Of a stretch of DNA of 64,000 nucleotides, positions 1-64,000 are shown one piece after another (the stretch's first letter is position 1; each line of letters begins with the position of its first letter). The notes beneath the pieces are model-generated. The model had not been told where the DNA came from. It did not search any database and was given only the letters and a program-made list of their open reading frames with translations. The position numbers were made by a program, and so were the translations under genes. The stretch is from Candidatus Hadarchaeales archaeon. GTDB lineage: Archaea > Hadarchaeota > Hadarchaeia > Hadarchaeales > Hadarchaeaceae. The stretch is taken from positions 1 to 64,000 of the forward strand of contig JAWCLG010000003.1 in the NCBI GenBank assembly GCA_038851075.1, given 5' to 3'.

Positions 1-75
1 CGTCGCTGGACAAGGTTTCACCGATACAGTTGGGTTCGCACCCTAGTATCGCTACTAGGGGGGACACTTCGTAGT
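1..75 (-). mobile_element. Putative group I intron in 16S rRNA after ~U793 (E. coli numbering); 5' part only
   Basis: The expected ACCCGGGTAGTCC after GGATTAGAT is replaced. P1-like helix GATACT/AGTGTC with a U.G pair at the junction; P2-like hairpin CCCTAGTA-GCGA-TACTAGGG (41-60); P-element-like CTGTATCGGTGAAACC. Confidence 0.75.
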
Positions 76-831
<756 letters not shown>

Positions 832-1039
832 TGGTTGGCCGCAAAACTGGAAATTGGCTTGGGCACCGGACCTATCTCGGACCTGAGCTCCCAGTAGCCT
901 GGTTTGTTCAGATCCACATCCATGAATCCACACCAAGAGCACGACCTTTCATTGCGTGGCCCTGCGTTTACAGGCCGCTTACTCGGATCGACGCCGTCAC
1001 ACCGCGGTGTGGACCGTGTATCACTTATGAGCAGAACCC

Positions 1040-1059
1040 TACTTAAAACTTACTTTTCG
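1040..1059 (-). promoter_or_regulatory. Probable rRNA promoter (BRE + TATA box)
   Basis: Minus strand reads CGAAAAGTAAG-TTTTAAGTA about 210 nt upstream of the 16S 5' end. Confidence 0.55.
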
Positions 1060-1146
1060 ACCTCAAACGCCAAACATTTATTCAGTACGCAATCCTCTGG
1101 CCTGCATATATTTGAGGAAAAAGTGATATGCTAATTTGGGTGAAGT

Positions 1147-1166
1147 TTACCTGAAAAACCGAAAAT
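1147..1166. repeat. Direct repeat copy 1 (TTACCTGAAAAACCGAAAAT); second copy at 2777-2795
   Basis: Identical to 2777-2795 except for one A indel; T-rich on the minus strand. Confidence 0.6.
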
Positions 1167-1612
1167 CCGGAGGTCTGTCCCCCATAGTCGCAACGACAAT
1201 CATTATGACCATAACTGTAATGTCATTAAACATCGTAGTGATCTTATAAACACGTTGCAGATATGCCCCCCTGCCGTTCTTGTCAGGGATTCGGAGAGCA
1301 CGAAAGAACCGGGACTAAGACCATGACTGAAAACGAAGACCGCGGTTAATATTCTGTTGCGCAGGGTCGAAGCACGTCCCCCTTGAGTTTACCTCAACGT
1401 ATTTTAATGGGAGCTGCCTCGCTCCTTAACAATCAGGGCGAATCCGACAGCGACGCCCCAATATGGAACTGGAGCGACTTACAACTCAAGCAAAAGATAC
1501 AGACTGATGACCGACCTTGACCAGAACATGAAGTGCTATCAAAAATACTGTTTAGGAAGCGGATGAATGCCGATAGGCATGCCACAAACACGTAAAAGCC
1601 AAAAGGCGCATT

Positions 1613-2674
1613 TCATCTTTTCCAAAGTTTCTTCAACACATAGTAGGCTAGTCGAGGTGTCTTTACATAACTGATCGGTGAAATCGCCGTGATGCCCCAC
1701 CAACCTTCATTTATGTTGTTTTGACCTGGAACATAATCGTAGTATCCGGCAGAGGCCCAGCTGGCAGTTTTATTGTGTACCGACGGATCTCCGGCTTTCC
1801 ACCACTCGTCGGACCATTCAAATACTGTGCCTCCAAGGCACCTGCCGGTGGGGCCAAGATTTGCTTCTATCTCCTCCCAAAGACTTTCGATACACCTGGA
1901 CTGTTCATACTGATTTTCCTCCTGGGTACGTGCATCCAGCGCATCACAACCCCACTCAGCAAGGATCAGGGGCTTTTTTGTTTTTGACCGATAATCAGAA
2001 AAAAGAGTCCCAAATGAACAACCTCTATACGAGCTTACCCCCCAGGCATCAAGCGAGCTCAGCGAGACATCATCAGAACCATACAGATGACTGCCAATCG
2101 TGCCTATCTCATCCTCAATAGTAATTACAGGGTGATAGTTTGGGCCCTCCTCTCTGTGCGCTGCCTGTGAAACCTCCTGCAAAAGGGTGTACCAGCATGA
2201 CCTGTCGGACTCAACATGAGAGTTTACTTCATTTCCGAACGCCCACATCAGTACAGCCGGATGATTCTTCCATTTATTTACCATGAAAATAAAATCCTCC
2301 ATTATTTTCCGGCGCACGGAAAACCTCGAAAAGTCTGCATTCCAGTCCACCCAGTAGCCCATTATAACATAAATCCCGTTGGAGTAGGCCGCATCAAGTG
2401 CATCCCTGGTCGCTTTTAACGATGAATATGTTCTGATGGTGTTCGCGCCCATCTCCTTCAGGAGGGGGAAATCGTATGTGTACGTCCCGCTGTCAGACCA
2501 CCAGCTATAACCATATTCAACGCTCTGCCCAACCGGAGTGGGGCTGTAGCAGACGCCTTTTATGACGAACGGAGAACCATTGACGGTTAGCTGGCATCTA
2601 TTAATCCTAACACGGGAAGGCATGGCATCTGGTCTATGAAACATGTGGTGCTCCTCCTTTATCTCTGGCTGCAA
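1613..2674 (-). CDS. Clan GH-A (GH2-TIM-barrel-like) glycoside hydrolase, no clear signal peptide
   Basis: FVIKGVCYSP, EMGANTIRTY, HPAVLMWAFGNEVN (acid/base NE), PLILAEWG (nucleophile), GGTVFEWSDEWWK, NEGWWGI. Confidence 0.85.
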   Translation of the reverse strand: MQPEIKEEHHMFHRPDAMPSRVRINRCQLTVNGSPFVIKGVCYSPTPVGQSVEYGYSWWSDSGTYTYDFPLLKEMGANTIRTYSSLKATRDALDAAYSNGIYVIMGYWVDWNADFSRFSVRRKIMEDFIFMVNKWKNHPAVLMWAFGNEVNSHVESDRSCWYTLLQEVSQAAHREEGPNYHPVITIEDEIGTIGSHLYGSDDVSLSSLDAWGVSSYRGCSFGTLFSDYRSKTKKPLILAEWGCDALDARTQEENQYEQSRCIESLWEEIEANLGPTGRCLGGTVFEWSDEWWKAGDPSVHNKTASWASAGYYDYVPGQNNINEGWWGITAISPISYVKTPRLAYYVLKKLWKR

Positions 2675-2776
2675 CGCCGTTATATAAATTCTAAAAGAAA
2701 CGTGCCATCAAGGGAGACCAGGCCAGAAACCCGCCGGTATTGCGAGACCAAAAAACATCAAACAAATTTTTCTGTC

Positions 2777-2795
2777 TTACCTGAAAACCGAAAAT
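2777..2795. repeat. Direct repeat copy 2 (TTACCTGAAAACCGAAAAT); possible terminator of the 1259-aa gene
   Basis: About 15 nt downstream of the stop at 2811; reads ATTTTCGGTTTTCAGGTAA on the minus strand. Confidence 0.55.
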
Positions 2796-2810
2796 TTAGG
2801 ACCAAACCCG

Positions 2811-5800
2811 TTACGCCTGCCAACTCACTGTAACACTGCTGAGGGTGGGATTATTGCTACCGCTCGGATATAAGACCGCCTTCCACCTGATGTACCGGGC
2901 CGATGAGCTTGCAATCTGGCTTCCGCTCGCATTAGGATAAGGACCTGACCAAGCCTCCCAGTTAACTCCATCGGGGCTGCTGGAAGTATAGATTTCAATC
3001 CTAGTCCCGGCTGGTACGCTGCCATTCCATCTTATAGTCCCAAAGCTTGGAGATGGATTTCCTGTATCGTTCTCAAAGATGATCGTCTTGACCTTCCTTT
3101 CGCACGCATCCAGCTTCACATTTTCCTCTGGAAGACATATGTTAAGGATCCTCATCTCATCAAGCTTACCGTTGAACCTATCGCCTTGAGCATCTAGATT
3201 ATATCCAACACCTAAATTATTTGAACAGCTCTCTGGGGATAAATAACATGTTTTTTCAGCATTGAGCGTTCCGTTAAAATAAGCTCTGAGTTTTTTTGTG
3301 ATATTGTCGAAGGTCACAGCCACATGTGTCCAACTATTGACATTTAACTCACTTGTTATTAAAGTTTCGTTCCAACCATCATGATAAAACCCTGCCGCAA
3401 GACTATTGGAGAAACCTTGACAGCAAATACCATAGCCTCTCTTATTGCTTTCCCCCTTTTCTATTATTCTGCCCCAGTCCTCACTCTGCGTTGAAGGGTT
3501 AATCCAAAATTCAATCGTGAAAGAGCCTGTGATATCAAGTGTAGATGAGTGATAAACTATGAATCCAGTATCCCACTCACTATAATCGAATTGCAGTCCT
3601 TTAGAAAATTTTCCGGTTGTCCACTTAGGACTAGAGCCGGAAAAATACCCACGGTTATTATTTCCGCTGCTGTCACCAACTGTATAGCCACTCCCCTCAT
3701 TCATGTGCCATAAAGCCACGGTGCCGGGTATTGCATCAAGCTCATTTGGCTGGTCGCATGTCCAAGGCCCATTTATAGTCCAAGTGTACGTCTGCGGCTG
3801 CTTCACCTTCAGCAAGTAATTATATTTATCTTCCCGACCACCGCTCGCAGATTTAAGCTCAATCTGGTACTGCCCCTCAGGGACCCCAGCGTCCACGCTT
3901 ATCCTGAGCGTCGAAGAGAAAGTTGGAGTTCCACTGTCAGGTATGAAAGTAACAGTTATTCCACTGGGAGCTGTCGCTGTGAGCTGCAAGGTCTGACTGT
4001 AACCACCGATGCTCTCAACGTTTACGGTCTGATCCAGAGTACCTCCTGGTGGCACGATTCCGGAAAGCGGCGCCTGAACCATATAAGTCGGTTGAGGTGT
4101 CCATCTTATGTAATCTACATAGTATGTGAAACTGCTCAGAACATCCGCTGTTATCTTGAATGGAAGCTTCATGTGCTCCAGGTCGACCGGGCCAAAATCG
4201 GAAACAGGCACGACAACCTCCTGCCAAACGCCAGTCTTCTTATTGTCGAACCCATACCGGGATAGGTCAAGAAACGGAGAGTTCTCAAATAGATCCTCCA
4301 GCTGAATCCTCATGTTTTCGTTATCCTGAAGCGGTCGAGATATTTTTATGTAAAATCTCAAGTCACAGTCGGTGTGGGTCGTAAAGTTATCTCCCATAGT
4401 TGGGTTATTTCTGTAAAGAACGACTCCAAAACCGCAGTAGCTATCATTAGGTGGTTTTTTTATCTCATAGTAGTTTTCTTTGTCTCCTGGAGCCCCATTC
4501 CAGTCATTCCGACTAATAACGCAACCTTCAGGCCAAACATAAACATCCGATTCTCTCGGCAAAAGTCCAAAGTCGCTGTATATCTTAAGATTTTCCGCTA
4601 GTCCGACATTTATGGTGTAAATATGCTCGCGCGATATGCTGCCATCGCTGGCTCTGATTATCAAATCATAGACTCCGCTCAAACTCTTCGTGACACTGAT
4701 ATTCATTATTGACTCAAAACCTGGTATTCCCGATTCCTTGGAAAGAGTAACCCCCATACCGCTCGGCGCCCCCTCAACAGAAAGCGTGACGACGCCTTGA
4801 TACAGATTATCTCGAAGCACCGCTATCGGAACTGAAAGATATCCATACGGACTCACGGTTCCCCATCTGGGTGCGACAATGCGGAATCCCTGAGGGCCAC
4901 GCGTTCCCTTTATAAGGCGTATATTGTCGACGTAAATGTTCTCACTTCTGCCAGTGTATATGTTTGAAAGGGTAATGTTCCACGGTATTCTCACTTTTTT
5001 GAAATTAACGGAACCTATCACGGAAGAAAACGCGCTGAGAGGGATAAGCACCTCCTGCCACTCCCTGCCAACGGTGATATAGTCAGATACTCTGTACTCC
5101 ACTTCTTTCCCTCCTCCGTTGACGGAAATTGAAAATCTGGCGCCCAAATTGTCGCTTCTCGCCCAGAAGCTCAGATGGGTGTACTCGGAAATGTCTTTAG
5201 CTGGATAAAAATTATTATAGAACCCACCCCAGTAACCGTGATTGTTGGTGTATTCCATTTTCCAGCACCCGGAGATGTCCTGAGGGCTGCCCACAGTCAA
5301 ATCGACCCTCGGCATGTTAAAAACCCAGGGTGGGGCGTTCTTTGAACCGTCTCCGCCGTCATAAAATAACGGTGGGTTCATTCCGTTTTCGTTCTTCGGA
5401 CCACCGAAAAGCAAATATGATGAAGGCTGGGTAGAAGGGCCATAAAGCACCGTGACGTTTCCGCGGTATGTGTGAGTGTTGTTGCTCGAATCTCTGACCG
5501 ATAGTTTGACCATGTGTGTTCCCGGAGGAGCGTTGTACCATACGGGGTCGCGAGAAACATTATCGACTGTACCATCATCTCCATAATCCCAATTCCATTC
5601 AACTATAGATGACTGGGAAACGGAGAGATCAGTGAACTTGATGTTCTCGCCCTGCTGAACGTATTCGAAGTATGCCCACTGCCTGAATATCCAGTTAACG
5701 TTGTCAATATAAATCGCGTTGTTAGCTGGAACTGCCGTAACCACAAAAACACCGTATAGGTTGTTCATATGAACTCCAGTAAAACTAGTTCTCGGTATTG

Positions 5801-6590
5801 AGACTTTCTGCCAGTTATTCGGCTGCCCAGGGATCCACCCGAAATCTGATATATTGACCAAAGATTCGGCATTATAAAAGTCCTTAATGCCTACCTTGAA
5901 GTTAGTTCCGCTTTTTACCCAAAAATCTAGACTTTCGGCATCAGAGAGGTCTATTCCATCAATGCTGACGGCGTAAACACCCCACCCAAAATCAGAACTG
6001 CAATTTGAATACGCTCTAGTCACTCCTTCCGGTGAATCGTTTAAATCAACCTTGAAAGCATCCATATCTATGCTCTCCGGCCAAGTGTAAATATCGGTCC
6101 CTACTGGAATTCCAAAATCGCTCAGAACTTTGAAATACCAGATTTTGGTTTCAATTATTTCCTCAATCGAAGGTACGGTCACTATGCTTGAGGCCAGAAT
6201 GACGCCACTTGGTCTATGGATAAGACTCGAATTTAATTTTAAACCTCCTAACTCTCGGGGTACGTTCACCACCAAATTCTCTCCAACACTAAAAACACCT
6301 GTAGAGGTTCTGAGCGAGTCTCCCACAAATTCGTAACGCTGCCCCCCAATATCTACTCTAACAACAAGGTCCTTCGCCGAAACAGACTGTCCTCCTGTGT
6401 GCACGAATATAATGGCGGGCCCTCCCTTTTCTCCACCTAAAATTCTCAGATCAAGATTGGGGGCAGCGTTGCCCGGCAGAAGTCCAAAAAGATAAAGTGC
6501 CAGAGCGCCAACGCTGGTGACAATTAAAGCAAATACTAGGATAACTACCACTATCTCCGAAACCCCTCTACGCCCGGCAGGAGCAAACAT
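2811..6590 (-). CDS. Giant type IV pilin-like surface protein (class III signal) with three CBM-like jelly-roll domains, PKD, Ig-like and LamG domains
   Basis: RRG/VSEIVVVILVFALIV N-terminus and a DUF1628-like HTGGQSV..DLVV segment; DLSDAESLDFWVK, DISEYTHLSFWAR..WQEVLIPLSAF; PKD WNWDYGDDG; LamG SFTIEFWIN..WTHVAVTFD..FNGKLDEMRI. Confidence 0.85.
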   Translation of the reverse strand: MFAPAGRRGVSEIVVVILVFALIVTSVGALALYLFGLLPGNAAPNLDLRILGGEKGGPAIIFVHTGGQSVSAKDLVVRVDIGGQRYEFVGDSLRTSTGVFSVGENLVVNVPRELGGLKLNSSLIHRPSGVILASSIVTVPSIEEIIETKIWYFKVLSDFGIPVGTDIYTWPESIDMDAFKVDLNDSPEGVTRAYSNCSSDFGWGVYAVSIDGIDLSDAESLDFWVKSGTNFKVGIKDFYNAESLVNISDFGWIPGQPNNWQKVSIPRTSFTGVHMNNLYGVFVVTAVPANNAIYIDNVNWIFRQWAYFEYVQQGENIKFTDLSVSQSSIVEWNWDYGDDGTVDNVSRDPVWYNAPPGTHMVKLSVRDSSNNTHTYRGNVTVLYGPSTQPSSYLLFGGPKNENGMNPPLFYDGGDGSKNAPPWVFNMPRVDLTVGSPQDISGCWKMEYTNNHGYWGGFYNNFYPAKDISEYTHLSFWARSDNLGARFSISVNGGGKEVEYRVSDYITVGREWQEVLIPLSAFSSVIGSVNFKKVRIPWNITLSNIYTGRSENIYVDNIRLIKGTRGPQGFRIVAPRWGTVSPYGYLSVPIAVLRDNLYQGVVTLSVEGAPSGMGVTLSKESGIPGFESIMNISVTKSLSGVYDLIIRASDGSISREHIYTINVGLAENLKIYSDFGLLPRESDVYVWPEGCVISRNDWNGAPGDKENYYEIKKPPNDSYCGFGVVLYRNNPTMGDNFTTHTDCDLRFYIKISRPLQDNENMRIQLEDLFENSPFLDLSRYGFDNKKTGVWQEVVVPVSDFGPVDLEHMKLPFKITADVLSSFTYYVDYIRWTPQPTYMVQAPLSGIVPPGGTLDQTVNVESIGGYSQTLQLTATAPSGITVTFIPDSGTPTFSSTLRISVDAGVPEGQYQIELKSASGGREDKYNYLLKVKQPQTYTWTINGPWTCDQPNELDAIPGTVALWHMNEGSGYTVGDSSGNNNRGYFSGSSPKWTTGKFSKGLQFDYSEWDTGFIVYHSSTLDITGSFTIEFWINPSTQSEDWGRIIEKGESNKRGYGICCQGFSNSLAAGFYHDGWNETLITSELNVNSWTHVAVTFDNITKKLRAYFNGTLNAEKTCYLSPESCSNNLGVGYNLDAQGDRFNGKLDEMRILNICLPEENVKLDACERKVKTIIFENDTGNPSPSFGTIRWNGSVPAGTRIEIYTSSSPDGVNWEAWSGPYPNASGSQIASSSARYIRWKAVLYPSGSNNPTLSSVTVSWQA

Positions 6591-6677
6591 CGCCTATCCA
6601 TTATAATTATACATGGGCTGAAACTAAAAAACTAACCTCCGGCGGCCACCGGTCACTATAACTTACGAAATCGGCCT

Positions 6678-7313
6678 CTACACTGGCCTTACGGCTATCC
6701 CGGTGCTGTATGTCCCGACCTCACCGTCGTCATCGGTGACCCTGAGAGTGACCGTGAAAATCGTTTCCGTGATGATGCCGCCAGAATACACGTGAGATGG
6801 GTTTCTGGCGCTTGAGGTGTTGCCGTCTCCAAAGTCCCAGTGCCAGGTCACAATGCTGCCGTTGCCGTCATGGGAAAGATCTGTGAAATGAACGGTTTCT
6901 CCGGCAAAAGGCCACACAGGAGAATATGAGAAATACGCCCTGGGAGCGGTAGTACTCCTTATCACGATATTCTCCGCGAACGAACTGTATTTCCCGCTTC
7001 GATCTTTCACCGTGAGGGAAACGGTATACGTTCCGCCTGAGCGGTAGATGTGCACCGGATTCTGTTCCCCCGACGTGGTGCCGTCCCCGAACTCCCAGAA
7101 GTACTCCGCTATGTCGCCGTCGGCATCCTCGGACCTGTCATGAAAACTGACCGCGCTGCCGTTTTCGGAAGTGTCGACGGTGTAAACGAACCGTGCGACC
7201 GGTGGATTGATTCCAGCGGGCCCCGGAGCCGGGCAACAGAAGGTGAAAAACAGCGAAAAAACAAACAGAACCGAAACGAACATCACCGCTATAAGGATCA
7301 GGCTCAACCTCAT
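6678..7313 (-). CDS. Membrane-anchored or lipoprotein double-PKD protein
   Basis: Hydrophobic N-terminus ending FTFCC; two PKD motifs WEFGDGTTS..NPVHIY and WDFGDGNTS..NPSHVY. Confidence 0.85.
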   Translation of the reverse strand: MRLSLILIAVMFVSVLFVFSLFFTFCCPAPGPAGINPPVARFVYTVDTSENGSAVSFHDRSEDADGDIAEYFWEFGDGTTSGEQNPVHIYRSGGTYTVSLTVKDRSGKYSSFAENIVIRSTTAPRAYFSYSPVWPFAGETVHFTDLSHDGNGSIVTWHWDFGDGNTSSARNPSHVYSGGIITETIFTVTLRVTDDDGEVGTYSTGIAVRPV

Positions 7314-7315
7314 TT

Positions 7316-10087
7316 TTATCCACCGGGAACCGACGTATCCCTGATGACCCTCACATTGTCAAAATGAACCGTGACGCTCTTTCCGGTGAAAAGGTCGGTG
7401 AAGCCGATAATCCAGGGCAGGCTGAGGCTTGAGAAGTCCACCGAACCGAACGTGCAAGAGAAGTCACATAGAGGTATCCGCACCTCCTGCCATTCTCCGG
7501 TTAGGCTGACATATTTGCTCAGCGGCATTTTGACCTCGTTACCCCCTCCCTTCATCCCTATCAGGAAGTTCTCATCACCGGGATTTCCCTTGACCCAGAA
7601 GACCAGATGCGTGTAATCTCGGTAACTCTGTGTTGAGTTAAATTGGCAGTAAAATCCACCCCAGTATCCAGGACCGTTTGTGTAGCTCACAATCCAGCTC
7701 CTGCCCGAGTCTCCGGGACTTCCCTGGTTTGAAACCTCAGCCACATTTATCGTCCATGGGGGACTATCCCTAGATCCATCTCCTCCATCAAAATAATGAA
7801 GCGCGCCATCCAGATTCGGCCCCAGTCCGCTGTCGGTGTACAGCAACCTGTCCGGCAGAGACGCACCTCCTGTCACCGTGACGTTTCCCACATAGCTGCG
7901 CTTCCTGCCAGAAATGTCCTCAACTGTAAGCTTCACCTTAAAAGTTCCGGGTTCTAAGCCGGTGAATTCCGGATTTTGCTCCGTGCTGTCAACCGATCCA
8001 TCGTCGAACAGGTCCCATTTCCAGCTGACTATCTGGGCCACGGATTTCGATCTGTCCTCCATCTTAACCCTGTTGGGCCCGGTCTGCGTGAAGGTGAAAT
8101 CCGCTTTTATCGGGAAGACCCAGACCACATTGTCAAAATCTAGTCTTACATACGGATCCGAAGTGAGAATCATCGGGGCAAATGTTTTTTTGAGTATATT
8201 GCTGTCAAACTCCCATGCCGGAATAATAACCTCCTGCCACTCCTTGGCCCTTGAAACATCCCAATACTTATAGAGATAAACTTCACTCTTAGACCCCACT
8301 GTATTCCAGGGAGTTCTATCTCCAATCCCGACCTTTATGGAAACTGAATCATGGCTTTTTATCCAGAATTTAAACCAGCCCGCAGAGGAAAGGTCCAGAT
8401 CCCCGGTGTGCGCCATCAGGTACACACAGGATGCCCATATACCATCCCACTTCTCAAAATACGCGTGAAAGTGCCCTTCGGGTGATTCATCGCCGTTGTC
8501 AAATTTGAGCACGTGTTTATGCTCAGTCCCCGAAGCACTCCAAACCTGGATGTCTGCTCCGGGCGGCAAAAGCACCGGATCTCCATTATAGACAACGAAG
8601 TAGTCAAAATCGCCCTGTCCATCGAAGATGCAGTACACTCCATTTTTTGACGAAACATAAATCCTTCCGGATGTAACCGCCATGCATGAGCTCACGTACC
8701 CGACCATCAGCTTCCAGACCCTCTCCCCGGTATCAGGATTGAAGCAGTAAACCTCTCCGTCCGTGTTATATCCTCCGGCAACGTAGACTCCGTTGGCGGC
8801 CACCGTGACCGGAGAAGTGCCAAAACGGTCAAGAGGAGACTTCCACAGCTCCTCTCCGTTTTCAGCACAGAAACAGTAAATTTTTGAGTTCGAATTTACC
8901 TGGGTGGCTATGTAAACCTTTCCGTCAGACACCGTCGGACTGATCGAGCTGTCAGAATATATTCCACCTTTTTCCCAGACAACATTGCCTTTTTCCGCAT
9001 CAAGACAGAAAATCCTGCTTCCATCTGCCAGGTAAACCCTTCCTCCCACGATAACCGGAGAAGAGCGAAGCGCATCTACATTAACATAGTTCCATATCTT
9101 CGTTCCGTCCGCGGCGTTGAGGCAGTACACATTTTTATCCAGGCTGCAAAGGAAGACCTTTCCTTCTGAAAAAGCCGGTGTACCAGAAATAGTTCCGCCA
9201 GTTTTAAATCTCCACCTCAGGCTACCGCTATCTGCATCGAGACAGTAGAGATAGGCGTCATCGGCCCCGACGTAAACCCTCCCCTCAACGACAGTGGGAG
9301 AGGAGGTTGGATAGCCTCCCAGCTCATAGTCCCAGACCAGAGCGCCCGTTTCCGCATTCACACAGTGGAAATTCTTGGCAAATTTCTTATAAGACGCGAA
9401 ATATACTCTTCCCTTCCAAACTGCAGGTGATCCCACATTTCCGCTGGTTGTGTAACTCCAGAGAGACATTCCCGTCATCGAGTCAAGACAGACCAGCTTT
9501 GCGCCATCGCCGACATACACTTTCCCATTAGAAACAGCTGGCGATGTCAAAGTCCCATTTGGGTAACGCCACAGGAGCATGCCTTTCAAGGGTCCATCTT
9601 CCCAGGTCGATCCGCTGTTTGCGGAATCGTGCATGAACATTGGCCAGCCGCGGGCGGGTGGCACGCTGATCTCCGCAGAAGCGAGAATGGTGCCGGAAGG
9701 CTTGTGGACCAATGTGGCCGTGAGATTTTCTCCGCACATTTGACCCGGTATATCAGAATATAAGTTTTCTTCCGGCTCGAACAGTTTCTTGCTGGATGTG
9801 GACCGGGGACCGTCATTTACAAAACAGAAATCACCGTCGGAGAGTATTATCCTCATCTGCGCCTCGGGTATTACCTCCCCACCTATGTGCGTGAAATTAA
9901 CAGTATAGTCGTCGCCGCTTTCGCCGACTGATATCTTCAAATCAAGGTTTGGGGAAACCGAACCCGGAAGAAGGTTTGAAAGAAATAGAGAAACACCGCT
10001 CACGCCACTAAGAACGATTGAAAAAACCATCAGAACCGATACGACTTCAGACACGCCTCTTCGGCCCGACAGCTTTACGCCTGACAT
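7316..10087 (-). CDS. Large type IV pilin-like protein (class III signal) with PQQ/BamB-type beta-propeller, two CBM-like domains and PKD
   Basis: RRG/VSEVVSVLMVFSIV; HIGGE; repeated SSP.V..G.VY...LYCLDA..G...W blades; DLSSAGWFKFWIK; YTHLVFWVKG..WQEVRIPL. Confidence 0.85.
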   Translation of the reverse strand: MSGVKLSGRRGVSEVVSVLMVFSIVLSGVSGVSLFLSNLLPGSVSPNLDLKISVGESGDDYTVNFTHIGGEVIPEAQMRIILSDGDFCFVNDGPRSTSSKKLFEPEENLYSDIPGQMCGENLTATLVHKPSGTILASAEISVPPARGWPMFMHDSANSGSTWEDGPLKGMLLWRYPNGTLTSPAVSNGKVYVGDGAKLVCLDSMTGMSLWSYTTSGNVGSPAVWKGRVYFASYKKFAKNFHCVNAETGALVWDYELGGYPTSSPTVVEGRVYVGADDAYLYCLDADSGSLRWRFKTGGTISGTPAFSEGKVFLCSLDKNVYCLNAADGTKIWNYVNVDALRSSPVIVGGRVYLADGSRIFCLDAEKGNVVWEKGGIYSDSSISPTVSDGKVYIATQVNSNSKIYCFCAENGEELWKSPLDRFGTSPVTVAANGVYVAGGYNTDGEVYCFNPDTGERVWKLMVGYVSSCMAVTSGRIYVSSKNGVYCIFDGQGDFDYFVVYNGDPVLLPPGADIQVWSASGTEHKHVLKFDNGDESPEGHFHAYFEKWDGIWASCVYLMAHTGDLDLSSAGWFKFWIKSHDSVSIKVGIGDRTPWNTVGSKSEVYLYKYWDVSRAKEWQEVIIPAWEFDSNILKKTFAPMILTSDPYVRLDFDNVVWVFPIKADFTFTQTGPNRVKMEDRSKSVAQIVSWKWDLFDDGSVDSTEQNPEFTGLEPGTFKVKLTVEDISGRKRSYVGNVTVTGGASLPDRLLYTDSGLGPNLDGALHYFDGGDGSRDSPPWTINVAEVSNQGSPGDSGRSWIVSYTNGPGYWGGFYCQFNSTQSYRDYTHLVFWVKGNPGDENFLIGMKGGGNEVKMPLSKYVSLTGEWQEVRIPLCDFSCTFGSVDFSSLSLPWIIGFTDLFTGKSVTVHFDNVRVIRDTSVPGG

Positions 10088-10184
10088 GACCCCCGAAAAA
10101 AATTCTAAAAGAGCTATTTTTTATTGCTTTATCCTAATTTTGGGCTGATTTTGACTTTTAATAGCGCAAGATGGCGCGTTGCCA

Positions 10185-13100
10185 TCATTTCCACGCGGGC
10201 TCCACAAAATCGCCAAATTCCCCGCTCAGACGTTTTTTTCTCTTTAGATATAAAATCACGGAAACAGCCGTCACCGAAAGCAAGATGATTGCTAAAAGCA
10301 GAAGCAGCGGGGAAAACTCCTCCTGAAGTGAGTACGTAATCGTGATATCTTTGAAACGAGGCGTGACCTTTCCGTCCTGTGTCTCCAGAACTATCATGTA
10401 CTGAATATATCTAGAGCAAAACGGTAGATCCCAGCCGTTGCCGGTTTCGCTCCAATCGCTCCAACCTCCGTCTTCTGGATTCATAAAATTACCTGCCCGT
10501 ACGTAAACCTTTACTGATGTTAATGGAGGAACTTCGGCTGACCAGCTGATGTTGCCCCAGTAAACCGGAATCCCGGCATCATATATACTCGATTTCAGAT
10601 AACCTCTGGGAGAGTAATCGCCCTTACCTGCGGCTGCATCTCCAACCAAAATACGGCCGGGTTCAGCGCACCCATAATCAATCTGCGGAGCTCGGCTAAA
10701 AAGCAAACTTTTCGACTCAGATAATTCGGCCTTCACCGCAGCTAAAATTACGGGACCAGAGCTTGAGTTTTCAATTGAATGGTTACGTGAAACCTCGCCC
10801 TCAAAATATGAGATATCGTCAAAATAATAATACCCATCCCACCAAACGTAGAATTGCAGCGCCTTTACTAAGCTCATATCTACGTATTGTTGGCTCATTT
10901 CTGGATCTTCGTTTTTACCGCTGATATCCCAGACTAACATCGTCCAACTATTCTTGATGCTTTTCTTCTGAGAATAACCAATGGTTTTTTTTCTGCCCAG
11001 TACATCCACAACTGTTAGTTCAACTGTGTTATTCCCTACATTGTCGTATATCCACAGACTTATCCAAGCCGCGTTATATAGATCGATATATCCTTTAGTA
11101 GAAGCCGCGTTTACACCAAAAGCACCTCCGTGAAACTCAAGTGGCATCGCCCCCTGACTTGCGCGCGCATGTACGCATATAGATTGTAGACCACCGTGCA
11201 CTATTCCATATGAAAGAAATCTGTCAGTATAATAAACCTCATATGTGTAATTATCCAACGTCCCGTTGGAAGGTTCAAAGTCCTGAAAACTTTTCTCTCC
11301 AACCACCAGCGTATAAACGCAGCTTCTGACCTTACCATCCGCTCCTATTCCAAATATTCGTATCTCATAAATCCCCGGAGGTGTTCGAGGCCCAACTCTA
11401 ATGTTCATCGTTGAATCGAAATCTGGAATGCCCTTAGTCTTAGAGATATTTACTGTCACATCCTCCGGAGCCCCTTGATATGTAAGCTCAATCTCCTTGT
11501 CGTACGGTCCCACCTTTTTTATGCTAAGTGAAAGATTGACTTGCCCAGAGCCTGAAAGTTTGCCGATTGTCTGATCAGAAGTTATCGTGAAACCGCTCAT
11601 CATACCAAAGCAAATATTATCAAAGTAGTAATACCCATCCCACCACTCATAAAGCTCTATGCCGATTATTCTGCTCTTATCAACTCCATAGTAACTTTCT
11701 AAATCCCAAGCAAACTTTGTCCAGTTATCTTTGACCGCTATGCCCGTCAGATTAAGAGCAGGATGATCGTTTGACCACCACGCCGGACCTAGGGATCCGG
11801 TGTTGTCCCTGAGCCTGAGCTCCAATGTGTTGTTCCCCTGAGTGTCAAGAACCCACATAAAAATTGAATGCGCGTTTTGCATATTTATCTTGCCCTCGGG
11901 CGATGCCACATTTATGCCAACGGTTCCTCCACCGTGGAAACTCGGGTCACCCCCACTTCCGATTGCGTTCATCCTCAGAGAACGCGTTCCACCAAAAACA
12001 GCATTGGCATCGAATGTGGGCCTTGAACTCCATGAATCATAATAATACTGGCTCGGAGTACCGTTACCTGGTTCAAAATCCTGAAACATTACGATGTCCC
12101 AGTACACCACTAACACATCCGCCATCACGTCGTTTTCACCTTCATCGTCGGTCACTGTGAGTGTGACGTCATATATCCCATCTTTTTCATACAGGTGAAG
12201 GGGGTTTCTCTCATTTGAAGTTGTTCCATCTCCAAAGTCCCAATACCATCTCACAATTGTACCATCAGGGTCCGTAGAAAGATCCGTGAACTGAACCTCG
12301 TTGTTGCCGTTTGCCAAAGTAGGCAAAAAAGGAGAAAATGAAAAGTCTGCTGTCGGTTTTTTATTCCCAATCAGGGAGAGAGTTATGCTTCCTGGTATTT
12401 CTGTATTGACATTTTCGGCATCGGAATGGTTGTTGTAATTTTCGCTCCAACTTCCGACCTCAGCCCAAGCTCCCCACCGTTTTACCTCCTCATCGCTGAG
12501 CGCTCTTCTTAGAATCCTCATCTCGTCTATGACACCGTTGAAAGTCAGAAATATCGGATCTGAGGGATTTGTCCTGTGATAACCGATGTAAATGTCACCG
12601 CACGGCTGATAGTCTTCAGGGGCATCACCGAATGCTCTCAATACTCCGTCAATGTAAAGTTTCAGCGTTGAACTATCCTTTACTGCAGCCACATTATACC
12701 ACCTGCCCGCATCAAACGAGAACCTGTACGCAACCTTCTTCTCGTTTCCAGCTTCATTCCTCACCACAAATGCCAGCTCATTCCACCACTCATCATAACC
12801 AACCCACCAACACCCGTCCCACCAGTCTCCATTCAACTTGTTGTCCTGCCGGATGAATATCCTCCAACCCTTATCCGAAGCTGGTTTATCCTTAGCGGGA
12901 TAATCCAAATCGGCTCTGACCCAGAATTGAACGGAAAAATCTCCAGAAACAAAGTTCAGACGCTCATTGTATTTTATCTTCACTGATGGAGCGGCATTGG
13001 TGTCGATTTCAGAATTTTCGAACTTTATGCCATAACCATGTTTTCCCTCAACCAAAGTCAAACCAGTTATGACACCACTGTTCCTATTTCCAGAAACATC

Positions 13101-15599
13101 ATCTATAATACCACGTGTCATCCTCTCAAAATCCCAGTAAGCAATCGTGTCTTCGTCTGAAACGAATTTTTCAGGTATGCAACTTCCGCTCCAATCGCTC
13201 TGAACCCATCTGAACAGATTCATACATCTCAACGTTATGGAGTGAGTTCTGCTTTGGCCATCTATGTCCGTCGCTCTGACCACCAGAACATGCTCACCAT
13301 CCGATAATGTGCCAGTGTCTATAGAAGTTACCCAGATATCTCCCTCCTTACGGCTCAGCCTTACGTATCCCCCACCGTCTAAACTGTACTCTACCATTTC
13401 AATGCCCACGCGATCTCCTCGGTAGTCCTCAGCGAGTACCTCCAAGTCAACGCTTTCTTTTAATATACTTCCATCAAGTGGTGTGAGTATCTTAACCCAC
13501 GGTCTGGTCCAGGTGTTCTCGTAAGTATTCTTAATGGCATAATAGACCGGTTTAATATAATCTCTATCCCAAGTAATCGCTCCCATTGTCTGAGCACTTC
13601 CACGTGCCTGCCACCAGTCAAAAAGACACCACCAGACTGTTCCTGAAACGTATGGCCTTTCATCAAGCGCTTTAAAGGTATCAACAAAACACCTTAGCTG
13701 CTCAGAAGTTCTGCTCATATCCTCACAGGACCAGGTTCCCATCTCCGAGGCAACAATCGGTTTATCCGGCTGGTAATCATGCGAATTCTTCAGAGCTGAC
13801 CTAGTCTGTGTATAATATTCGCCACTTACCGGAGCCCAGCTGTAATAGAATACTCCTTGATACTCGTTAATCCCAAGAATGTCATCAACCGGCCATGTCG
13901 GATCTATGTTCCAGAAAGTTGCCTGGGCAACAAGCCGTGTACCATCCACACGGTACGCCAGCTCTTTCATCCTTTCGTTAAATCTATATCTGTTGCTCAT
14001 TCCGGCAGCTGGCTCCGGCTGATGAATATCGGCCTCATTGTTTGTGCTCCAAATTATAATTGATGGACGGTTATAATCCCGGTATATCATTTCAAGCCAC
14101 ATTTGTTCGGCAATTCCTCTTTCAAGGATTACGCCAAATCCCTCATCAACAAACCACGTGGCAGACATCTCTTCCCATATCATGAAACCCATCCTGTCCG
14201 CCAAGATGTAGAGATACGGATGATTCGGGTAGTGAGCAGTTCTTATGAAATTCACATTTGCTTCCTTAGCAAAATTAAAGTCCCTCATTAAATTTTCCAT
14301 CTGTTCAACCGTGAATCTGTTAAAAACATCTGGCATGGCTTCGTGTCTCGCCACACCAGCCAGAAAGGTTGGCACTCGATTAAGCATAATTCTTGGGTAG
14401 TTACCGTCAACTTTTATCTCTCTCACTCCGAACTGTGTACAAAAAATGTCAAGATTACCATTGAGCTTGGTTTCCAAAATATAAAGCACGGGGGTTTCTG
14501 GTGTCCAGAGTTCTATTCCTGAAAGCTCGAGCGAATAGCTTATAACGGAAACGCTCATACCGGGTACATCCACAGATTTCAATGCTGTTCCGGATGTATG
14601 AATTCTAACACCACGATCTATTATTGCCTCGGGAGAAGGATCTAAAATGTTGGTATTATCGATGCGGGTTCCATAAACCGCCAGTTCCACCGTAGCACTT
14701 TTCTGGTCTTGACTTCTGTTGTAGACAATGACATTTACGTTTATGAGCCCGGTATCTGTTGAAACCTTATTGTCTATGAACACGAGCGAAGGTTTTATGT
14801 CAACCCTAGCTATACTGAGTGTATCGCTTGCCTCCAGATAAATGTCACGATAAATACCACCGTGATTTCTGAAATCGCAGGTCTGGTATGGCATTATGTC
14901 TTTCTGTTCGGATCTGCTATCCCAAGGAACGTTGTGAACTCTTATCGCTATTAAATCACTCCCGTCGTATTTCAAATAATCAGAAACGTCAAAAACAAAG
15001 CTGGTGTAACCACCTTCGTGCCATCCCACATAGGCCCCATTAATCCAAACATCTGTCACATAATTTGCACCAAGAAACACGAGCTTAACGTATTTTCCCA
15101 TCATCTCAGATATTCCAGATATAGTGCGCCTGTACCAGTATACATTTTCATCAACTGGTATGTCAAGAGGATTCTCAGAAAAAGGTAGAGATCTTGTATT
15201 CCAGCTGCTGTCGTCAAAATTTTCCCTATGATACCCATCCTCTTCGAGAAGAGACAGGACTGAGCTTCTCTCTCTCAAACTTTTTTCTATCTCTAAAGAC
15301 GTTGATGGAATTGACTTAAATTTCCATAGACCACTCAAATCTCTGTTTAATCGAGTAGGTTGTCGCTCAAATGAAGGGAATGGAACTCCATTCTGAAACG
15401 GGACATCAACACCATCCACAGAACGCAACTCGAGAGACGGGCTAAGAGTTGCCTTGGGCGGAGACTGACAACTGCCTAAAGGAACTCGAACAAAAAATAT
15501 TGTAAACGCAACAAACAAAAATACGCCGGATATTGTGCCCAACCTCAATGTTCTAATTATTTTTTTTCTCATGTGCCACAAACGCATGATGCCCCGCAA
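10185..15599 (-). CDS. Secreted, C-terminally anchored multidomain GH2 glycoside hydrolase (GH2 + Big + LamG + PKD + 2 CBM-like)
   Basis: N-terminal basic/hydrophobic signal; DLSGLWKF, HEGGYTSFVFDV, GGIYRD, GVARHE, RTAHYP, WSTNNE, SEMG; C-terminal TM LLLLLAIILLSVTAVSVILYL followed by KRKKR. Confidence 0.9.
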   Translation of the reverse strand: MRGIMRLWHMRKKIIRTLRLGTISGVFLFVAFTIFFVRVPLGSCQSPPKATLSPSLELRSVDGVDVPFQNGVPFPSFERQPTRLNRDLSGLWKFKSIPSTSLEIEKSLRERSSVLSLLEEDGYHRENFDDSSWNTRSLPFSENPLDIPVDENVYWYRRTISGISEMMGKYVKLVFLGANYVTDVWINGAYVGWHEGGYTSFVFDVSDYLKYDGSDLIAIRVHNVPWDSRSEQKDIMPYQTCDFRNHGGIYRDIYLEASDTLSIARVDIKPSLVFIDNKVSTDTGLINVNVIVYNRSQDQKSATVELAVYGTRIDNTNILDPSPEAIIDRGVRIHTSGTALKSVDVPGMSVSVISYSLELSGIELWTPETPVLYILETKLNGNLDIFCTQFGVREIKVDGNYPRIMLNRVPTFLAGVARHEAMPDVFNRFTVEQMENLMRDFNFAKEANVNFIRTAHYPNHPYLYILADRMGFMIWEEMSATWFVDEGFGVILERGIAEQMWLEMIYRDYNRPSIIIWSTNNEADIHQPEPAAGMSNRYRFNERMKELAYRVDGTRLVAQATFWNIDPTWPVDDILGINEYQGVFYYSWAPVSGEYYTQTRSALKNSHDYQPDKPIVASEMGTWSCEDMSRTSEQLRCFVDTFKALDERPYVSGTVWWCLFDWWQARGSAQTMGAITWDRDYIKPVYYAIKNTYENTWTRPWVKILTPLDGSILKESVDLEVLAEDYRGDRVGIEMVEYSLDGGGYVRLSRKEGDIWVTSIDTGTLSDGEHVLVVRATDIDGQSRTHSITLRCMNLFRWVQSDWSGSCIPEKFVSDEDTIAYWDFERMTRGIIDDVSGNRNSGVITGLTLVEGKHGYGIKFENSEIDTNAAPSVKIKYNERLNFVSGDFSVQFWVRADLDYPAKDKPASDKGWRIFIRQDNKLNGDWWDGCWWVGYDEWWNELAFVVRNEAGNEKKVAYRFSFDAGRWYNVAAVKDSSTLKLYIDGVLRAFGDAPEDYQPCGDIYIGYHRTNPSDPIFLTFNGVIDEMRILRRALSDEEVKRWGAWAEVGSWSENYNNHSDAENVNTEIPGSITLSLIGNKKPTADFSFSPFLPTLANGNNEVQFTDLSTDPDGTIVRWYWDFGDGTTSNERNPLHLYEKDGIYDVTLTVTDDEGENDVMADVLVVYWDIVMFQDFEPGNGTPSQYYYDSWSSRPTFDANAVFGGTRSLRMNAIGSGGDPSFHGGGTVGINVASPEGKINMQNAHSIFMWVLDTQGNNTLELRLRDNTGSLGPAWWSNDHPALNLTGIAVKDNWTKFAWDLESYYGVDKSRIIGIELYEWWDGYYYFDNICFGMMSGFTITSDQTIGKLSGSGQVNLSLSIKKVGPYDKEIELTYQGAPEDVTVNISKTKGIPDFDSTMNIRVGPRTPPGIYEIRIFGIGADGKVRSCVYTLVVGEKSFQDFEPSNGTLDNYTYEVYYTDRFLSYGIVHGGLQSICVHARASQGAMPLEFHGGAFGVNAASTKGYIDLYNAAWISLWIYDNVGNNTVELTVVDVLGRKKTIGYSQKKSIKNSWTMLVWDISGKNEDPEMSQQYVDMSLVKALQFYVWWDGYYYFDDISYFEGEVSRNHSIENSSSGPVILAAVKAELSESKSLLFSRAPQIDYGCAEPGRILVGDAAAGKGDYSPRGYLKSSIYDAGIPVYWGNISWSAEVPPLTSVKVYVRAGNFMNPEDGGWSDWSETGNGWDLPFCSRYIQYMIVLETQDGKVTPRFKDITITYSLQEEFSPLLLLLAIILLSVTAVSVILYLKRKKRLSGEFGDFVEPAWK

Positions 15600-15666
15600 T
15601 TATTTTTCTTTTTCATAAATAAAGATATATTTTTAAACCTGAGCTACAGAAAAAATTATTGAAATT

Positions 15667-16551
15667 ATGTTTCAACCGCAAGAATTGGCAGAGCCCAAAA
15701 AAAATTTTGCGAAGATAATAGCAATTGCCATAGTAATTATTTTTGCGGTTGGTGTCCTTCTAGCTTTTGTTTTTCTCTTACCGCAAAAAACCACGGATAA
15801 CCATGCTGCAAACGACGGAAACGGGAACCTAGCCCCCACTGCCCTGTTCGTCTATAATCCATCACTTCCCACAATCGAAGACACAATAATATTCTCTAAC
15901 AAATCCACGGACAATGATGGCATAATCATAAGTTACAGATGGGACTTTGGAGATGGAACTACTTCAAATGAAAAAGATCCCGCACATCAATACTCCGAAC
16001 CTGATAATTATTTGGTAAGACTCACCGTTACAGATAACGGAGGAAAAACAGGCACATTTTCAATGCTGATAAACGTTGGAGGAACGGGAGAAAGCGTCTT
16101 CCAGGACTTTGAGCTAAACAACGGAACACCGGGAGCATATTTCTACAATGCATGGAGATCCAGCTCCGCATTTGAAACCAACACAGTTCATCGAGGGAAC
16201 AGGTCCATTAAAGTTGTGGTACCTCCGGTGCTCAACGAGGCTTACGGCGCCACCATTGGAATAAACGCAGCCTCGTCAACAAGATATATTGATCTAAGCA
16301 ACGCGACTGAGATCTCAGTATGGGTATACGACACCCAAGGAAATAACACCATTGAACTCAAGCTTAAAGATCTCACTGGAAACATTGGAGCTGGCGTATG
16401 GTCAGATCGCTCAGCCACATGGAACGAATGGACAAAAATAACTTGGGACATCAGTAACTACCAGGGAGTTGTTATGAGTCGCATAGCGTCAATAGAATTA
16501 TATGAGTGGAACGAAGGTACGTACTACTTCGACACTATCGTGTATAGATAA
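15667..16551 (+). CDS. Membrane-anchored PKD + CBM-like protein, divergent from the GH2 gene
   Basis: N-terminal TM; WDFGDGTTSNEKDPAHQY; C-terminal FQDFE..NGT..DTQGNNTIEL..IELYEW module paralogous to two modules in the 1804-aa GH2. Confidence 0.85.
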   Translation: MFQPQELAEPKKNFAKIIAIAIVIIFAVGVLLAFVFLLPQKTTDNHAANDGNGNLAPTALFVYNPSLPTIEDTIIFSNKSTDNDGIIISYRWDFGDGTTSNEKDPAHQYSEPDNYLVRLTVTDNGGKTGTFSMLINVGGTGESVFQDFELNNGTPGAYFYNAWRSSSAFETNTVHRGNRSIKVVVPPVLNEAYGATIGINAASSTRYIDLSNATEISVWVYDTQGNNTIELKLKDLTGNIGAGVWSDRSATWNEWTKITWDISNYQGVVMSRIASIELYEWNEGTYYFDTIVYR

Positions 16552-16739
16552 AGCCCGTACCGCAACCCCTTATAATTCTTGACGGCGACAAATCCGCAAT
16601 GCCGCGCTTAGCTCTGGGTTGAAAAATTTATTATCTCTCATCTGATTAACCATAAAGGCGAAATAGGCTGTAAACAGCATTCAAATTATCTCATGGAAAA
16701 ACCTAAAAACACCTAGAGTGTAACTATGGTAGGTGAATC

Positions 16740-16964
16740 ATGAAGAGACTGTCCGAGCTCAACGGTCTGAAGATATACAGCGACAGGGCAAAGTACGTCG
16801 GTACAGTTATGGACACGGTCATCGAGGACAAGGAAGGAACTGTTCTGGGGCTCGTGTTCGGGTTCAAGGGCGAAAAGTCGCTCTCGGTCCCATACAACAC
16901 CATAATGGCCATAGGAGATATCGTTCTCGTGCACACCAAAAGCGGGACGGGCAGCGGTGCATGA
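16740..16964 (+). CDS. Single PRC-barrel domain protein
   Basis: LSELNGLKIYSDRAKYVGTVMD..IGDIVLV; GGTGA RBS; ATGA overlap with the next gene. Confidence 0.85.
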   Translation: MKRLSELNGLKIYSDRAKYVGTVMDTVIEDKEGTVLGLVFGFKGEKSLSVPYNTIMAIGDIVLVHTKSGTGSGA

Positions 16965-17506
16965 TTGAGAGACTGGGAAGCAAGAAACCGGAGATCCACA
17001 GCACCGCGTTCGTGCACCCTTCCGCGACCGTCATAGGAGATGTGGTAATAGGAAAGCACTCAAGCGTTTGGCCTGGTGCTGTGATAAGGGGCGACTTTGG
17101 CAGGATAACAATCGGGGACTACACCTGCGTACAGGATAATGCGGTAATCCACGCTGGAGACTTCATGGTGGGAAAGCCGAAGTACTATCCGGTCAGAATA
17201 GGAAACCACGTCATAATCGGGCACCTGGCGCTGGTCCACGGGTGCACGGTGGAGGATGAATGCGTGATAGGCGGCAGCTCGGTCGTTTTCAACGGAGCTG
17301 TTGTAAGAAAGGGCTCGATGGTGGGGCTTGGGGCAGTTGTCCTCAGAGACACGGAGGTGCCGCGCAGAACCGTGATGGTCGGCATTCCCGCAAGAGCGCT
17401 GAGGAGCGTGACAAAGGAGGAGCACAGAGGCATCAAAAAACAGGCTGAGAACTACGCCCGGCTCGCTGAGATATATAAGTCCCTTTTCATAGCGGCAGAA
17501 AAGTAG
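16961..17506 (+). CDS. Gamma-class carbonic anhydrase family (left-handed beta-helix) protein
   Basis: AFVHPSATVIGDV.IG..SSVWPGAVIRGD, QDNAVIH, IGHLALVHG; real start at ATG 16961 (MIERLG). Confidence 0.92.
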   Translation: MIERLGSKKPEIHSTAFVHPSATVIGDVVIGKHSSVWPGAVIRGDFGRITIGDYTCVQDNAVIHAGDFMVGKPKYYPVRIGNHVIIGHLALVHGCTVEDECVIGGSSVVFNGAVVRKGSMVGLGAVVLRDTEVPRRTVMVGIPARALRSVTKEEHRGIKKQAENYARLAEIYKSLFIAAEK

Positions 17507-18563
17507 TTTCAAGTCTATCCCAAGTCGGGTACTCCTCAATCAGAGCGAACCTGAATTTCTTCTCTAGGGGCGCAATTTTCTTCGCAACGGCCCAGTGAAG
17601 CTCAACCCTGCCCTTCTGCCTGTCCAGAAATATCAGCTCCGGAGGTATATCGTAACGCCTCATTATCTCCTTTCGCACGGTCAATACGTTTTCTCCGGCC
17701 GTATCCGCCACGATCCCCTTGAATATGAGTCCCTCCCCGGTCATGACCTCATGCCGTTTCATCACGTTTCTGGCCCGCCTCTTCAGCCTGTTGCGGAGCT
17801 GGACGGAATCCTTTAGAGAGCTGGGGCAGTAGTACACGCTGATTACGGTTCCGGATTCGGCCCACCGCAGCACCTTTTTTGCGGTCATCTCGCTTCCCTT
17901 AACAGCCATTGACTCGTCCGATTTCAACCTGAAACCCATGCCCCTCAGGCTTTCGAGGTTGGTGTCTGAAAACTCCAGCTCATTCAAATTCAAGAACGAA
18001 CACCCAACTGTCTCCAGCCTTTTTATTAGTTCCTTTATACGATCCTCATGTCCCGGTATGGCCGGAATTTCTACGCCGGCATTCAGACCGACGCTCACGG
18101 CAGCCCTGACCGGACCTTCACTCCACGTGTGAAACCTGATCTCATCCAGTCCTGCGTTCTTTAACTCTATCAGTTGCACGCGAGATGGCTCAGACCCGCA
18201 ATACATGTGGATGTGGTGTTTTGTTCCAAACCTTCTTTTTATCGCCCTGATGAAATTCACTGTCTTTTTCATTCTCAGAACCGGATCCCCTCCAGTTATC
18301 CCGGTTCCGAGCGCGTCCATCAGTCTGGCCTCATCAAGAATTTCTTTTACGGTCCTTACCGGACGCTCATTTGCATACACGATGTCTTTTCCTCTTCTCC
18401 TTTCGGACAGCGGGCAATAGTAGCATTTTTTACGACAGAGCCCGGTGACGAACAGAACCATCTTGGCACCCTTTACGCAAAGCTCGCATCCTCGAGGCAT
18501 TTTTCCGACCAGCAGTGCACCGCCGGTCGTCCTAACCATCTTTCTCATGTTGTTCCTTCTCAT
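17487..18563 (-). CDS. Radical SAM protein (conserved archaeal, PFL-activase-like)
   Basis: GCELC..G.KMVLFVTGLCRKKCYYCP (CxxxCxxC), TGGDP, GLDEIRFH, LNLNELE. Confidence 0.9.
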   Translation of the reverse strand: MRRNNMRKMVRTTGGALLVGKMPRGCELCVKGAKMVLFVTGLCRKKCYYCPLSERRRGKDIVYANERPVRTVKEILDEARLMDALGTGITGGDPVLRMKKTVNFIRAIKRRFGTKHHIHMYCGSEPSRVQLIELKNAGLDEIRFHTWSEGPVRAAVSVGLNAGVEIPAIPGHEDRIKELIKRLETVGCSFLNLNELEFSDTNLESLRGMGFRLKSDESMAVKGSEMTAKKVLRWAESGTVISVYYCPSSLKDSVQLRNRLKRRARNVMKRHEVMTGEGLIFKGIVADTAGENVLTVRKEIMRRYDIPPELIFLDRQKGRVELHWAVAKKIAPLEKKFRFALIEEYPTWDRLETTFLPL

Positions 18564-18987
18564 GCACCCAGTATTCTCCGCTCTCGGTGATTTCTTTCTT
18601 CCATATGTGGGCTTCCGACTTCACCCTTTCCACGATCTCCCTGAGAACCGAGAACACCTCAGCCCTGCCCCTTCCGGCTACCATAACATAGAGGGTGTCC
18701 TCGCCCGGAGAAAGCCCATCGACCACGTGGTGTATCGCGACCTTTTTTATGCCGGGTCTGGACCCCGCATCACGAACAATCCTCCGAAACTGCTCCGGCA
18801 CATCATCCGCGCATTCGTACAAAAGCCGCTTTACCCTACGCCCGTCCACAGTCCTGCCCCTGACAACCCCAACGAAACATGCTATCGCTCCAACATCGTC
18901 CGGGAGACCGCTCCTGAACCTCTGGAGCAGCTTTTCGAAACTGATCACGCCCCTTATGTGAACTCCGACATCCTCCATGAACACCAT
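18532..18987 (-). CDS. moaE: Molybdopterin synthase catalytic subunit
   Basis: GAIACFVGVVRG, LLYE, VKSEAHIWKKE. Confidence 0.88.
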   Translation of the reverse strand: MVFMEDVGVHIRGVISFEKLLQRFRSGLPDDVGAIACFVGVVRGRTVDGRRVKRLLYECADDVPEQFRRIVRDAGSRPGIKKVAIHHVVDGLSPGEDTLYVMVAGRGRAEVFSVLREIVERVKSEAHIWKKEITESGEYWVHEKEQHEKDG

Positions 18988-19069
18988 TTTCTACACCTCG
19001 CCAGACGGATAAAAGGGCTCAGGACCAACGTTTTTATGTGGTACGGTTTAGATATTCAGGGGCGGTTGG

Positions 19070-19606
19070 GTGGCAAACGTAAAGATTCAAGTTCAGAACA
19101 TCGTACTATCCGTTACTTACGAGGACGTGGAGTTCAACCTTGAGAGGCTGGCAAAGTCGCTTGACAACGCAAGGTACGATCCAGAGGTCTTTCCGGGAAT
19201 AGCGTACAAATCCGAGGATCCGCCGGCTTCTTTCCTGATATTCGCCTCGGGAAAGATGAACTGCGTCGGAGCAAAGAGCATGCAGGATGCAAAACTCGCC
19301 ATAAAAAAGCTCACAAACAAGCTAAAGAAGGCCGGCATCCGGATAAAATCGGAACCGAAGGTCCAGGTGCAGAACATCGTGGCATCTTTCGACTTCAGCA
19401 GGGAGTTTGATCTGGAGAAAATAGCCAGAACCTTTGACAACACTGAGTACGAACCGGAGGTGTTCCCGGGTCTGGTCTTCAGGGTTGATGATCCGAAGGT
19501 GGTCGTGCTGCTCTTCGTTTCGGGCAAGGGTGTGTGCGCCGGGGCGAAGAGCATGGCAGACATAAAAAAGGCCGCGGACATCATAACGAAGCTTCTCAAG
19601 GATTGA
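19070..19606 (+). CDS. tbp: TATA-box binding protein
   Basis: Two direct repeats QNIV..YDPEVFPG..LIFASGKMNCVGAKS / QNIVAS..YEPEVFPGL..LLFVSGKGVCAGAKS. Confidence 0.97.
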   Translation: MANVKIQVQNIVLSVTYEDVEFNLERLAKSLDNARYDPEVFPGIAYKSEDPPASFLIFASGKMNCVGAKSMQDAKLAIKKLTNKLKKAGIRIKSEPKVQVQNIVASFDFSREFDLEKIARTFDNTEYEPEVFPGLVFRVDDPKVVVLLFVSGKGVCAGAKSMADIKKAADIITKLLKD

Positions 19607-19654
19607 GGACTTTTCGCGTATTTATTGAAAACATGCGAAGGTCTGTCGGATAGT

Positions 19655-20662
19655 ATGGACACCGTTATAGTCAGGTACGGGGAACTCACCCTGAAAAGCG
19701 AAAGCGTTAGAGCCGCATTCGAGGATCTTCTGGTAAGGTCAATAAAGCGGACTGCAGGTGAGGACTGCGCTATTGAGAGGGAGAGAGGGAGGATATTCCT
19801 GAAGACAACGCATGCGGTATCTGCGGCTGAAAAAATCTCCAAACTCCCGGGCGTAGTTTCCACAAGTCCGGCAATATCTACAGGATCCGGGATGGATGAA
19901 ATAATCCGTGCGGTGATCCGGGCTGTTGATAAAAAAATAAAAAACGGTGAAAGTTTTGCGGTGAGAACGACCAGATTCGGAGATCACCCATACAGCAGCA
20001 TGGACGTAAACAGGGCTGCCGGGTCCGCAATTCTGAAGATGGTCAAAGGGGCCAGAGTAGACCTCACATCTCCGGATTTTGAGGTCGGGATCGAAGTCAG
20101 GGGCAAAAATGCATATGTATTCACAGAAACCTTTCCGGGCACCGGCGGTCTTCCGGCAGGATCGCAGGGCGCACTCGTTGCCTTAATGACCGGAAAACTG
20201 CATGACGCGGTTGCTGTTTATCTTGGGATAAAAAGAGGTGCTGCGGTATTTCCGATTTTTATTCACTCTGGGAGGAGATCTGACGATGCCGCGAGAAAAA
20301 GGGCTCTGAAGCAGATAACCGTACTGCGCGCGGTTTGTCCCGACATTAAGCTGATGACGGTGAGAGTACCTCCGGGAAAGGTCAGCGCGGTAAAAGGGAA
20401 CACCAAACGGGACCTAATGATCCGGAAACTGTCAGAAGTGGCTGAAAAAATCGGAGCCTCCGGAATTGTCACAGGATATACCCTTGAGGACACCGCAAAA
20501 GCGTGGGAAGACGGAGAGGTCGGCTCCAAGGAAAAACACATCCTCTTCACTCCGGTGGCAGGTCTGGATGAAGATACGGTGGAGATGGTGATGAAGAAAT
20601 CCGGACTGTGGCGGTGCCAAAAAAAATCAAAAGGCAAAAAAACACGCAAAGCCGGAATCTAA
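19655..20662 (+). CDS. THUMP-domain ThiI-like protein with a degenerate PP-loop
   Basis: VRYGELTLKS, SFAVR, VDLTSPD, GGLPAGSQG are ThiI-like, but SGGxDS is replaced by TGKLHDA. Confidence 0.8.
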   Translation: MDTVIVRYGELTLKSESVRAAFEDLLVRSIKRTAGEDCAIERERGRIFLKTTHAVSAAEKISKLPGVVSTSPAISTGSGMDEIIRAVIRAVDKKIKNGESFAVRTTRFGDHPYSSMDVNRAAGSAILKMVKGARVDLTSPDFEVGIEVRGKNAYVFTETFPGTGGLPAGSQGALVALMTGKLHDAVAVYLGIKRGAAVFPIFIHSGRRSDDAARKRALKQITVLRAVCPDIKLMTVRVPPGKVSAVKGNTKRDLMIRKLSEVAEKIGASGIVTGYTLEDTAKAWEDGEVGSKEKHILFTPVAGLDEDTVEMVMKKSGLWRCQKKSKGKKTRKAGI

Positions 20663-20673
20663 AGGTGGCTCGG

Positions 20674-21948
20674 ATGGACATCACGGTAATGCCCGGAAGT
20701 TCAGTCGTCGGCGAGGTCGAGGCGCTGCCCTCCAAATACCTGACGTTAATAGCCTGTGCGGTGGCGGCTCTTGGGCCCGGAAAAAGCGTCATAGAATCCC
20801 CGCTGCAATGCAAGGACACCTCCGCCATGCTGAGATCATGCGAAAACATGGGATGCACCGTGAAAAAATCGGCTGGAAGGTGGACAGTCTGGGGAGTCCA
20901 GAGAGATTTCACTCCAGTTCAGAACGCGCTGGACCTGAAGAACTCCGGAACAGCCATATCCCTGATGTGCGGGGTAGCCTCCCTCTCAAAGATCCCGCTG
21001 GTTCTGACCGGAGACTCAGACCTCTGCAGACGCCCGATGCCGGAGATGCTGGAATCGCTGCGCAGGACCGGGGCAACTGTTTATTCAACAAAACAGGACG
21101 AGGGGCCGCCTTTCATAGCATTCGGAGGAGGCGTAAGCGGTGGTAAGGCAGATTTGAGAGACCTCCCCATCAACGTGGTCCCACCCGCACTGATAATCTC
21201 CCCATATGCGGACAAAAAAACCAGAATTATCGTTCCATCGGACAGAGAAAAGTTCACAATTGAGGATACACTCGATATAATGAAAAACGCGGGGGTAAGC
21301 GCTTCCAAATCGGGAAACACCATCACGGTGCCTCAGGGCACGTATAGGGGAATGACTTACCGAGTACGGAAGGAGATATGCTCCGCCGCACCTTTCATAA
21401 CATCCTCAGCAATACTTGGCTCTAAAATAACGGTGACCGGATGCGAAAAACCATCCCGCAGGGACGAGCTGTTCATGAAAACAATGGGAGCGTTTGGGAT
21501 CAGGCTAAAAAGAAGGGGGGCAAAGGTCGGCGTTGAAAGGGACATGCTGAAGGGGGCACGAATTGACCTCGCATGGGGACCAGAGCTATTTCCTTTTTTT
21601 GCCGTCATCGGATGCTATGCCAGGGGCACCACTCGTATCAGCGGGATAAACGCCGCCAGAAGAATGAAGTCAGACAGGGTATCTTCCATGGTCAGAGAGC
21701 TGAAGAAGCTCGGGGCTAAAATCATGGATGATGGCACCTCAGTCGTCATTCAGGGGCCATGCAGGATCAAGGGTGGAGAGGTTCAAAGCTGGAACGACTA
21801 CGCGGTGACCTCGGCGCTGGCGGCCGCAGCGACGGGGGGTGATGAAAAAATCGTGATAAAAGGGGGAGCCGACTGCATGGGGACCACCTACTCGAAATTC
21901 ATATCAGCATTTAAAGCTCTGGGAGCGGAGATGAGCTACTCCGGATGA
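20674..21948 (+). CDS. EPSP synthase (AroA)-like protein with a degenerate active site
   Basis: PSK, NSGT, LTGD..LCRRPM and SDR give the AroA fold; several catalytic motifs are altered; AGGTGG RBS before ATG 20674. Confidence 0.8.
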   Translation: MDITVMPGSSVVGEVEALPSKYLTLIACAVAALGPGKSVIESPLQCKDTSAMLRSCENMGCTVKKSAGRWTVWGVQRDFTPVQNALDLKNSGTAISLMCGVASLSKIPLVLTGDSDLCRRPMPEMLESLRRTGATVYSTKQDEGPPFIAFGGGVSGGKADLRDLPINVVPPALIISPYADKKTRIIVPSDREKFTIEDTLDIMKNAGVSASKSGNTITVPQGTYRGMTYRVRKEICSAAPFITSSAILGSKITVTGCEKPSRRDELFMKTMGAFGIRLKRRGAKVGVERDMLKGARIDLAWGPELFPFFAVIGCYARGTTRISGINAARRMKSDRVSSMVRELKKLGAKIMDDGTSVVIQGPCRIKGGEVQSWNDYAVTSALAAAATGGDEKIVIKGGADCMGTTYSKFISAFKALGAEMSYSG

Positions 21949-22500
21949 TCAGAAAACGAAAACCGCCCCTGCGAAAACCGTGGACCACTTGTCCTCCTTG
22001 ACTAGAGCGGTCTGTGTTATGTTCGTGGTGCTGACTATTTTCCCAGAGATCTTCCATATCTGTTTTCTCTCATTCCAGCTCTTGTCCGGATCGAAGGGCA
22101 AACCGAGAGCGCTGGCCAGCATGGAGGCCGCCAGATCCTCAGCATAATCTCCCGCCTCCTTGGCATCCTGCCCGTAGGCGTGGTGCTCGCTGATGTATCC
22201 ATATGTTCGCCTATCTGCGGGCATGGCACATCCTATGCTCGCCGAAATCAGCCTCCTTTTTTCGTCACTGCTACACTTTGAAAAAACACCGAAAAGGATC
22301 TGACCGTCCTTCAGCATTTTGAGCCCTTTTTCTTTCGATATGAACTTGCACCCAGGCGGAATTATGCTGGAAACAGAAACAAGATTGAACTTTGCGATTC
22401 CGGCGTCCTCCAAGGCATACTCGAATGACCTGAGCTGATCCTTATGGTGGCCAACTCCCCTCGTCAAAAAGAAAAATTTGGGTACCAGATTCATCCTCAT
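21949..22500 (-). CDS. pdaD: Pyruvoyl-dependent arginine decarboxylase
   Basis: SFEYALEDAGIAKFNLVSVSSIIPP (Ser-Ser autocleavage site), GYISEHH. Confidence 0.92.
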   Translation of the reverse strand: MRMNLVPKFFFLTRGVGHHKDQLRSFEYALEDAGIAKFNLVSVSSIIPPGCKFISKEKGLKMLKDGQILFGVFSKCSSDEKRRLISASIGCAMPADRRTYGYISEHHAYGQDAKEAGDYAEDLAASMLASALGLPFDPDKSWNERKQIWKISGKIVSTTNITQTALVKEDKWSTVFAGAVFVF

Positions 22501-22518
22501 GACCCGTCTCTAGCGCAT

Positions 22519-24162
22519 TTAATCCTCGAAGTCCTCACTCTCTGACTTCTCTCCGGACGGTGGGCCTTTAGGCTCGCTCTTCTTGGTGGCTGCTATCACG
22601 TCGTCGATCCTCAGTATCATTATCGACGCATCACTGGCTGACTTTATAGCCTGAGTCTTCACTCGCAGCGGTTCCACGACTTTGTTGATCTTCATGTCGG
22701 TTATCTCGCCGTTGAGCACGTTTACGCCCATCCACTTTCCGTTCTGTTTCTCATGCTTAGCCCTGAGATCAACGAGTATGTCAATGCTGTCCAGCCCGGC
22801 GTTCTCTGCAAGTGTCTTCGGTATGGACTCCACCGCGTTTGCGAAGGCATTTATTGCGAGCGCCTCTCTCCCGCCGACCGTCTCTGCGAATTCCCTGAGC
22901 GCCTTTGAAACTTCAACCTCGGGTGCCCCTCCACCGTATACTATTTTTCCATCCTCGATTGCTGCGCCGACCACACAGAGGGCGTCGTGAACTCCGCGCT
23001 CTATCTCATCAATTACGTGCTCAGTGCCTCCCCTGATGAGGATTCCAACCGCCTTCGGATTCTTACAGTCCCTGACAAACGTGAGCTTATCCTCGCCTAT
23101 TTTCTGTTCCTCCACGAGCCCTGCCTCACCGAGATCGGCGGATGTCAGATCATCCAAATTGGTGACCACTCTGCCGCCTGTAGCGCGTGCGAGACGCTCC
23201 ATGTCGCTCTTCTTTGCGCGTCTGACCGCGTAAACTCCGGACTTTGCGAGATAGTGCTGCACCATGTCGTCTATGCCCTTCTGACAGATCACCACATTCG
23301 CACCGGTCTGTACTATCTGGTCGGCCATCTTCTTCAGCATCTTCTCCTCTTCATCCAGAAATGCCCTGAGCTGCTCGGGGTTAGTTACCCGGATCTCAGC
23401 ATCTGTTTCAGTCTTTTTTATCTCAAGCGCACAGTCGAGCAGTGCTATTCTGGCGTTCTTGACCCTCTTCGGCATAGCGGGGTGTACGCGCTCCTTGTCC
23501 AGTATCACGCCCTGAACTAGCTGGGAATCATCCGTGCTCTCTCCCGGCTTTTTCTCAATTCCCACATAGTCAAGGTCCACAGAATAACCTCCGTCTTTCC
23601 TGTCGGCTATCTGCTTTATCGCCTTGACACAGATGTCCGCAAGCTTTTCCTTGGATGACTCCGCCTTCTTGCCGGTCATGGAGGTCATCGCTATCTCCTT
23701 CAGAAGTTCGTCGTCATTTATCGAGATCGGCTCCGCTATCTTTTCCAGGATTTCCTGAGCCTTCTCGGCCGCCCTCCTGTAACCGCTTGCGATCACAGTC
23801 GGGTGTATTCCCTGATCCAGCAGATGCTCCGCTTCCTTAAGCAGGTCCCCGGCGATTATCACTGCTGTGGTGGTTCCGTCTCCGACCTCGTCGTCCTGGG
23901 TCTTTGCCACCTCAACAAGCATCTTTGCGGCCGGATGCTCGACCTCCATCTCCTTCAGAATCGTAACGCCGTCGTTGGTCACTATAACATCTCCGAGCGT
24001 GTCCACCAGCATCTTGTCCATTCCGCGGGGGCCCAAAGTTGTTCTGACCGCCTCGCTGATAACCCTAGCGGCCAGGATATTCATTCTCTGCGCATCTCTG
24101 CCCAGAGTCCTCTGGGTACCCTCAGAAAGCACAAGCACCTGTTTACCTGCCAAAGCGGCCAT
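22519..24162 (-). CDS. ths: Thermosome (group II chaperonin) subunit
   Basis: [34 protein letters not shown]; start at MAALAG (24162) with GGTGA RBS. Confidence 0.97.
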
Positions 24163-24282
24163 ACTGTCACCCCTATCAGATGTTTCTCTACTTTCCGCAG
24201 GATATTTAACTTTTTCGGAATCAATCCACCTTTTGGAACAAACCGCACAGCTAATAATGACGTGCGGAAATAATCTGAACGT

Positions 24283-25044
24283 ATGGTCATAGGAATCGAG
24301 CACCTGCCAATTGCTGTTGCTATAGTGGTTGCCTCAATATCCACATACACCGACCTCCGCTGGCGCATAATCCCGAACTACCTCACGTATACTGCCGCGG
24401 CGTTCGGGATGGTATTCTATGCGGTGCTCGGTGCTTACCGGATGGATATAATGACGTGTATAAGTGGCGGCATCGGTTTTCTCCTGGCACTCGGCATAGG
24501 TTACATCATCTGGGCTCTCGGCGGCTGGGCAGGTGGAGACGTGAAAATGTTCGCGGCCTTCGGAGCGCTGATTCCATATTTCAGCCCACAGTTTTCTCCG
24601 GCTCCGTATTCTGTTTCATATCCGCTGTTCGCCATTACAATATTGCTGAACACAGGGCTCGTGGCCCTGCCGGGGCTTCTGACCTATGCCGGAATATGCT
24701 TCGCGTTGGGCAAGGGAGCTTTCTACAAAACCGTACGGATAACCGAGCTAGAGGAGGGAATGATACCTGCAGAGTGGATTTATGCTAAAGATGGAAAAAT
24801 TTTCCGTTCCAATTCATATATGCTCATAAGGGTCGAGCGCGATGAGACCTATACCAATCCTGACAGGGCGGCGGGACTCACGCTCGAGCAGATAAAAATG
24901 CTCAAGGATCTTGTGAAGGAGAAGAAAATTGAAAACAGATTGAGAATAAAGCGCGGTGTTCCGTTCGGACCATTCCTCGCGATCGGGTTATTCATTTCCA
25001 TTTTCTACGGAGACATTTACTGGAAGATTCTGACTCTGATATAG
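24283..25044 (+). CDS. Prepilin/prearchaellin peptidase (A24; FlaK/PibD-like)
   Basis: [10 protein letters not shown] (first Asp), GGDVK (GxGD motif), multiple TMs, C-terminal GVPFGPFL. Confidence 0.9.
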
Positions 25045-25051
25045 AGCCAGA

Positions 25052-26584
25052 CTATCTGAGCCTGGGCTCTCCAGCCAATTTTTCAAGAACCATGCCCTCC
25101 ACGCGAACAGGAGGCTTTTGTCTTGCCAGAGACAGAGCATGATCGAGCTTGCTCTCGTGCTCGGAATATATCTCAAGGACCGGCTCCCCCTTCTCAACCT
25201 TTCTGCCTTCCTTGAACAGTATTCTGATTCCGGCACCCCTGTCAAGCGGGGCTCCGGCTGCTCTGGCTATTTCATTTATGTGCTGGTTAAAGACCTGTGC
25301 GATGTATCCGGACGCGGGAGCCGGTATGGAAGCGACCTTGTCTCCGACAGGTATTTCATCCGGCTTGATGTCAGGTTTGCCTCCCTGTGCCTCGATTATC
25401 TCACGCATCTTTTGATAGGCTTTCCCTGATTTCAGTATCTCTAGCGCAAGCTCCTTTCCCTGCCCCAGCCTCGCCACACCCCCCATCTCAAGCATTATCC
25501 CCGCCAGGCTGGTGGATTTTTCAATCAGGCTTCCAGGACCGTTCCCAAGAAGAGCCTCAAGCGCCTCCTTCGCCTCAAGCGCGGGCCCGACCGCATAACC
25601 CACCGGCTGGCCGCCGTACGTGATCGCGGCTTCCAGTTTAACGTCAAGCTTGTGGCCTAGCTGGATAAAATCTCTCGCAAGTCCACGGGCCTCATCAATA
25701 CTCGTGACCTTCGCTCCCGGACCTGCGGGAATGTCGATCAGCACGTGGTCTGCGCATACCGCAAGCTTCTTTGACATCACGCTTGCAAGCAGCTGACATC
25801 TCGGGTCTATCCCAAGGGCCCTCTCCACTCTGATCAGCACATCATCTGCCGGAGCCAGCTTCACCGAACCCCCCCAGACAAGCATTGCGCCCACGCGGTT
25901 CACGATGCTGCGCATTTCCTCCAGGCTGAAGCTAACATTCGCCAGCACCTCCATCACATCCGCGGTTCCCGCAGCGCTTGTTATGGACCTGCTGCTGGTC
26001 TTCGGGATCGTGAGCCCTGCAGCTGCCACTATGGGCACGGTCAGGAGCGCGTATTTATTGCCAGGAACTCCGCCTATGCTGTGAACGTCAAGGACTGGTT
26101 TTGCATCGAGCTCGAGCTTATCTCCGGTACTGACCATGTGGTGCACCATGGAAACTATCTCATCCATGGTCATGCCGCGTATGTGTTCAGTTACCACAAG
26201 CGCCGCAATCTCCTCAGGAGCCAGAGATTCGCTCACGATCTCCCTGACAATATCTCCTATTTCCTCCGAACCGAGCTGTTTTCCGTTGATCTTGTTTTTT
26301 ATTGCCTCCACAGCTCTGGGGCGCGGAGCCAGAGAAATCTCAACGTAGTCACCTGGGGCCGCACCAAGAGACTTTGTGGTCTCTGCGCAGAAACCGATTT
26401 CGCCTCTTGCAACTATCCCCTTGGTAGTGGTTGCCATCGCCACTATCGACCCAGTTGAAGAGTAAACGCGTATTCTATCCCCAGGGGAGTAACCGAGAAG
26501 CTCAGCGTCCGAATCGTTTATCATAACAAGCCTGCGACCGGTTTCGATGTCCAGCGGCTTTACCCTCATCCTGAGCGACTTCAT
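25052..26584 (-). CDS. AMP phosphorylase (thymidine phosphorylase family)
   Basis: N-terminal double-psi barrel; DVHSIGGVPGNK, PKTSSRSITSAAGTAD, SKKLA, GPALEA. Confidence 0.93.
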   Translation of the reverse strand: MKSLRMRVKPLDIETGRRLVMINDSDAELLGYSPGDRIRVYSSTGSIVAMATTTKGIVARGEIGFCAETTKSLGAAPGDYVEISLAPRPRAVEAIKNKINGKQLGSEEIGDIVREIVSESLAPEEIAALVVTEHIRGMTMDEIVSMVHHMVSTGDKLELDAKPVLDVHSIGGVPGNKYALLTVPIVAAAGLTIPKTSSRSITSAAGTADVMEVLANVSFSLEEMRSIVNRVGAMLVWGGSVKLAPADDVLIRVERALGIDPRCQLLASVMSKKLAVCADHVLIDIPAGPGAKVTSIDEARGLARDFIQLGHKLDVKLEAAITYGGQPVGYAVGPALEAKEALEALLGNGPGSLIEKSTSLAGIMLEMGGVARLGQGKELALEILKSGKAYQKMREIIEAQGGKPDIKPDEIPVGDKVASIPAPASGYIAQVFNQHINEIARAAGAPLDRGAGIRILFKEGRKVEKGEPVLEIYSEHESKLDHALSLARQKPPVRVEGMVLEKLAGEPRLR

Positions 26585-26638
26585 GCGACCAAATCTAAAT
26601 TGTGCGCTCTACCGATTTAATCCCACCGTTAGACGCTG

Positions 26639-27112
26639 TTAGAGCTGAACCTTTCCAGTTTCCTTCTCCGTCTTTAAAACTATCAGAGTCCTGGTGCTGC
26701 TCACGCCCGGAATCCTGTCCATATCGTGAAGGATGTCATTCAGCCTGACCGTATCCTCCGTGACTATCTTCACAAAAAGATCGTGCTCTCCTGCCACTTC
26801 ATGTATCTCCATGACCTCCGGGCTCCGGGAAAGTCTGGAGATAACCTCACCGCAGGTCCCGGGCAGCGTGGAGATGCCTATGAAGGCCTTGAGCTTTTTA
26901 CCGGATATCAAAGGATCTATGGTAACGATGAAACTCTTTATCACGCCTGCGGTGATGAGCCTCCTGACCCTCTTGTGGACGCCGGAGGGACTTATGCCAA
27001 GGCGCTTTGCTATGGCAGCGTAGGGGAGCTTTGCATCTTCCTGGAGCAGGTTCAGTATTCCCCTATCGACATCATCCATCTCAATATTATCCACGCCGCG
27101 TGCCAAGTCCAT
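26639..27112 (-). CDS. Lrp/AsnC family transcriptional regulator
   Basis: DDVDRGILNLLQEDAKLPY..IAKRLGIS..VHKRVRRL..GVIK; GEHDL RAM domain. Confidence 0.93.
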   Translation of the reverse strand: MDLARGVDNIEMDDVDRGILNLLQEDAKLPYAAIAKRLGISPSGVHKRVRRLITAGVIKSFIVTIDPLISGKKLKAFIGISTLPGTCGEVISRLSRSPEVMEIHEVAGEHDLFVKIVTEDTVRLNDILHDMDRIPGVSSTRTLIVLKTEKETGKVQL

Positions 27113-27164
27113 CCCCGTTAATGGAATATTTGTAAATTATATTTATATTTTTCCATATATGGTG

Positions 27165-27220
27165 AATATAATATACAAAAACTATTTTTTAGTAAAATAT
27201 ATATACAAAAATCTTTAAAT
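27165..27220. promoter_or_regulatory. AT-rich divergent promoter with ATATACAAAAA repeated at 30-bp spacing, plus a TATA box
   Basis: Copies at 27171-27181 and 27201-27211; CTTTAAAT at 27213-27220. Confidence 0.55.
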
Positions 27221-27230
27221 TATCCGTAGG

Positions 27231-28193
27231 ATGTGCATGAAATTCCTGAAATCTGCTGCCTCGAATGCGAAGAAGGCGATGGTAGTTGGGATAGGCGGTG
27301 GTGGAGATGTCGTTGGCGCAATCCCCACCTCAAACTACCTGAGAGAGATCGGGCTGTCGACAGTACTGGGCGGACTCACATGGGAGAGGTATGTAAATGA
27401 TCCAGAGCCAGGACCCAGACGCATGGACGAAATTCTCAACATAAAAAAGCTGGCGCGTACGGCGGGACTCGCCAGCTCTGAGACCAGGACGAATAAGGGC
27501 GTACGCTTCACAGAGGCTATGGTAGCAGAGGCGCTCTGTGAGGAAACCCTGCTCGTTGACCCCAACTTGGGGGTTAAAGGCATCGTTGATGGGCTGAACA
27601 CCGTGGTGGATCTGATGGGCTTCGATCTGTTCGTCGGAATAGATGTCGGGGGAGACGTGCTGGCAGCAGGAAACGAGGAAGGGCTTAGAAGCATGCTCGC
27701 GGACAGCATGATGCTCGCGGCAATGGTCAACCTGAAAATTCCTGCGGTGCTGGGAGTGCTCGGATGCTGTACCGACGGAGAGCTGACATTTGACCAGTTC
27801 CTAAAACGTCTGAGCCTGACTGCAGAATTCGGCGGTTTGCTCGGAGCGAGGGGGCTGACTCCTGAGGACCTGAAAGTCCTAGAGTCCGTCATTCCGAGGA
27901 CCAAAACGGAGTCCACTGCCCTGGCGGTTAAAGCGGCGAAAGGCACGTACGGGGATGTGAAAATAAGGGGCGGGTGTAGGACCGCCCAGCTCACGCCGGT
28001 GGCTGCAGTGACGTTCTACCTCGATCCCGTGGTTGTCTTTGAAAGGGTAAACGGAATAGCAAAGATGCTGGCTGAAACCTCGAGCATCGAAGAGGCGAAC
28101 GAGATAGTCGTAAAGGCCGGACTTCCGAGCGAGCTTGAGTTTCAGAGAAGCGGGGGATGGAAAAAATACGTGAACGGAGGTGCGGTGACTTGA
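27231..28193 (+). CDS. DUF1152 family protein
   Basis: GIGGGGDV, TWER...DPEPGP, DVGGDVLA.G.E..LRS.LAD, DGEL. Confidence 0.8.
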   Translation: MCMKFLKSAASNAKKAMVVGIGGGGDVVGAIPTSNYLREIGLSTVLGGLTWERYVNDPEPGPRRMDEILNIKKLARTAGLASSETRTNKGVRFTEAMVAEALCEETLLVDPNLGVKGIVDGLNTVVDLMGFDLFVGIDVGGDVLAAGNEEGLRSMLADSMMLAAMVNLKIPAVLGVLGCCTDGELTFDQFLKRLSLTAEFGGLLGARGLTPEDLKVLESVIPRTKTESTALAVKAAKGTYGDVKIRGGCRTAQLTPVAAVTFYLDPVVVFERVNGIAKMLAETSSIEEANEIVVKAGLPSELEFQRSGGWKKYVNGGAVT

Positions 28194-29263
28194 TCTCCAA
28201 AAACGTGATGAAAATTATGAAGGAGAAGATGACATATCCGTTCGCCAGGGAGTACAACGTCAGGTCAAAAATGATAAACCTCGCATCAAACGAAAACCCA
28301 TACGGTCCCTCCCCCAGAGTTATCAAAAGACTGAGGGAGGAACTGAAAAAAATAGGGACCTATCCCGACCCGAAAGCAACAGAGCTCAAGGAGGAGATCT
28401 CAAGATACATAAAGGTGGATGAAGAGTGCATAGCTCTCGGAAACGGTTCTGACGAGTTGATGGACCTGGCATGCAGGGCATTTATGGATCCTGGATGCAC
28501 CGTGCTGATCCCAATTCCAACTTTTGCGATGTACGGAATTTCATGCAGGGCTAACGGTTGCATTCCAAAATTCTTAAAGCTGCCAGGCTTTACGTGGAAC
28601 CCTGACCTTCTGAAAAGAGAACTGAATGACGCCAGGGCGGCTTTTCTGGGTCGCCCGAACAATCCAACAGGCGCCTCGCTGTCAAAATATGAAGTGATAT
28701 CGCTTGTTGAAACCGGTAAAATGCTGATTGTTGACGAAGCATACATAGAGTTCGGCGGGGAATCGGTCGCCGGGATTGCGCCGGAGTATGACAACCTGCT
28801 CGTGCTGAGGACTCTCTCAAAGGCTTTCGGCCTAGCTGGACTTAGGGTCGGATACGCTATCGGGAATCCAAAGCTGATCAGGGCGATCGAGTCTATCAAG
28901 GCGCCATTCAACGTCAACCGCCTTGCTCAATCCGCTGCCGTTGAAGCGCTGCGGGATAGGGAGTACCTAAAGCGCGTTGTGAAATATGTGAAGAAAGAAA
29001 GGAGATACCTGAGCGGAGCCATTGAAAAAATCGGGGCGAAGGTGCTTCCGTCGGACGGCAATTTTATCATGGTGAACACGAGGGCTTTTGGAATAAGCGG
29101 GGCTGAGCTGTGCAACCTCCTTGCGAGAAATGGAATACTAATAAGGGAGCTAACAGACTTTAAAGGTGCTGGAGTGGACTGGGTCCGGATAACAGTCGGA
29201 AAGCCCGAACAGAACAGGAGGCTGATAAGGGCCATGAAAAAGATAATGGAGGGAAGAAGATGA
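28190..29263 (+). CDS. hisC: Histidinol-phosphate aminotransferase
   Basis: LASNENPYGP, GNGSDEL, PNNPTG, DEAY, RTLSKAFGLAGLRVG; start uncertain (TTG 28190 overlaps the upstream stop). Confidence 0.93.
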   Translation: MISKNVMKIMKEKMTYPFAREYNVRSKMINLASNENPYGPSPRVIKRLREELKKIGTYPDPKATELKEEISRYIKVDEECIALGNGSDELMDLACRAFMDPGCTVLIPIPTFAMYGISCRANGCIPKFLKLPGFTWNPDLLKRELNDARAAFLGRPNNPTGASLSKYEVISLVETGKMLIVDEAYIEFGGESVAGIAPEYDNLLVLRTLSKAFGLAGLRVGYAIGNPKLIRAIESIKAPFNVNRLAQSAAVEALRDREYLKRVVKYVKKERRYLSGAIEKIGAKVLPSDGNFIMVNTRAFGISGAELCNLLARNGILIRELTDFKGAGVDWVRITVGKPEQNRRLIRAMKKIMEGRR

Positions 29264-30120
29264 GCGTCAGGATAGCGGTGCCAAAAGGACACCTCGAGGA
29301 AGCAACCGTTGGGCTTCTGCAGGCGTCCGGCATAGGCGTGATTGGAAGGGACGGAAGACAGCTTTTCGCGAGGACCAACGACCCTGAGATAGAGCTCGTC
29401 TTTGTCAGGGCGGAGGACATACCCAACTTCGTATCAAAGGGATCAACCGACCTCGGAATAACCGGATATGACCTGATATGCGAGAGCGGGGATGACGTTA
29501 TCGAGCTTCTTGACCTAAGATACGGATACACTAAGATGGTAGTTGCTGCAAGTGAAAAATCTGACATAAAAAGCATAGATAAAGTGAAGCCCGGTACAAG
29601 GGTTGCGACGGAGTTCCCGGAGATAACTAAAAAGTACTTCTACGATAGGAAGATCAACATAGAGCTCGTTAACATCACTGGTGCCGCGGAGATATCTCCT
29701 CTGATCGGTGTGGCAGAGCTGATAGTAGACGTGACCAGCACCGGCACCACTCTGAGGGCTCACGGACTGAGGATAATTGACACCATACTGGAAAGCACGG
29801 CCAGGCTCATTGCAAACAGAGACAGTATGAGGAAAAACGGAGAAAAGATAAGCAGGATAGTGACGGCGCTCAGCAGCGTCCTGACCGCTAGGGGAAAGAA
29901 GCTGGTCATGATGAACGTGCCTGAGGAAAAGCTGGAAGACGTGAAAAAGGTTCTTCCGGGCATGGCTGGACCAACCGTTTCAAGGGTGGAAGCTGCAACA
30001 CCGATGCTCGCGCTTCAGGCGGTCGTTGACGAGAAGGAAACGTATGAGCTCATAAGAAGGGCAAAGGAAGCCGGGGCCAGGGACATACTGGTCCTGCCGA
30101 TCGAGCGCATAATACCATAA
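29260..30120 (+). CDS. hisG: ATP phosphoribosyltransferase (long form)
   Basis: IAVPKG, RAEDIP, DLGITGYD, GAAE, DVTSTGTTL, C-terminal regulatory domain. Confidence 0.96.
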   Translation: MSVRIAVPKGHLEEATVGLLQASGIGVIGRDGRQLFARTNDPEIELVFVRAEDIPNFVSKGSTDLGITGYDLICESGDDVIELLDLRYGYTKMVVAASEKSDIKSIDKVKPGTRVATEFPEITKKYFYDRKINIELVNITGAAEISPLIGVAELIVDVTSTGTTLRAHGLRIIDTILESTARLIANRDSMRKNGEKISRIVTALSSVLTARGKKLVMMNVPEEKLEDVKKVLPGMAGPTVSRVEAATPMLALQAVVDEKETYELIRRAKEAGARDILVLPIERIIP

Positions 30121-30128
30121 CCGAAAGG

Positions 30129-30851
30129 GTGCCGCGGTTGATCGTCATACCAAGCGTGGATCTGATGCGTGGCCAGTGCGTGCAGCTGGTCGGGGGAAAA
30201 CCCGGAACGGGAAAAGAGTACGGTGACCCCATGGAGATATCCAGAAAATGGATCTCTCAAGGGGCAACCTGCCTGCACCTGATCGACCTCGACGCGGCAA
30301 TCGGGACCGGAGACAACACTGAAAAAATCCTCAGGATAATCGGAGAGACGAACGTGGAAACCGAGGTGGGCGGTGGAATAAGAAGTCTGGAAAGGGCAAA
30401 AGAGCTGATCGACGGCGGAGCTGACAGAGTTATAATAGGAACGGCCGCTGTGGAAAACCCTGAACTTGTGGACAGACTGATAGAAAAGTTTGGAGGGGAG
30501 AGGGTCATGGTAGCACTCGACTCCAGATCGGGCAGAGTGATGTTAAGGGGATGGCAGAAAACTGCGGAGATGACTCCTCTCGAGCTCGGTCTGGAATTCG
30601 AGAGAAGGGGAGTCGGCTATTTTCTATACACAAACGTTGATGTCGAAGGCAGAATGAAAGGCGCTGCCCTTGATGAAGTCAGAAGGCTCACCCGGAAGAT
30701 AAAAACACCGATCTACGCGTCTGGGGGGATAGGGAGCCTCGATGATATAATCGGGCTGAAGCAGGCTGGGGCTGCAGGAGCTGTTGTGGGGATGGCGTTA
30801 TACGAGGGCAGGTTCAAGTTAAAAGATGCGATGAAGGTGGCCGGACAATGA
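30129..30851 (+). CDS. hisA: ProFAR isomerase
   Basis: IPSVDL..GQCVQL, LHLIDLD, VGGGIRS, ASGGI. Confidence 0.95.
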   Translation: MPRLIVIPSVDLMRGQCVQLVGGKPGTGKEYGDPMEISRKWISQGATCLHLIDLDAAIGTGDNTEKILRIIGETNVETEVGGGIRSLERAKELIDGGADRVIIGTAAVENPELVDRLIEKFGGERVMVALDSRSGRVMLRGWQKTAEMTPLELGLEFERRGVGYFLYTNVDVEGRMKGAALDEVRRLTRKIKTPIYASGGIGSLDDIIGLKQAGAAGAVVGMALYEGRFKLKDAMKVAGQ

Positions 30852-31420
30852 GAACTGCGGAGATAACTCGCAGGACCAAGGAAACTGATGTGAGGGTAAA
30901 AATAAACCTCGACGGGACGGGAAAAGTAAAAGCTGAAACCGGGATAAAATTCTTTGACCACCTGCTCGAGAGCATGTGCAAGCACGGACGCATTGACCTC
31001 GATGCGAGGGCAAGGGGTGATTTTCCACACCACACCGCCGAGGATACCATGATCGTTCTTGGGGAGGCAGTGAACAAGGCGCTGGGTAAAAAGAGGGGGA
31101 TCGCACGCATGGGGGACGCGATTGTACCCATGGACGACACACTTGTAATGGCCGCGGTGGACCTCAGCGGCAGAGCCTTTCCAGACATAAGGGCAAGCTT
31201 CTCAAAGAAGAAAATAGAGGACATGAGCTCCGATCTCATAATACATCTCCTGCAAACACTTGCGGTGAGCGGGAGGATGAACCTGCATGTCCAGGTGATG
31301 AGGGGCGATAACGACCACCACAAGGCGGAGGCTATTTTCAAGGCAGTCGGAGTGGCGCTGTCACGGGCTGTTGCGAGGACCAGAGGAAAGGGAGTACCCA
31401 GCACGAAGGGAGCAATATGA
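30848..31420 (+). CDS. hisB: Imidazoleglycerol-phosphate dehydratase
   Basis: RRTKETD, FFDHLL, HHTAED, PMDD, NDHHKAEA, PSTKG. Confidence 0.96.
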   Translation: MRTAEITRRTKETDVRVKINLDGTGKVKAETGIKFFDHLLESMCKHGRIDLDARARGDFPHHTAEDTMIVLGEAVNKALGKKRGIARMGDAIVPMDDTLVMAAVDLSGRAFPDIRASFSKKKIEDMSSDLIIHLLQTLAVSGRMNLHVQVMRGDNDHHKAEAIFKAVGVALSRAVARTRGKGVPSTKGAI

Positions 31421-32172
31421 AACCCAAGTTGATAATACCCTGTCTGGACACCCGAAACGGGAAGCTCGTGAAAGGCGTGCGCTTCATGGATGTCCGCGAT
31501 GTCGGCGATCCTCCTGAATTTGCGAGACGCTACGAGGAGCAGGGGGCGGACGAGCTGGTTCTTCTCGATATAACGGCAACACCAGAAAACAGAACGACGC
31601 TGCTGGACGTGGTGAGGAGGACTTCCAAGGTCATATCAGTACCGCTGACCGTTGGCGGAGGCATCAAAAGTGTTGCTGAGGCAAGAGCGGTACTTGAAGC
31701 CGGAGCGACCAGAGTTTCAGTGAATACTGCGGCGGTGAGGAGACCCGAGCTGCTCCGAGAGCTCTCCAGAGAATTCGGAAGCGAAAGCGTTACCTGCGCC
31801 ATAGACGGCAATAAAAAAGAAAATGCGGGCTGGGAGGTGTATGTAAACGGTGGAATGCAGCCCACGGGAATCGACATGATCGAGTGGGCAAAGCGCGTGG
31901 AGTCTCTTGGAGCAGGAGGAATTCTTTACACCGGAGTTCACACTGACGGCACTAGAAACGGATATGACATAGAAGGCACAAGAGCCATAGCCGAAGCGGT
32001 CAGCATCCCGGTCATCGCATCCGGCGGCGCTGGGAGTCTGGAGCACATATACAGGGTTCTGACAGATGGGAAGGCTGATGCCGCCTTAGCCGCAAGCATT
32101 TTTCACTTTGAGGTATATACTGTAAAAGAGGTGAAGGAATACCTGAGGGAGATGGGGGTAGCGGTGAGGTAG
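31417..32172 (+). CDS. hisF: Imidazole glycerol phosphate synthase, cyclase subunit
   Basis: IIPCLD, VKGV, GADELVLLDITA, ASGGAG, ALAASIFH. Confidence 0.96.
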   Translation: MKPKLIIPCLDTRNGKLVKGVRFMDVRDVGDPPEFARRYEEQGADELVLLDITATPENRTTLLDVVRRTSKVISVPLTVGGGIKSVAEARAVLEAGATRVSVNTAAVRRPELLRELSREFGSESVTCAIDGNKKENAGWEVYVNGGMQPTGIDMIEWAKRVESLGAGGILYTGVHTDGTRNGYDIEGTRAIAEAVSIPVIASGGAGSLEHIYRVLTDGKADAALAASIFHFEVYTVKEVKEYLREMGVAVR

Positions 32173-33492
32173 TTGGGTGCTTTTAAAACCGTGAGATTGA
32201 GCGAGTGCTCGGAGGATGACTGGAGGCTTCTCTCAAAGAGATCCGAACTCGAAATCGAACTGGCGATGCCACGCGTCAACAGAATAGTCGCGGATGTGAG
32301 ATGTAACGGTGACAGGGCACTGATCAAGTACGCCGCTCAGTTCGACAAGGTTAAGCTCACACCCGAAAAGCTCAAGGTCACGGATAAAGAGATAGAACGG
32401 GCATACACAGCAATCGATATAAAATTGATAAACGCGATCCGGAATTCGGCCGACGCGATCAGAAAGTTTCATGAAGAACAGCTGCCTGAAAAGTGGATAA
32501 AGAAAATGGGAAACGGAGTAAAGGCCGGACAGCTCGTGCGCCAGCTTGAAAGGGTTGGAGTCTATGCCCCAGGAGGACTGGCCAAGTACCCATCCAGCAT
32601 GCTGATGGCTGCGATACCTGCAAAAGTCGCAGGTGTCGAGGAGATCATAGCCTGCACTCCACCAAACAACGACGGAAACGTGGACGCCGCCGTTCTGGTT
32701 GCTGCCAAGGAAGCAGGGGTTGACGTTGTCTTCAAGGTTGGTGGAGCTCAAGCGATAGCTGCAATGGCTTACGGAACAAAAACCATACCTAAGGTCGACA
32801 AGATAGTCGGGCCCGGCAATATATATGTCAACGCGGCAAAGTATGCGGTTTCAAAAGATGTTGAGATAGACACGATCGCCGGGCCAAGCGAGGTGATGAT
32901 CATAGCAGACAGCACGGCCAGCGCCAATTACATCGTTGCAGACATGATCGCTCAGGCGGAGCACGATCCACAGGCCGCTGCCGTGCTCGTCACAACATCC
33001 GAGGAACTCGCGAAGAAGGTTGTGAAGATGCTGAAAGAGGCGATCGATAACACGGAGAGGTGGAAAATCGTCGAGAGATCTCTCATAAATAACGGGCTCG
33101 TGGCCATCGCACGAGACGTTGACGAGGCCATAAGGTTTGCAAACTGCTACGCTCCGGAGCATCTGGAACTCATGGTTAAAGATCCCTGGAGCGCGGTGGA
33201 CAAGGTGAAGAACGCCGGGAGCATCTTCATAGGCCACTATTCTCCTGTATCTGCAGGGGACTTTGGTGCCGGTCCGAACCACATTCTTCCGACCGGCGGT
33301 TCCGCGAGAAGAAGCTCAGGGCTGTCGGTTCTCGACTTTCTGAAATTCCCAACTGTTCAAGAACTGAGCAGGGACGCCCTGGTAAAGATGTCCGAGACAA
33401 TATATGCGTTTGCCGAGGCGGAAGGCCTCCCGGGACACGCTGAAAGTGTGAGGGAGAGACTGAGGGAAAGAAATGGGGTCAGAAATACTTGA
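32173..33492 (+). CDS. hisD: Histidinol dehydrogenase
   Basis: [42 protein letters not shown]. Confidence 0.96.
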
Positions 33493-33778
33493 TGAAATAT
33501 TCGCCGTGATAATGGACAGGATAAAGAACCCGAGGCCGGACTCCTACGTATGCCGGGTTCTCTCGGAAGGCATGGCCGCAGATAAGGTCGAGGAAGAGTC
33601 CCGCGAGCTGCTTGAGGCGGCAGATGGCGGGGGAAAGGATGAGATAATCCACGAAGCCGCTGACCTGATATTTCACGTTATGGTCCTCCTTGCAAAGACC
33701 GGCGTTAGGCTGGACGAGGTAATGAAAGAACTGGAGAGGAGAAAGAAGAAAAATGAAGCTGAAAGAAGAAAACGCTGA
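33473..33778 (+). CDS. hisE: Phosphoribosyl-ATP pyrophosphatase
   Basis: DSY, KVEEE..E, HEAADLIFH. Confidence 0.92.
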   Translation: MGSEILDEIFAVIMDRIKNPRPDSYVCRVLSEGMAADKVEEESRELLEAADGGGKDEIIHEAADLIFHVMVLLAKTGVRLDEVMKELERRKKKNEAERRKR

Positions 33779-34163
33779 ATCGATAATGGGCGAACTGGAC
33801 TTCAAGAACGGACTCATCACTGCTGTGGTGAGGGACCACCGCTCGAAGGAGATTCTGATGGTGGCATTCCAGGACCGCGAAGCCGTGCGCATGACTCTGA
33901 CAACGGGACTCATGCACTACTGGAGCCGCTCCAGGAAAAAGCTGTGGCTAAAGGGGGAGGAATCAGGACACCACCAGAAACTGAAAACGCTCAAAGTCGA
34001 CTGCGACGGTGATGCCGTATTGTACGACGTGGAGCAGATCGGCGCCTCATGCCACAGGGGATACTTCTCATGCTTTTACAGGGGGGTGAAGAGGGGAAAA
34101 CTTGTAACGACCGCGAAAAAAAAGTTTGACCCAGATGAAGTATACAGCAAAAATAAAAGGTAG
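33753..34163 (+). CDS. hisI: Phosphoribosyl-AMP cyclohydrolase
   Basis: YWSRSR..LWLKGEESG, DCDGD, CHRG..SCF. Confidence 0.95.
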   Translation: MKLKEENAESIMGELDFKNGLITAVVRDHRSKEILMVAFQDREAVRMTLTTGLMHYWSRSRKKLWLKGEESGHHQKLKTLKVDCDGDAVLYDVEQIGASCHRGYFSCFYRGVKRGKLVTTAKKKFDPDEVYSKNKR

Positions 34164-34168
34164 ATCCG

Positions 34169-35020
34169 TTGAGTGCCGTCGAAGCGATTGAACTATCTTT
34201 CAGGAGAAGCCTTCCATCTATATCATCCGTCGTTCTCATATCAGCGCTGACAATGCTGCTTAGCACAGCATACTATATGACCGCAATAAGTCCGTCAGAT
34301 TTTTCCGAGCTCCCAAAAACTAGGGAGTACGAAAACATGGCCCGAGCTGTAACGCGCATGGATCCATGGACAAGGACGCAGCAGTACTGGGCGAACAACA
34401 TCACGGCGGGAGTGGCAGGTGGTATCGGCTCACTTGTCTACACAGGGTTGAACATAACCGTATCGACCAGCCATTTTACGGGGATAGCCGTTACATATGT
34501 CAGCCACAGATACGGAGGGGAAGCCGCGCTCGCATTTCTCGCGCAGATTTACCTTCATGGTCTCCTAGAACTGACTGGATTATACCTCATCGCTGCCGGT
34601 GGCCTGAGGCTGGCGTGGAACGTCTGGATTTTTGCCGCGGAGGCTACCTTAAAATATGGCTCCGGAAAGCCCCGCAAAAAAAATGAACCCCCGGCGCACA
34701 CCAAGCTCAGGACGCCACTGGTCGACTTTTTCGTGCTGTTTTTGCTCGGCATATTTATGATATTCCTCGCAGCTCCTATTGAAGCATATGTATCCTCTGA
34801 AGCCAGTATATTTTACGAGCAACCTGCCACAGCCATAGGGTTTCTGATTATGGTCGGAGCGATATATGGATCGATCGTAGCGCTTGGTCTAAAAGGTGTG
34901 AAAAACCAGACAGAGAAGACCGTGAGATATCTCAGGTCAAAAAAGTTTTCACCGGTTCATGTCGCCTTCGTAGTTCTGTTGATATTCTTTGGGCTTGGAA
35001 TTTTCAGGGTCATTAGTTAG
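34169..35020 (+). CDS. SpoIIM/DUF95-family membrane protein
   Basis: NN motif, HGLLEL, AAPIEAYVS, multiple TMs. Confidence 0.75.
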   Translation: MSAVEAIELSFRRSLPSISSVVLISALTMLLSTAYYMTAISPSDFSELPKTREYENMARAVTRMDPWTRTQQYWANNITAGVAGGIGSLVYTGLNITVSTSHFTGIAVTYVSHRYGGEAALAFLAQIYLHGLLELTGLYLIAAGGLRLAWNVWIFAAEATLKYGSGKPRKKNEPPAHTKLRTPLVDFFVLFLLGIFMIFLAAPIEAYVSSEASIFYEQPATAIGFLIMVGAIYGSIVALGLKGVKNQTEKTVRYLRSKKFSPVHVAFVVLLIFFGLGIFRVIS

Positions 35021-36073
35021 GCCAGCTCCGGTGACCCTGATCCTGCCACTTACCCCGATCTTTCCCTCAACGTCAAACTTCACCCCGATAACCGTTTCCA
35101 CCAACCGAATGTTTGTGAGCGTGTGCCTGGTGAGCTCAGAACACGTGACCTCAGAAGTTCCTTCTGCAATTGCCATGTAAGGCACAAGCTGATCTGCCAT
35201 ATATCTATCAATCGCACAACCCGTACCCAGAGCAGATACAAGTTCATCGGCGGCCTCCCTGCCAACTTTTTCAGATGGCTTTCCCGGAGCTCCAAGGGCG
35301 TTAGCTCCGAGCAGGCCCCCTCTTTCTGTTTCCGCCCAGAGCGTTATTCCGGCGCCCGGTCCTAGATGCACATCATCAAACTGAGGATGACTCTCACTCC
35401 TTATGCTTACGTTTGAATAACCTGCCTTGAGAAGAGCAATGCCGGCAGCGTGCGCGATTCTCCTGGAAACATCATCCGGGAGCCTGACGCTGTGAGACAA
35501 TCCTGAAATTCTGACAACGCGCCCGCGCTCCGTCATTTTCAGAGCTCTCAGCATCCTGACTGGCTCCATCTTGGCCGTGATAACTCCTCCACCTCTCGGG
35601 TAATGTCCCCTCCTCAGGCAACTGACCTCAACACGATAACCCATCCTTCCGATAATGGGAAGCATCACGTTCTTCACGTAATCCACGGGTGGAGCTCTCG
35701 GATTATCCGTACCGCCCCTGATTTCGACCTCCACAGATCTCTCGGCAAATGCGGAGGCGATCATCAGGACCTGTAATACCAGCGTGGTGCTCCCGGCGGT
35801 CCCTATATCAACACGATGTTTTCCTCCGCGTATCCGACCCGGCTCGAAAGTGAGCTCCGTCGAACCGAGCTCGGCTCCTCTCACCTTTGCTCCAGAAAGC
35901 GAGGCCAGAGCCTCCACTCCGCTGAGATGCTGGTGCTGGAGTCCTGGATTGTCCCTTTTCACCCTTATGTTGTATATTCTAACAGGTCTCCTAGAAACCG
36001 CGCTCAGGGCCGTTGCGACTCTCAGGACGGCACCGCCGCCCTCGCCCATTGAACCGTCGATCTCGATCATCAT
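34949..36073 (-). CDS. rtcA: RNA 3'-terminal phosphate cyclase
   Basis: IDGSMGEGGG, GLQHQH, GTAGS, GGTD, GHYPRGGG, ADQL, TRHTLTN (catalytic His). Confidence 0.94.
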   Translation of the reverse strand: MMIEIDGSMGEGGGAVLRVATALSAVSRRPVRIYNIRVKRDNPGLQHQHLSGVEALASLSGAKVRGAELGSTELTFEPGRIRGGKHRVDIGTAGSTTLVLQVLMIASAFAERSVEVEIRGGTDNPRAPPVDYVKNVMLPIIGRMGYRVEVSCLRRGHYPRGGGVITAKMEPVRMLRALKMTERGRVVRISGLSHSVRLPDDVSRRIAHAAGIALLKAGYSNVSIRSESHPQFDDVHLGPGAGITLWAETERGGLLGANALGAPGKPSEKVGREAADELVSALGTGCAIDRYMADQLVPYMAIAEGTSEVTCSELTRHTLTNIRLVETVIGVKFDVEGKIGVSGRIRVTGAGLTNDPENSKPKEYQQNYEGDMNR

Positions 36074-36119
36074 GAGAACCTACTCCACCGTAATATAAGA
36101 CGGATACAAATATTCAATC

Positions 36120-36449
36120 GTGAGGTTCCAGGATACTGTACTGAAGCTTGTCAGGAAGGTCCCGAGGGGAAAGGTAACAACATACGGAGAAATTGCAAAA
36201 GCGCTCGGCAAACGTGCCGCTTACAGAGCGGTCGGGAACGCTCTATCCGGGAACCCATCCCCGCTGAAGATACCCTGCCATCGCGTGATACGCGGGGACG
36301 GCACGATAGGTGGCTACATCTTTGGCACTCACGCGAAGCAGAGGATGCTCGAGAAGGAAGGCATTGAGGTAACAGACGGCAGGGTGGATCTCAAAAAATA
36401 CATGTTCAGGTTCGATTCCCGAAAACAGCACAAACGCTACGTTCTGTAA
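36120..36449 (+). CDS. ogt: Methylated-DNA-protein-cysteine methyltransferase (C-terminal domain only)
   Basis: VPRGKVTTYGEIA, RAVG, IPCHRV with the active Cys. Confidence 0.88.
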   Translation: MRFQDTVLKLVRKVPRGKVTTYGEIAKALGKRAAYRAVGNALSGNPSPLKIPCHRVIRGDGTIGGYIFGTHAKQRMLEKEGIEVTDGRVDLKKYMFRFDSRKQHKRYVL

Positions 36450-36949
36450 AGCCTGATCCTTGCGGGAGCACCTAGTTTCTTCAGCACACTGACAACCGAG
36501 CTTGGCACAAAGTCCTCCCACGGCTTCCCCTCTGCCATATTTCTCCTGATCATTGCACCCTGATAGTCCCTGCGCTTGAAAAGCGGTTGGGCCCGCACCT
36601 CATACCCCTTTTCTTTGAAGAGTCTCTGCACCCAGGGATTTCCGGAGTAAACAACGGAAAATTTCGGCGTCAAAGATTCTACGTGGGCAACCCAGCGCCT
36701 GTCGTCATGTATGTCCGGAATTCTAACGATCTTCACCCTTGATCTGTCGATGCCTGCCTCCTTCAGCGCCGCCGCCAGCATTTTCTCACGCTCAGCTGCT
36801 GTGAACGGATTCTCAAAGGTTTTGCCCTCCTGCGAGCTGCCTATGCCTACTATAAGCTCGTCCACCTCCGAAAGAATGTATTTGAAGGCCTCCACGTGTC
36901 CGAGATGTACCGGCTGAAAACGTCCCACGAATATCCCTCTCCTTACCAT
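36437..36949 (-). CDS. nadM: Nicotinamide-nucleotide adenylyltransferase
   Basis: GRFQPVHLGH, GIGSSQ, NPFT..ER; start at MVRRG (36949). Confidence 0.93.
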   Translation of the reverse strand: MVRRGIFVGRFQPVHLGHVEAFKYILSEVDELIVGIGSSQEGKTFENPFTAAEREKMLAAALKEAGIDRSRVKIVRIPDIHDDRRWVAHVESLTPKFSVVYSGNPWVQRLFKEKGYEVRAQPLFKRRDYQGAMIRRNMAEGKPWEDFVPSSVVSVLKKLGAPARIRLYRT

Positions 36950-37072
36950 CCCAACCCCCCAGAGATTACTCATCGTCTGAAATTTAACGCTGCTTACACA
37001 GAGGTGGACAACCGTAAAAAATCGGGCTTGGTGCAAACATTTATATTATGACGCTTAATTTATTAGACCTAA

Positions 37073-38146
37073 ATGAAACTGTTCACAGCCGGACCGGTTG
37101 CCTGCAGGCCCGAGGTTCTTGAGGTTATGGGGCGGCAGATGTTCAGCCATCGAAGCAAGGAGTATAAAGAGATACACAAGCAGACCGTTGAACGTCTCGC
37201 AAAATTCGTTGAAACAAAAGGACAGGTGTTTCTTTTCCCGAGCACGAGCTCCGGTGCTATGGAGGCGTGCGTGAGGAACTGCGTTGAAAAGAAAATGCTC
37301 GCCTGCATAAACGGTGACTTTGGGAAGAGATTCGCCAAAATTGGAGAGACCAACGGAAGGATTGTGGAAAAACTGGAGAGCAAGCTTGGAGACCCGACCA
37401 TGCCTGAAGAGCTGGATGAAAAGCTCAAACAGGTGCCGGACGTCGAAGCGGTGTCCATCATATACAACGAGACAAGCATGGGGCTGATGAATTCCATCCC
37501 TGAGCTCGCAGAAGTGGTTAAAAAACACGGGAAACTGCTGTTCGTCGACGCCGTGAGCGCAATGGGTGGAGTCGATGTTAAAGTAGATGAGTGGGGCATC
37601 GATGTGTGCTTCGCGAGTTCCCAAAAGTGCTTCGGGATTCCTCCGGGTCTGACCATGGTTGCAGTTAGCGACAGGGCGATGAAGGTTTCTGAGGGAATGA
37701 AAAACAAGGGGTGGTACTTTGACTTTAAAGTGTTTGAAAAGTATCAAAAAGAGCAGAGCAGCACTCCGATGACATCGGTGATTCCGCAGGTCATGGCCCT
37801 GAACAAGGAACTGGAGATAATTGAAAATGAGGGCGGCAAGGAGAGGAGATTTGAGCTTTACAGAAACCGGATGAACAGAATAATAAACGGAATTAAAAAG
37901 CTGGGGCTTTCGCTTTACCCCAAAACAGGATACGAAAGCGTGACCATCGCCTGCGTCAACGCTCCTCAGAACATCAGCGGGCTCAAAATCTATGAGGAGA
38001 TGAGGAAGAAGGGATTTGAACTCGCGAAGGGATACGGCGATCTCAAGGAGAGGACATTCAGAATAGGGAACATGGGATACATAACAATGAAAGATATCGA
38101 TGAGATGCTCGCTGCTCTAGAAAACGTGCTGAAAACTAGCTCTTGA
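37073..38146 (+). CDS. Class V PLP aminotransferase (alanine-glyoxylate/serine-pyruvate family)
   Basis: [38 protein letters not shown]. Confidence 0.92.
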
Positions 38147-38444
38147 GCTCTATCTCTATCGCAACTTCTTCAGGGATTTGAACCCGCATAAGCTGACGCA
38201 GGGCTCGCTCATCTGCCTGCATGTCAATGAGTCGCTTGTGAACCCTGAGCTCCCACCTGTCCCAGGTTATTGTTCCTTCAGCATCCGGCGATTTTCTGGT
38301 GGTTACCAGTATGCGCTTTGTCGGCAATGGTACTGGTCCGGATATCTTAACGCCGATTCTCTGGGCTATTCCTGAGATCTGACCGCAGACCTCCGACAGC
38401 TTTTCAGGGTCCGTGCTTGCGAGTTTTATTCTTGCCTTCTGCAA
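38136..38444 (-). CDS. rpsJ: 30S ribosomal protein S10 (uS10)
   Basis: KARIKL, GPVPLPT, RKSP..EG, HKRLID; likely TTG start at 38444. Confidence 0.95.
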
Positions 38445-38491
38445 ACTGCTCCCCTCTAACCCTAGTGAGCTGATGTGCATAAAAGAGTTGA

Positions 38492-39757
38492 TTATTTCTC
38501 TACCTTTACGAGGTCAACGCATACTCCGGCAGCGATTGTCATCCCCATGTCCCTGACGGCGAACCTGCTCAGCTGCGGTATCTCTGACGCCTTCTCGAGA
38601 ACCATTGGTTTGGTCGGAATAACTTTGACGGTCGCCATGTCACCCTTCTTTATATACTCGGGATTGGCCTGAGCGACCTCGCCCGTCTTCGGGTCGAGTT
38701 TCTGAGTTATCTCTGAAATGGTGCAGGCCACCTGCGCGGTGTGTGCATGGAATACCGGAGTGTAACCGGCAGCCACTGTGGTCGGGTGCTGCAGGACCGC
38801 TATTCTTGCGGTGAACTCTTTAACAACTGTCGGCGGGTTGTTCGGATGACCAACTACATCTCCGCGCTTTATCGCGGCCTTGTCCACACCTCTCACGTTG
38901 AACCCTATGTTGTCTCCTGGCTCCGCCTGCGGTATGGATTCGTGATGCATCTCAATTGACTTTACATCGCCTCCGACACCAGCCGGCTCGAAGACTATCT
39001 TATCTCCGACCTTCAGTATTCCAGTCTCGACTCTACCAACAGGGACTGTGCCAACACCCGTGATGGAGTAAACGTCCTGAACCGGGATCCTCAGCGGTTT
39101 GTCCGTTGGCTTTGGAGGAACGGTAAAGTTATCAAACGCAGCGTACAAAGTCGGTCCCTTATACCAAGGCATCTTGGAACTCGGCTTGGTCACATTCTCC
39201 CCGTGAAACGCCGCCACTGGGACGTACAGGAATTTGTCGGCATTTCTGTATCCAACCGCCTTGAGGAGATCCATGACCTCTGATTTTATCTTTTCGTAAA
39301 CCTCCTGCTTATAGTCAACAAGGTCCATCTTGTTTATTGCCACAATGAGCTGACCGACTCCAAGAGTGAACGCCAGCGCGGCGTGCTCCCTGGTCTGCGG
39401 CATTATTCCATCGTCGGCGGCCACCACGAGAACCGCAGCATCCGCCTGGCTCGCTCCGGTTATCATGTTCTTTACGAAATCCCTGTGCCCAGGAGCGTCG
39501 ATTATCGTGAAGTAATACTTTTCAGTTTCAAATTTTTTATGGGCCAGATCTATCGTCAGTCCCCTCTCCCGCTCCTCCTTCAAACCGTCCATGACCCAGG
39601 CGAACTTGAACGTCTTTCCTTTATCGCCCATCGCCTCAAACTTTTTAATTTCCTCTTCTTTAACAAGGCCCTTCTCATACAGGGTTCTGCCTGTAAGCGT
39701 GGACTTTCCATGATCCACGTGTCCTATCATCACCATGTTCAGGTGCGGTTTGGCCAT
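38492..39757 (-). CDS. tuf: Elongation factor 1-alpha
   Basis: [30 protein letters not shown]. Confidence 0.98.
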
Positions 39758-39824
39758 TTTTCACATCCTCCTTTTATCAGCCAATTCTCTTTTGCGCAAC
39801 CCTTTTAAAAACCTTTGGTCTTAT

Positions 39825-40430
39825 TCACCTAGCACCTTTTGCTATCCGTTCCACCTCTTCTTTTCTGGAAACAGCGTAACTCTTCGTGTCATTTCCGGCT
39901 GCCAGAATTATCTCCTCGGCCAAACATTCCTCTATTGAGTTCTTGCTCGAAAATGAGGAAGAAAACGCTCCAGCCGCTATGTTTTTCAACGCAATGTCGA
40001 GCCTTCTCTGAGGTGCCGAGTCGACTGCCAGATAGTATGTTATTCCGCCGTAGCTTATTCTCGTTGTTTCCTCACGCGGCGCGGCGTTCTGAACCGCATC
40101 CACCAGAACCTGCAGCGGATTCTTTTTGGTGCGCTCCGCTATCAACCTGAACGCTTTTTTCACTATATTGTACGCCCTGTGCTTTTTTCCGCAGGCACCG
40201 GCCCCCCTTATCACCTTGCCCCTTATTTTGCCGGTACCTGGACCGGACCGCATGAACTTCGCCATCAGGCGCTCAACTATCGTGGCCTTGGACTTTCCAA
40301 ACTGCTTGCTGGAATGCCTGCCTCCACCGTGCGGAACCATGGTCGGGTCCAAGCGGATGTACCCCTTGAGCCCAAGATCTCTGACCTCAACTCCGTCCGC
40401 ATCCCATTCTCCAAAATACTTGAAACCCAA
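39825..40430 (-). CDS. rpsG: 30S ribosomal protein S7 (uS7)
   Basis: IVERL, NPLQVLV.A..NAAPREE, VDSAPQRR. Confidence 0.96.
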   Translation of the reverse strand: MGFKYFGEWDADGVEVRDLGLKGYIRLDPTMVPHGGGRHSSKQFGKSKATIVERLMAKFMRSGPGTGKIRGKVIRGAGACGKKHRAYNIVKKAFRLIAERTKKNPLQVLVDAVQNAAPREETTRISYGGITYYLAVDSAPQRRLDIALKNIAAGAFSSSFSSKNSIEECLAEEIILAAGNDTKSYAVSRKEEVERIAKGAR

Positions 40431-40434
40431 ACTA

Positions 40435-40872
40435 TCACCTGGTCGGTTTTTCCTTCCTGCCCCTCACAAGTTCATTCAGCGAAACATTGTTAACCTTTAT
40501 CACCTTATAACGAACACCCGGGATATCGCCGTACGCACCACCCTTCGCCCCGCCTATACCCTCAATTACGACCTCATCGTGCTCGTCTATGAAACCTATC
40601 GCTCCATCGCCGGGTGCAAACGCTGTGACCTGGCGTCCGCTCTTCACAAGCTGAACCCTGACGCATTTCCTTATCGCGGAGTTCGGCTGCTTCGCCTCAA
40701 CGCCGACCTTCTCAAGCACTATCCCGCGGGCCTGCGGTGAACCCTCCAGAGGGTCCGCTTTCTCGTCTAGCCTCAGAACACGGCGCTTGTACTGTGCGCT
40801 CTTCCACCTGAACCCCTGTCGCTTGGACCGGACCTTTCTGGCCGCAAACTCACCTGCCGGCGATTTTCCCAA
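40435..40872 (-). CDS. rpsL: 30S ribosomal protein S12 (uS12)
   Basis: [27 protein letters not shown]. Confidence 0.97.
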
Positions 40873-40911
40873 CTCATCACCCCAAACCTGTAATCACTAC
40901 TCCCTTAAAAC

Positions 40912-41343
40912 TCATACAAGTACCACATCTGAAAGGTCAAAGTATCTCTGCGCAAGCTTTTTTAACCCCTGAATCTTCCTGCCCTTTGTTCCTATCGCCA
41001 TGCCTCTGTCACTCTTATCCACGGCGACCCTCGCAATTTTTCTGCCGTCTTTCTCCTGAACGTTTATCTCAATTATCTTCGCCGGGCTGAGAAAACTTCT
41101 GAATAGGTCTTCCATGTTGTCCGAATGCTCGACCACGTAAACGCTCTTCCCGATGACATGCCTGGCCTTCTTTATCCTGTCGCCGTTCTTTCCAATAGCT
41201 AGCCCCAGATTCCCTCTCTTCACTACGAACAGAATGCACTTTCCATCGTCTGAGATAACGCAGTCGTGAAGCCTCGCCCCGGTTAGTCCCTCAAAAAGCG
41301 TTATGTATCTCATTTCCTCTGCTGTGAGTTTTATGCCGCTCAT
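40912..41343 (-). CDS. nusA: Archaeal NusA (two KH domains)
   Basis: GLAIGKNG and GMAIGTKG KH motifs; canonical position in the operon. Confidence 0.93.
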   Translation of the reverse strand: MSGIKLTAEEMRYITLFEGLTGARLHDCVISDDGKCILFVVKRGNLGLAIGKNGDRIKKARHVIGKSVYVVEHSDNMEDLFRSFLSPAKIIEINVQEKDGRKIARVAVDKSDRGMAIGTKGRKIQGLKKLAQRYFDLSDVVLV

Positions 41344-41349
41344 TGACCT

Positions 41350-42805
<1,456 letters not shown>

Positions 42806-45442
42806 TCACGAACCCCCGAGAACCTGCTCTATTATCTTGTTCACGTTTACCGCTTTACCCTTGTCACTTTTAGCCGGATCGACGCCGTCCTCTCCGTAAA
42901 CGAACTGCACGATCGCGCCTCGATCATCTCTGACAGTTCCATCGTACTCAACTCTGAGGTCCTGCAGCGCATTTATAAGGCGTCTCTGCATGTATCCGCT
43001 CTGCGCGGTTCTGACGGCCGTGTCCACAAGACCCTCCCTTCCACCCATGGCATGGAAGAAGTACTCGATAGGCTTCAGGCCGTCCTTATAGCTCGATCTC
43101 ACAAAACCCCTCGCTCTGGCTCCGAGATCATCCGGCATGAAATGCGGGAGAGGACGCCTCCTGTAGCCTCTGCTCAGCCTCTCACCGCGAACGGACTGCT
43201 GGCCGACGCATGCTGCCATCTGCGTCAGGTTAAGCATGCTGCCCCTTGCTCCGGTTCTTGCCATTATCACTGCCGGGTTGGTCAAACCGAGGTGTTTCTC
43301 TGCAACTTTACCGGACGCATCCCTGCTCTCCGCCAGAACCTCCATTATTCTCATCTCCAGGGTTTCCCTCAGGGAGCGCCCGGGAATCGGTTCGAGTTCT
43401 CCGGCGTTATATATCTCTATGAGCCTGTTGACCTTCTCCTCAGCCTCGTCCAGTATTTCGCTTATTCTTTCCTTGGCCTCGGGAGGAATGTCCTCATCGT
43501 CTATACTCGTGGTGAACCCGAACATCATTGCCGCGGCTATGGACAGCCTCGTGACCCTATCCAGAAATTCTCTCGCCGCATCGGGACCAAGGTCCTTTAT
43601 TATTCTGTCAAGAATTTCGCATCTGTCAAGCGCCTTAAAGCTCTTCGCGTCAACAACTCCGCTGACAAGCTCCCCATCCTTTATAACCACATAAGCATCG
43701 ATATCACACTCGGTCTCCTTACACTTTGAACAGTTCTCGCATATCTTGGCCTTGAAGACCATGTTCAACCCCTTTGGCAAAAGCATGCTGAATATCTGCT
43801 TCCCGGTCCAGTACTCCTGTCCCTTTTCCCTGACGGCTGGCTTTGGCAAATCAGAGAATACCCCGGCGTAAGCCAGCAGCTGATGGGCCTGCTCCCTGTT
43901 CAGAAGAGTTCCCCTCCGGGTAAGCATGTAAGATCCAGTAATGTGGTCCTGTATACCGCCGATGATCGGCCCTCCAAATCTGGGGGAGAGTATGTGCTCC
44001 TGCACCCGCATCAGGACTCTTGCCTCAACCCTCGCTTCCTCCGTCTGCAAAACGTGCATGTTCATCTCATCTCCATCGAAGTCTGCGTTGTATGGCGGGC
44101 ACACGCTAAGGTTCAGCCTGAAGGTCCTGCCAGGAAGGACCCTTACCTCATGCGCCATAATCGACATCCTGTGAAGAGACGGTTGTCTATTGAACAGCAC
44201 GATGTCTCCATCCTTCAGATGTCTCTCCACCACGTAACCAGCTTCAAGTTTTTCCGCTATTTCCTCCCTTTCAGCATATCGCAGGTCGTATCTCTTGCCG
44301 TCCGGGCCAATGACGCTGTTGGCCCCGGGATAAACGTCGGGGCCCCTCCTGATATAGTTCTTCATCTCTTCAATGTTGAAATCGGTGACCCTCTCAGGAA
44401 CCGTCATCTCCTTGGCGATGTTTTCAGGGACCCCCACCTCATTTATTCCGATGTTCGGGTCAGGAGAAACAACCGTGCGCGCTGAGAAATCAACCCTTTT
44501 TCCGGAGAGATTTCCTCTGAATCTTCCCTCCTTTCCCCTGAGCCGCTGCGCCAGAGTTCTCAGGACCCTTCCGGACCTGTGTCTGGCCGGCGGAACACCT
44601 GAAATGCTGTTATCAAAATAGGTGATTACGTGATACTGCAGCAGCTCCCACAGGTCCTCCACTATCAGGTGAGGCGCACCGGCCTCTATGTTCTCAGCCA
44701 GGCGCTGGTTTATCCTTATGATATCAACCAGCTTATGCGTGATATCATCCTCAGACCTAACTCCTGATTCCAGCGTTATGCTGGGTCTCACTGTTACAGG
44801 CGGAACGGGCAGGACGGTGAGGACCATCCACTCTGGTCTGGCAACCTTGGGGTCCACGCCCATCAGCAATGAGTCCTCGTCGCTCAGCTTTTCCAGTCTC
44901 TCCCTGACATCACTCTGCGTGAGCCTGTTTTTGCCCTCTATGAAAGTTGTTGGCTTTTCGAATTTTATTTTCGCCTGTTTCTCCCCGCAGTGGGGACACT
45001 TTTCTGCAACCGTGGCGATTTTGAGAACCTGTTCTGAAACAGACCACCATTTGCCTCCGCTTCTCTTCAGCTCATCCATCTGGTTCTTGAATTCGTCCAG
45101 CTTTTCCTGGGATACCAGAACCCTGTTGCATTCCTTGTTTCTGCATATCGCCCTGAGAAAGTCGTATATCACTTCAACGTATCCAACGTGAATCACCGGT
45201 CGGGCCAGCTCAACGTGCCCGAAGTGTCCCGGGCATTTCCCGGCCCTTGCTCCGCATGTTCTGCACCTGAGCCCTGGATCAACAACTCCCAGCCTCATGT
45301 CCATAAGTCCTTTCTCGATCGGGTAACCCTCTTCGTCGTATGTGTCCGCCGTCACAATTTTTGTAACGGACATTTTTCTTATGTCATCGGGTGACATCAG
45401 CCCGAAGTTTATGCTGTCTATAACTTTTGGAATCCTCATCAT
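42806..45442 (-). CDS. rpoA1: RNA polymerase subunit A' (Rpo1N)
   Basis: CPGHFGH, YNADFDGDEMN, GREGLVDTA. Confidence 0.98.
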   Translation of the reverse strand: MMRIPKVIDSINFGLMSPDDIRKMSVTKIVTADTYDEEGYPIEKGLMDMRLGVVDPGLRCRTCGARAGKCPGHFGHVELARPVIHVGYVEVIYDFLRAICRNKECNRVLVSQEKLDEFKNQMDELKRSGGKWWSVSEQVLKIATVAEKCPHCGEKQAKIKFEKPTTFIEGKNRLTQSDVRERLEKLSDEDSLLMGVDPKVARPEWMVLTVLPVPPVTVRPSITLESGVRSEDDITHKLVDIIRINQRLAENIEAGAPHLIVEDLWELLQYHVITYFDNSISGVPPARHRSGRVLRTLAQRLRGKEGRFRGNLSGKRVDFSARTVVSPDPNIGINEVGVPENIAKEMTVPERVTDFNIEEMKNYIRRGPDVYPGANSVIGPDGKRYDLRYAEREEIAEKLEAGYVVERHLKDGDIVLFNRQPSLHRMSIMAHEVRVLPGRTFRLNLSVCPPYNADFDGDEMNMHVLQTEEARVEARVLMRVQEHILSPRFGGPIIGGIQDHITGSYMLTRRGTLLNREQAHQLLAYAGVFSDLPKPAVREKGQEYWTGKQIFSMLLPKGLNMVFKAKICENCSKCKETECDIDAYVVIKDGELVSGVVDAKSFKALDRCEILDRIIKDLGPDAAREFLDRVTRLSIAAAMMFGFTTSIDDEDIPPEAKERISEILDEAEEKVNRLIEIYNAGELEPIPGRSLRETLEMRIMEVLAESRDASGKVAEKHLGLTNPAVIMARTGARGSMLNLTQMAACVGQQSVRGERLSRGYRRRPLPHFMPDDLGARARGFVRSSYKDGLKPIEYFFHAMGGREGLVDTAVRTAQSGYMQRRLINALQDLRVEYDGTVRDDRGAIVQFVYGEDGVDPAKSDKGKAVNVNKIIEQVLGGS

Positions 45443-45451
45443 TCACATCAC

Positions 45452-48400
45452 CTACGCCCTGTCCCGCAGCTTCAGACGGGGAAGCATGCAAAGCGACTTT
45501 AGTTCGTCGAGAAGAAGTTTGAAAGCATACGACATTTCGACTCCATATATCTCCGAATCCTCTTCACAGAGCGGGCAGTAAGCACGGTCCCTCTTCAGGT
45601 CGTATACCGCCATGGCCCCGCACTTTCCGCAGACTAGGCCAGTGTACCTGTCCGAGGCATCGAGAAGCCTCTCCATGAGAAGCATCGCGGCTCCGTGTCC
45701 GATGAGGCAGTCACGCTCCATTTCTCCGACCCTCAGACCTCCCTCCCTGGCTCTCCCCTCCGTGGGCTGGTGAGTAAGGACCTGAACCGGTCCCCTCGAC
45801 CTAGCGTGTATCTTGTCCGCCACCATGTGGTGCAGTTTCTGATAATAACACACACCGATGAATATCTCTGCCTGGATCATCTCACCGGTCGTTCCGTTGT
45901 AAAGAACCTCCTTTCCGGTGTTCTTGAAACCGTGTGCCACCAGCATCTCACGGAGTTCCTTCTCAGGGACAGCCATGAAGGTGGTGCCTTCGATCCTTTG
46001 GCCTGCCATGGATCCGGCTTTACCTGCTATCATCTCAAGAAGCTGCCCTACTGACATCCTGGAGGGGAGAGCGTGGGGGTTTATGATGATATCTGGAACC
46101 GTTCCATCCTCAGAAAACGGCATGTCCGCGCCATTCATTATTATTCCCGCAACTCCCTTCTGACCGTGTCTCGACGCAAGCTTGTCCCCTATTTCTGGTA
46201 TCCTTAGATCCCTGACCCTGACTCTGGCGAATTTGTTGCCCTCAGACGTAGTGCTCATGAGCACCATATCAACAATGCCCTCCTCACTCGGCCTTACCCT
46301 CACGGAACTCTCGCGTCTGCCGTGCTCAACCGGCAGTCCGAACTCATCAATCTCCTCAAGGAAACGCGGCGGGCTGGTCTTTCCAATCAGGACATCGTCG
46401 CCCCTCACCTCAACCTCAGGCATTGTTATTCCGTCATCACCGAGATTGCGATACTTGCTCGCGTCGGAGTATCCCCGAATGTCTTCGCCTGGTATTTCAA
46501 ACTTGTCCATCTGTCCTCCGGGATACCTGCTCTCTTCAGCCTCGTATATCCTATAAAATGTGGTTCTGCCAAAACCTAGGTCGACCGCCTCCCTCTTGAG
46601 TATCAGCGCATCCTCCATGTTATATCCGCCATAGCATGCGATCGCAACGACCACATTCTGACCTGCAGGCCTGCGGTCGAATCCGACAAGATCCATTATC
46701 TTCGTTTTAACGAGGGGCACCTGCGGATAGTGCATGAAGTGTCCACGCGTGTCAACCCTCCTGTGAATACTCGTGGTCATGACTCCAAGGGCCTGCTTTG
46801 CCATGTTTGCTCCGTATGTATTTCTCGGAGACTGATTGTGCTCGGAGTAAGGAACAAGCGCCGCGCTTATACCGAGAATCACCAGTGGATGAAGCTCCAG
46901 GTGAGTGTGGCTCTCATTGAGCTCGTTCTCAAAGACCGCGATATGTGCGTTCTCCTCTTCCTCCGCGTCGAGATACTCAACGATTCCTCTTTCAATAAGC
47001 TCCCTCCATGACATGCCCCTCTTAACTTTTTCAAGAATATCTGGCGTCAGAAGTGACTTTCCCCTCTCAACGACTATAACGGGTCTCCTCACTCTGCCCG
47101 GATCCGTATTTATCTTCACCTCGTTTGTGTCTTCACGGTATGCAACGTTGACCTGCTCATTTATCTCACCCTTTCTACGCATTTTCCTCAGCTCCGAAAC
47201 CAGCTCTATTCCTCTGTCCGTTATGCCCACAAGTCTGCCGTTTATGTAGACGCTCTCCTTTTCTCCCCTCTCGCTCCCTTTCTCTATCCTTGTAACTCCA
47301 AGCTTGTAGAGAACGCGCTCGACCGCCCCATCATCAGTGCCTGTTGATATCTCCGCCAGTGTCGACAGGTTCTTGACGAGTCCGCAGTTCGGTCCCTCCG
47401 GAGTTTCACACGGACATATTCTTCCCCAGTGGGTCGGATGTAAATCTCTGGCCTCGAAGTGCGGCTGACTCCTGCTAAGCGGGGAAACCACCCTCCTGAG
47501 GTGTGATATCGTGGCGATATAATTGGTCCTGTCAAGAAGCTGGCTCACCCCGGTTCTTCCGCCTGGCCAGTTTCCGGTCGCCAGCGCGTGCCTGACTCTC
47601 TCTGTGAGAACATCCGCCCTGGCCGCAGTCCTGACGTTGAGCTCCCTGCCCCTGGCGTGGGCACGCTCGAGCTGATACTTTATGTCCCGTGTGAGATTCA
47701 GAAAAGCAAGCCTGAAAACGTTCTCAAGAAGGTCTCCAGCCAGCTTCAGTCGCTTGTTTGCATAGTGATCCTTGTCATCCACATCACGCTTGCCGAGCGC
47801 CAGCTCTATCACAAGCTCCACCATTCTTCCGAGATAATACGCCTTGCTTACCCTATCCTTAGGTTTTGATCCTATGTGTGGCAGGAGATACCTGTCCAGA
47901 ACTTCCTTCGCACGCTGTATTCGGTACTCTCGAGTCTGCCCTATTGCAACCCTCTTTCCTATTACATCAAGAGCCTCCTCCTGATTCCGGACCTCAACGG
48001 CCTCCTGAAGGTTCTCAAAAAGCTCTCTGACTATCTCCGGGTCCTTGGAAACCGCGTCCACGATCTCCCGGTCCTTCTCAACCCCGAGCGCACGCATCAC
48101 CACAACAAAAGGTATCTGCCCTGGAACCGCAGGAAAGGAAACGCGCAGCAGTCCGTCCCTTTTTCTCTCAACAAGAACAAGAGCCCTGAATCCGCGATGA
48201 GTCGAGAAAACCTTCGCAACCTCAGTTCCCATCCGCTCGTCACGCTCAACTAGGACTACATTCGAGGCCAGATCTTCCTGAGCGACAATCACCCTCTCTG
48301 AGCCGTTCACCACGAAGTACCCGCCAGGATCGAGCGGGTCCTCCCCAACATTGATAAGCTGCTCCTCGGTCAGGCCATAGAGCTTGCATTTCTTGGACTT

Positions 48401-48763
48401 TAACATGACTGGAAGTTCTCCTATGTAAACATTCTCTGGCGGCCCTTCTCTGCCCTTCTCAACAACTGACATCTCGAGATAAATCGGGGCAGTATATGAA
48501 AGATTCCTCAGTCTGGCCTCTGACGGATAAACTGATGGATTTGAACCGTCCGCCTCCTTTATCGAGGGTGGATGTATGGTGACTTTTCCAAACTTCACGT
48601 AAACTCCAGGTATATCAAGCTCTATACCCGCGAGCTCATCAATTACCTGCTGTATTCCACGTTCCACGAAATCGTTGTAGGAATCGAGGTGCTGCCTGAC
48701 GAGACCCTTTTCCTTTATAAATGCTTCAACAAGCGGCCATGTATCCAAACTTTCACCCCTCAA
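45452..48763 (-). CDS. rpoB: RNA polymerase subunit B (Rpo2, unsplit)
   Basis: [39 protein letters not shown]-terminal Zn finger. Confidence 0.98.
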
Positions 48764-48995
48764 TCACGTATCTGTAAGCTATCGCTTTACCTGCGGTTTG
48801 ACTTTTTCGAGTAATCTTCAAAACGTCTCCGGGTTTTGCTCCCACCGCCCTCGCTGCAGGGTCTGAGGCCTTGATCATTGGAAGCTGATAAGGAGTCACT
48901 TTATATCTCTGGAGGAGCTCTTCCACTTCCTTCTTTGACATCACCTCATGCTTTGGCACGAGCACGTGCCCCGTTATGTCTATTTCTTCCGTCAT
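48753..48995 (-). CDS. rpoH: RNA polymerase subunit H (Rpo5)
   Basis: HVLVPKH, QLP.I..SDP, GDVLKI.RKS.TAG. Confidence 0.96.
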
Positions 48996-49015
48996 GGTTT
49001 TACCCGCGTTCGCGA

Positions 49016-49090
49016 CGGGCCCGGCGGGATTCGAACCCGCGACACCCGGCTTAAAAGGCCGGTGCGCTGGCCAGACTGCGCTACGGGCCC
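49016..49090 (-). tRNA. tRNA-Lys(TTT), intronless, CCA not encoded
   Basis: GGGCCCG/CGGGCCC acceptor; CCGGC-CTTTTAA-GCCGG anticodon arm; GGTTCGAATCC. Confidence 0.95.
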
Positions 49091-49173
49091 CTATAAAGCG
49101 GCGTAAAATCCCCTTTTATCTCTTTCGTGATTTTAAATCGCGTAAAGTGTTTTTAAGCTTTTCTGATGCCGGC

Positions 49174-50040
49174 TCACGAAATGGTGCCACCGCCGGAGCC
49201 GTCCATGGACAGGGTAGCAACAACCCAGTCATAACCATACGTTGTCTCAAAAGATGTTTCTATTGTCTGATCTTCGTATCCGAAGGTGTGCCTGAACACT
49301 CTCTCCGTTCCCTCCGCTATCCTTATCCTAACCGTGGCCTCTGTGTTTTCTTGGACCCCATTTGCCGAATAATATCTGACCTTGACAATGTAGTTGCCCG
49401 CCCTGGCGCTCTGCATGGTAAAGTGCTCCGGACCGTACCCGTTTACATCGTCCACATCAAGCTCGGCCCCCGGTATGCCACTTTTATTTCCATAATAGCA
49501 GTGATTCATGTCGGGATCCCACACATGGAGATCGACATCATTATAGTCTGTATTCCACGTTAACTGAATCCATATGTCCATCGGAGGGATATCCGCATAC
49601 ACTGTGAAGACATCGCTCTGCGCAGCGGTATTGCCTTGCAGGTCTCTCACGATTATCCTGAAGGTGTTGGCCCCCCTAGTTAAAACACGTGTTTCATAAA
49701 AAATCCATTCATCGCTCACATATGAAACCGGAATCTCCTCCTCCTGACCATTGAACACCAGATAAACAGTGCCAGCAAACTCCTGCGTGTTTCCGGCATC
49801 CGGATTTTCTACTGTGCCCGATATGCGCTGGATCCTCTGACCTGTAGTTCCACCGTTCGTGATCAGGTTTCCTTCGGCATCGTAAAGTCCTGTTATAACC
49901 GCGTTGCCGAAGCTTCCTCCTCCACCGCCACCGCTGCTCACTGCAACCAAAACAACGGTGACCGAAACTGAAACTACTATAATCACCACTATTACGGCAA
50001 TGAGAACGGGTGCGAATCCACTGTTTTCAATTTTAACCAT
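49174..50040 (-). CDS. Membrane-anchored or pilin-like protein with Ig-like and YfaP/DUF2135 domains
   Basis: MVKIENSG/FAPVLIAVIVVIIVV, Gly linker, IQLTW..DVDLHVWDP..LDVDD..GYGPEHF. Confidence 0.8.
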   Translation of the reverse strand: MVKIENSGFAPVLIAVIVVIIVVSVSVTVVLVAVSSGGGGGGSFGNAVITGLYDAEGNLITNGGTTGQRIQRISGTVENPDAGNTQEFAGTVYLVFNGQEEEIPVSYVSDEWIFYETRVLTRGANTFRIIVRDLQGNTAAQSDVFTVYADIPPMDIWIQLTWNTDYNDVDLHVWDPDMNHCYYGNKSGIPGAELDVDDVNGYGPEHFTMQSARAGNYIVKVRYYSANGVQENTEATVRIRIAEGTERVFRHTFGYEDQTIETSFETTYGYDWVVATLSMDGSGGGTIS

Positions 50041-50211
50041 TTCATCTATTATAGCAGTCATCAGGCACAATATAAACATATCCCCACGTTCGCGTTTTAG
50101 CAAAATTCAAGTATTCCAGCTCATTTTTTCGATATCAAAACTCAGAGATGAAAAACGCATTTAGCGATTCAGCGATTCTGTGCAATCAAATGAGTGGTGC
50201 CCGGGTTCAGG

Positions 50212-50311
50212 TGGCGCCCATCGGCGGAGCGTTTAACTCCTTGGCCGGGATTTGAACCCGGGGCGGAGCCTCGACAGGGCTCCATGTTGGTCCGGTCTAC
50301 ACCACCAGGGC
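50212..50311 (-). tRNA. tRNA-Asp(GTC) with a 22-nt BHB intron (50220-50241) in the 3' acceptor strand (position 68/69)
   Basis: GAGCC-CTGTCGA-GGCTC anticodon arm; removing AGGAGTTAAACGCTCCGCCGAT restores CCAGGGC-G-CCA, which pairs 7/7 with 5' GCCCTGG. Confidence 0.88.
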
Positions 50312-50395
50312 ACCGGTTTGAACTTAAGTATGGGGACTTTAAACCTTTAACGCCGGAAACCACAAATTTTGCTCCAGAATAAATCGACATCTTAG

Positions 50396-50519
50396 TGGTT
50401 GGCAGCGTATCGGGCTTCCCGCCGGCTTGCGCACGGCAGTACAACCTCGATCGCTGGCGGGCTTAACTTCCGGGATCTGACGGGACCGGGTGTCACCCCG
50501 CCGCTATGGCCGCCAACCA
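50396..50519 (-). rRNA. rrf: 5S rRNA (not linked to the 16S gene)
   Basis: GGCGGCCATAGCGG, CACCCGGTCCCG, GAAGTTAAGCC, GTACTG; terminal helix TGGTTGGC/GCCAACCA. Confidence 0.93.
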
Positions 50520-50560
50520 AGTATGAGGTCTTGTTCAGACCGGTTAAAAAGATTGTCGGA

Positions 50561-50678
50561 TGGTCCCGCGGGGGAGATTTGAACTCCCGACATGTCGGTT
50601 CCTATCTTTTTTGGGTCTCTGGCCCGCCTTCCATATGGCGAACAGCCGACCACTCTAACCAGGCTGAGTTACCGCGGG
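50561..50678 (-). tRNA. tRNA-Tyr(GTA) with two BHB introns: 23 nt at 35/36 (50619-50641) and 17 nt at 37/38 (50600-50616)
   Basis: C1-G72 and A73 (archaeal Tyr identity), encoded CCA; splicing gives GTCGG-CTGTAGA-CCGAC. Confidence 0.88.
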
Positions 50679-50711
50679 ACCAATTAAGTTTCTTCTCTAA
50701 TTTCTTAAATA

Positions 50712-51821
50712 TCATCCCATGAACACGTGCAGTCTTCTCAGGGCGTCCAGTTTTTCTCTTTGCCCGATACCGGCAGATTTAACCGCATCTCCCAGAATTT
50801 CTATCGTTCTCTGATAAGTTATTTTGTCTACCGGGTATGGAACACCGTCCTTACCTCCATGTGCGAAGCTGAACTTTACAGGGTCTTTCCATGAGGGCGG
50901 TTTTCCGTAAATTAGATCGGAAACTAGCGCCAGCGCTCGCACGGCTTTTGGACCTATACCGCGGATGGCAACAAGCCCCTCGTAGTTCTCGGGCTGAAGC
51001 TCGTATGCTCTCTGCAAAGCCGCGAGCGTTTGCTCCGTCAGCTTAGTTATCGCGTGAGAGGTTGGCATCACAAGCTTCGGCACTTTGGGACTTCTTTGAT
51101 CAAAATATTCATCGAGGGAGCGCTGTTCCGCCTCGCGCACGTATGGCAGCAAACGCTTCGGGTTGTCCCGAACCAAATCTACGCAGGTCTTGCGCGTTTC
51201 TTCACTATCCCGCGCGGTCATGTCCAACACCACTTCCTCGCTTCGGTCACCAATGATTCCAGAGTGAGGTTCCTCCACGAAACTTTTCACCCCTTCGAAG
51301 AGCCAGTGGTAACGCCTGGCCATTTGCCCGTGCATCCCCTGCTGTATCACCGCCCAGTCTCCGTTCTCTGTGAAAATGAAAACGTGATGATAAAGCTGAT
51401 AACCATCTTGGACGCAGGCGCTGTCGACCTTTGCAGCCATCCTGCTCGCATGCTTTAACCTATCGATCGTATGCGAGGAGAGGGAGAAAACATCACCGGC
51501 CCTTTCAATTTCCTCAGGCGTGAGTCTCGATGTTCTTCCCTTTCCTCCGCACACGGATATCCCAAGCTCCTCCGGTCTTATCGCCTCTTTCAGAGCCCCA
51601 CAAACGGTCGTTGTAAGTCCGGAGGAATGCCAGTCAAAACCGAGGGTGCATCCAAGAGCCTGAAAGAAAAAAGGATCCCCGATTCTTCTCAAAAATTCCT
51701 CTTGACCATACTCAAGAACTATCGCCCGACATATTGCTTCGCTAAGGCATTTCATTCTCTTGAAGAGCCACGGCGGACATCTCCCTCCGTGAAGGGGCAG
51801 TTCAGCGATACCGGATTTCAT
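50712..51821 (-). CDS. DUF763 family protein
   Basis: LPLHGG..PPWLF.RM, GFDWHSSG.TT, QDGYQLYHH, FSFAHGGKDGVPYPV. Confidence 0.88.
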   Translation of the reverse strand: MKSGIAELPLHGGRCPPWLFKRMKCLSEAICRAIVLEYGQEEFLRRIGDPFFFQALGCTLGFDWHSSGLTTTVCGALKEAIRPEELGISVCGGKGRTSRLTPEEIERAGDVFSLSSHTIDRLKHASRMAAKVDSACVQDGYQLYHHVFIFTENGDWAVIQQGMHGQMARRYHWLFEGVKSFVEEPHSGIIGDRSEEVVLDMTARDSEETRKTCVDLVRDNPKRLLPYVREAEQRSLDEYFDQRSPKVPKLVMPTSHAITKLTEQTLAALQRAYELQPENYEGLVAIRGIGPKAVRALALVSDLIYGKPPSWKDPVKFSFAHGGKDGVPYPVDKITYQRTIEILGDAVKSAGIGQREKLDALRRLHVFMG

Positions 51822-51903
51822 CAGAAAGCACGTGTAGTTTGAAAAAGATAAATCTAATATCAAATAGGCTGTGGAACGCAGGTCCGCTGTTGAAAGCATG
51901 GAG

Positions 51904-52119
51904 TCATTTTGTTAGATGGTACCCAGCGGCCTTTTCACGCGCCACGCGCTTGGCGTACCCCTTCGCCACGAGCTCCATCAGCGCGTTGTTAACCATTCCT
52001 TTCGGAAGTTTTGCAGCGCGCATGACGTCGTCGGCCGTCTTCAGGGTCGTTGGCGCGGTGGCACCAAGCTTTTTCATGATGTCATACACTTTCTGGGCAT
52101 TCGGAGTAAGATCCGTCAT
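51904..52119 (-). CDS. Small basic winged-helix protein (putative DNA-binding)
   Basis: 71 aa; LT..AQKVYD.M..TADDV....LPKGMVNNAL.EL..KGY; GAGGTG RBS and upstream TTTAAA. Confidence 0.7.
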   Translation of the reverse strand: MTDLTPNAQKVYDIMKKLGATAPTTLKTADDVMRAAKLPKGMVNNALMELVAKGYAKRVAREKAAGYHLTK

Positions 52120-52170
52120 TTTCTACACCTCTGTTTTCATCGGTCCTGTAGAAATTTAAAACATTCGCTT

Positions 52171-53019
52171 TTAAGGTTTTACCATGTCCAAACTGATGTC
52201 AATGGCCGGCGCCCGCATTGTTATGTGACCGGAGGAAATTATATCCACCCCTGTCGATGCGAAAGCTGAAATATTTGATGGTTTTATTCCTCCTGAAGCT
52301 TCAAGGATAACATGTGATCTGAGGCCTTCTCTCTTGAGATCCGCAACCGCTTTCCTTATTTCTCCCGGCTTCATGTTATCAAACATTATTATATCTGCCC
52401 CGGCCCGGGCAGCTTCGAGAGCCTCCTTTCTTTTTCTGACTTCGACCTCAACCCTGAGCGAAGGGTAAGCTGCCTTTGCCTTTTTAACCGCCTCCGATAT
52501 GCTTCCTGAAAAGCGAAGATGACTGTCCTTTATAAGAACGTGATCGCTGAGCGTCCACCTGTGAGGAACCCCGCCACCGACAATAACCGCACGCTTGTCA
52601 AAGTAAGTGAGAAGTGGCGCTGTCTTTCTGGTGGCGGCAATCTTAACATTTTTTGATTTATTTCTGGCGAGTTCTACAAGGGCCCTCGTTGCCGTGGCTA
52701 TCCCGCTCATCCGCATCATGAGATTCAGCGCAGTTCTCTCGGCGGCAAGTATGCCTCTGGCAGGCCCTTCGACAACCGCAACCGTCTCTCCCGACTTGAC
52801 TTTCTCACCGTCCTTTTTTCTCGGAAATGCTCTAACACCAAACATTCTGAATATCTCTACAACCTCCGCCAAACCAGCCAGAACTCCGTCCTCATGAACC
52901 ACTATCTCCCCTCTGCCGACAGCCCCAGCACCCACCAGTGCCTTTGAGGTCACGTCCCCAGATCCCAGATCCTCTCTTAGCATCTCCTCCAATTTTCTTC
53001 TTATTTTAGGTTCAACCAT
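52171..53019 (-). CDS. nadC: Quinolinate phosphoribosyltransferase
   Basis: EDLGSGDVT, ERTALN, ATRKT, HR..LSD..LIKDSH, MFDN, EASGGI. Confidence 0.96.
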   Translation of the reverse strand: MVEPKIRRKLEEMLREDLGSGDVTSKALVGAGAVGRGEIVVHEDGVLAGLAEVVEIFRMFGVRAFPRKKDGEKVKSGETVAVVEGPARGILAAERTALNLMMRMSGIATATRALVELARNKSKNVKIAATRKTAPLLTYFDKRAVIVGGGVPHRWTLSDHVLIKDSHLRFSGSISEAVKKAKAAYPSLRVEVEVRKRKEALEAARAGADIIMFDNMKPGEIRKAVADLKREGLRSHVILEASGGIKPSNISAFASTGVDIISSGHITMRAPAIDISLDMVKP

Positions 53020-53950
53020 GTGAAATCCTCCTGGTCAGCCTTATCATTCTCTCGGTAGCAGCCCTCGCCCTTTTAGCTATATCGTCCGGAACCTTCACAA
53101 CATGTTTAAAACCTGCGAGCGATTCGTAGATTTTCTCAAGTGTGGTTCTCTTCATCTGTTCGCAGATGGCGTTTTCCAGCGCAGGGATAAAATCCCTGTC
53201 CGGATAATCCCTTCTCAGCCTTTCTACCATACCGACCTCGGTTGCTATTATGAATCTCCTCGCCGGGGAAACCATGACTCTCTTCACCATCTGACTCGTG
53301 CTGCATATGTGGTCCGCGAGATCCTGCACCCCGGGTTCGCATTCGGGATGCACCAGAACTTCGGCATCAGGGTGCTCCTTTTTTTTCAGCATGATGTCCC
53401 CTGGGGAGAAAATTCTGTGGACGTAGCAGTAGCCATAGTCGGGCAGTGGAATTACCTTCTTTTTCGTGCGCTTCTGAACGAACCATGCAAGGTTGCGATC
53501 CGGACCAAACAAAACTTTATCCTCATCAAGCGCGTTTACGACCTCAGCTGCATTTGCCGATGTGCAGGTGACATCAGCCACAGCGCGCGCCTCTGCGGAT
53601 GTGTTTACGTAAAGAACCACCGCGGCGTCTGGATGTTTTTTCTTTGCCTCACGAACGAGTTGAGCCGGAAGCTGAGCAGCCATGGGGCATTTCGCATCTG
53701 GATCCGTAATCAAAACATTCTTATCCGGGTTTAGGATTGCAGCTGTCTCCGCCATGAAATCAACGCCCGCGAAAACAATAACGTCTGCTTTGACCTCAGA
53801 AGATTTCATCGCAAGCTCAAGTGAGTCTCCGACGAAATCCGCAATATCCTGCACCTCGAGCCTCTGGTAATTATGCGCCAGGACAATTGCGTTTTTCTCC
53901 TCCTTGAGACTTGATATCCGACTGACCAGATCTCTCTTGTCCAAATTCAA
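53012..53950 (-). CDS. nadA: Quinolinate synthase
   Basis: LAHNYQ, GDSLEL, FMAETA, CPMA, YVNTSA, CYVH, HPEC, CEQMK. Confidence 0.96.
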   Translation of the reverse strand: MNLDKRDLVSRISSLKEEKNAIVLAHNYQRLEVQDIADFVGDSLELAMKSSEVKADVIVFAGVDFMAETAAILNPDKNVLITDPDAKCPMAAQLPAQLVREAKKKHPDAAVVLYVNTSAEARAVADVTCTSANAAEVVNALDEDKVLFGPDRNLAWFVQKRTKKKVIPLPDYGYCYVHRIFSPGDIMLKKKEHPDAEVLVHPECEPGVQDLADHICSTSQMVKRVMVSPARRFIIATEVGMVERLRRDYPDRDFIPALENAICEQMKRTTLEKIYESLAGFKHVVKVPDDIAKRARAATERMIRLTRRISHG

Positions 53951-53988
53951 CCCTCAAAAAATAAGGTAGAGGAGAACGTATAAATGTC

Positions 53989-54843
53989 CTATGTGCCCAC
54001 TCTGATGCTCTCTCCGATGTTCTTCAGGGTACGTATTGCCGAAAGCGCTGCAAGATAGCTTGTCCTGCGGCTCTCCGGAAACGGAAGATTATGGGCTTGG
54101 GTAAAAAGAGATCCGAATTTTCCTCTGACCCAGATTTCATGAACATTTCGGCTGATTGTCGGATCTGCGACCACACGCACCCTCGTCCTGTCAAATCCTA
54201 TGCCGGCCAGACTCAGGGTCGCTGCCACATTGACACTTGCCGGAAACGCCTTGACCGCCTCCCTGGCTGGACCTTCGAACACGATCTTGGGCGACTTTAA
54301 ACCTTTCACGGATATCCTGCGGCTCTTCAGATAATCGCTGTAGGCAAGCGCTGAGGGCGGTTTTCTCGTCACAAGCAGGACTTTCTCTATGCCCCCAATC
54401 TGGCTGGCCTTAATTCCGTCTATACCGAGGATAGCTCCCGAAGGGATGTAAACCCTCCTGCCCTTCGCGTCTGCCATCTTTCTCACCCTGCTGAGAAGCT
54501 TTTCATCAGAAAATGCTCCGACGCTCATCACCATCAAATTTTTTCCGCTTTTCAGCACGTCCAGCGAATACTGTCTGACTGCTTCTTGAGACGCGGCCTC
54601 AACGACAAGGTCCAGATTCCTGTCAGAGTATATGTCTCCAGCCGTATTCGCGATCTTCGGCTTTTTTCTCAATTTTTTTGCAAGAGCATCCGATTTTTCA
54701 GGTACTATGTCGTAGAGCCAGCTGAGCCTGACACCTCCAATAACGCCGCTGTCAACAGCCTTTGCCAGAAGCGTGCCTATCGCACCGCATCCTATTATCG
54801 CGATCCTGATATGTACCCCCTCCAAAAAACTAGACACGGACAA
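53989..54843 (-). CDS. nadX: L-aspartate dehydrogenase
   Basis: IGCGAIG, EAASQ, SVGAF, PSGAILGID, FP.SVNVAATL, NVHEI, TSYLA; start uncertain. Confidence 0.93.
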   Translation of the reverse strand: MSVSSFLEGVHIRIAIIGCGAIGTLLAKAVDSGVIGGVRLSWLYDIVPEKSDALAKKLRKKPKIANTAGDIYSDRNLDLVVEAASQEAVRQYSLDVLKSGKNLMVMSVGAFSDEKLLSRVRKMADAKGRRVYIPSGAILGIDGIKASQIGGIEKVLLVTRKPPSALAYSDYLKSRRISVKGLKSPKIVFEGPAREAVKAFPASVNVAATLSLAGIGFDRTRVRVVADPTISRNVHEIWVRGKFGSLFTQAHNLPFPESRRTSYLAALSAIRTLKNIGESIRVGT

Positions 54844-54873
54844 GGTATAATTGTTTTGAGCAGCGTGGAACGT

Positions 54874-56403
54874 TCAGGAGTAATTCTGAAGCGACTGAAC
54901 GGTGGCTGGGCTTTTGGCTGCTCCATTTCCTTTAAACGGATTTATCCCCTCGTCCATGAGCCTGAGGTAGGGCTTGAGAGCACGTTTTAAAACCCGGATT
55001 ATTCCATCCTTGAAAATAATGCCCTTGAGCCCTCTTCCACCAAGATAGTCCTCAGCAAGCTTATCCACCCACCTGAAATCGTGGCGTATGCAGGCCGCCA
55101 TCAGCTGCCAATGATCTGGTCTCATGTCTTTAGCAAGGAAAAACTTCTCGTTACCGAGTCCTCCCAGAGGCACCATGAAAAGCGGGACTACGAGGGACAT
55201 GTAATCGTCAATTCTGTCCAACAGCTCGATGGTTTTCGCCGTATCCTCGGGAGTCTCTCCGGGAAGCCCCATTATGAGCGTGCAGCAGGGCACCCATCGA
55301 TTGTCCGCAAGAACCTTGTGCGCTTCGACGACGACCTCCGGCCACTCCTCCGGTTTAAACGGCAGGGCTTTTCCGCGCATGTGCTTTTCAACTATTCTGG
55401 GTGATCCCGTTTCAAGCCCAACCTGACCGGAGATATAGGAGAGATCCTCGTCGGCCGAGGCGATCATCTCAGTTATTCTTTCGATCAGGCCGGGATTCGC
55501 CATAACTGAAGAAAATGCAAAATGAGATATCCAAACATGAGGGGTCAGCTTCAGGGCCTCTGAAAACAGTCTTATTACTCTCTCCTCGTTTGGGACAAGT
55601 CCATCGGCGCCGTACCTCAGCGTATCCTCGGCATGCAGCAATGCGCCCTCTGCCCCTCCAGCGAGGTTTATCTTTATCTCCTCCGTGATCTTCTCTATGG
55701 GCCTGCACCTGAGCTGTTTAAGGGTCGGAACGCAGAAATGACACCCTTTTCCGCACCCACGTGCGATTTCAACCAGACCGCACACCGTGGGGTTCCTTAT
55801 ATTGGGTATCTTCTCCAGCGGGACCACTTCACCGTGAACCACGCGTGGCACATCTTTTCCCTCCACAGCCCTGCGGAACATCTCGACTCCTGTTATTTCG
55901 CCCTCCCCAACGACGACGCAGTCTATTCCCATCTTAACGGCTATTTTTTCATCTGCCACCTGCCAGGCCCCCGGTCCGCCCACAATGACTTTGGCACCGC
56001 TGGACCTGAGAGCCGGGTCCATGATCAGTTTTCTGAAGAAAAGCGCTGAATACGTCTCTCTGCCGATTATGCTGCTGAAAGTAGAGGAAGCAGGGCCCAG
56101 GCCTAGCGGGTCATTCGCTGTGATCCCAACAACCTTCGTGTCCGGGCCTATAACTTTATCGAGATGCTCGGGATGGGCCACCTTTACATCGAAACCCTGC
56201 TCTAAGAGGGCCGCCTCCATTTTTCTCAAACCGCAAGGGGCGCGCTTTGCTATCCCATTTTCCTTAGGGACCGAAGGACACAGAATTTTTTTGTACAGCC
56301 ACTCGTCGAGCAAAGTCGGAGCGCAGGCCGCAAACCCTAAAAATATTCCCCCACCGTACTCTGACATCAGCGAACGGTCGGCAGTGAGGACTATCTGGCT
56401 CAT
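54874..56403 (-). CDS. B12-binding-type radical SAM protein
   Basis: IVGGPGAWQ, VVGEGE, EIARGCGKGCHFC, GLETGS, GLPGET. Confidence 0.88.
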   Translation of the reverse strand: MSQIVLTADRSLMSEYGGGIFLGFAACAPTLLDEWLYKKILCPSVPKENGIAKRAPCGLRKMEAALLEQGFDVKVAHPEHLDKVIGPDTKVVGITANDPLGLGPASSTFSSIIGRETYSALFFRKLIMDPALRSSGAKVIVGGPGAWQVADEKIAVKMGIDCVVVGEGEITGVEMFRRAVEGKDVPRVVHGEVVPLEKIPNIRNPTVCGLVEIARGCGKGCHFCVPTLKQLRCRPIEKITEEIKINLAGGAEGALLHAEDTLRYGADGLVPNEERVIRLFSEALKLTPHVWISHFAFSSVMANPGLIERITEMIASADEDLSYISGQVGLETGSPRIVEKHMRGKALPFKPEEWPEVVVEAHKVLADNRWVPCCTLIMGLPGETPEDTAKTIELLDRIDDYMSLVVPLFMVPLGGLGNEKFFLAKDMRPDHWQLMAACIRHDFRWVDKLAEDYLGGRGLKGIIFKDGIIRVLKRALKPYLRLMDEGINPFKGNGAAKSPATVQSLQNYS

Positions 56404-56486
56404 GATTTATCCTCCAGCAATATGTACTTTTTATTACATACAAGCGTAGAGATACATTATATATAATCGTTTCCTAAAAAACAACG

Positions 56487-56780
56487 ATGCCCATGAGGCC
56501 AAAGTTTACAGCGAGAGCATCAAACCTTTTCGGAATACGCGGTTGCGGGAGACGGATCATGGAGCTCTTAGAAGAGAGAAGAAGCGGGCTCACGATCACG
56601 GATCTGCTGAAGCTAACAAAAAGATCTGAGCGAAGCATCAGGAAACACATCAAAAGGCTGAAGGAACTCAATTTGATAAAAACCGTTGAGACAAAAACAG
56701 AAAACAACCGCAGAGCCCACCTTTACGTTTCATCCTCTCCGGATGAAGTAATTCTATCTCTAAAAAGACTGTTGGGTTAA
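56487..56780 (+). CDS. Winged-HTH transcriptional regulator upstream of the RND exporter
   Basis: GLTITDL...KRSERSIRKHIKRL.ELNLI. Confidence 0.75.
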   Translation: MPMRPKFTARASNLFGIRGCGRRIMELLEERRSGLTITDLLKLTKRSERSIRKHIKRLKELNLIKTVETKTENNRRAHLYVSSSPDEVILSLKRLLG

Positions 56781-56807
56781 AGATCAGGTCTTTTACGGAG
56801 GGAAACA

Positions 56808-59060
56808 GTGGAGAGGAGATTGTCTGAAATCGCCATCAAAAGGCCATCCCTAACCGTGCTCACCGTGATTCTTGTCACCGTCATCATGACATACGGATTA
56901 AGCAAAGTTTCAATGACGACCGAGTTCAAGGAATTTTTACCAAGCGAATCACCCGCCGTCATCACAACCGAGGAGTTTGAAAACAAGTTCGGAAGTGCAA
57001 CTGAGCTCATCCTCGTAAGGGGCGAAAATGTTCTTGAACCTAGGGTATTTCGTGCAATGCTTGACCTCGAGAACCTGATAAAGACGGAAATCGATAACTA
57101 TGTGGCAAACACGACCTCCTACGCCAGCCTTCTGGCAGAGGGTATTCCCGGAGTTATTGATGAGACTCCGGACTCCAGTCTGGAACTCATTATAACAAGC
57201 GCGTTTTCTGGCCAACAGGCTCCTAGGATGAAGGGCTTTGTAAATGACAACCGAACTGTGGCTCTCATCACAGTGTCAACATCTCCTGGAATGTCAAAAG
57301 ATGAACGAAACAAAAAAACAGAGACCTTCGTGAAGCTCGTGATGGAATTTGATGAAAACAGGGATGAGGTCGAACTGGAGGTTACCGGAGACCTAGTCGT
57401 TAGCAACGAAATTTACGGGCTCATGAACAGAGATAATAAAGTCCTGATTCCGGCTGCAGCTGTTCTCGTCCTTGTCATCCTGATCCTGACATTCAAGAGA
57501 TTTTCAGACATAGGTATATCGCTACTAACCGTCGGACTCAGCGCACTTTATGCGGTTGGGACAATGGGACTTCTCGAGATGAAATTTACGATGATTCACG
57601 TCGCGCTGATACCCCTTATCCTCGGCCTCGGTATCGATTACTCGATCCACATGCTGAACAGATACTATGAGGAACTCGGAAAAAACGGATCGTGCAAAAA
57701 GGCCGTCAGCTCCTCAATAAGAACCACCGGGCTGGCGGTTGTCCTCGCTGCGTTGACAACCATTATCGGTTTTGGATCCTTCATGGCCTCCGAACTTCCT
57801 GCCATAGGAACGCTGGGCGTGTTCGCCGGACTTGGAATAGGGTTCTCATTTCTGCTGGCCACATGCTTCTTGCCGGCCGTACTTGTTCTCCGCGGAGATA
57901 GACCAAGAGAAATAAAGAAAGCGGAGAGAGGCAGAACAATCGACAGGGTGCTCGGCAAGGCCGCCAGAGCATCTGAGACCCATGGAAAATTCCTTGTATG
58001 CGCGGCTGTTCTGGTCACTCTCCTGTGTGCGTTCTGGGCATCCGACGTTTCAACAGAAATGTCCTTCAAAACTTTCCTGCCGTCAGATGTTCCATCCATG
58101 GTCGCGCTGGACCATCTCTCAGATGAATTTGGAGGCAGATATGTGATGGTTGTGCTGGTCCACGGTGACTGCAGGGACCCGAAAGCTCTCCATGACATTT
58201 TCATGGTGGAAAACGCGGCTGCGGAAAGAAGCGAGATTATAACTGGCACGCTCAGCATCGCCGGCACCGTGAAAACCATGGCACAGCAGATATACGGAGA
58301 CGTGCCGCTTGAAAATCTCACAGAGGAGCAAATAGATTCGCTCATAGCGCTTATAGAAAACGAGGAGCTGTCAAAACTCGTCAAGGATAACACATCGGTC
58401 ATATACTTCTACATCAACGCAAAAACCGACAAAGAGATGGCCAGGGCAAGCGGGGTCGTGAGGGATGTTATAATGGAGGAAAACCGTGCTGTCGAGATGA
58501 CCGTTAAAGGGAAACCAGCGGTTGGAGGACTGCCAGTCATAATTGGGGATATATCGGAGTCAATCTCATCGGGAATGATGAGAACCACAATTATTTCAAT
58601 TCTGCTATGCCTTTTGGTCATCGTGCTTGCCCTGAAGTCCGCTGTTCTGGGAATAATTGCGCTGATGCCACTTGTTCTGACAATGGTCTGGGAATTCGGT
58701 GCCCTGAAATTCATGGGATGGTCGCTGGACATTCTCACAATGGGGATATCGTCACTTGTGATAGGGGTCGGAATAGACTATGGAATACACATAGTGCACA
58801 GATTTTTGGAGGAGAGGAGAAAAGGCGGTGAAAGAGCGGCCAGCGTGCATCTCGCGGTAACGCATGTAGGGAGGGCGATTGCAGCTGCGGCCGCTACGAC
58901 GGTCGGAGTATTCGGCGTTCTTGCGCTATCGCGCATGCCCGCCGTGGCGAGATTCGGAACGCTGACCGCGCTGCTGATACTGTTCGCATTTATAGCCGCA
59001 ATCCTTGTCATGCCCTCAATGCTGTCTCTCTGGACAAAAAGAAAGGAAGGTCGTGGCTGA
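56808..59060 (+). CDS. RND/MMPL-family exporter
   Basis: Two repeats, GLGIDYSIH and GVGIDYGIH; about 12 TMs. Confidence 0.92.
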   Translation: MERRLSEIAIKRPSLTVLTVILVTVIMTYGLSKVSMTTEFKEFLPSESPAVITTEEFENKFGSATELILVRGENVLEPRVFRAMLDLENLIKTEIDNYVANTTSYASLLAEGIPGVIDETPDSSLELIITSAFSGQQAPRMKGFVNDNRTVALITVSTSPGMSKDERNKKTETFVKLVMEFDENRDEVELEVTGDLVVSNEIYGLMNRDNKVLIPAAAVLVLVILILTFKRFSDIGISLLTVGLSALYAVGTMGLLEMKFTMIHVALIPLILGLGIDYSIHMLNRYYEELGKNGSCKKAVSSSIRTTGLAVVLAALTTIIGFGSFMASELPAIGTLGVFAGLGIGFSFLLATCFLPAVLVLRGDRPREIKKAERGRTIDRVLGKAARASETHGKFLVCAAVLVTLLCAFWASDVSTEMSFKTFLPSDVPSMVALDHLSDEFGGRYVMVVLVHGDCRDPKALHDIFMVENAAAERSEIITGTLSIAGTVKTMAQQIYGDVPLENLTEEQIDSLIALIENEELSKLVKDNTSVIYFYINAKTDKEMARASGVVRDVIMEENRAVEMTVKGKPAVGGLPVIIGDISESISSGMMRTTIISILLCLLVIVLALKSAVLGIIALMPLVLTMVWEFGALKFMGWSLDILTMGISSLVIGVGIDYGIHIVHRFLEERRKGGERAASVHLAVTHVGRAIAAAAATTVGVFGVLALSRMPAVARFGTLTALLILFAFIAAILVMPSMLSLWTKRKEGRG

Positions 59061-59130
59061 CCACGCAGTTTGACTCGAGCAATCCGAAAATTGCTTAAGC
59101 AAAAGCGGATAATTATTTGAAGGGAGCCTC

Positions 59131-60702
59131 ATGAAGACCATAGCGGATGAGCTGTTCAAGGAGTTCAGAGAACACAGCGTCAGCGAGTTTTTCAGGAAAA
59201 ACGCGGCGATGTTGGGCTACACCGGAAAGATAAGGTCGCTCACAACCATCGTGCATGAAGGTGTGACGAACAGCATCGACTCCGCAGAGGAGTCGAGCAT
59301 ACTGCCCAAGATTTACGTCGCTATAAAAAGAGTTGATGATGATCCAGAGCACCTCAAGGTTATTATAGAGGACAATGCCTCCGGAATACCAGAGCAATAT
59401 ATCCCCGATGTCTTCGGGAAGATGCTTGCGGGAACGAAGCTCCACCGCCACATGCAGCAGCGCGGACAGCAGGGGATCGGCGTGAGCGGAGCGTGCATGT
59501 TCGCCCAGATCACCAGCGGAAAACCGGCGACCGTGATTACATCAACAGGAAACGGTGAAACAACGCGAATGGATGTGATGATCGATGTCGACAAGAACAG
59601 GGGCAAGGTCCTGAAAAGCGAAAAAATTAAGGGCAAATGGCGTGGCACAAGAATTGAACTTGAAGTCAAAGAAGTTGCATACATGCGCTCCAGATACGGT
59701 CCATTCAACTACCTCAGGATGACTGCAATAGCCAATCCACACGTGCACATAACATTTGTGGAGCCAGATGGAGTAATGACCGTTTTCGAGAATGCCGTTG
59801 ACAAAATACCTGACCGCCCTAAACCCATGCCGCTTCATCCATGGGGCATAATGGCGGATGACCTGCTCATGCTCGCCAAGAGAACCAAAGCGAGAACACT
59901 GGTGACTTTCCTGTCAACCGAACTCTCCAGGGTCAGTAAGAATAAAGCGGAGGAGACCTGCAGCATTGCCGGAGTATCACCTGATAAAAAACCCCTCGAG
60001 CTCACATGGGAAGACGCCGAGCGGATAGTTTCCGCTTTCAAAAGGGTTAAACTGCTCGCACCGCCAACATCCGGACTCCGGCCGATCGGTGCATCAGATG
60101 TGGAAAAAGGAATAAAAAAGATACTCAATCCGGAATTCGTTTACGCGTCCACCCGGCCTCCGAGGGTTTACCGCGGGGGTCTGCCATTCATTGTCGAGGC
60201 TGGGATCGCGTACGGAGGAAACGCGGGGAAAACTGCGGAAGGGAAGAACGAAGATGGAGAAGGGGAAACTGGAATGGATTTAATAAGGTTCGCTAACCGC
60301 GCGCCGCTCGTGTTCGACCAAGGAGGATGTGCGATAACCGCCGCGGTCAAAAACATAGACTGGAGGAGATACGGCGTGGATCCAGACAACGCGCCCATCA
60401 CGCTGTTCGTCAATGTCTCGTCGGCATATGTCCCGTACACCTCCGCCGGTAAACAGTCTATAGCTGATGAGCCGGAGGTTATTGAGGAGATAAGGGCGGC
60501 GATAATGGAGGTTGCAAGGGAACTCAGAAAATATCTCTACCGCAAGATAAGGTCCAGGGAAAAACAGGAGCGCGCTGGGGTGTTCGAGCGCTACCTGCCG
60601 GTCATCGCAAAAAAAGCCGCAAGACTGGCAGGTGTGAACGAGCCGAACATCAAACCTCTCCTGAAAAAAATAACCGGTGTGGAATATGACGAAGAAAGAT
60701 AA
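59131..60702 (+). CDS. top6B: DNA topoisomerase VI subunit B
   Basis: [44 protein letters not shown]. Confidence 0.97.
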
Positions 60703-61792
60703 ACCGGAAAACGTCCACGCAAGAAAAACTATCGAAAAGCTAGCAGAGCTCGGAAAAACTGTTCTGAGCGATATAGAGAAGGCACAGCCGCCCAAGCTAA
60801 AGATACCATCACGGAGCACATCGAACATAATATACGACGAGAAAAACAGATACTTCGTGCTAGGTCCACGCTACGGCATACGCACAGCGGCCAGCATGAA
60901 ACAGGTGAAAAAGTTCGCACAGCTGCTATGCACTGCGGAGTTTGCCAAAGAGCTCATCGAAAGCTCCAAGTTTGCCACACTGAGGGAGATGTATTACACT
61001 GCGGAGGGCTGGGAGACCGGTCCGTTCCGTGATCAGGGCGAGTCCGATCTAATGGTTGAGGACCTTGAAGCCGTTTTCGGAATAAAGAGGGAGAGCATGG
61101 GGCTTGTTCCTGAAGAGGACGGTGCGGCGGTATACGGCCAGATCACCGTGAGGGAAGGCGACGCTGTGATTGACGCCACGAAAGCAGGTCGGGGGGGTTA
61201 CACCATACCTCCTACGATAGACGATGTGGAGTTCCTGAAGTGCAAAGCGAGGCGCGTCATTGCCATAGAAACTATGGGTATGTACCACAGGTTCGTTCAG
61301 GAGGAAGCGTGGAAAAAATTCGACGCGCTCATAGTGGGGCTGAAAGGTCAGGCCGCGAGGGCGACGAGGAGATTCCTAAAAAGAGTCAACGAAGAATTAA
61401 AGTTGCCTGTATATCTCTTCTGCGACGGAGATCCGTTCGGATACCACATAGGGATGGTTGTGATCTCAGGCAGCGCGAAACTGGCCTATATAAACCACGA
61501 ACTCGCAGTGCCCGATGCCAAGTACATCGGCGTAACGGCAAGCGACATCATAAAGTACGATCTGCCCACCGACAAGCTACGCGAGCTCGACATGGCCCGT
61601 CTAAAACAGCTGCTAAAGGACCCGAGATACAACACGGAGTTCTGGCAGGGTGAAATAAAGAAGATGATGGAGCTCGGCAAAAAAGCTGAGCAGCAGGCTT
61701 TTGCAAAATACGGCCTGGCATACGTGGTCAAGGAGTACCTGCCCGCGAAGCTTAAGGAAGTAGAAGGTCAGGAATTCTTGGGCAAATCCTGA
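60686..61792 (+). CDS. top6A: DNA topoisomerase VI subunit A
   Basis: TLREMYY (catalytic Tyr), Q.ESD, DGDPFG, KAEQQA. Confidence 0.97.
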
Positions 61793-61793
61793 T

Positions 61794-63650
61794 TCATTTT
61801 GATAGATCTATGACAACGTAGTAAAGGTTTCCCTCAACTTTGTACCTCATCGGATGACCGCACTTTTTAAATATGTGCATCATCTTGGCGTTGTTCACAG
61901 CGACCCAAGCGATGAAGCTCTTGATTCCTTTTTTTGCAGCTATTTCCGTCAGATAATTCAAAAGCCTTGTCCCGAGCCCCCTGTTCTGCCAGTCGTCTCT
62001 CACAAGAAATGAAACCTCTGCAGTGTCAGTCCCTGGAATCTTAACGTAACTTCCAATCCCGACCATCGCCTCAACACCATTTTGCTCGATGACCGCAACT
62101 ATGGCCATCTCATTTTCATAATCCACGGTGACATATGGCCAAACCCTTTTTATTGGCATTGACTTCAGAGACCCAAGAAAACGGGTGTTCACGCTTTCCT
62201 TCGAAAGAGCGTAGAAAAGATGCTGTTTAAGTGTCGCGTCGGAGGTTTTTATCGGTCTCAGGAGAACACGGGTTCCGTCCTGCAAAGACACCACTCTCTT
62301 TAGATCATCAGGATATTCTGCATCAGGGAAAGGAAGGACCTCCTCGGGCACTAACTTTTTTTCCTTTGCCCATTCCAAGAGGTGATTTCTGAACTTTGGA
62401 TGTGCCACGTTAATAAGCGCAAGCGCACGCTCTTTAATCGTCTTTTCCCTCAATGAAGCCACGCCGTATTCGGTGATAACAAAGTCCACGTCTCCCCTCG
62501 TCAGCACCACCCCTGCCCCCTCGCTCAGCGTGGGTTTTATTCTTGAATACTCCCCCTCCTTCGCGGTAGAAGGAAATACCGTTATCGCTTTGCCTCCTCT
62601 TGACCTGATTGCTCCACGAACAAAATCTGCCTGTCCCCCAAGTCCGCTGTAAAACCTGTAACCTATGGAGTCTGCACAAACCTGCCCCGTCAGATCCACC
62701 TCAAGCGCCTGATTTATCGCGACCATCTTATCATGCTGGCTTATCACGAAAGGATCGTTAACGTAATCAGACTCATAGAATTCCACCATCGGATTGTTGT
62801 CTATAAAGTCATAGAGCCTGCGCGTTCCCATCGCAAAGGAAGCGATGATCTTGCCTTTGTTTATTGTCTTTTTCTCGCAGGTGACCACTCCCTCCTCGAC
62901 AAGATCAACCACGCCCTCCGTGAGCAGCTCGGTGTGTATTCCAAGGTCCTTTTTACCTTTAAGCGCCCCAAGAATTGCATTTGGAACCGTTCCGATACCA
63001 ACCTGAAGCGTTGACCCGTCATCGATAAGATCCGAAACATACTTTGCAATCCTATCGGAGACTATATCTCCCTCCGAAGGCTGAAGTTCCAGAATGGGCT
63101 CATCGTGTTCAACGAATGCATCAATCTCAGAAACGTGAACAAAGCTGTCGCCCAGAACCCTAGGCATGTGCCGGTTGACCTGGGCTATTACCAGCTTCGC
63201 GACCTTTGTGGCTGTTTTGGTTATCTCAACTGAAACTCCCAAGCTGCAAAACCCGTGCTCATCTGGAGGAGTAACTTGTATCAAAGCCACATCTATTGGA
63301 ACCATGCCCCTTAAAATGAGTTTAGGGAGCTCTGAAAGAAAAACCGGAGTATAATCCGCCCTGCCTTCGGCCACGGCTTCTCTTGCATTAACTCCAACAA
63401 AAAAGGCGTTTAACCTGAACCTTTCAGAATATCTCGGCTCAGCATAGGGCGCAACTCCAAGTGTATGAACGTGCAGAATTTCATTGTCTGAAAGATGATC
63501 TGCTTTTTCAACAAGACCCCTCACGAGATACTGTGGCTCTCCGCACGCTGACCCTATGAATATATGGTCCCCGGTCTTTACCATGCCTAGGGCCTCAACG
63601 AGACTCATTTTTCTCCTTTCATATGATTCCAGATTGTCACGAGAATCCAA
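61794..63650 (-). CDS. Acetyl-CoA hydrolase/CoA-transferase fused to a C-terminal GNAT acetyltransferase
   Basis: GRADYTP, LQVGIG, HTE, SGLGGQADF, TEYG; C-terminal LRPIK..D, AEVSFLV.DDWQNRGLG, N.KM..IF. Confidence 0.9.
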   Translation of the reverse strand: MDSRDNLESYERRKMSLVEALGMVKTGDHIFIGSACGEPQYLVRGLVEKADHLSDNEILHVHTLGVAPYAEPRYSERFRLNAFFVGVNAREAVAEGRADYTPVFLSELPKLILRGMVPIDVALIQVTPPDEHGFCSLGVSVEITKTATKVAKLVIAQVNRHMPRVLGDSFVHVSEIDAFVEHDEPILELQPSEGDIVSDRIAKYVSDLIDDGSTLQVGIGTVPNAILGALKGKKDLGIHTELLTEGVVDLVEEGVVTCEKKTINKGKIIASFAMGTRRLYDFIDNNPMVEFYESDYVNDPFVISQHDKMVAINQALEVDLTGQVCADSIGYRFYSGLGGQADFVRGAIRSRGGKAITVFPSTAKEGEYSRIKPTLSEGAGVVLTRGDVDFVITEYGVASLREKTIKERALALINVAHPKFRNHLLEWAKEKKLVPEEVLPFPDAEYPDDLKRVVSLQDGTRVLLRPIKTSDATLKQHLFYALSKESVNTRFLGSLKSMPIKRVWPYVTVDYENEMAIVAVIEQNGVEAMVGIGSYVKIPGTDTAEVSFLVRDDWQNRGLGTRLLNYLTEIAAKKGIKSFIAWVAVNNAKMMHIFKKCGHPMRYKVEGNLYYVVIDLSK

Positions 63651-63759
63651 CCTAACCCCCTCCTAACTGATAAATCGGGTGAAATATCAACCTACCGCTA
63701 TCCTGCTTCCGAGGATAATTAAATAATACTCGGACGCCATCCTTTCAGGGGGAAAAAAT

Positions 63760-64000
63760 ATGGGCATGGAGTATATGCTCAGTCCTAAATCGGTTGCAGT
63801 CATAGGTGCAAGCAGGGAACCCGATAAAGTCGGCTACAGAGTGCTGAAGAACATTGTCGAAGGTGGGTTTGGCGGCGGAGTATATCCAGTCAATCCCAAT
63901 GCGGAAGAGATACTTGGCCTGAAATGTTTCAAAAATGTAGTCGATGTTCCTGATGATATCGACCTTGCGATAATATCGGTCCCGGCAAAAATAGTTCCAT
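63760..64000 (+). CDS. ADP-forming acetyl-CoA synthetase alpha subunit (CoA-binding domain), truncated by the window end
   Basis: Not in the ORF track; reads MGMEYMLSPKSVAVIGASREPDKVGY..YPVNP..DLAIISVP. Confidence 0.88.
   Translation, partial: MGMEYMLSPKSVAVIGASREPDKVGYRVLKNIVEGGFGGGVYPVNPNAEEILGLKCFKNVVDVPDDIDLAIISVPAKIVP

Follow-up and report, generated by a model that had tools for sequence, protein, structure and literature searches.

Introduction

The non-canonical BHB introns of archaeal tRNA genes, known from Thermoproteales and other lineages and including one at position 3/4, display two 3-nt bulges and a 4-bp helix in the passages of two reviews that treat them (PMC4090602, PMC6379350). 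One of these passages names intron positions 3/4 and 20/21 to 59/60 and ends its list with 'etc.' (PMC4090602), the other places BHB motifs in the tRNA acceptor stem (PMC6379350), and the relevant part of the tRNAscan-SE 2.0 description has the program extend candidates by 60 nt for introns near the 5' and/or 3' ends (PMC8450103). The tRNA-Asp(GTC) gene described here, from a Hadarchaeota genome, has an intron between positions 68 and 69 that belongs to this known kind. It shares with the others the bulge and helix geometry, its shortness, a site outside the anticodon loop and presumed processing by EndA and RtcB and, as in them, the BHB is built of bases from another stem of the mature tRNA. 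The extreme 3/4 intron lies in the 5' strand of the acceptor stem, whereas that of tRNA-Asp interrupts the 3' strand with only 8 nt left to the end; this 3'-strand position and a proposed helper role of the downstream trailer are the new part.

For Hadesarchaea, an alpha4 EndA with an extra L3 loop and a marked disruption of tRNA genes are reported in the corresponding passages of Kaneta et al. (2018, PMC5829648). Those passages concern the same lineage as our locus, whose relatives encode a single EndA of alpha4 size; they give the proportions of disrupted genes in one genome, and contain neither a 68/69 intron nor a trailer (PMC5829648). The Crenarchaeota have a heterotetrameric EndA, in contrast to the alpha4-size EndA of Hadarchaeota.

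In archaeal pre-rRNA, distant complementary segments form a long helix with a BHB that is cut by EndA. These stems release and circularise the rRNA, whereas the tRNA-Asp product would be a ligated tRNA that includes one strand of the stem; BHB processing stems of archaeal pre-rRNA are the subject of passages in PMC7714728 and PMC10515664. In the split and permuted tRNAs of Nanoarchaeum equitans, Caldivirga, Thermofilum and Cyanidioschyzon, a flank complementary to its partner builds the BHB stem and holds the pieces together, as outlined in the review section on these genes (PMC4090602). The putative helper of tRNA-Asp differs from these in that it would act in cis, within a colinear gene, and would pair with the T arm and not with another flank. 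A literature search, from which position maps and supplements stood apart and which thus carries no claim of absence, returned no printed 68/69 intron, no account of its spread in tRNA-Asp and no trailer complement.

Results

The tRNA-Asp(GTC) gene and its intron

The window analysed is the 64,000-nt stretch at positions 1 to 64,000 of contig JAWCLG010000003.1, from Candidatus Hadarchaeales archaeon assembly GCA_038851075.1 (1.009 Mb in 29 contigs, 52% G+C, 88% completeness, 0.2% contamination). The tRNA-Asp(GTC) gene occupies 50212..50311 on the minus strand, including the intron and an encoded CCA, and is called by ARAGORN and by Rfam (38.0 bits); scripted arithmetic sets nucleotide 1 of the tRNA at 50311 and A76 at 50212, and all features below are on the minus strand. 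Exon 1 (50242..50311, 70 nt) comprises tRNA positions 1–68 and ends with C66 C67 A68, the 22-nt intron at 68/69 spans 50220..50241, as given by this arithmetic and by same-site inserts elsewhere, and exon 2 (50212..50219) consists of 8 nt, G69–A76, namely G69–C72 of the acceptor 3' strand, the discriminator position G73 and CCA. The exons are colinear and 22 nt apart, and the gene is thus neither split nor permuted.

The predicted BHB has two opposed 3-nt bulges with a 4-bp helix between them, a geometry that holds in all 36 rows of our locus set. The central helix pairs C63 G64 G65 C66 (50244..50247), of which C63–G65 double as the 3' strand of the T stem, with intron bases GCCG (50222..50225); all of its pairs are Watson-Crick in the window's gene, and one is G.U in two relatives. 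The bulges are formed by C67, A68 and the first intron nucleotide on one side, and by the last two intron nucleotides (A-U) and G69 on the other, and helices stand beside both of them, giving the full hBHBh' arrangement. On the intron side this is the inner helix GGAGT/GCTCC, with four Watson-Crick pairs and one U.G, which with its 5-nt loop makes an intron hairpin at 50226..50240. On the other side is an outer helix of only 2 bp, the minimum allowed in our searches, between C61 C62 (50248–50249) and G70 G71 (50217..50218), with T60 and C72 unpaired.

Read without splicing, the gene has two non-standard acceptor pairs and scores 38.0 bits, versus 71.5 bits for a neighbouring tRNA-Lys 1.2 kb away (ARAGORN, Rfam), which bears out the initial annotation's description of an unspliced stem with two mismatches. 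Removal of 50241..50220 yields, in an ARAGORN run on the spliced sequence, a tRNA-Asp with 7/7 acceptor pairs, G73 and the encoded CCA, and the intron reported in the initial annotation, with its position, length, helices and bulges, is upheld in full. The letters at the intron borders forbid any sliding of the cut, so that 68/69 is the sole junction that gives a restored tRNA. At this junction the spliced product equals the intronless orthologues, which read CCCGGCCAGGGCGCC unbroken; a DNA contig from a related second organism (sequencing run X1) also reads CCCGGCCAGGGCGCC, with a loose end before 50242. The same cutting rule, by which each bulge is cleaved behind its second base, also applies, in our own reading of the sequence, to a canonical 15-nt intron in tRNA-Glu(TTC) of the same genome.

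The whole assembly, with 40 ARAGORN calls and 36 Rfam matches, yields no second tRNA-Asp gene. The genome contains many other interrupted tRNA genes. Ten low-scoring or intron-bearing tRNA loci that we inspected in it, as a partial survey, have continuous acceptor stems and inserts elsewhere.

Genomic context

The tRNA-Asp gene is the last member of a minus-strand cluster, in which an A/T-rich TATA-like box, ATATTTAAG (~50712..50704, identified by eye), is followed by an intron-bearing tRNA gene with anticodon GTT (50564..50678; 50.3 bits in a permissive Rfam scan), by a 5S rRNA gene (50397..50517; Rfam 94.9 bits) and, 85 nt beyond the latter, by tRNA-Asp. The first gene is probably tRNA-Asn; it has an insert of ~40 nt and was mistyped by ARAGORN, and the anticodon was read by eye. 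The tRNA-Asp is probably cotranscribed with tRNA(GTT) and 5S rRNA. The first run of five T downstream (50151..50155, by eye), a possible terminator, lies 57–61 nt past A76, and thus the trailer element described below is probably transcribed. The window also contains an archaeal 16S fragment. A single DNA run contains the whole stretch; it is labelled as a hot-springs metagenome and may be the source. None of the runs listed as containing the stretch is recorded as RNA, and in the one metatranscriptome of the likely source study (X22) it has no cover, results that are uninformative about expression.

Distribution of the 68/69 intron

Among 40 relatives, the same-site insert is present in nine, is absent from that site in 24, and in seven the gene could not be identified. 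The nine are all in the family of the window's organism, to which Hadarchaeum also belongs, and are spread over six of its genera; among the 24 without a 68/69 insert, six have an insert in the D loop and two in the anticodon loop. Across the phylum Hadarchaeota the intron is found in 16 of 66 genomes, 15 of them by a degenerate pattern and the sixteenth, G014, counted separately, its insert being shorter than the pattern permits. Presence varies inside genera, with two of 14 genomes in one genus and three of six in another.

The intron is also present outside the phylum. A scan of one genome per species over 185,579 species returned 26 pattern loci, every one of them tRNA-Asp(GTC), which by record title include 13 Hadarchaeota, eight Bathyarchaeia, two Terraquivivens and three Nitrososphaeria/Nitrososphaerales; one of the 13 Hadarchaeota records is titled Hodarchaeaceae, an Asgard name, and is probably mislabelled. 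Of 401 evenly sampled Thermoproteota genomes, seven match the pattern, and some Caldarchaeales tRNA-Asp genes carry the intron beside those of Bathyarchaeia and Nitrososphaerales. The initial annotation knew of no intron so close to the CCA end, and the uniqueness that this implied is contradicted by the genomes and the 26 public records counted here, as well as by the acceptor-stem BHBs in the passages of PMC6379350 noted above; it is weakened further by the end-proximal intron search that the tRNAscan-SE 2.0 description includes in the part cited (PMC8450103).

Inner-helix conservation and chance occurrence

Our search pattern fixed the exon parts and GCCG and left the inner helix free. The central and outer helices are invariant among the loci because the pattern forced them to be, and their constancy has no evidential value. 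The inner helix is informative: in the insert set (36 locus rows, 25 distinct inserts) it pairs at the required place in all 25 distinct inserts, with at least four contiguous base pairs in 20 and with three followed by more helix in the other five, and only 2.3% of shuffled inserts reach four pairs. Ten different 4-bp inner-helix sequences are represented. In an alignment of 27 distinct genes, from which L008 was omitted since a second insert interrupts its T arm, all four inner-helix pairs have compensatory two-sided changes, with pairing in 95.3% of cells. For the structure as a whole the figure is 89.5%, versus 31–58% when partners are slid, and none of 500 shuffles reached the covariation score. 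The first intron bases vary by lineage (TGGGG, AAAGA, AGGAA); the 'acceptor strand' of the unspliced reading is thus not conserved, whereas the spliced strand always is.

A BHB of the observed quality, defined as all Watson-Crick with outer and central helices of 2 and 4 bp and an inner helix of at least 4 bp, occurs on 10 of 5,499,442 cut-site pairs on both strands of the 64,000-nt window, or about two in a million for a given pair. A permissive motif, with G.U allowed and an inner helix of at least 2 bp, occurs on 2,066 of the same 5,499,442 pairs, and a permissive scanner finds 1–14 chance motifs in each 190–230-nt region round other tRNA genes of the genome. Because permissive motifs are this frequent by chance, a lone BHB is weak evidence.

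The trailer element

Downstream of the tRNA-Asp gene is a trailer element (50196..50209) composed of TGAACCCGGG at 50209..50200 and an overlapping GGGCACC at 50202..50196. TGAACCCGGG starts 3 nt after CCA and is the exact complement of tRNA positions 48–57 (50253..50262), which include C48, the 5' strand of the T stem (49–53) and T54–A57; GGGCACC complements the leader GGT together with G1–C4. Most intron-bearing genes, in all lineages, have a T-arm complement of 9–17 nt that starts 0–7 nt past the 3' end. The best trailer complement to positions ~38–59 has a mean of 10.6 pairs (range 6–17) in 35 intron-bearing rows versus 7.6 (5–11) in 16 intronless rows, and 13 of the intron-bearing rows, but no intronless row, have a native trailer that outdid all 200 of its shuffles; the rows in these comparisons are not independent, as the genomes are related and some intron-bearing rows are one genome reached by two routes.

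A contrast within a single Thermoproteota order gives the same picture, with 12–16 trailer pairs in five intron-bearing genes (none of 100 shuffles equalling any of them) and 5–8 in five intronless genes, and with an identical T arm in both groups; of 41 genomes in this contrast 31 had a match, from which 30 loci were fetched and 11 genes parsed, with one variant unparsable. Over the 27 distinct genes, 82.8% of the cells of the trailer helix are paired. Most of the variation in this helix is one-sided change to G.U (25 cells), with two pairs altered on both sides, and the trailer strand tracks lineage-specific bases beside the T stem (GAC with GUC, GCC with GGC). The T-arm strand is nearly invariant, and true covariation in the trailer helix is therefore thin. 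A degenerate pattern permitting other T-stem sequences, run on the 66 Hadarchaeota and 401 Thermoproteota genomes, returned no gene with a different T stem and so no additional covariation for this helix.

The complement is not universal. By a simple pairing measure, a clear T-arm complement is absent from the intron-bearing loci L015/L050, L033/L042 and L049. In a Hadarchaeum-type genus (L004, L006, L007 and kin) the better partner of the trailer is the leader together with the 5' acceptor strand, in a perfect 9-bp helix.

We also considered the trailer as a spare 3' strand for the acceptor stem, and rejected it: the mean pairing is 5.9 in intron-bearing and 5.3 in intronless genes, and the 5' strand of the T arm fits better.

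Folding models of the precursor

Of 28 distinct sequences, the 18 genes whose exon 1 is uninterrupted were used to model the effect of the trailer, with folding energies at 37 C for organisms whose habitat is hot springs. A complete BHB, with outer, central and inner helices formed and bulges open, has a mean ensemble cost of 7.9 kcal/mol when the trailer is left off; the native trailer reduces this to 4.4 kcal/mol, and shuffled trailers to 6.9 kcal/mol. In 17 of the 18 genes the cost with the native trailer is below the shuffled mean. In the window's gene the cost is 3.5 kcal/mol with the native trailer versus 7.2 with shuffled ones, and none of 40 shuffles is as cheap. The biggest gain is that of L042, which despite its want of a clear T-arm complement achieves it through another pairing; in the Hadarchaeum-type genus the trailer lowers the cost less. 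Taken by itself, the central helix does not become more probable with the trailer (0.33 without it, 0.26 with the native one and 0.30 with shuffled ones; native above shuffled in nine of 18 genes). We note that the complete-BHB cost was adopted after the central-helix probability had shown no effect; both results stand.

With the trailer present, the modelled T stem vanishes (probability 0.00) in nine of the 18 genes. The minimum-energy folds of L002, L009, L031 and L032 have a 12–13-bp stem of trailer and T arm that encloses most of the BHB along with the intron hairpin, and when the BHB is enforced this stem sits directly under the 2-bp outer helix. The minimum-energy fold differs from the BHB, and enforcing the latter costs 1.1–7.2 kcal/mol (eight genes). 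Once spliced, models of L002, L003, L005 and L056, and in part that of the window's gene, return to the cloverleaf; those of L009, L031, L032, L035 and L038 keep the trailer helix until the trailer is removed.

Splicing enzymes

RtcB is present in the assembly (601.9 bits). No EndA gene was recovered from the assembly, which is 88% complete, with no matches to Pfam PF01974 and a best tblastn match, using EndA of five relatives as queries, of E 0.023, which we judge to be chance. An EndA match is present in 38 of 41 genomes searched, including G001 of the same genus, and is single in all of them except G001, which has two, with open frames of 174–239 aa. The translated EndA frames of the five relatives are 177–180 aa and, by this predicted length, are the size of the homotetrameric alpha4 enzyme, in agreement with the type given for Hadesarchaea in the passages cited above (PMC5829648). 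From the substrate ranges in the introduction of that paper, any type of EndA should accept the tRNA-Asp BHB, as the motif is strict (PMC5829648).

Discussion

A proposed splicing pathway

The sequence comparisons argue that this tRNA-Asp gene is very probably functional and single-copy, with an intron that is spliced by EndA; cleavage and ligation of the precursor are inferred. In the precursor, the 3' strand of the T stem and C66 would pair with intron bases GCCG and C61 C62 with G70 G71, while the intron forms its own hairpin. EndA would then cleave each 3-nt bulge behind its second base, and A68 would be joined to G69 by RtcB. The BHB occupies C61–C66 and G69–G71, and its formation is for that reason incompatible with that of the T arm and with that of the acceptor stem. 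The acceptor stem would form only after joining, which would place splicing before maturation of the ends; the proposal in the initial annotation that splicing must precede acceptor-stem formation accordingly holds, C66–G71 all being engaged in the BHB.

The trailer may serve this pathway as a surrogate strand whose partners are the 5' strand of the T stem, the first bases of the T loop and, in the window's gene, additionally the leader and G1–C4. Such pairing would free the 3' strand of the T stem and prolong the outer helix, weak by itself, to a long stem, which could tether the 8-nt 3' exon during cutting and joining; the trailer would be trimmed later. We consider it plausible that the trailer acts as a cis helper strand for splicing; the folding models and the comparisons of trailers give this moderate support, and we lean slightly towards it. 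More tentatively, and with somewhat less conviction, we suggest that introns this near the 3' end may persist only with a dedicated trailer helper, intron and trailer perhaps forming one co-evolving module in the tRNA-Asp genes of Hadarchaeota, Bathyarchaeia and Nitrososphaeria.

Alternative explanations

The intron could be spliced as described while the trailer complement plays no part in splicing, serving instead to mark the 3' end for processing, to keep the precursor inactive, to stabilise the polycistronic transcript or to contribute to a termination signal. That the trailer leaves the central-helix probability unraised is as this reading would have it, as are the intron-bearing genes from which the complement is missing and the several modelled genes in which the helix persists after splicing. 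It accounts less well for a complement that in two phyla accompanies the intron and is absent without it, despite the same T arm, that begins within 7 nt of CCA and comes to lie directly beneath the outer helix in the enforced folds, and that makes the complete BHB cheaper to form in nearly all of the modelled genes (17 of 18). We regard an unrelated trailer as rather unlikely, and continue to favour the helper role.

Two other accounts concern the insert itself. The gene might be a decaying pseudogene, or its tRNA might function without splicing, two acceptor pairs being mismatched and CCA being added after 50236, and the BHB would be fortuitous; ARAGORN and Rfam do accept the unspliced reading, and an 88%-complete assembly could hide a second gene. 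However, no other tRNA-Asp was found, the insert has the same site in different phyla and shows compensatory changes, its first bases vary among lineages where the spliced strand is constant, and a fortuitous BHB of this quality is expected at about two in a million. The conserved insert, its compensatory changes and the intronless orthologues that read the junction make both a pseudogene and unspliced use very unlikely, and the view of the initial annotation that the gene only resembles a pseudogene is sustained, given a sole tRNA-Asp, conserved across phyla and exactly repaired by BHB splicing. The 3' ends of tRNA genes are common integration sites, and insert and downstream repeat might be read as scars of a mobile element or of site-specific integration, with a duplicated attachment site, as the trailer element and the T-arm strand do make an inverted repeat in DNA. 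Yet integration yields direct and not inverted repeats, the unit is only ~65 bp and has no coding capacity, the borders of the insert are exactly the BHB cut sites, and the mismatches are mostly G.U (25 cells), which points to selection at the RNA level; we judge an integration scar highly improbable, and keep to the reading of an EndA-spliced intron.

Implications

For annotation, standard finders score an essential gene as weak and mismatched (38 bits), and tRNA-Asp can thus seem defective in these lineages. With regard to mechanism, the locus illustrates how much the BHB rule can accommodate, as the motif takes apart T arm and acceptor stem alike in lineages with a simple alpha4-size endonuclease. 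The patchy spread of the intron, polymorphic within genera and common to two phyla, makes it a compact case for the study of intron gain, loss and transfer. If the trailer is indeed a helper, it would provide a testable answer to how an end-proximal intron is presented and an 8-nt exon retained, and the order of processing would be fixed, with splicing before 3' trimming. If, beyond this, such introns do persist only together with a trailer helper, flanking transcript sequence would be a general and overlooked determinant of the positions at which archaeal tRNA introns are found.

Splicing enzymes and tRNA genes of the assembly

No EndA gene (tRNA splicing endonuclease) was found in the whole assembly that contains the window. 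EndA is present in 38 of the 41 genomes searched, and that of the present organism is most likely located in the unassembled 12%. The ligase RtcB is intact on contig C8, and two short RtcB-like matches lie in one long plus-strand frame at the end of contig C3 (103233–104972), outside the window. This frame contains one TAG and one TAA and could be a broken copy of RtcB, a copy that carries an intein, or the gene of a second ligase.

The tRNA set reported for the assembly by ARAGORN is without Met, Gly, Asn, Tyr or Lys(CTT) tRNAs, and reading the sequence by eye points to at least a Gly(GCC) and one Met-type (CAT) gene, with unusual inserts. Within the window, a third tRNA gene (50564–50678, minus strand; 50.3 bits in a permissive scan) sits immediately upstream of the 5S rRNA. 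Its anticodon is GTT, and close to the anticodon loop it is interrupted by an insert about 40 nt long. It was undetected at the Rfam gathering threshold in a scan of the whole window and was typed by ARAGORN as tRNA-Pro(agg); with its GTT anticodon it is probably tRNA-Asn. Outside the window, the sequence of contig C2 reveals a tRNA-Trp(CCA) gene (93120–93248, plus strand) with a long intron containing ATGATG...CTGA motifs. A box C/D guide RNA is known in archaeal tRNA-Trp introns, and we take this one to resemble it.

Variation in tRNA-Asp among relatives

The 68/69 intron of the window's tRNA-Asp (50241–50220, minus strand) seems to go along with an encoded CCA end. Of 35 intron-bearing tRNA-Asp rows, among which some genomes are represented twice, 33 encode the CCA and the other two have CTA; of 16 intronless rows, just 6 encode it. 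Two loci from a single genus (L016 and L022) share the 3' end CCAGGGCG, which in L016 is followed by about 20 nt and then GGCGCCA; L022 is without this second GGCGCCA. The extra segment of L016 might be an insert beside the discriminator base, or the repeated motif might have arisen by chance. One public record (L053) bears the title 'Candidatus Hodarchaeaceae', which is the name of an Asgard family. At the tRNA-Asp locus it is identical to a relative from the Hadarchaeota family to which the window belongs, and the title is probably a naming slip.

Inserts are also present elsewhere in the gene. In L008, from the same genus as the window, the gene has both the 68/69 intron and another insert, about 30 nt long, which lies in the T arm directly after the T-stem 5' strand (roughly 55–90 nt into the gene). 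In this gene the trailer complement, the sequence 3' of the CCA complementary to the T-arm 5' strand, would need to act on an interrupted target. Six genomes of family f2 (L065–L070) have a tRNA-Asp without the 68/69 intron and with a D-loop insert of about 30 nt, and two family f1 genomes (G002 and G019) have an anticodon-loop insert instead; tRNA-Asp is thus interrupted at differing sites among sister groups.

An intronless allele was also recovered from DNA sequencing run X1, the likely source sample, on a contig from a second, related organism that differs from the window at 6 of 47 nt (50242–50288). The 5S gene of this organism is about 1.7 kb from its tRNA-Asp gene, whereas the two are 85 nt apart in the window. 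Intron-bearing and intronless tRNA-Asp alleles thus occur side by side in one community.

Follow-up and report, generated by a model that had tools for sequence, protein, structure and literature searches.

Pre-tRNAs with multiple introns that leave in a nested, ordered fashion were reportedly described from Thermoproteales by Sugahara et al. in 2007 and by Tocchini-Valentini et al. in 2009. In the portions of two reviews available to us (PMC4033280, PMC4390854), archaeal tRNA genes, mainly those of Thermoproteales, are said to contain as many as three introns, and the accessible text of a third paper states that some of these genes have nested introns, in which the last BHB forms only after the others have been processed (PMC3978253). 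Multiple BHB introns removed in a reproducible order, with the 37/38 intron last, are also reported for nuclear pre-tRNAs of Cyanidioschyzon merolae, a eukaryote with a different endonuclease, in the part of that study available to us (Soma et al., 2013, PMC3728597). Disrupted tRNA genes have been reported from the same class of archaea as the organism considered here, namely from Hadesarchaea archaeon YNP_N21, whose EndA is an alpha4 enzyme with an L3 loop; the available text connects this EndA with a rise in disrupted tRNA genes (Kaneta et al., 2018, PMC5829648). That text gives the proportions of disrupted genes in a figure only and contains no tRNA-Tyr, 35/36 intron, 2-nt exon or splicing order.

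The gene that we analyzed resembles the Thermoproteales pre-tRNAs in having several BHB introns, the last BHB being predicted to form only after earlier removals (PMC3978253, PMC4090602, PMC4390854, as far as their available text goes). From the same partial sources, two cuts and one ligation per step by EndA and ligase, and genes that escape standard finders, are also features in common. It differs in that its two introns lie 2 nt apart rather than one inside the other, in that Hadarchaeota have a single alpha-type EndA unit whereas Crenarchaeota have an (alpha-beta)2 enzyme, and in that one intron, at 35/36, sits inside the anticodon, a position absent from the list in the accessible part of PMC4090602, which ends in 'etc.'. 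In C. merolae, according to the available sections of PMC3728597, each BHB folds independently and the order tracks motif stability, whereas here the second motif would need the first splice. A 35/36 intron, a 2-nt exon and a tRNA gene with four BHB introns were not found in the literature searched, a provisional result because the primary Thermoproteales papers and the supplements of Kaneta et al. were outside its scope. Ordered multi-intron splicing is already known from Thermoproteales, and Hadesarchaea are already flagged for disrupted tRNA genes; what is notable here is the intron inside the anticodon, the 2-nt exon and the relatives with four predicted introns. An earlier note on this DNA had called the arrangement unusual for a euryarchaeal-type lineage, which is only partly new: the lineage is indeed different from Thermoproteales, but Hadesarchaea had been singled out before, in the available text of Kaneta et al. 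(2018, PMC5829648).

All coordinates below are positions in the window, that is, the whole 64,000-nt stretch of DNA analyzed, which corresponds to C3:1-64000 of the source genome (G000; 1.009 Mb in 29 contigs, an assembly 88% complete). The source is a hot-spring Hadarchaeota (Hadesarchaea) archaeon, and the other G numbers denote relatives within a set of 66 Hadarchaeota species genomes. The sequence comparisons and structural modeling described below make it highly probable, in our judgment, that the minus-strand gene at 50561-50678 is the single functional tRNA-Tyr(GUA) of this genome, with BHB introns at 35/36 and 37/38, only A36-G37 between them, and sequential splicing.

The 118-nt extent of the gene follows from its sequence, a cloverleaf scan of the acceptor, D and T arms, and its orthologs. 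From 50678 to 50561 the minus strand reads CCCGCGG TA ACTC AGCCTGGTTA GAGT G GTCGG, then 47 nt, then CCGAC ATGTC GGGAG TTCAAAT CTCCC CCGCGGG A CCA. The gene is complete in its acceptor stem (C1-G72), D arm, T arm, discriminator A73 (50564) and encoded CCA (50561-50563), and the two strands of the anticodon stem are spaced 47 nt apart instead of the usual 7. Its 5' exon (50642-50678, tRNA positions 1-35) ends in GGTCGG CTGT (C32 U33 G34 U35) and is followed by the 23-nt intron 1 at position 35/36 (50619-50641). The middle exon, AG (A36 G37; 50617-50618), is delimited by the two BHB cut sites and by the CTGTAGA of 39 genomes without intron 1. The 17-nt intron 2 (50600-50616) occupies the canonical 37/38 position, and the 3' exon (50561-50599) supplies A38, the 3' strand of the anticodon stem, the variable loop ATGTC, the T arm, the 3' strand of the acceptor stem, A73 and CCA. 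The pieces, all on the minus strand, add up (37+23+2+17+39 = 118 nt), leaving a mature tRNA of 78 nt with CCA.

About 21-32 nt upstream of the gene, on the same strand, lies an A/T-rich TATA-like element, ATTTAAGAAATT (50699-50710), likely an archaeal promoter judging from the sequence; TTTAAG/TTAATA elements stand at equal distance upstream of the tRNA-Tyr orthologs. A run of five T on the minus strand (50546-50550), 11 nt downstream of CCA, is likely a terminator. Downstream on the same strand are the 5S rRNA gene (50397-50517), tRNA-Asp and tRNA-Lys(ttt). The 5S gene, among tRNA genes, is unlinked to the 16S rRNA gene, which lies some 50 kb off and is cut by the contig start (window 1-831, model positions 1-811). 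Among the sequencing runs searched, no RNA run covered the tRNA-Tyr locus, and the one metatranscriptome from the same study as the source genome contained nothing over it. A DNA contig from a separate study covers 50522-50732; it differs at three positions, of which one falls in the intron-1 loop, and argues against an assembly artifact at this locus.

We enumerated BHB motifs with a 4-bp central helix, 3-nt bulges and a cut after the second bulge base. In the unspliced gene, the motif for intron 1 is GGTC GGCT GT^T CGCC ATATGGAA GGCG GGCC AG^A GACC, in which the carets mark the cuts. Its outer helix (h) pairs 50648-50651 with 50614-50617, its central helix (H) pairs 50644-50647 with 50621-50624, its bulges are 50641-50643 and 50618-50620, and its inner helix (h') pairs 50637-50640 with 50625-50628 around a loop at 50629-50636, all on the minus strand. 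With bulges GT^T and AG^A flanking GGCT/GGCC and H=4, h=4 and h'=4, this is a strict 4-3-4-3-4 BHB that places the 23-nt intron between U35 and A36. Once intron 1 is gone, the enumerator finds GTCGG CTGT AG^A C CCAAAAAA G ATAG GA^A CCGAC for the 17-nt intron 2, with h formed by 50646-50650 and 50594-50598, H by 50642-50645 and 50602-50605, and the 3' bulge at 50599-50601. Here too the bulges (AG^A and GA^A) flank a 4-bp helix (CTGT/ATAG), and h=5. Under a strict rule of at least 2 bp in each outer helix, intron 1 qualifies and intron 2 falls short at h'=1, a relaxed bulge-helix-loop form. Nearly all 45 orthologs with a 37/38 intron have h' of 0-2, counting four that were outside the pattern of the helix script and were taken from the output of the BHB-rule solver described below. 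Folding of the 78-nt spliced product gives a cloverleaf with the 7-nt loop CUGUAGA, in a layout identical to that of the uninterrupted orthologs.

Strict 4-4-4 motifs are not rare: 774 occur in 2.02 Mb (both strands together, G-U pairs allowed, introns of 12-60 nt), and the chance of one starting within a given 47-nt insert is about 2%. The motif alone is therefore weak evidence, and its significance comes from the orthologs. Further copies of intron 1 were not found in the source genome.

BLAST recovered orthologs of the tRNA-Tyr gene in nearly all of 60 relatives, and two pattern searches placed them in 51 of the 66 Hadarchaeota genomes. The pattern GGYCGGCTGTAGAYC, in which the loop is uninterrupted at 35/36, was found in exactly one copy in each of 39 genomes; in 12 genomes the gene was interrupted by an insert between CTGT and AGA; no genome had both, and 15 had neither. 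The other nine matches to the insert pattern comprised eight that are not tRNA genes and one canonical Tyr gene. Among the 11 relatives that carry the 35/36 intron, the insert has the form NCGCC-NNNN-GGCGGGCCAA, or a version of it with a longer stem (G053), AGACC always follows directly, and the 3' bulge is AAA. The AAA bulge makes the CTGT|AGA junction unambiguous in these relatives, and the AG/AG ambiguity of the source gene is thereby settled in favor of the BHB rule. The base after CTGT in the intron-bearing orthologs is T, A or G; because it varies, it is not under anticodon constraint and is not anticodon position 36. One relative (G050) has a Tyr gene with no intron at all, in the same Tyr-Asp-Lys(ttt) neighborhood, and ARAGORN calls it tRNA-Tyr(gta).

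The exons of the interrupted genes are intact and near-identical to those of the uninterrupted orthologs, and the intron structure is kept with them. When the intron regions of all 12 genes are aligned, the proposed structure pairs 98.3% of cells, compared with 20-50% when the partners are slid. The covariation signal is thin, with two pairs showing changes on both sides, a count reached by 35 of 500 shuffles; most paired bases of the intron 1 structure are exon-constrained or invariant. The h' helix covaries, going from CGCC/GGCG to CGTC/GACG in one gene and to CGCC/GGTG in another and is 9 bp long in G053, and G014 has a C-A mismatch in the outer helix of the first BHB.

These comparisons bear out most of what the earlier note had read from the letters. 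The boundaries that it gave for intron 1, the AG exon and intron 2 (50619-50641, 50617-50618 and 50600-50616) are all reproduced by the enumerator, and its splice sites at 35/36 and 37/38 are borne out by the orthologs, relatives without intron 1 reading CTGT|AGA exactly at the junction predicted for that intron. It had warned that the gene naively reads GTT (Asn), and the varying base after CTGT confirms that this reading is wrong. Its statement that the outer helix of intron 1 borrows bases from intron 2 holds for the source gene but does not describe a need, since in G053, where the 35/36 intron occurs alone, G37-A38-C39-C40 provide the GACC strand of the outer helix.

The body of the gene points to the same amino acid as the spliced loop. 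It has C1-G72 and A73 (CCCGCGG...CCGCGGG A CCA), which we take to be the archaeal Tyr identity set, and it is the only one among the tRNA candidates of the source genome with C1-G72, no other candidate starting with C. The mature anticodon is predicted to be GUA from the two splice junctions, and CTGTAGA is read in 39 orthologs. The Tyr assignment of the earlier note is upheld by the GTA of the orthologs without intron 1, including the intronless copy in G050. On its question whether the genome otherwise lacks a tRNA-Tyr, BLAST found no second Tyr-like gene in the 88% complete assembly. Its expectation of misannotation was also justified: the gene escapes both the Rfam tRNA model and ARAGORN run with default settings, and ARAGORN -i reports a tRNA-Pro(agg) with a 40-nt intron, a label that we rejected as unreliable for these genes, which also receive other odd labels.

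The separate tRNA-Asn envisaged in the earlier note is present outside the window, at C4:27784-27976 on the minus strand, where we reached it via the Asn gene of G050. It carries three BHB introns, of 28 nt in the D arm, 60 nt at 37/38 and 29 nt in the T loop; once they are taken out, a 76-nt tRNA remains, which ARAGORN labels Asn(gtt) and which has A37, G1-C72 and G73. The solver also gave products of weaker motifs with other labels, and this solution was chosen because it is homologous to the G050 gene. Like the Tyr gene, this tRNA-Asn was missed by standard tools (ARAGORN and Infernal). Its 37/38 intron shares an identical stretch of 19 nt with the Asn intron of G050, which belongs to another family, a hint that the intron contains a functional element. 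The tRNA-Asn of G008 was not found among the 39 Infernal matches inspected.

Other searches of the source genome returned little more. A regex scan for anticodon stem-loops (GTT, GTA and others) gave coding-sequence noise only, and nhmmer profiles of half tRNAs added only a Met gene at C4:26569. Genes for tRNA-Phe, initiator tRNA-Met, tRNA-Gly-UCC/CCC and tRNA-Ala-UGC were not found in the 88% complete assembly. By eye, non-canonical and multiple introns are common in the other tRNA genes, among them Lys(CTT) at C6:19964, Glu(CTC) at C23:2817, Met at C4:26569-26680, Gly(GCC) at C7:17398, Gln at C4:22658 and near 23860 on C6, and Leu(CAA) at C3:75921; the tRNA-Trp at C2:93120 has a long intron that resembles a box C/D RNA. 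At contig ends, C3:101477-104972 and C8:40403-43445 carry two versions of a region with tRNA-Pro(GGG), tRNA-Ser(TGA) and rtcB. The C3 copy has a 26-nt insert before the T loop of tRNA-Pro, and its rtcB match is interrupted for about 1.35 kb inside a single long open frame, in an intein-like manner; the C8 copy has neither. The pair could be strain variation or a duplication.

The geometry of the two motifs suggests how the gene would be spliced. In the primary transcript, G26-C29 would pair with G37 and the first three bases of intron 2, and bases 30-33 would pair with GGCC inside intron 1, together forming the strict hBHBh' motif. The splicing endonuclease would then cut at GU^U and AG^A, and RtcB would join U35 to A36. 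With CUGU now adjacent to AGA, the anticodon stem and the CUGU/AUAG helix would form the bulge-helix-loop motif at 37/38, and excision of the 17-nt intron would leave the loop CUGUAGA. The AG dinucleotide would stay attached to the 3' piece during the first round and to the 5' exon during the second; because the 35/36 step would come first, it would never be freed as a fragment. If all four cuts preceded ligation, the dinucleotide would be lost, which offers a possible chemical rationale for the order.

The order itself is supported in silico in every gene that has both introns. In all 11, the central helix of intron 2 can form one or two of its four pairs in the unspliced sequence and three or four after removal of intron 1 (two before and four after in the source gene), and removal of intron 1 lets the 5-bp anticodon stem join the intron 2 helix; the BHB of intron 1 is the same with or without intron 2. 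Of 47 genes given to an exhaustive solver that applies the BHB rule, 44 resolved to the mature Tyr sequence, and the remaining three (G004, G032 and G063) were read by eye. For each of the 10 genes that have both introns and were solved, half of the conceivable orders proved feasible (1 of 2, 3 of 6 or 12 of 24; 1 of 2 in the source gene), G004 being the eleventh such gene, with no solver solution. Every order was feasible in genes without the 35/36 intron. It counts against the model that in the minimum-free-energy fold of the intermediate the GGUC/GACC helix persists in place of the geometry of the second BHB. The introns must almost certainly leave in a fixed order, as the earlier note had proposed. 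The splice junctions are supported by comparative and structural evidence, and the order by in-silico inference.

A different account of the locus would have a single 40-nt intron at the canonical 37/38 position, giving the loop CUGUUCA with an Asn-like anticodon GUU and C37. The unspliced precursor does offer a canonical-site motif of this kind, GTCGG CTGT TC^G ... ATAG GA^A CCGAC (H=4, h=5), in which a cut at TC^G would take out all 40 nt at once, and ARAGORN -i models one 40-nt intron, though as Pro. This account, however, would put a pyrimidine at position 37 and an Asn anticodon on a body with C1-G72 and A73, whereas the genuine Asn of this genome has A37, G1-C72 and G73; we rejected an assignment as tRNA-Asn(GTT) on these grounds. 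It would also make the T, A or G of the orthologs their position 36, and thus give three different anticodons, where orthologs without intron 1 read GTA. Its anticodon-stem fold is less stable than that of the first BHB by 4.6-5.6 kcal/mol (nearest-neighbor; 37, 60 and 75 C). We give it very little credence, but some mis-splicing through the competing motif may occur. No more plausible to us is a decaying pseudogene, with the real tRNA-Tyr in the unassembled 12% of the genome. The assembly, 88% complete, does lack the Phe, initiator Met, Gly-UCC/CCC and Ala-UGC tRNAs and EndA among the genes sought. Yet none of the 12 genomes with the interrupted form has another Tyr-like gene, and three of them (G003 and G008 among these) are 92-94% complete; the exons are intact, as noted above, the BHB is kept with compensatory changes, and the upstream TATA-like element and the Tyr-5S-Asp-Lys neighborhood are conserved.

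Even with both introns accepted as real, their removal might be simultaneous or unordered, if very relaxed motifs are tolerated or alternative folds are sampled. The broad specificity of EndAs with extra loops, those of Hadesarchaea included, would favor this (available text of Kaneta et al., 2018, PMC5829648), as would the 3' bulge of intron 2, which lies beside the anticodon stem and can form already in the unspliced transcript. The 5' site of intron 2 (AG^A), by contrast, lies inside or next to the helices of the first BHB, 25 nt from the CUGU strand, and the one or two central pairs available before the first splice in all 11 genes, together with the AG dinucleotide that four cuts before ligation would free, also speak against it. 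We consider unordered removal quite improbable, and return to a tRNA-Tyr gene with two introns spliced in sequence.

Of the enzymes for such a pathway, RtcB is encoded in the source genome. EndA was not found in its 88% complete assembly in searches with Pfam PF01974 and PF02778, which gave weak matches, or by tblastn with the EndA of two relatives, which gave none; we attribute this to the incomplete assembly. The weak PF02778 match is an ORF beside RadA, read by eye as a putative HAD-type phosphatase, and the weak PF01974 match is a 47-aa frame, and we rejected both. Among 36 relatives of the same family, 33 have PF01974 matches in open frames of about 180 aa, a single one in every genome but that of the same-genus relative, which has two. 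In the EndA of this relative the N and C Pfam domains are both present, and the protein matches 1A79, the alpha4 enzyme of M. jannaschii, along its full length (E = 1e-40). This full-length match agrees with the alpha4 class given in the available text of Kaneta et al. (2018, PMC5829648), and the splicing endonuclease of the lineage would be a single alpha unit of about 180 aa, most likely as an alpha4 homotetramer.

The distribution of the 35/36 intron is patchy. The 12 of 66 species that have it belong to 11 of 20 genera and to 2 families, both states occur in six genera, and the intron is found with or without the canonical 37/38 intron. Further introns are found in the Tyr genes of these genomes at 9/10, 43/44 and 59/60, and the 47 Tyr genes carry none (one gene), one (17), two (13), three (14) or four (two). 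In the two species with four, G006 (L022/L097) and G065 (L099), BHB introns are predicted at 9/10, 35/36, 37/38 and 59/60, and the solver solution is unique; this would exceed the maximum of three given in the published text available to us. In five genomes with a 9/10 intron (G002, G006, G020, G036 and G065), the Tyr gene is preceded by a sequence nearly identical to the six bases that open the acceptor stem (CCCGCG); this may be a leader pairing partner or an insertion footprint. We suggest tentatively, and with some doubt, that the 35/36 element is a mobile or frequently lost BHB intron inside the anticodon of a single-copy tRNA-Tyr, and that Hadarchaeota, whose EndA is a single alpha-type unit, are a second and independent hot spot for the proliferation of tRNA introns.

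For these organisms, the immediate consequence is that their sole tRNA-Tyr is invisible or mislabeled to standard finders, as is the three-intron tRNA-Asn. Since ARAGORN and the Rfam tRNA model fail on the gene, such genomes appear unable to decode Tyr. The patchy occurrence of the 35/36 intron within genera provides a data set for the gain and loss of BHB introns outside Thermoproteales. The intron inside the anticodon and the 2-nt exon together offer a clean experiment of nature on two questions: whether archaeal splicing proceeds strictly by structure and in sequence, and whether an alpha4-type endonuclease handles non-canonical and relaxed motifs. If the tentative reading above is true, no exon that an ordered cut-and-ligate pathway must carry would be shorter than this one of 2 nt.
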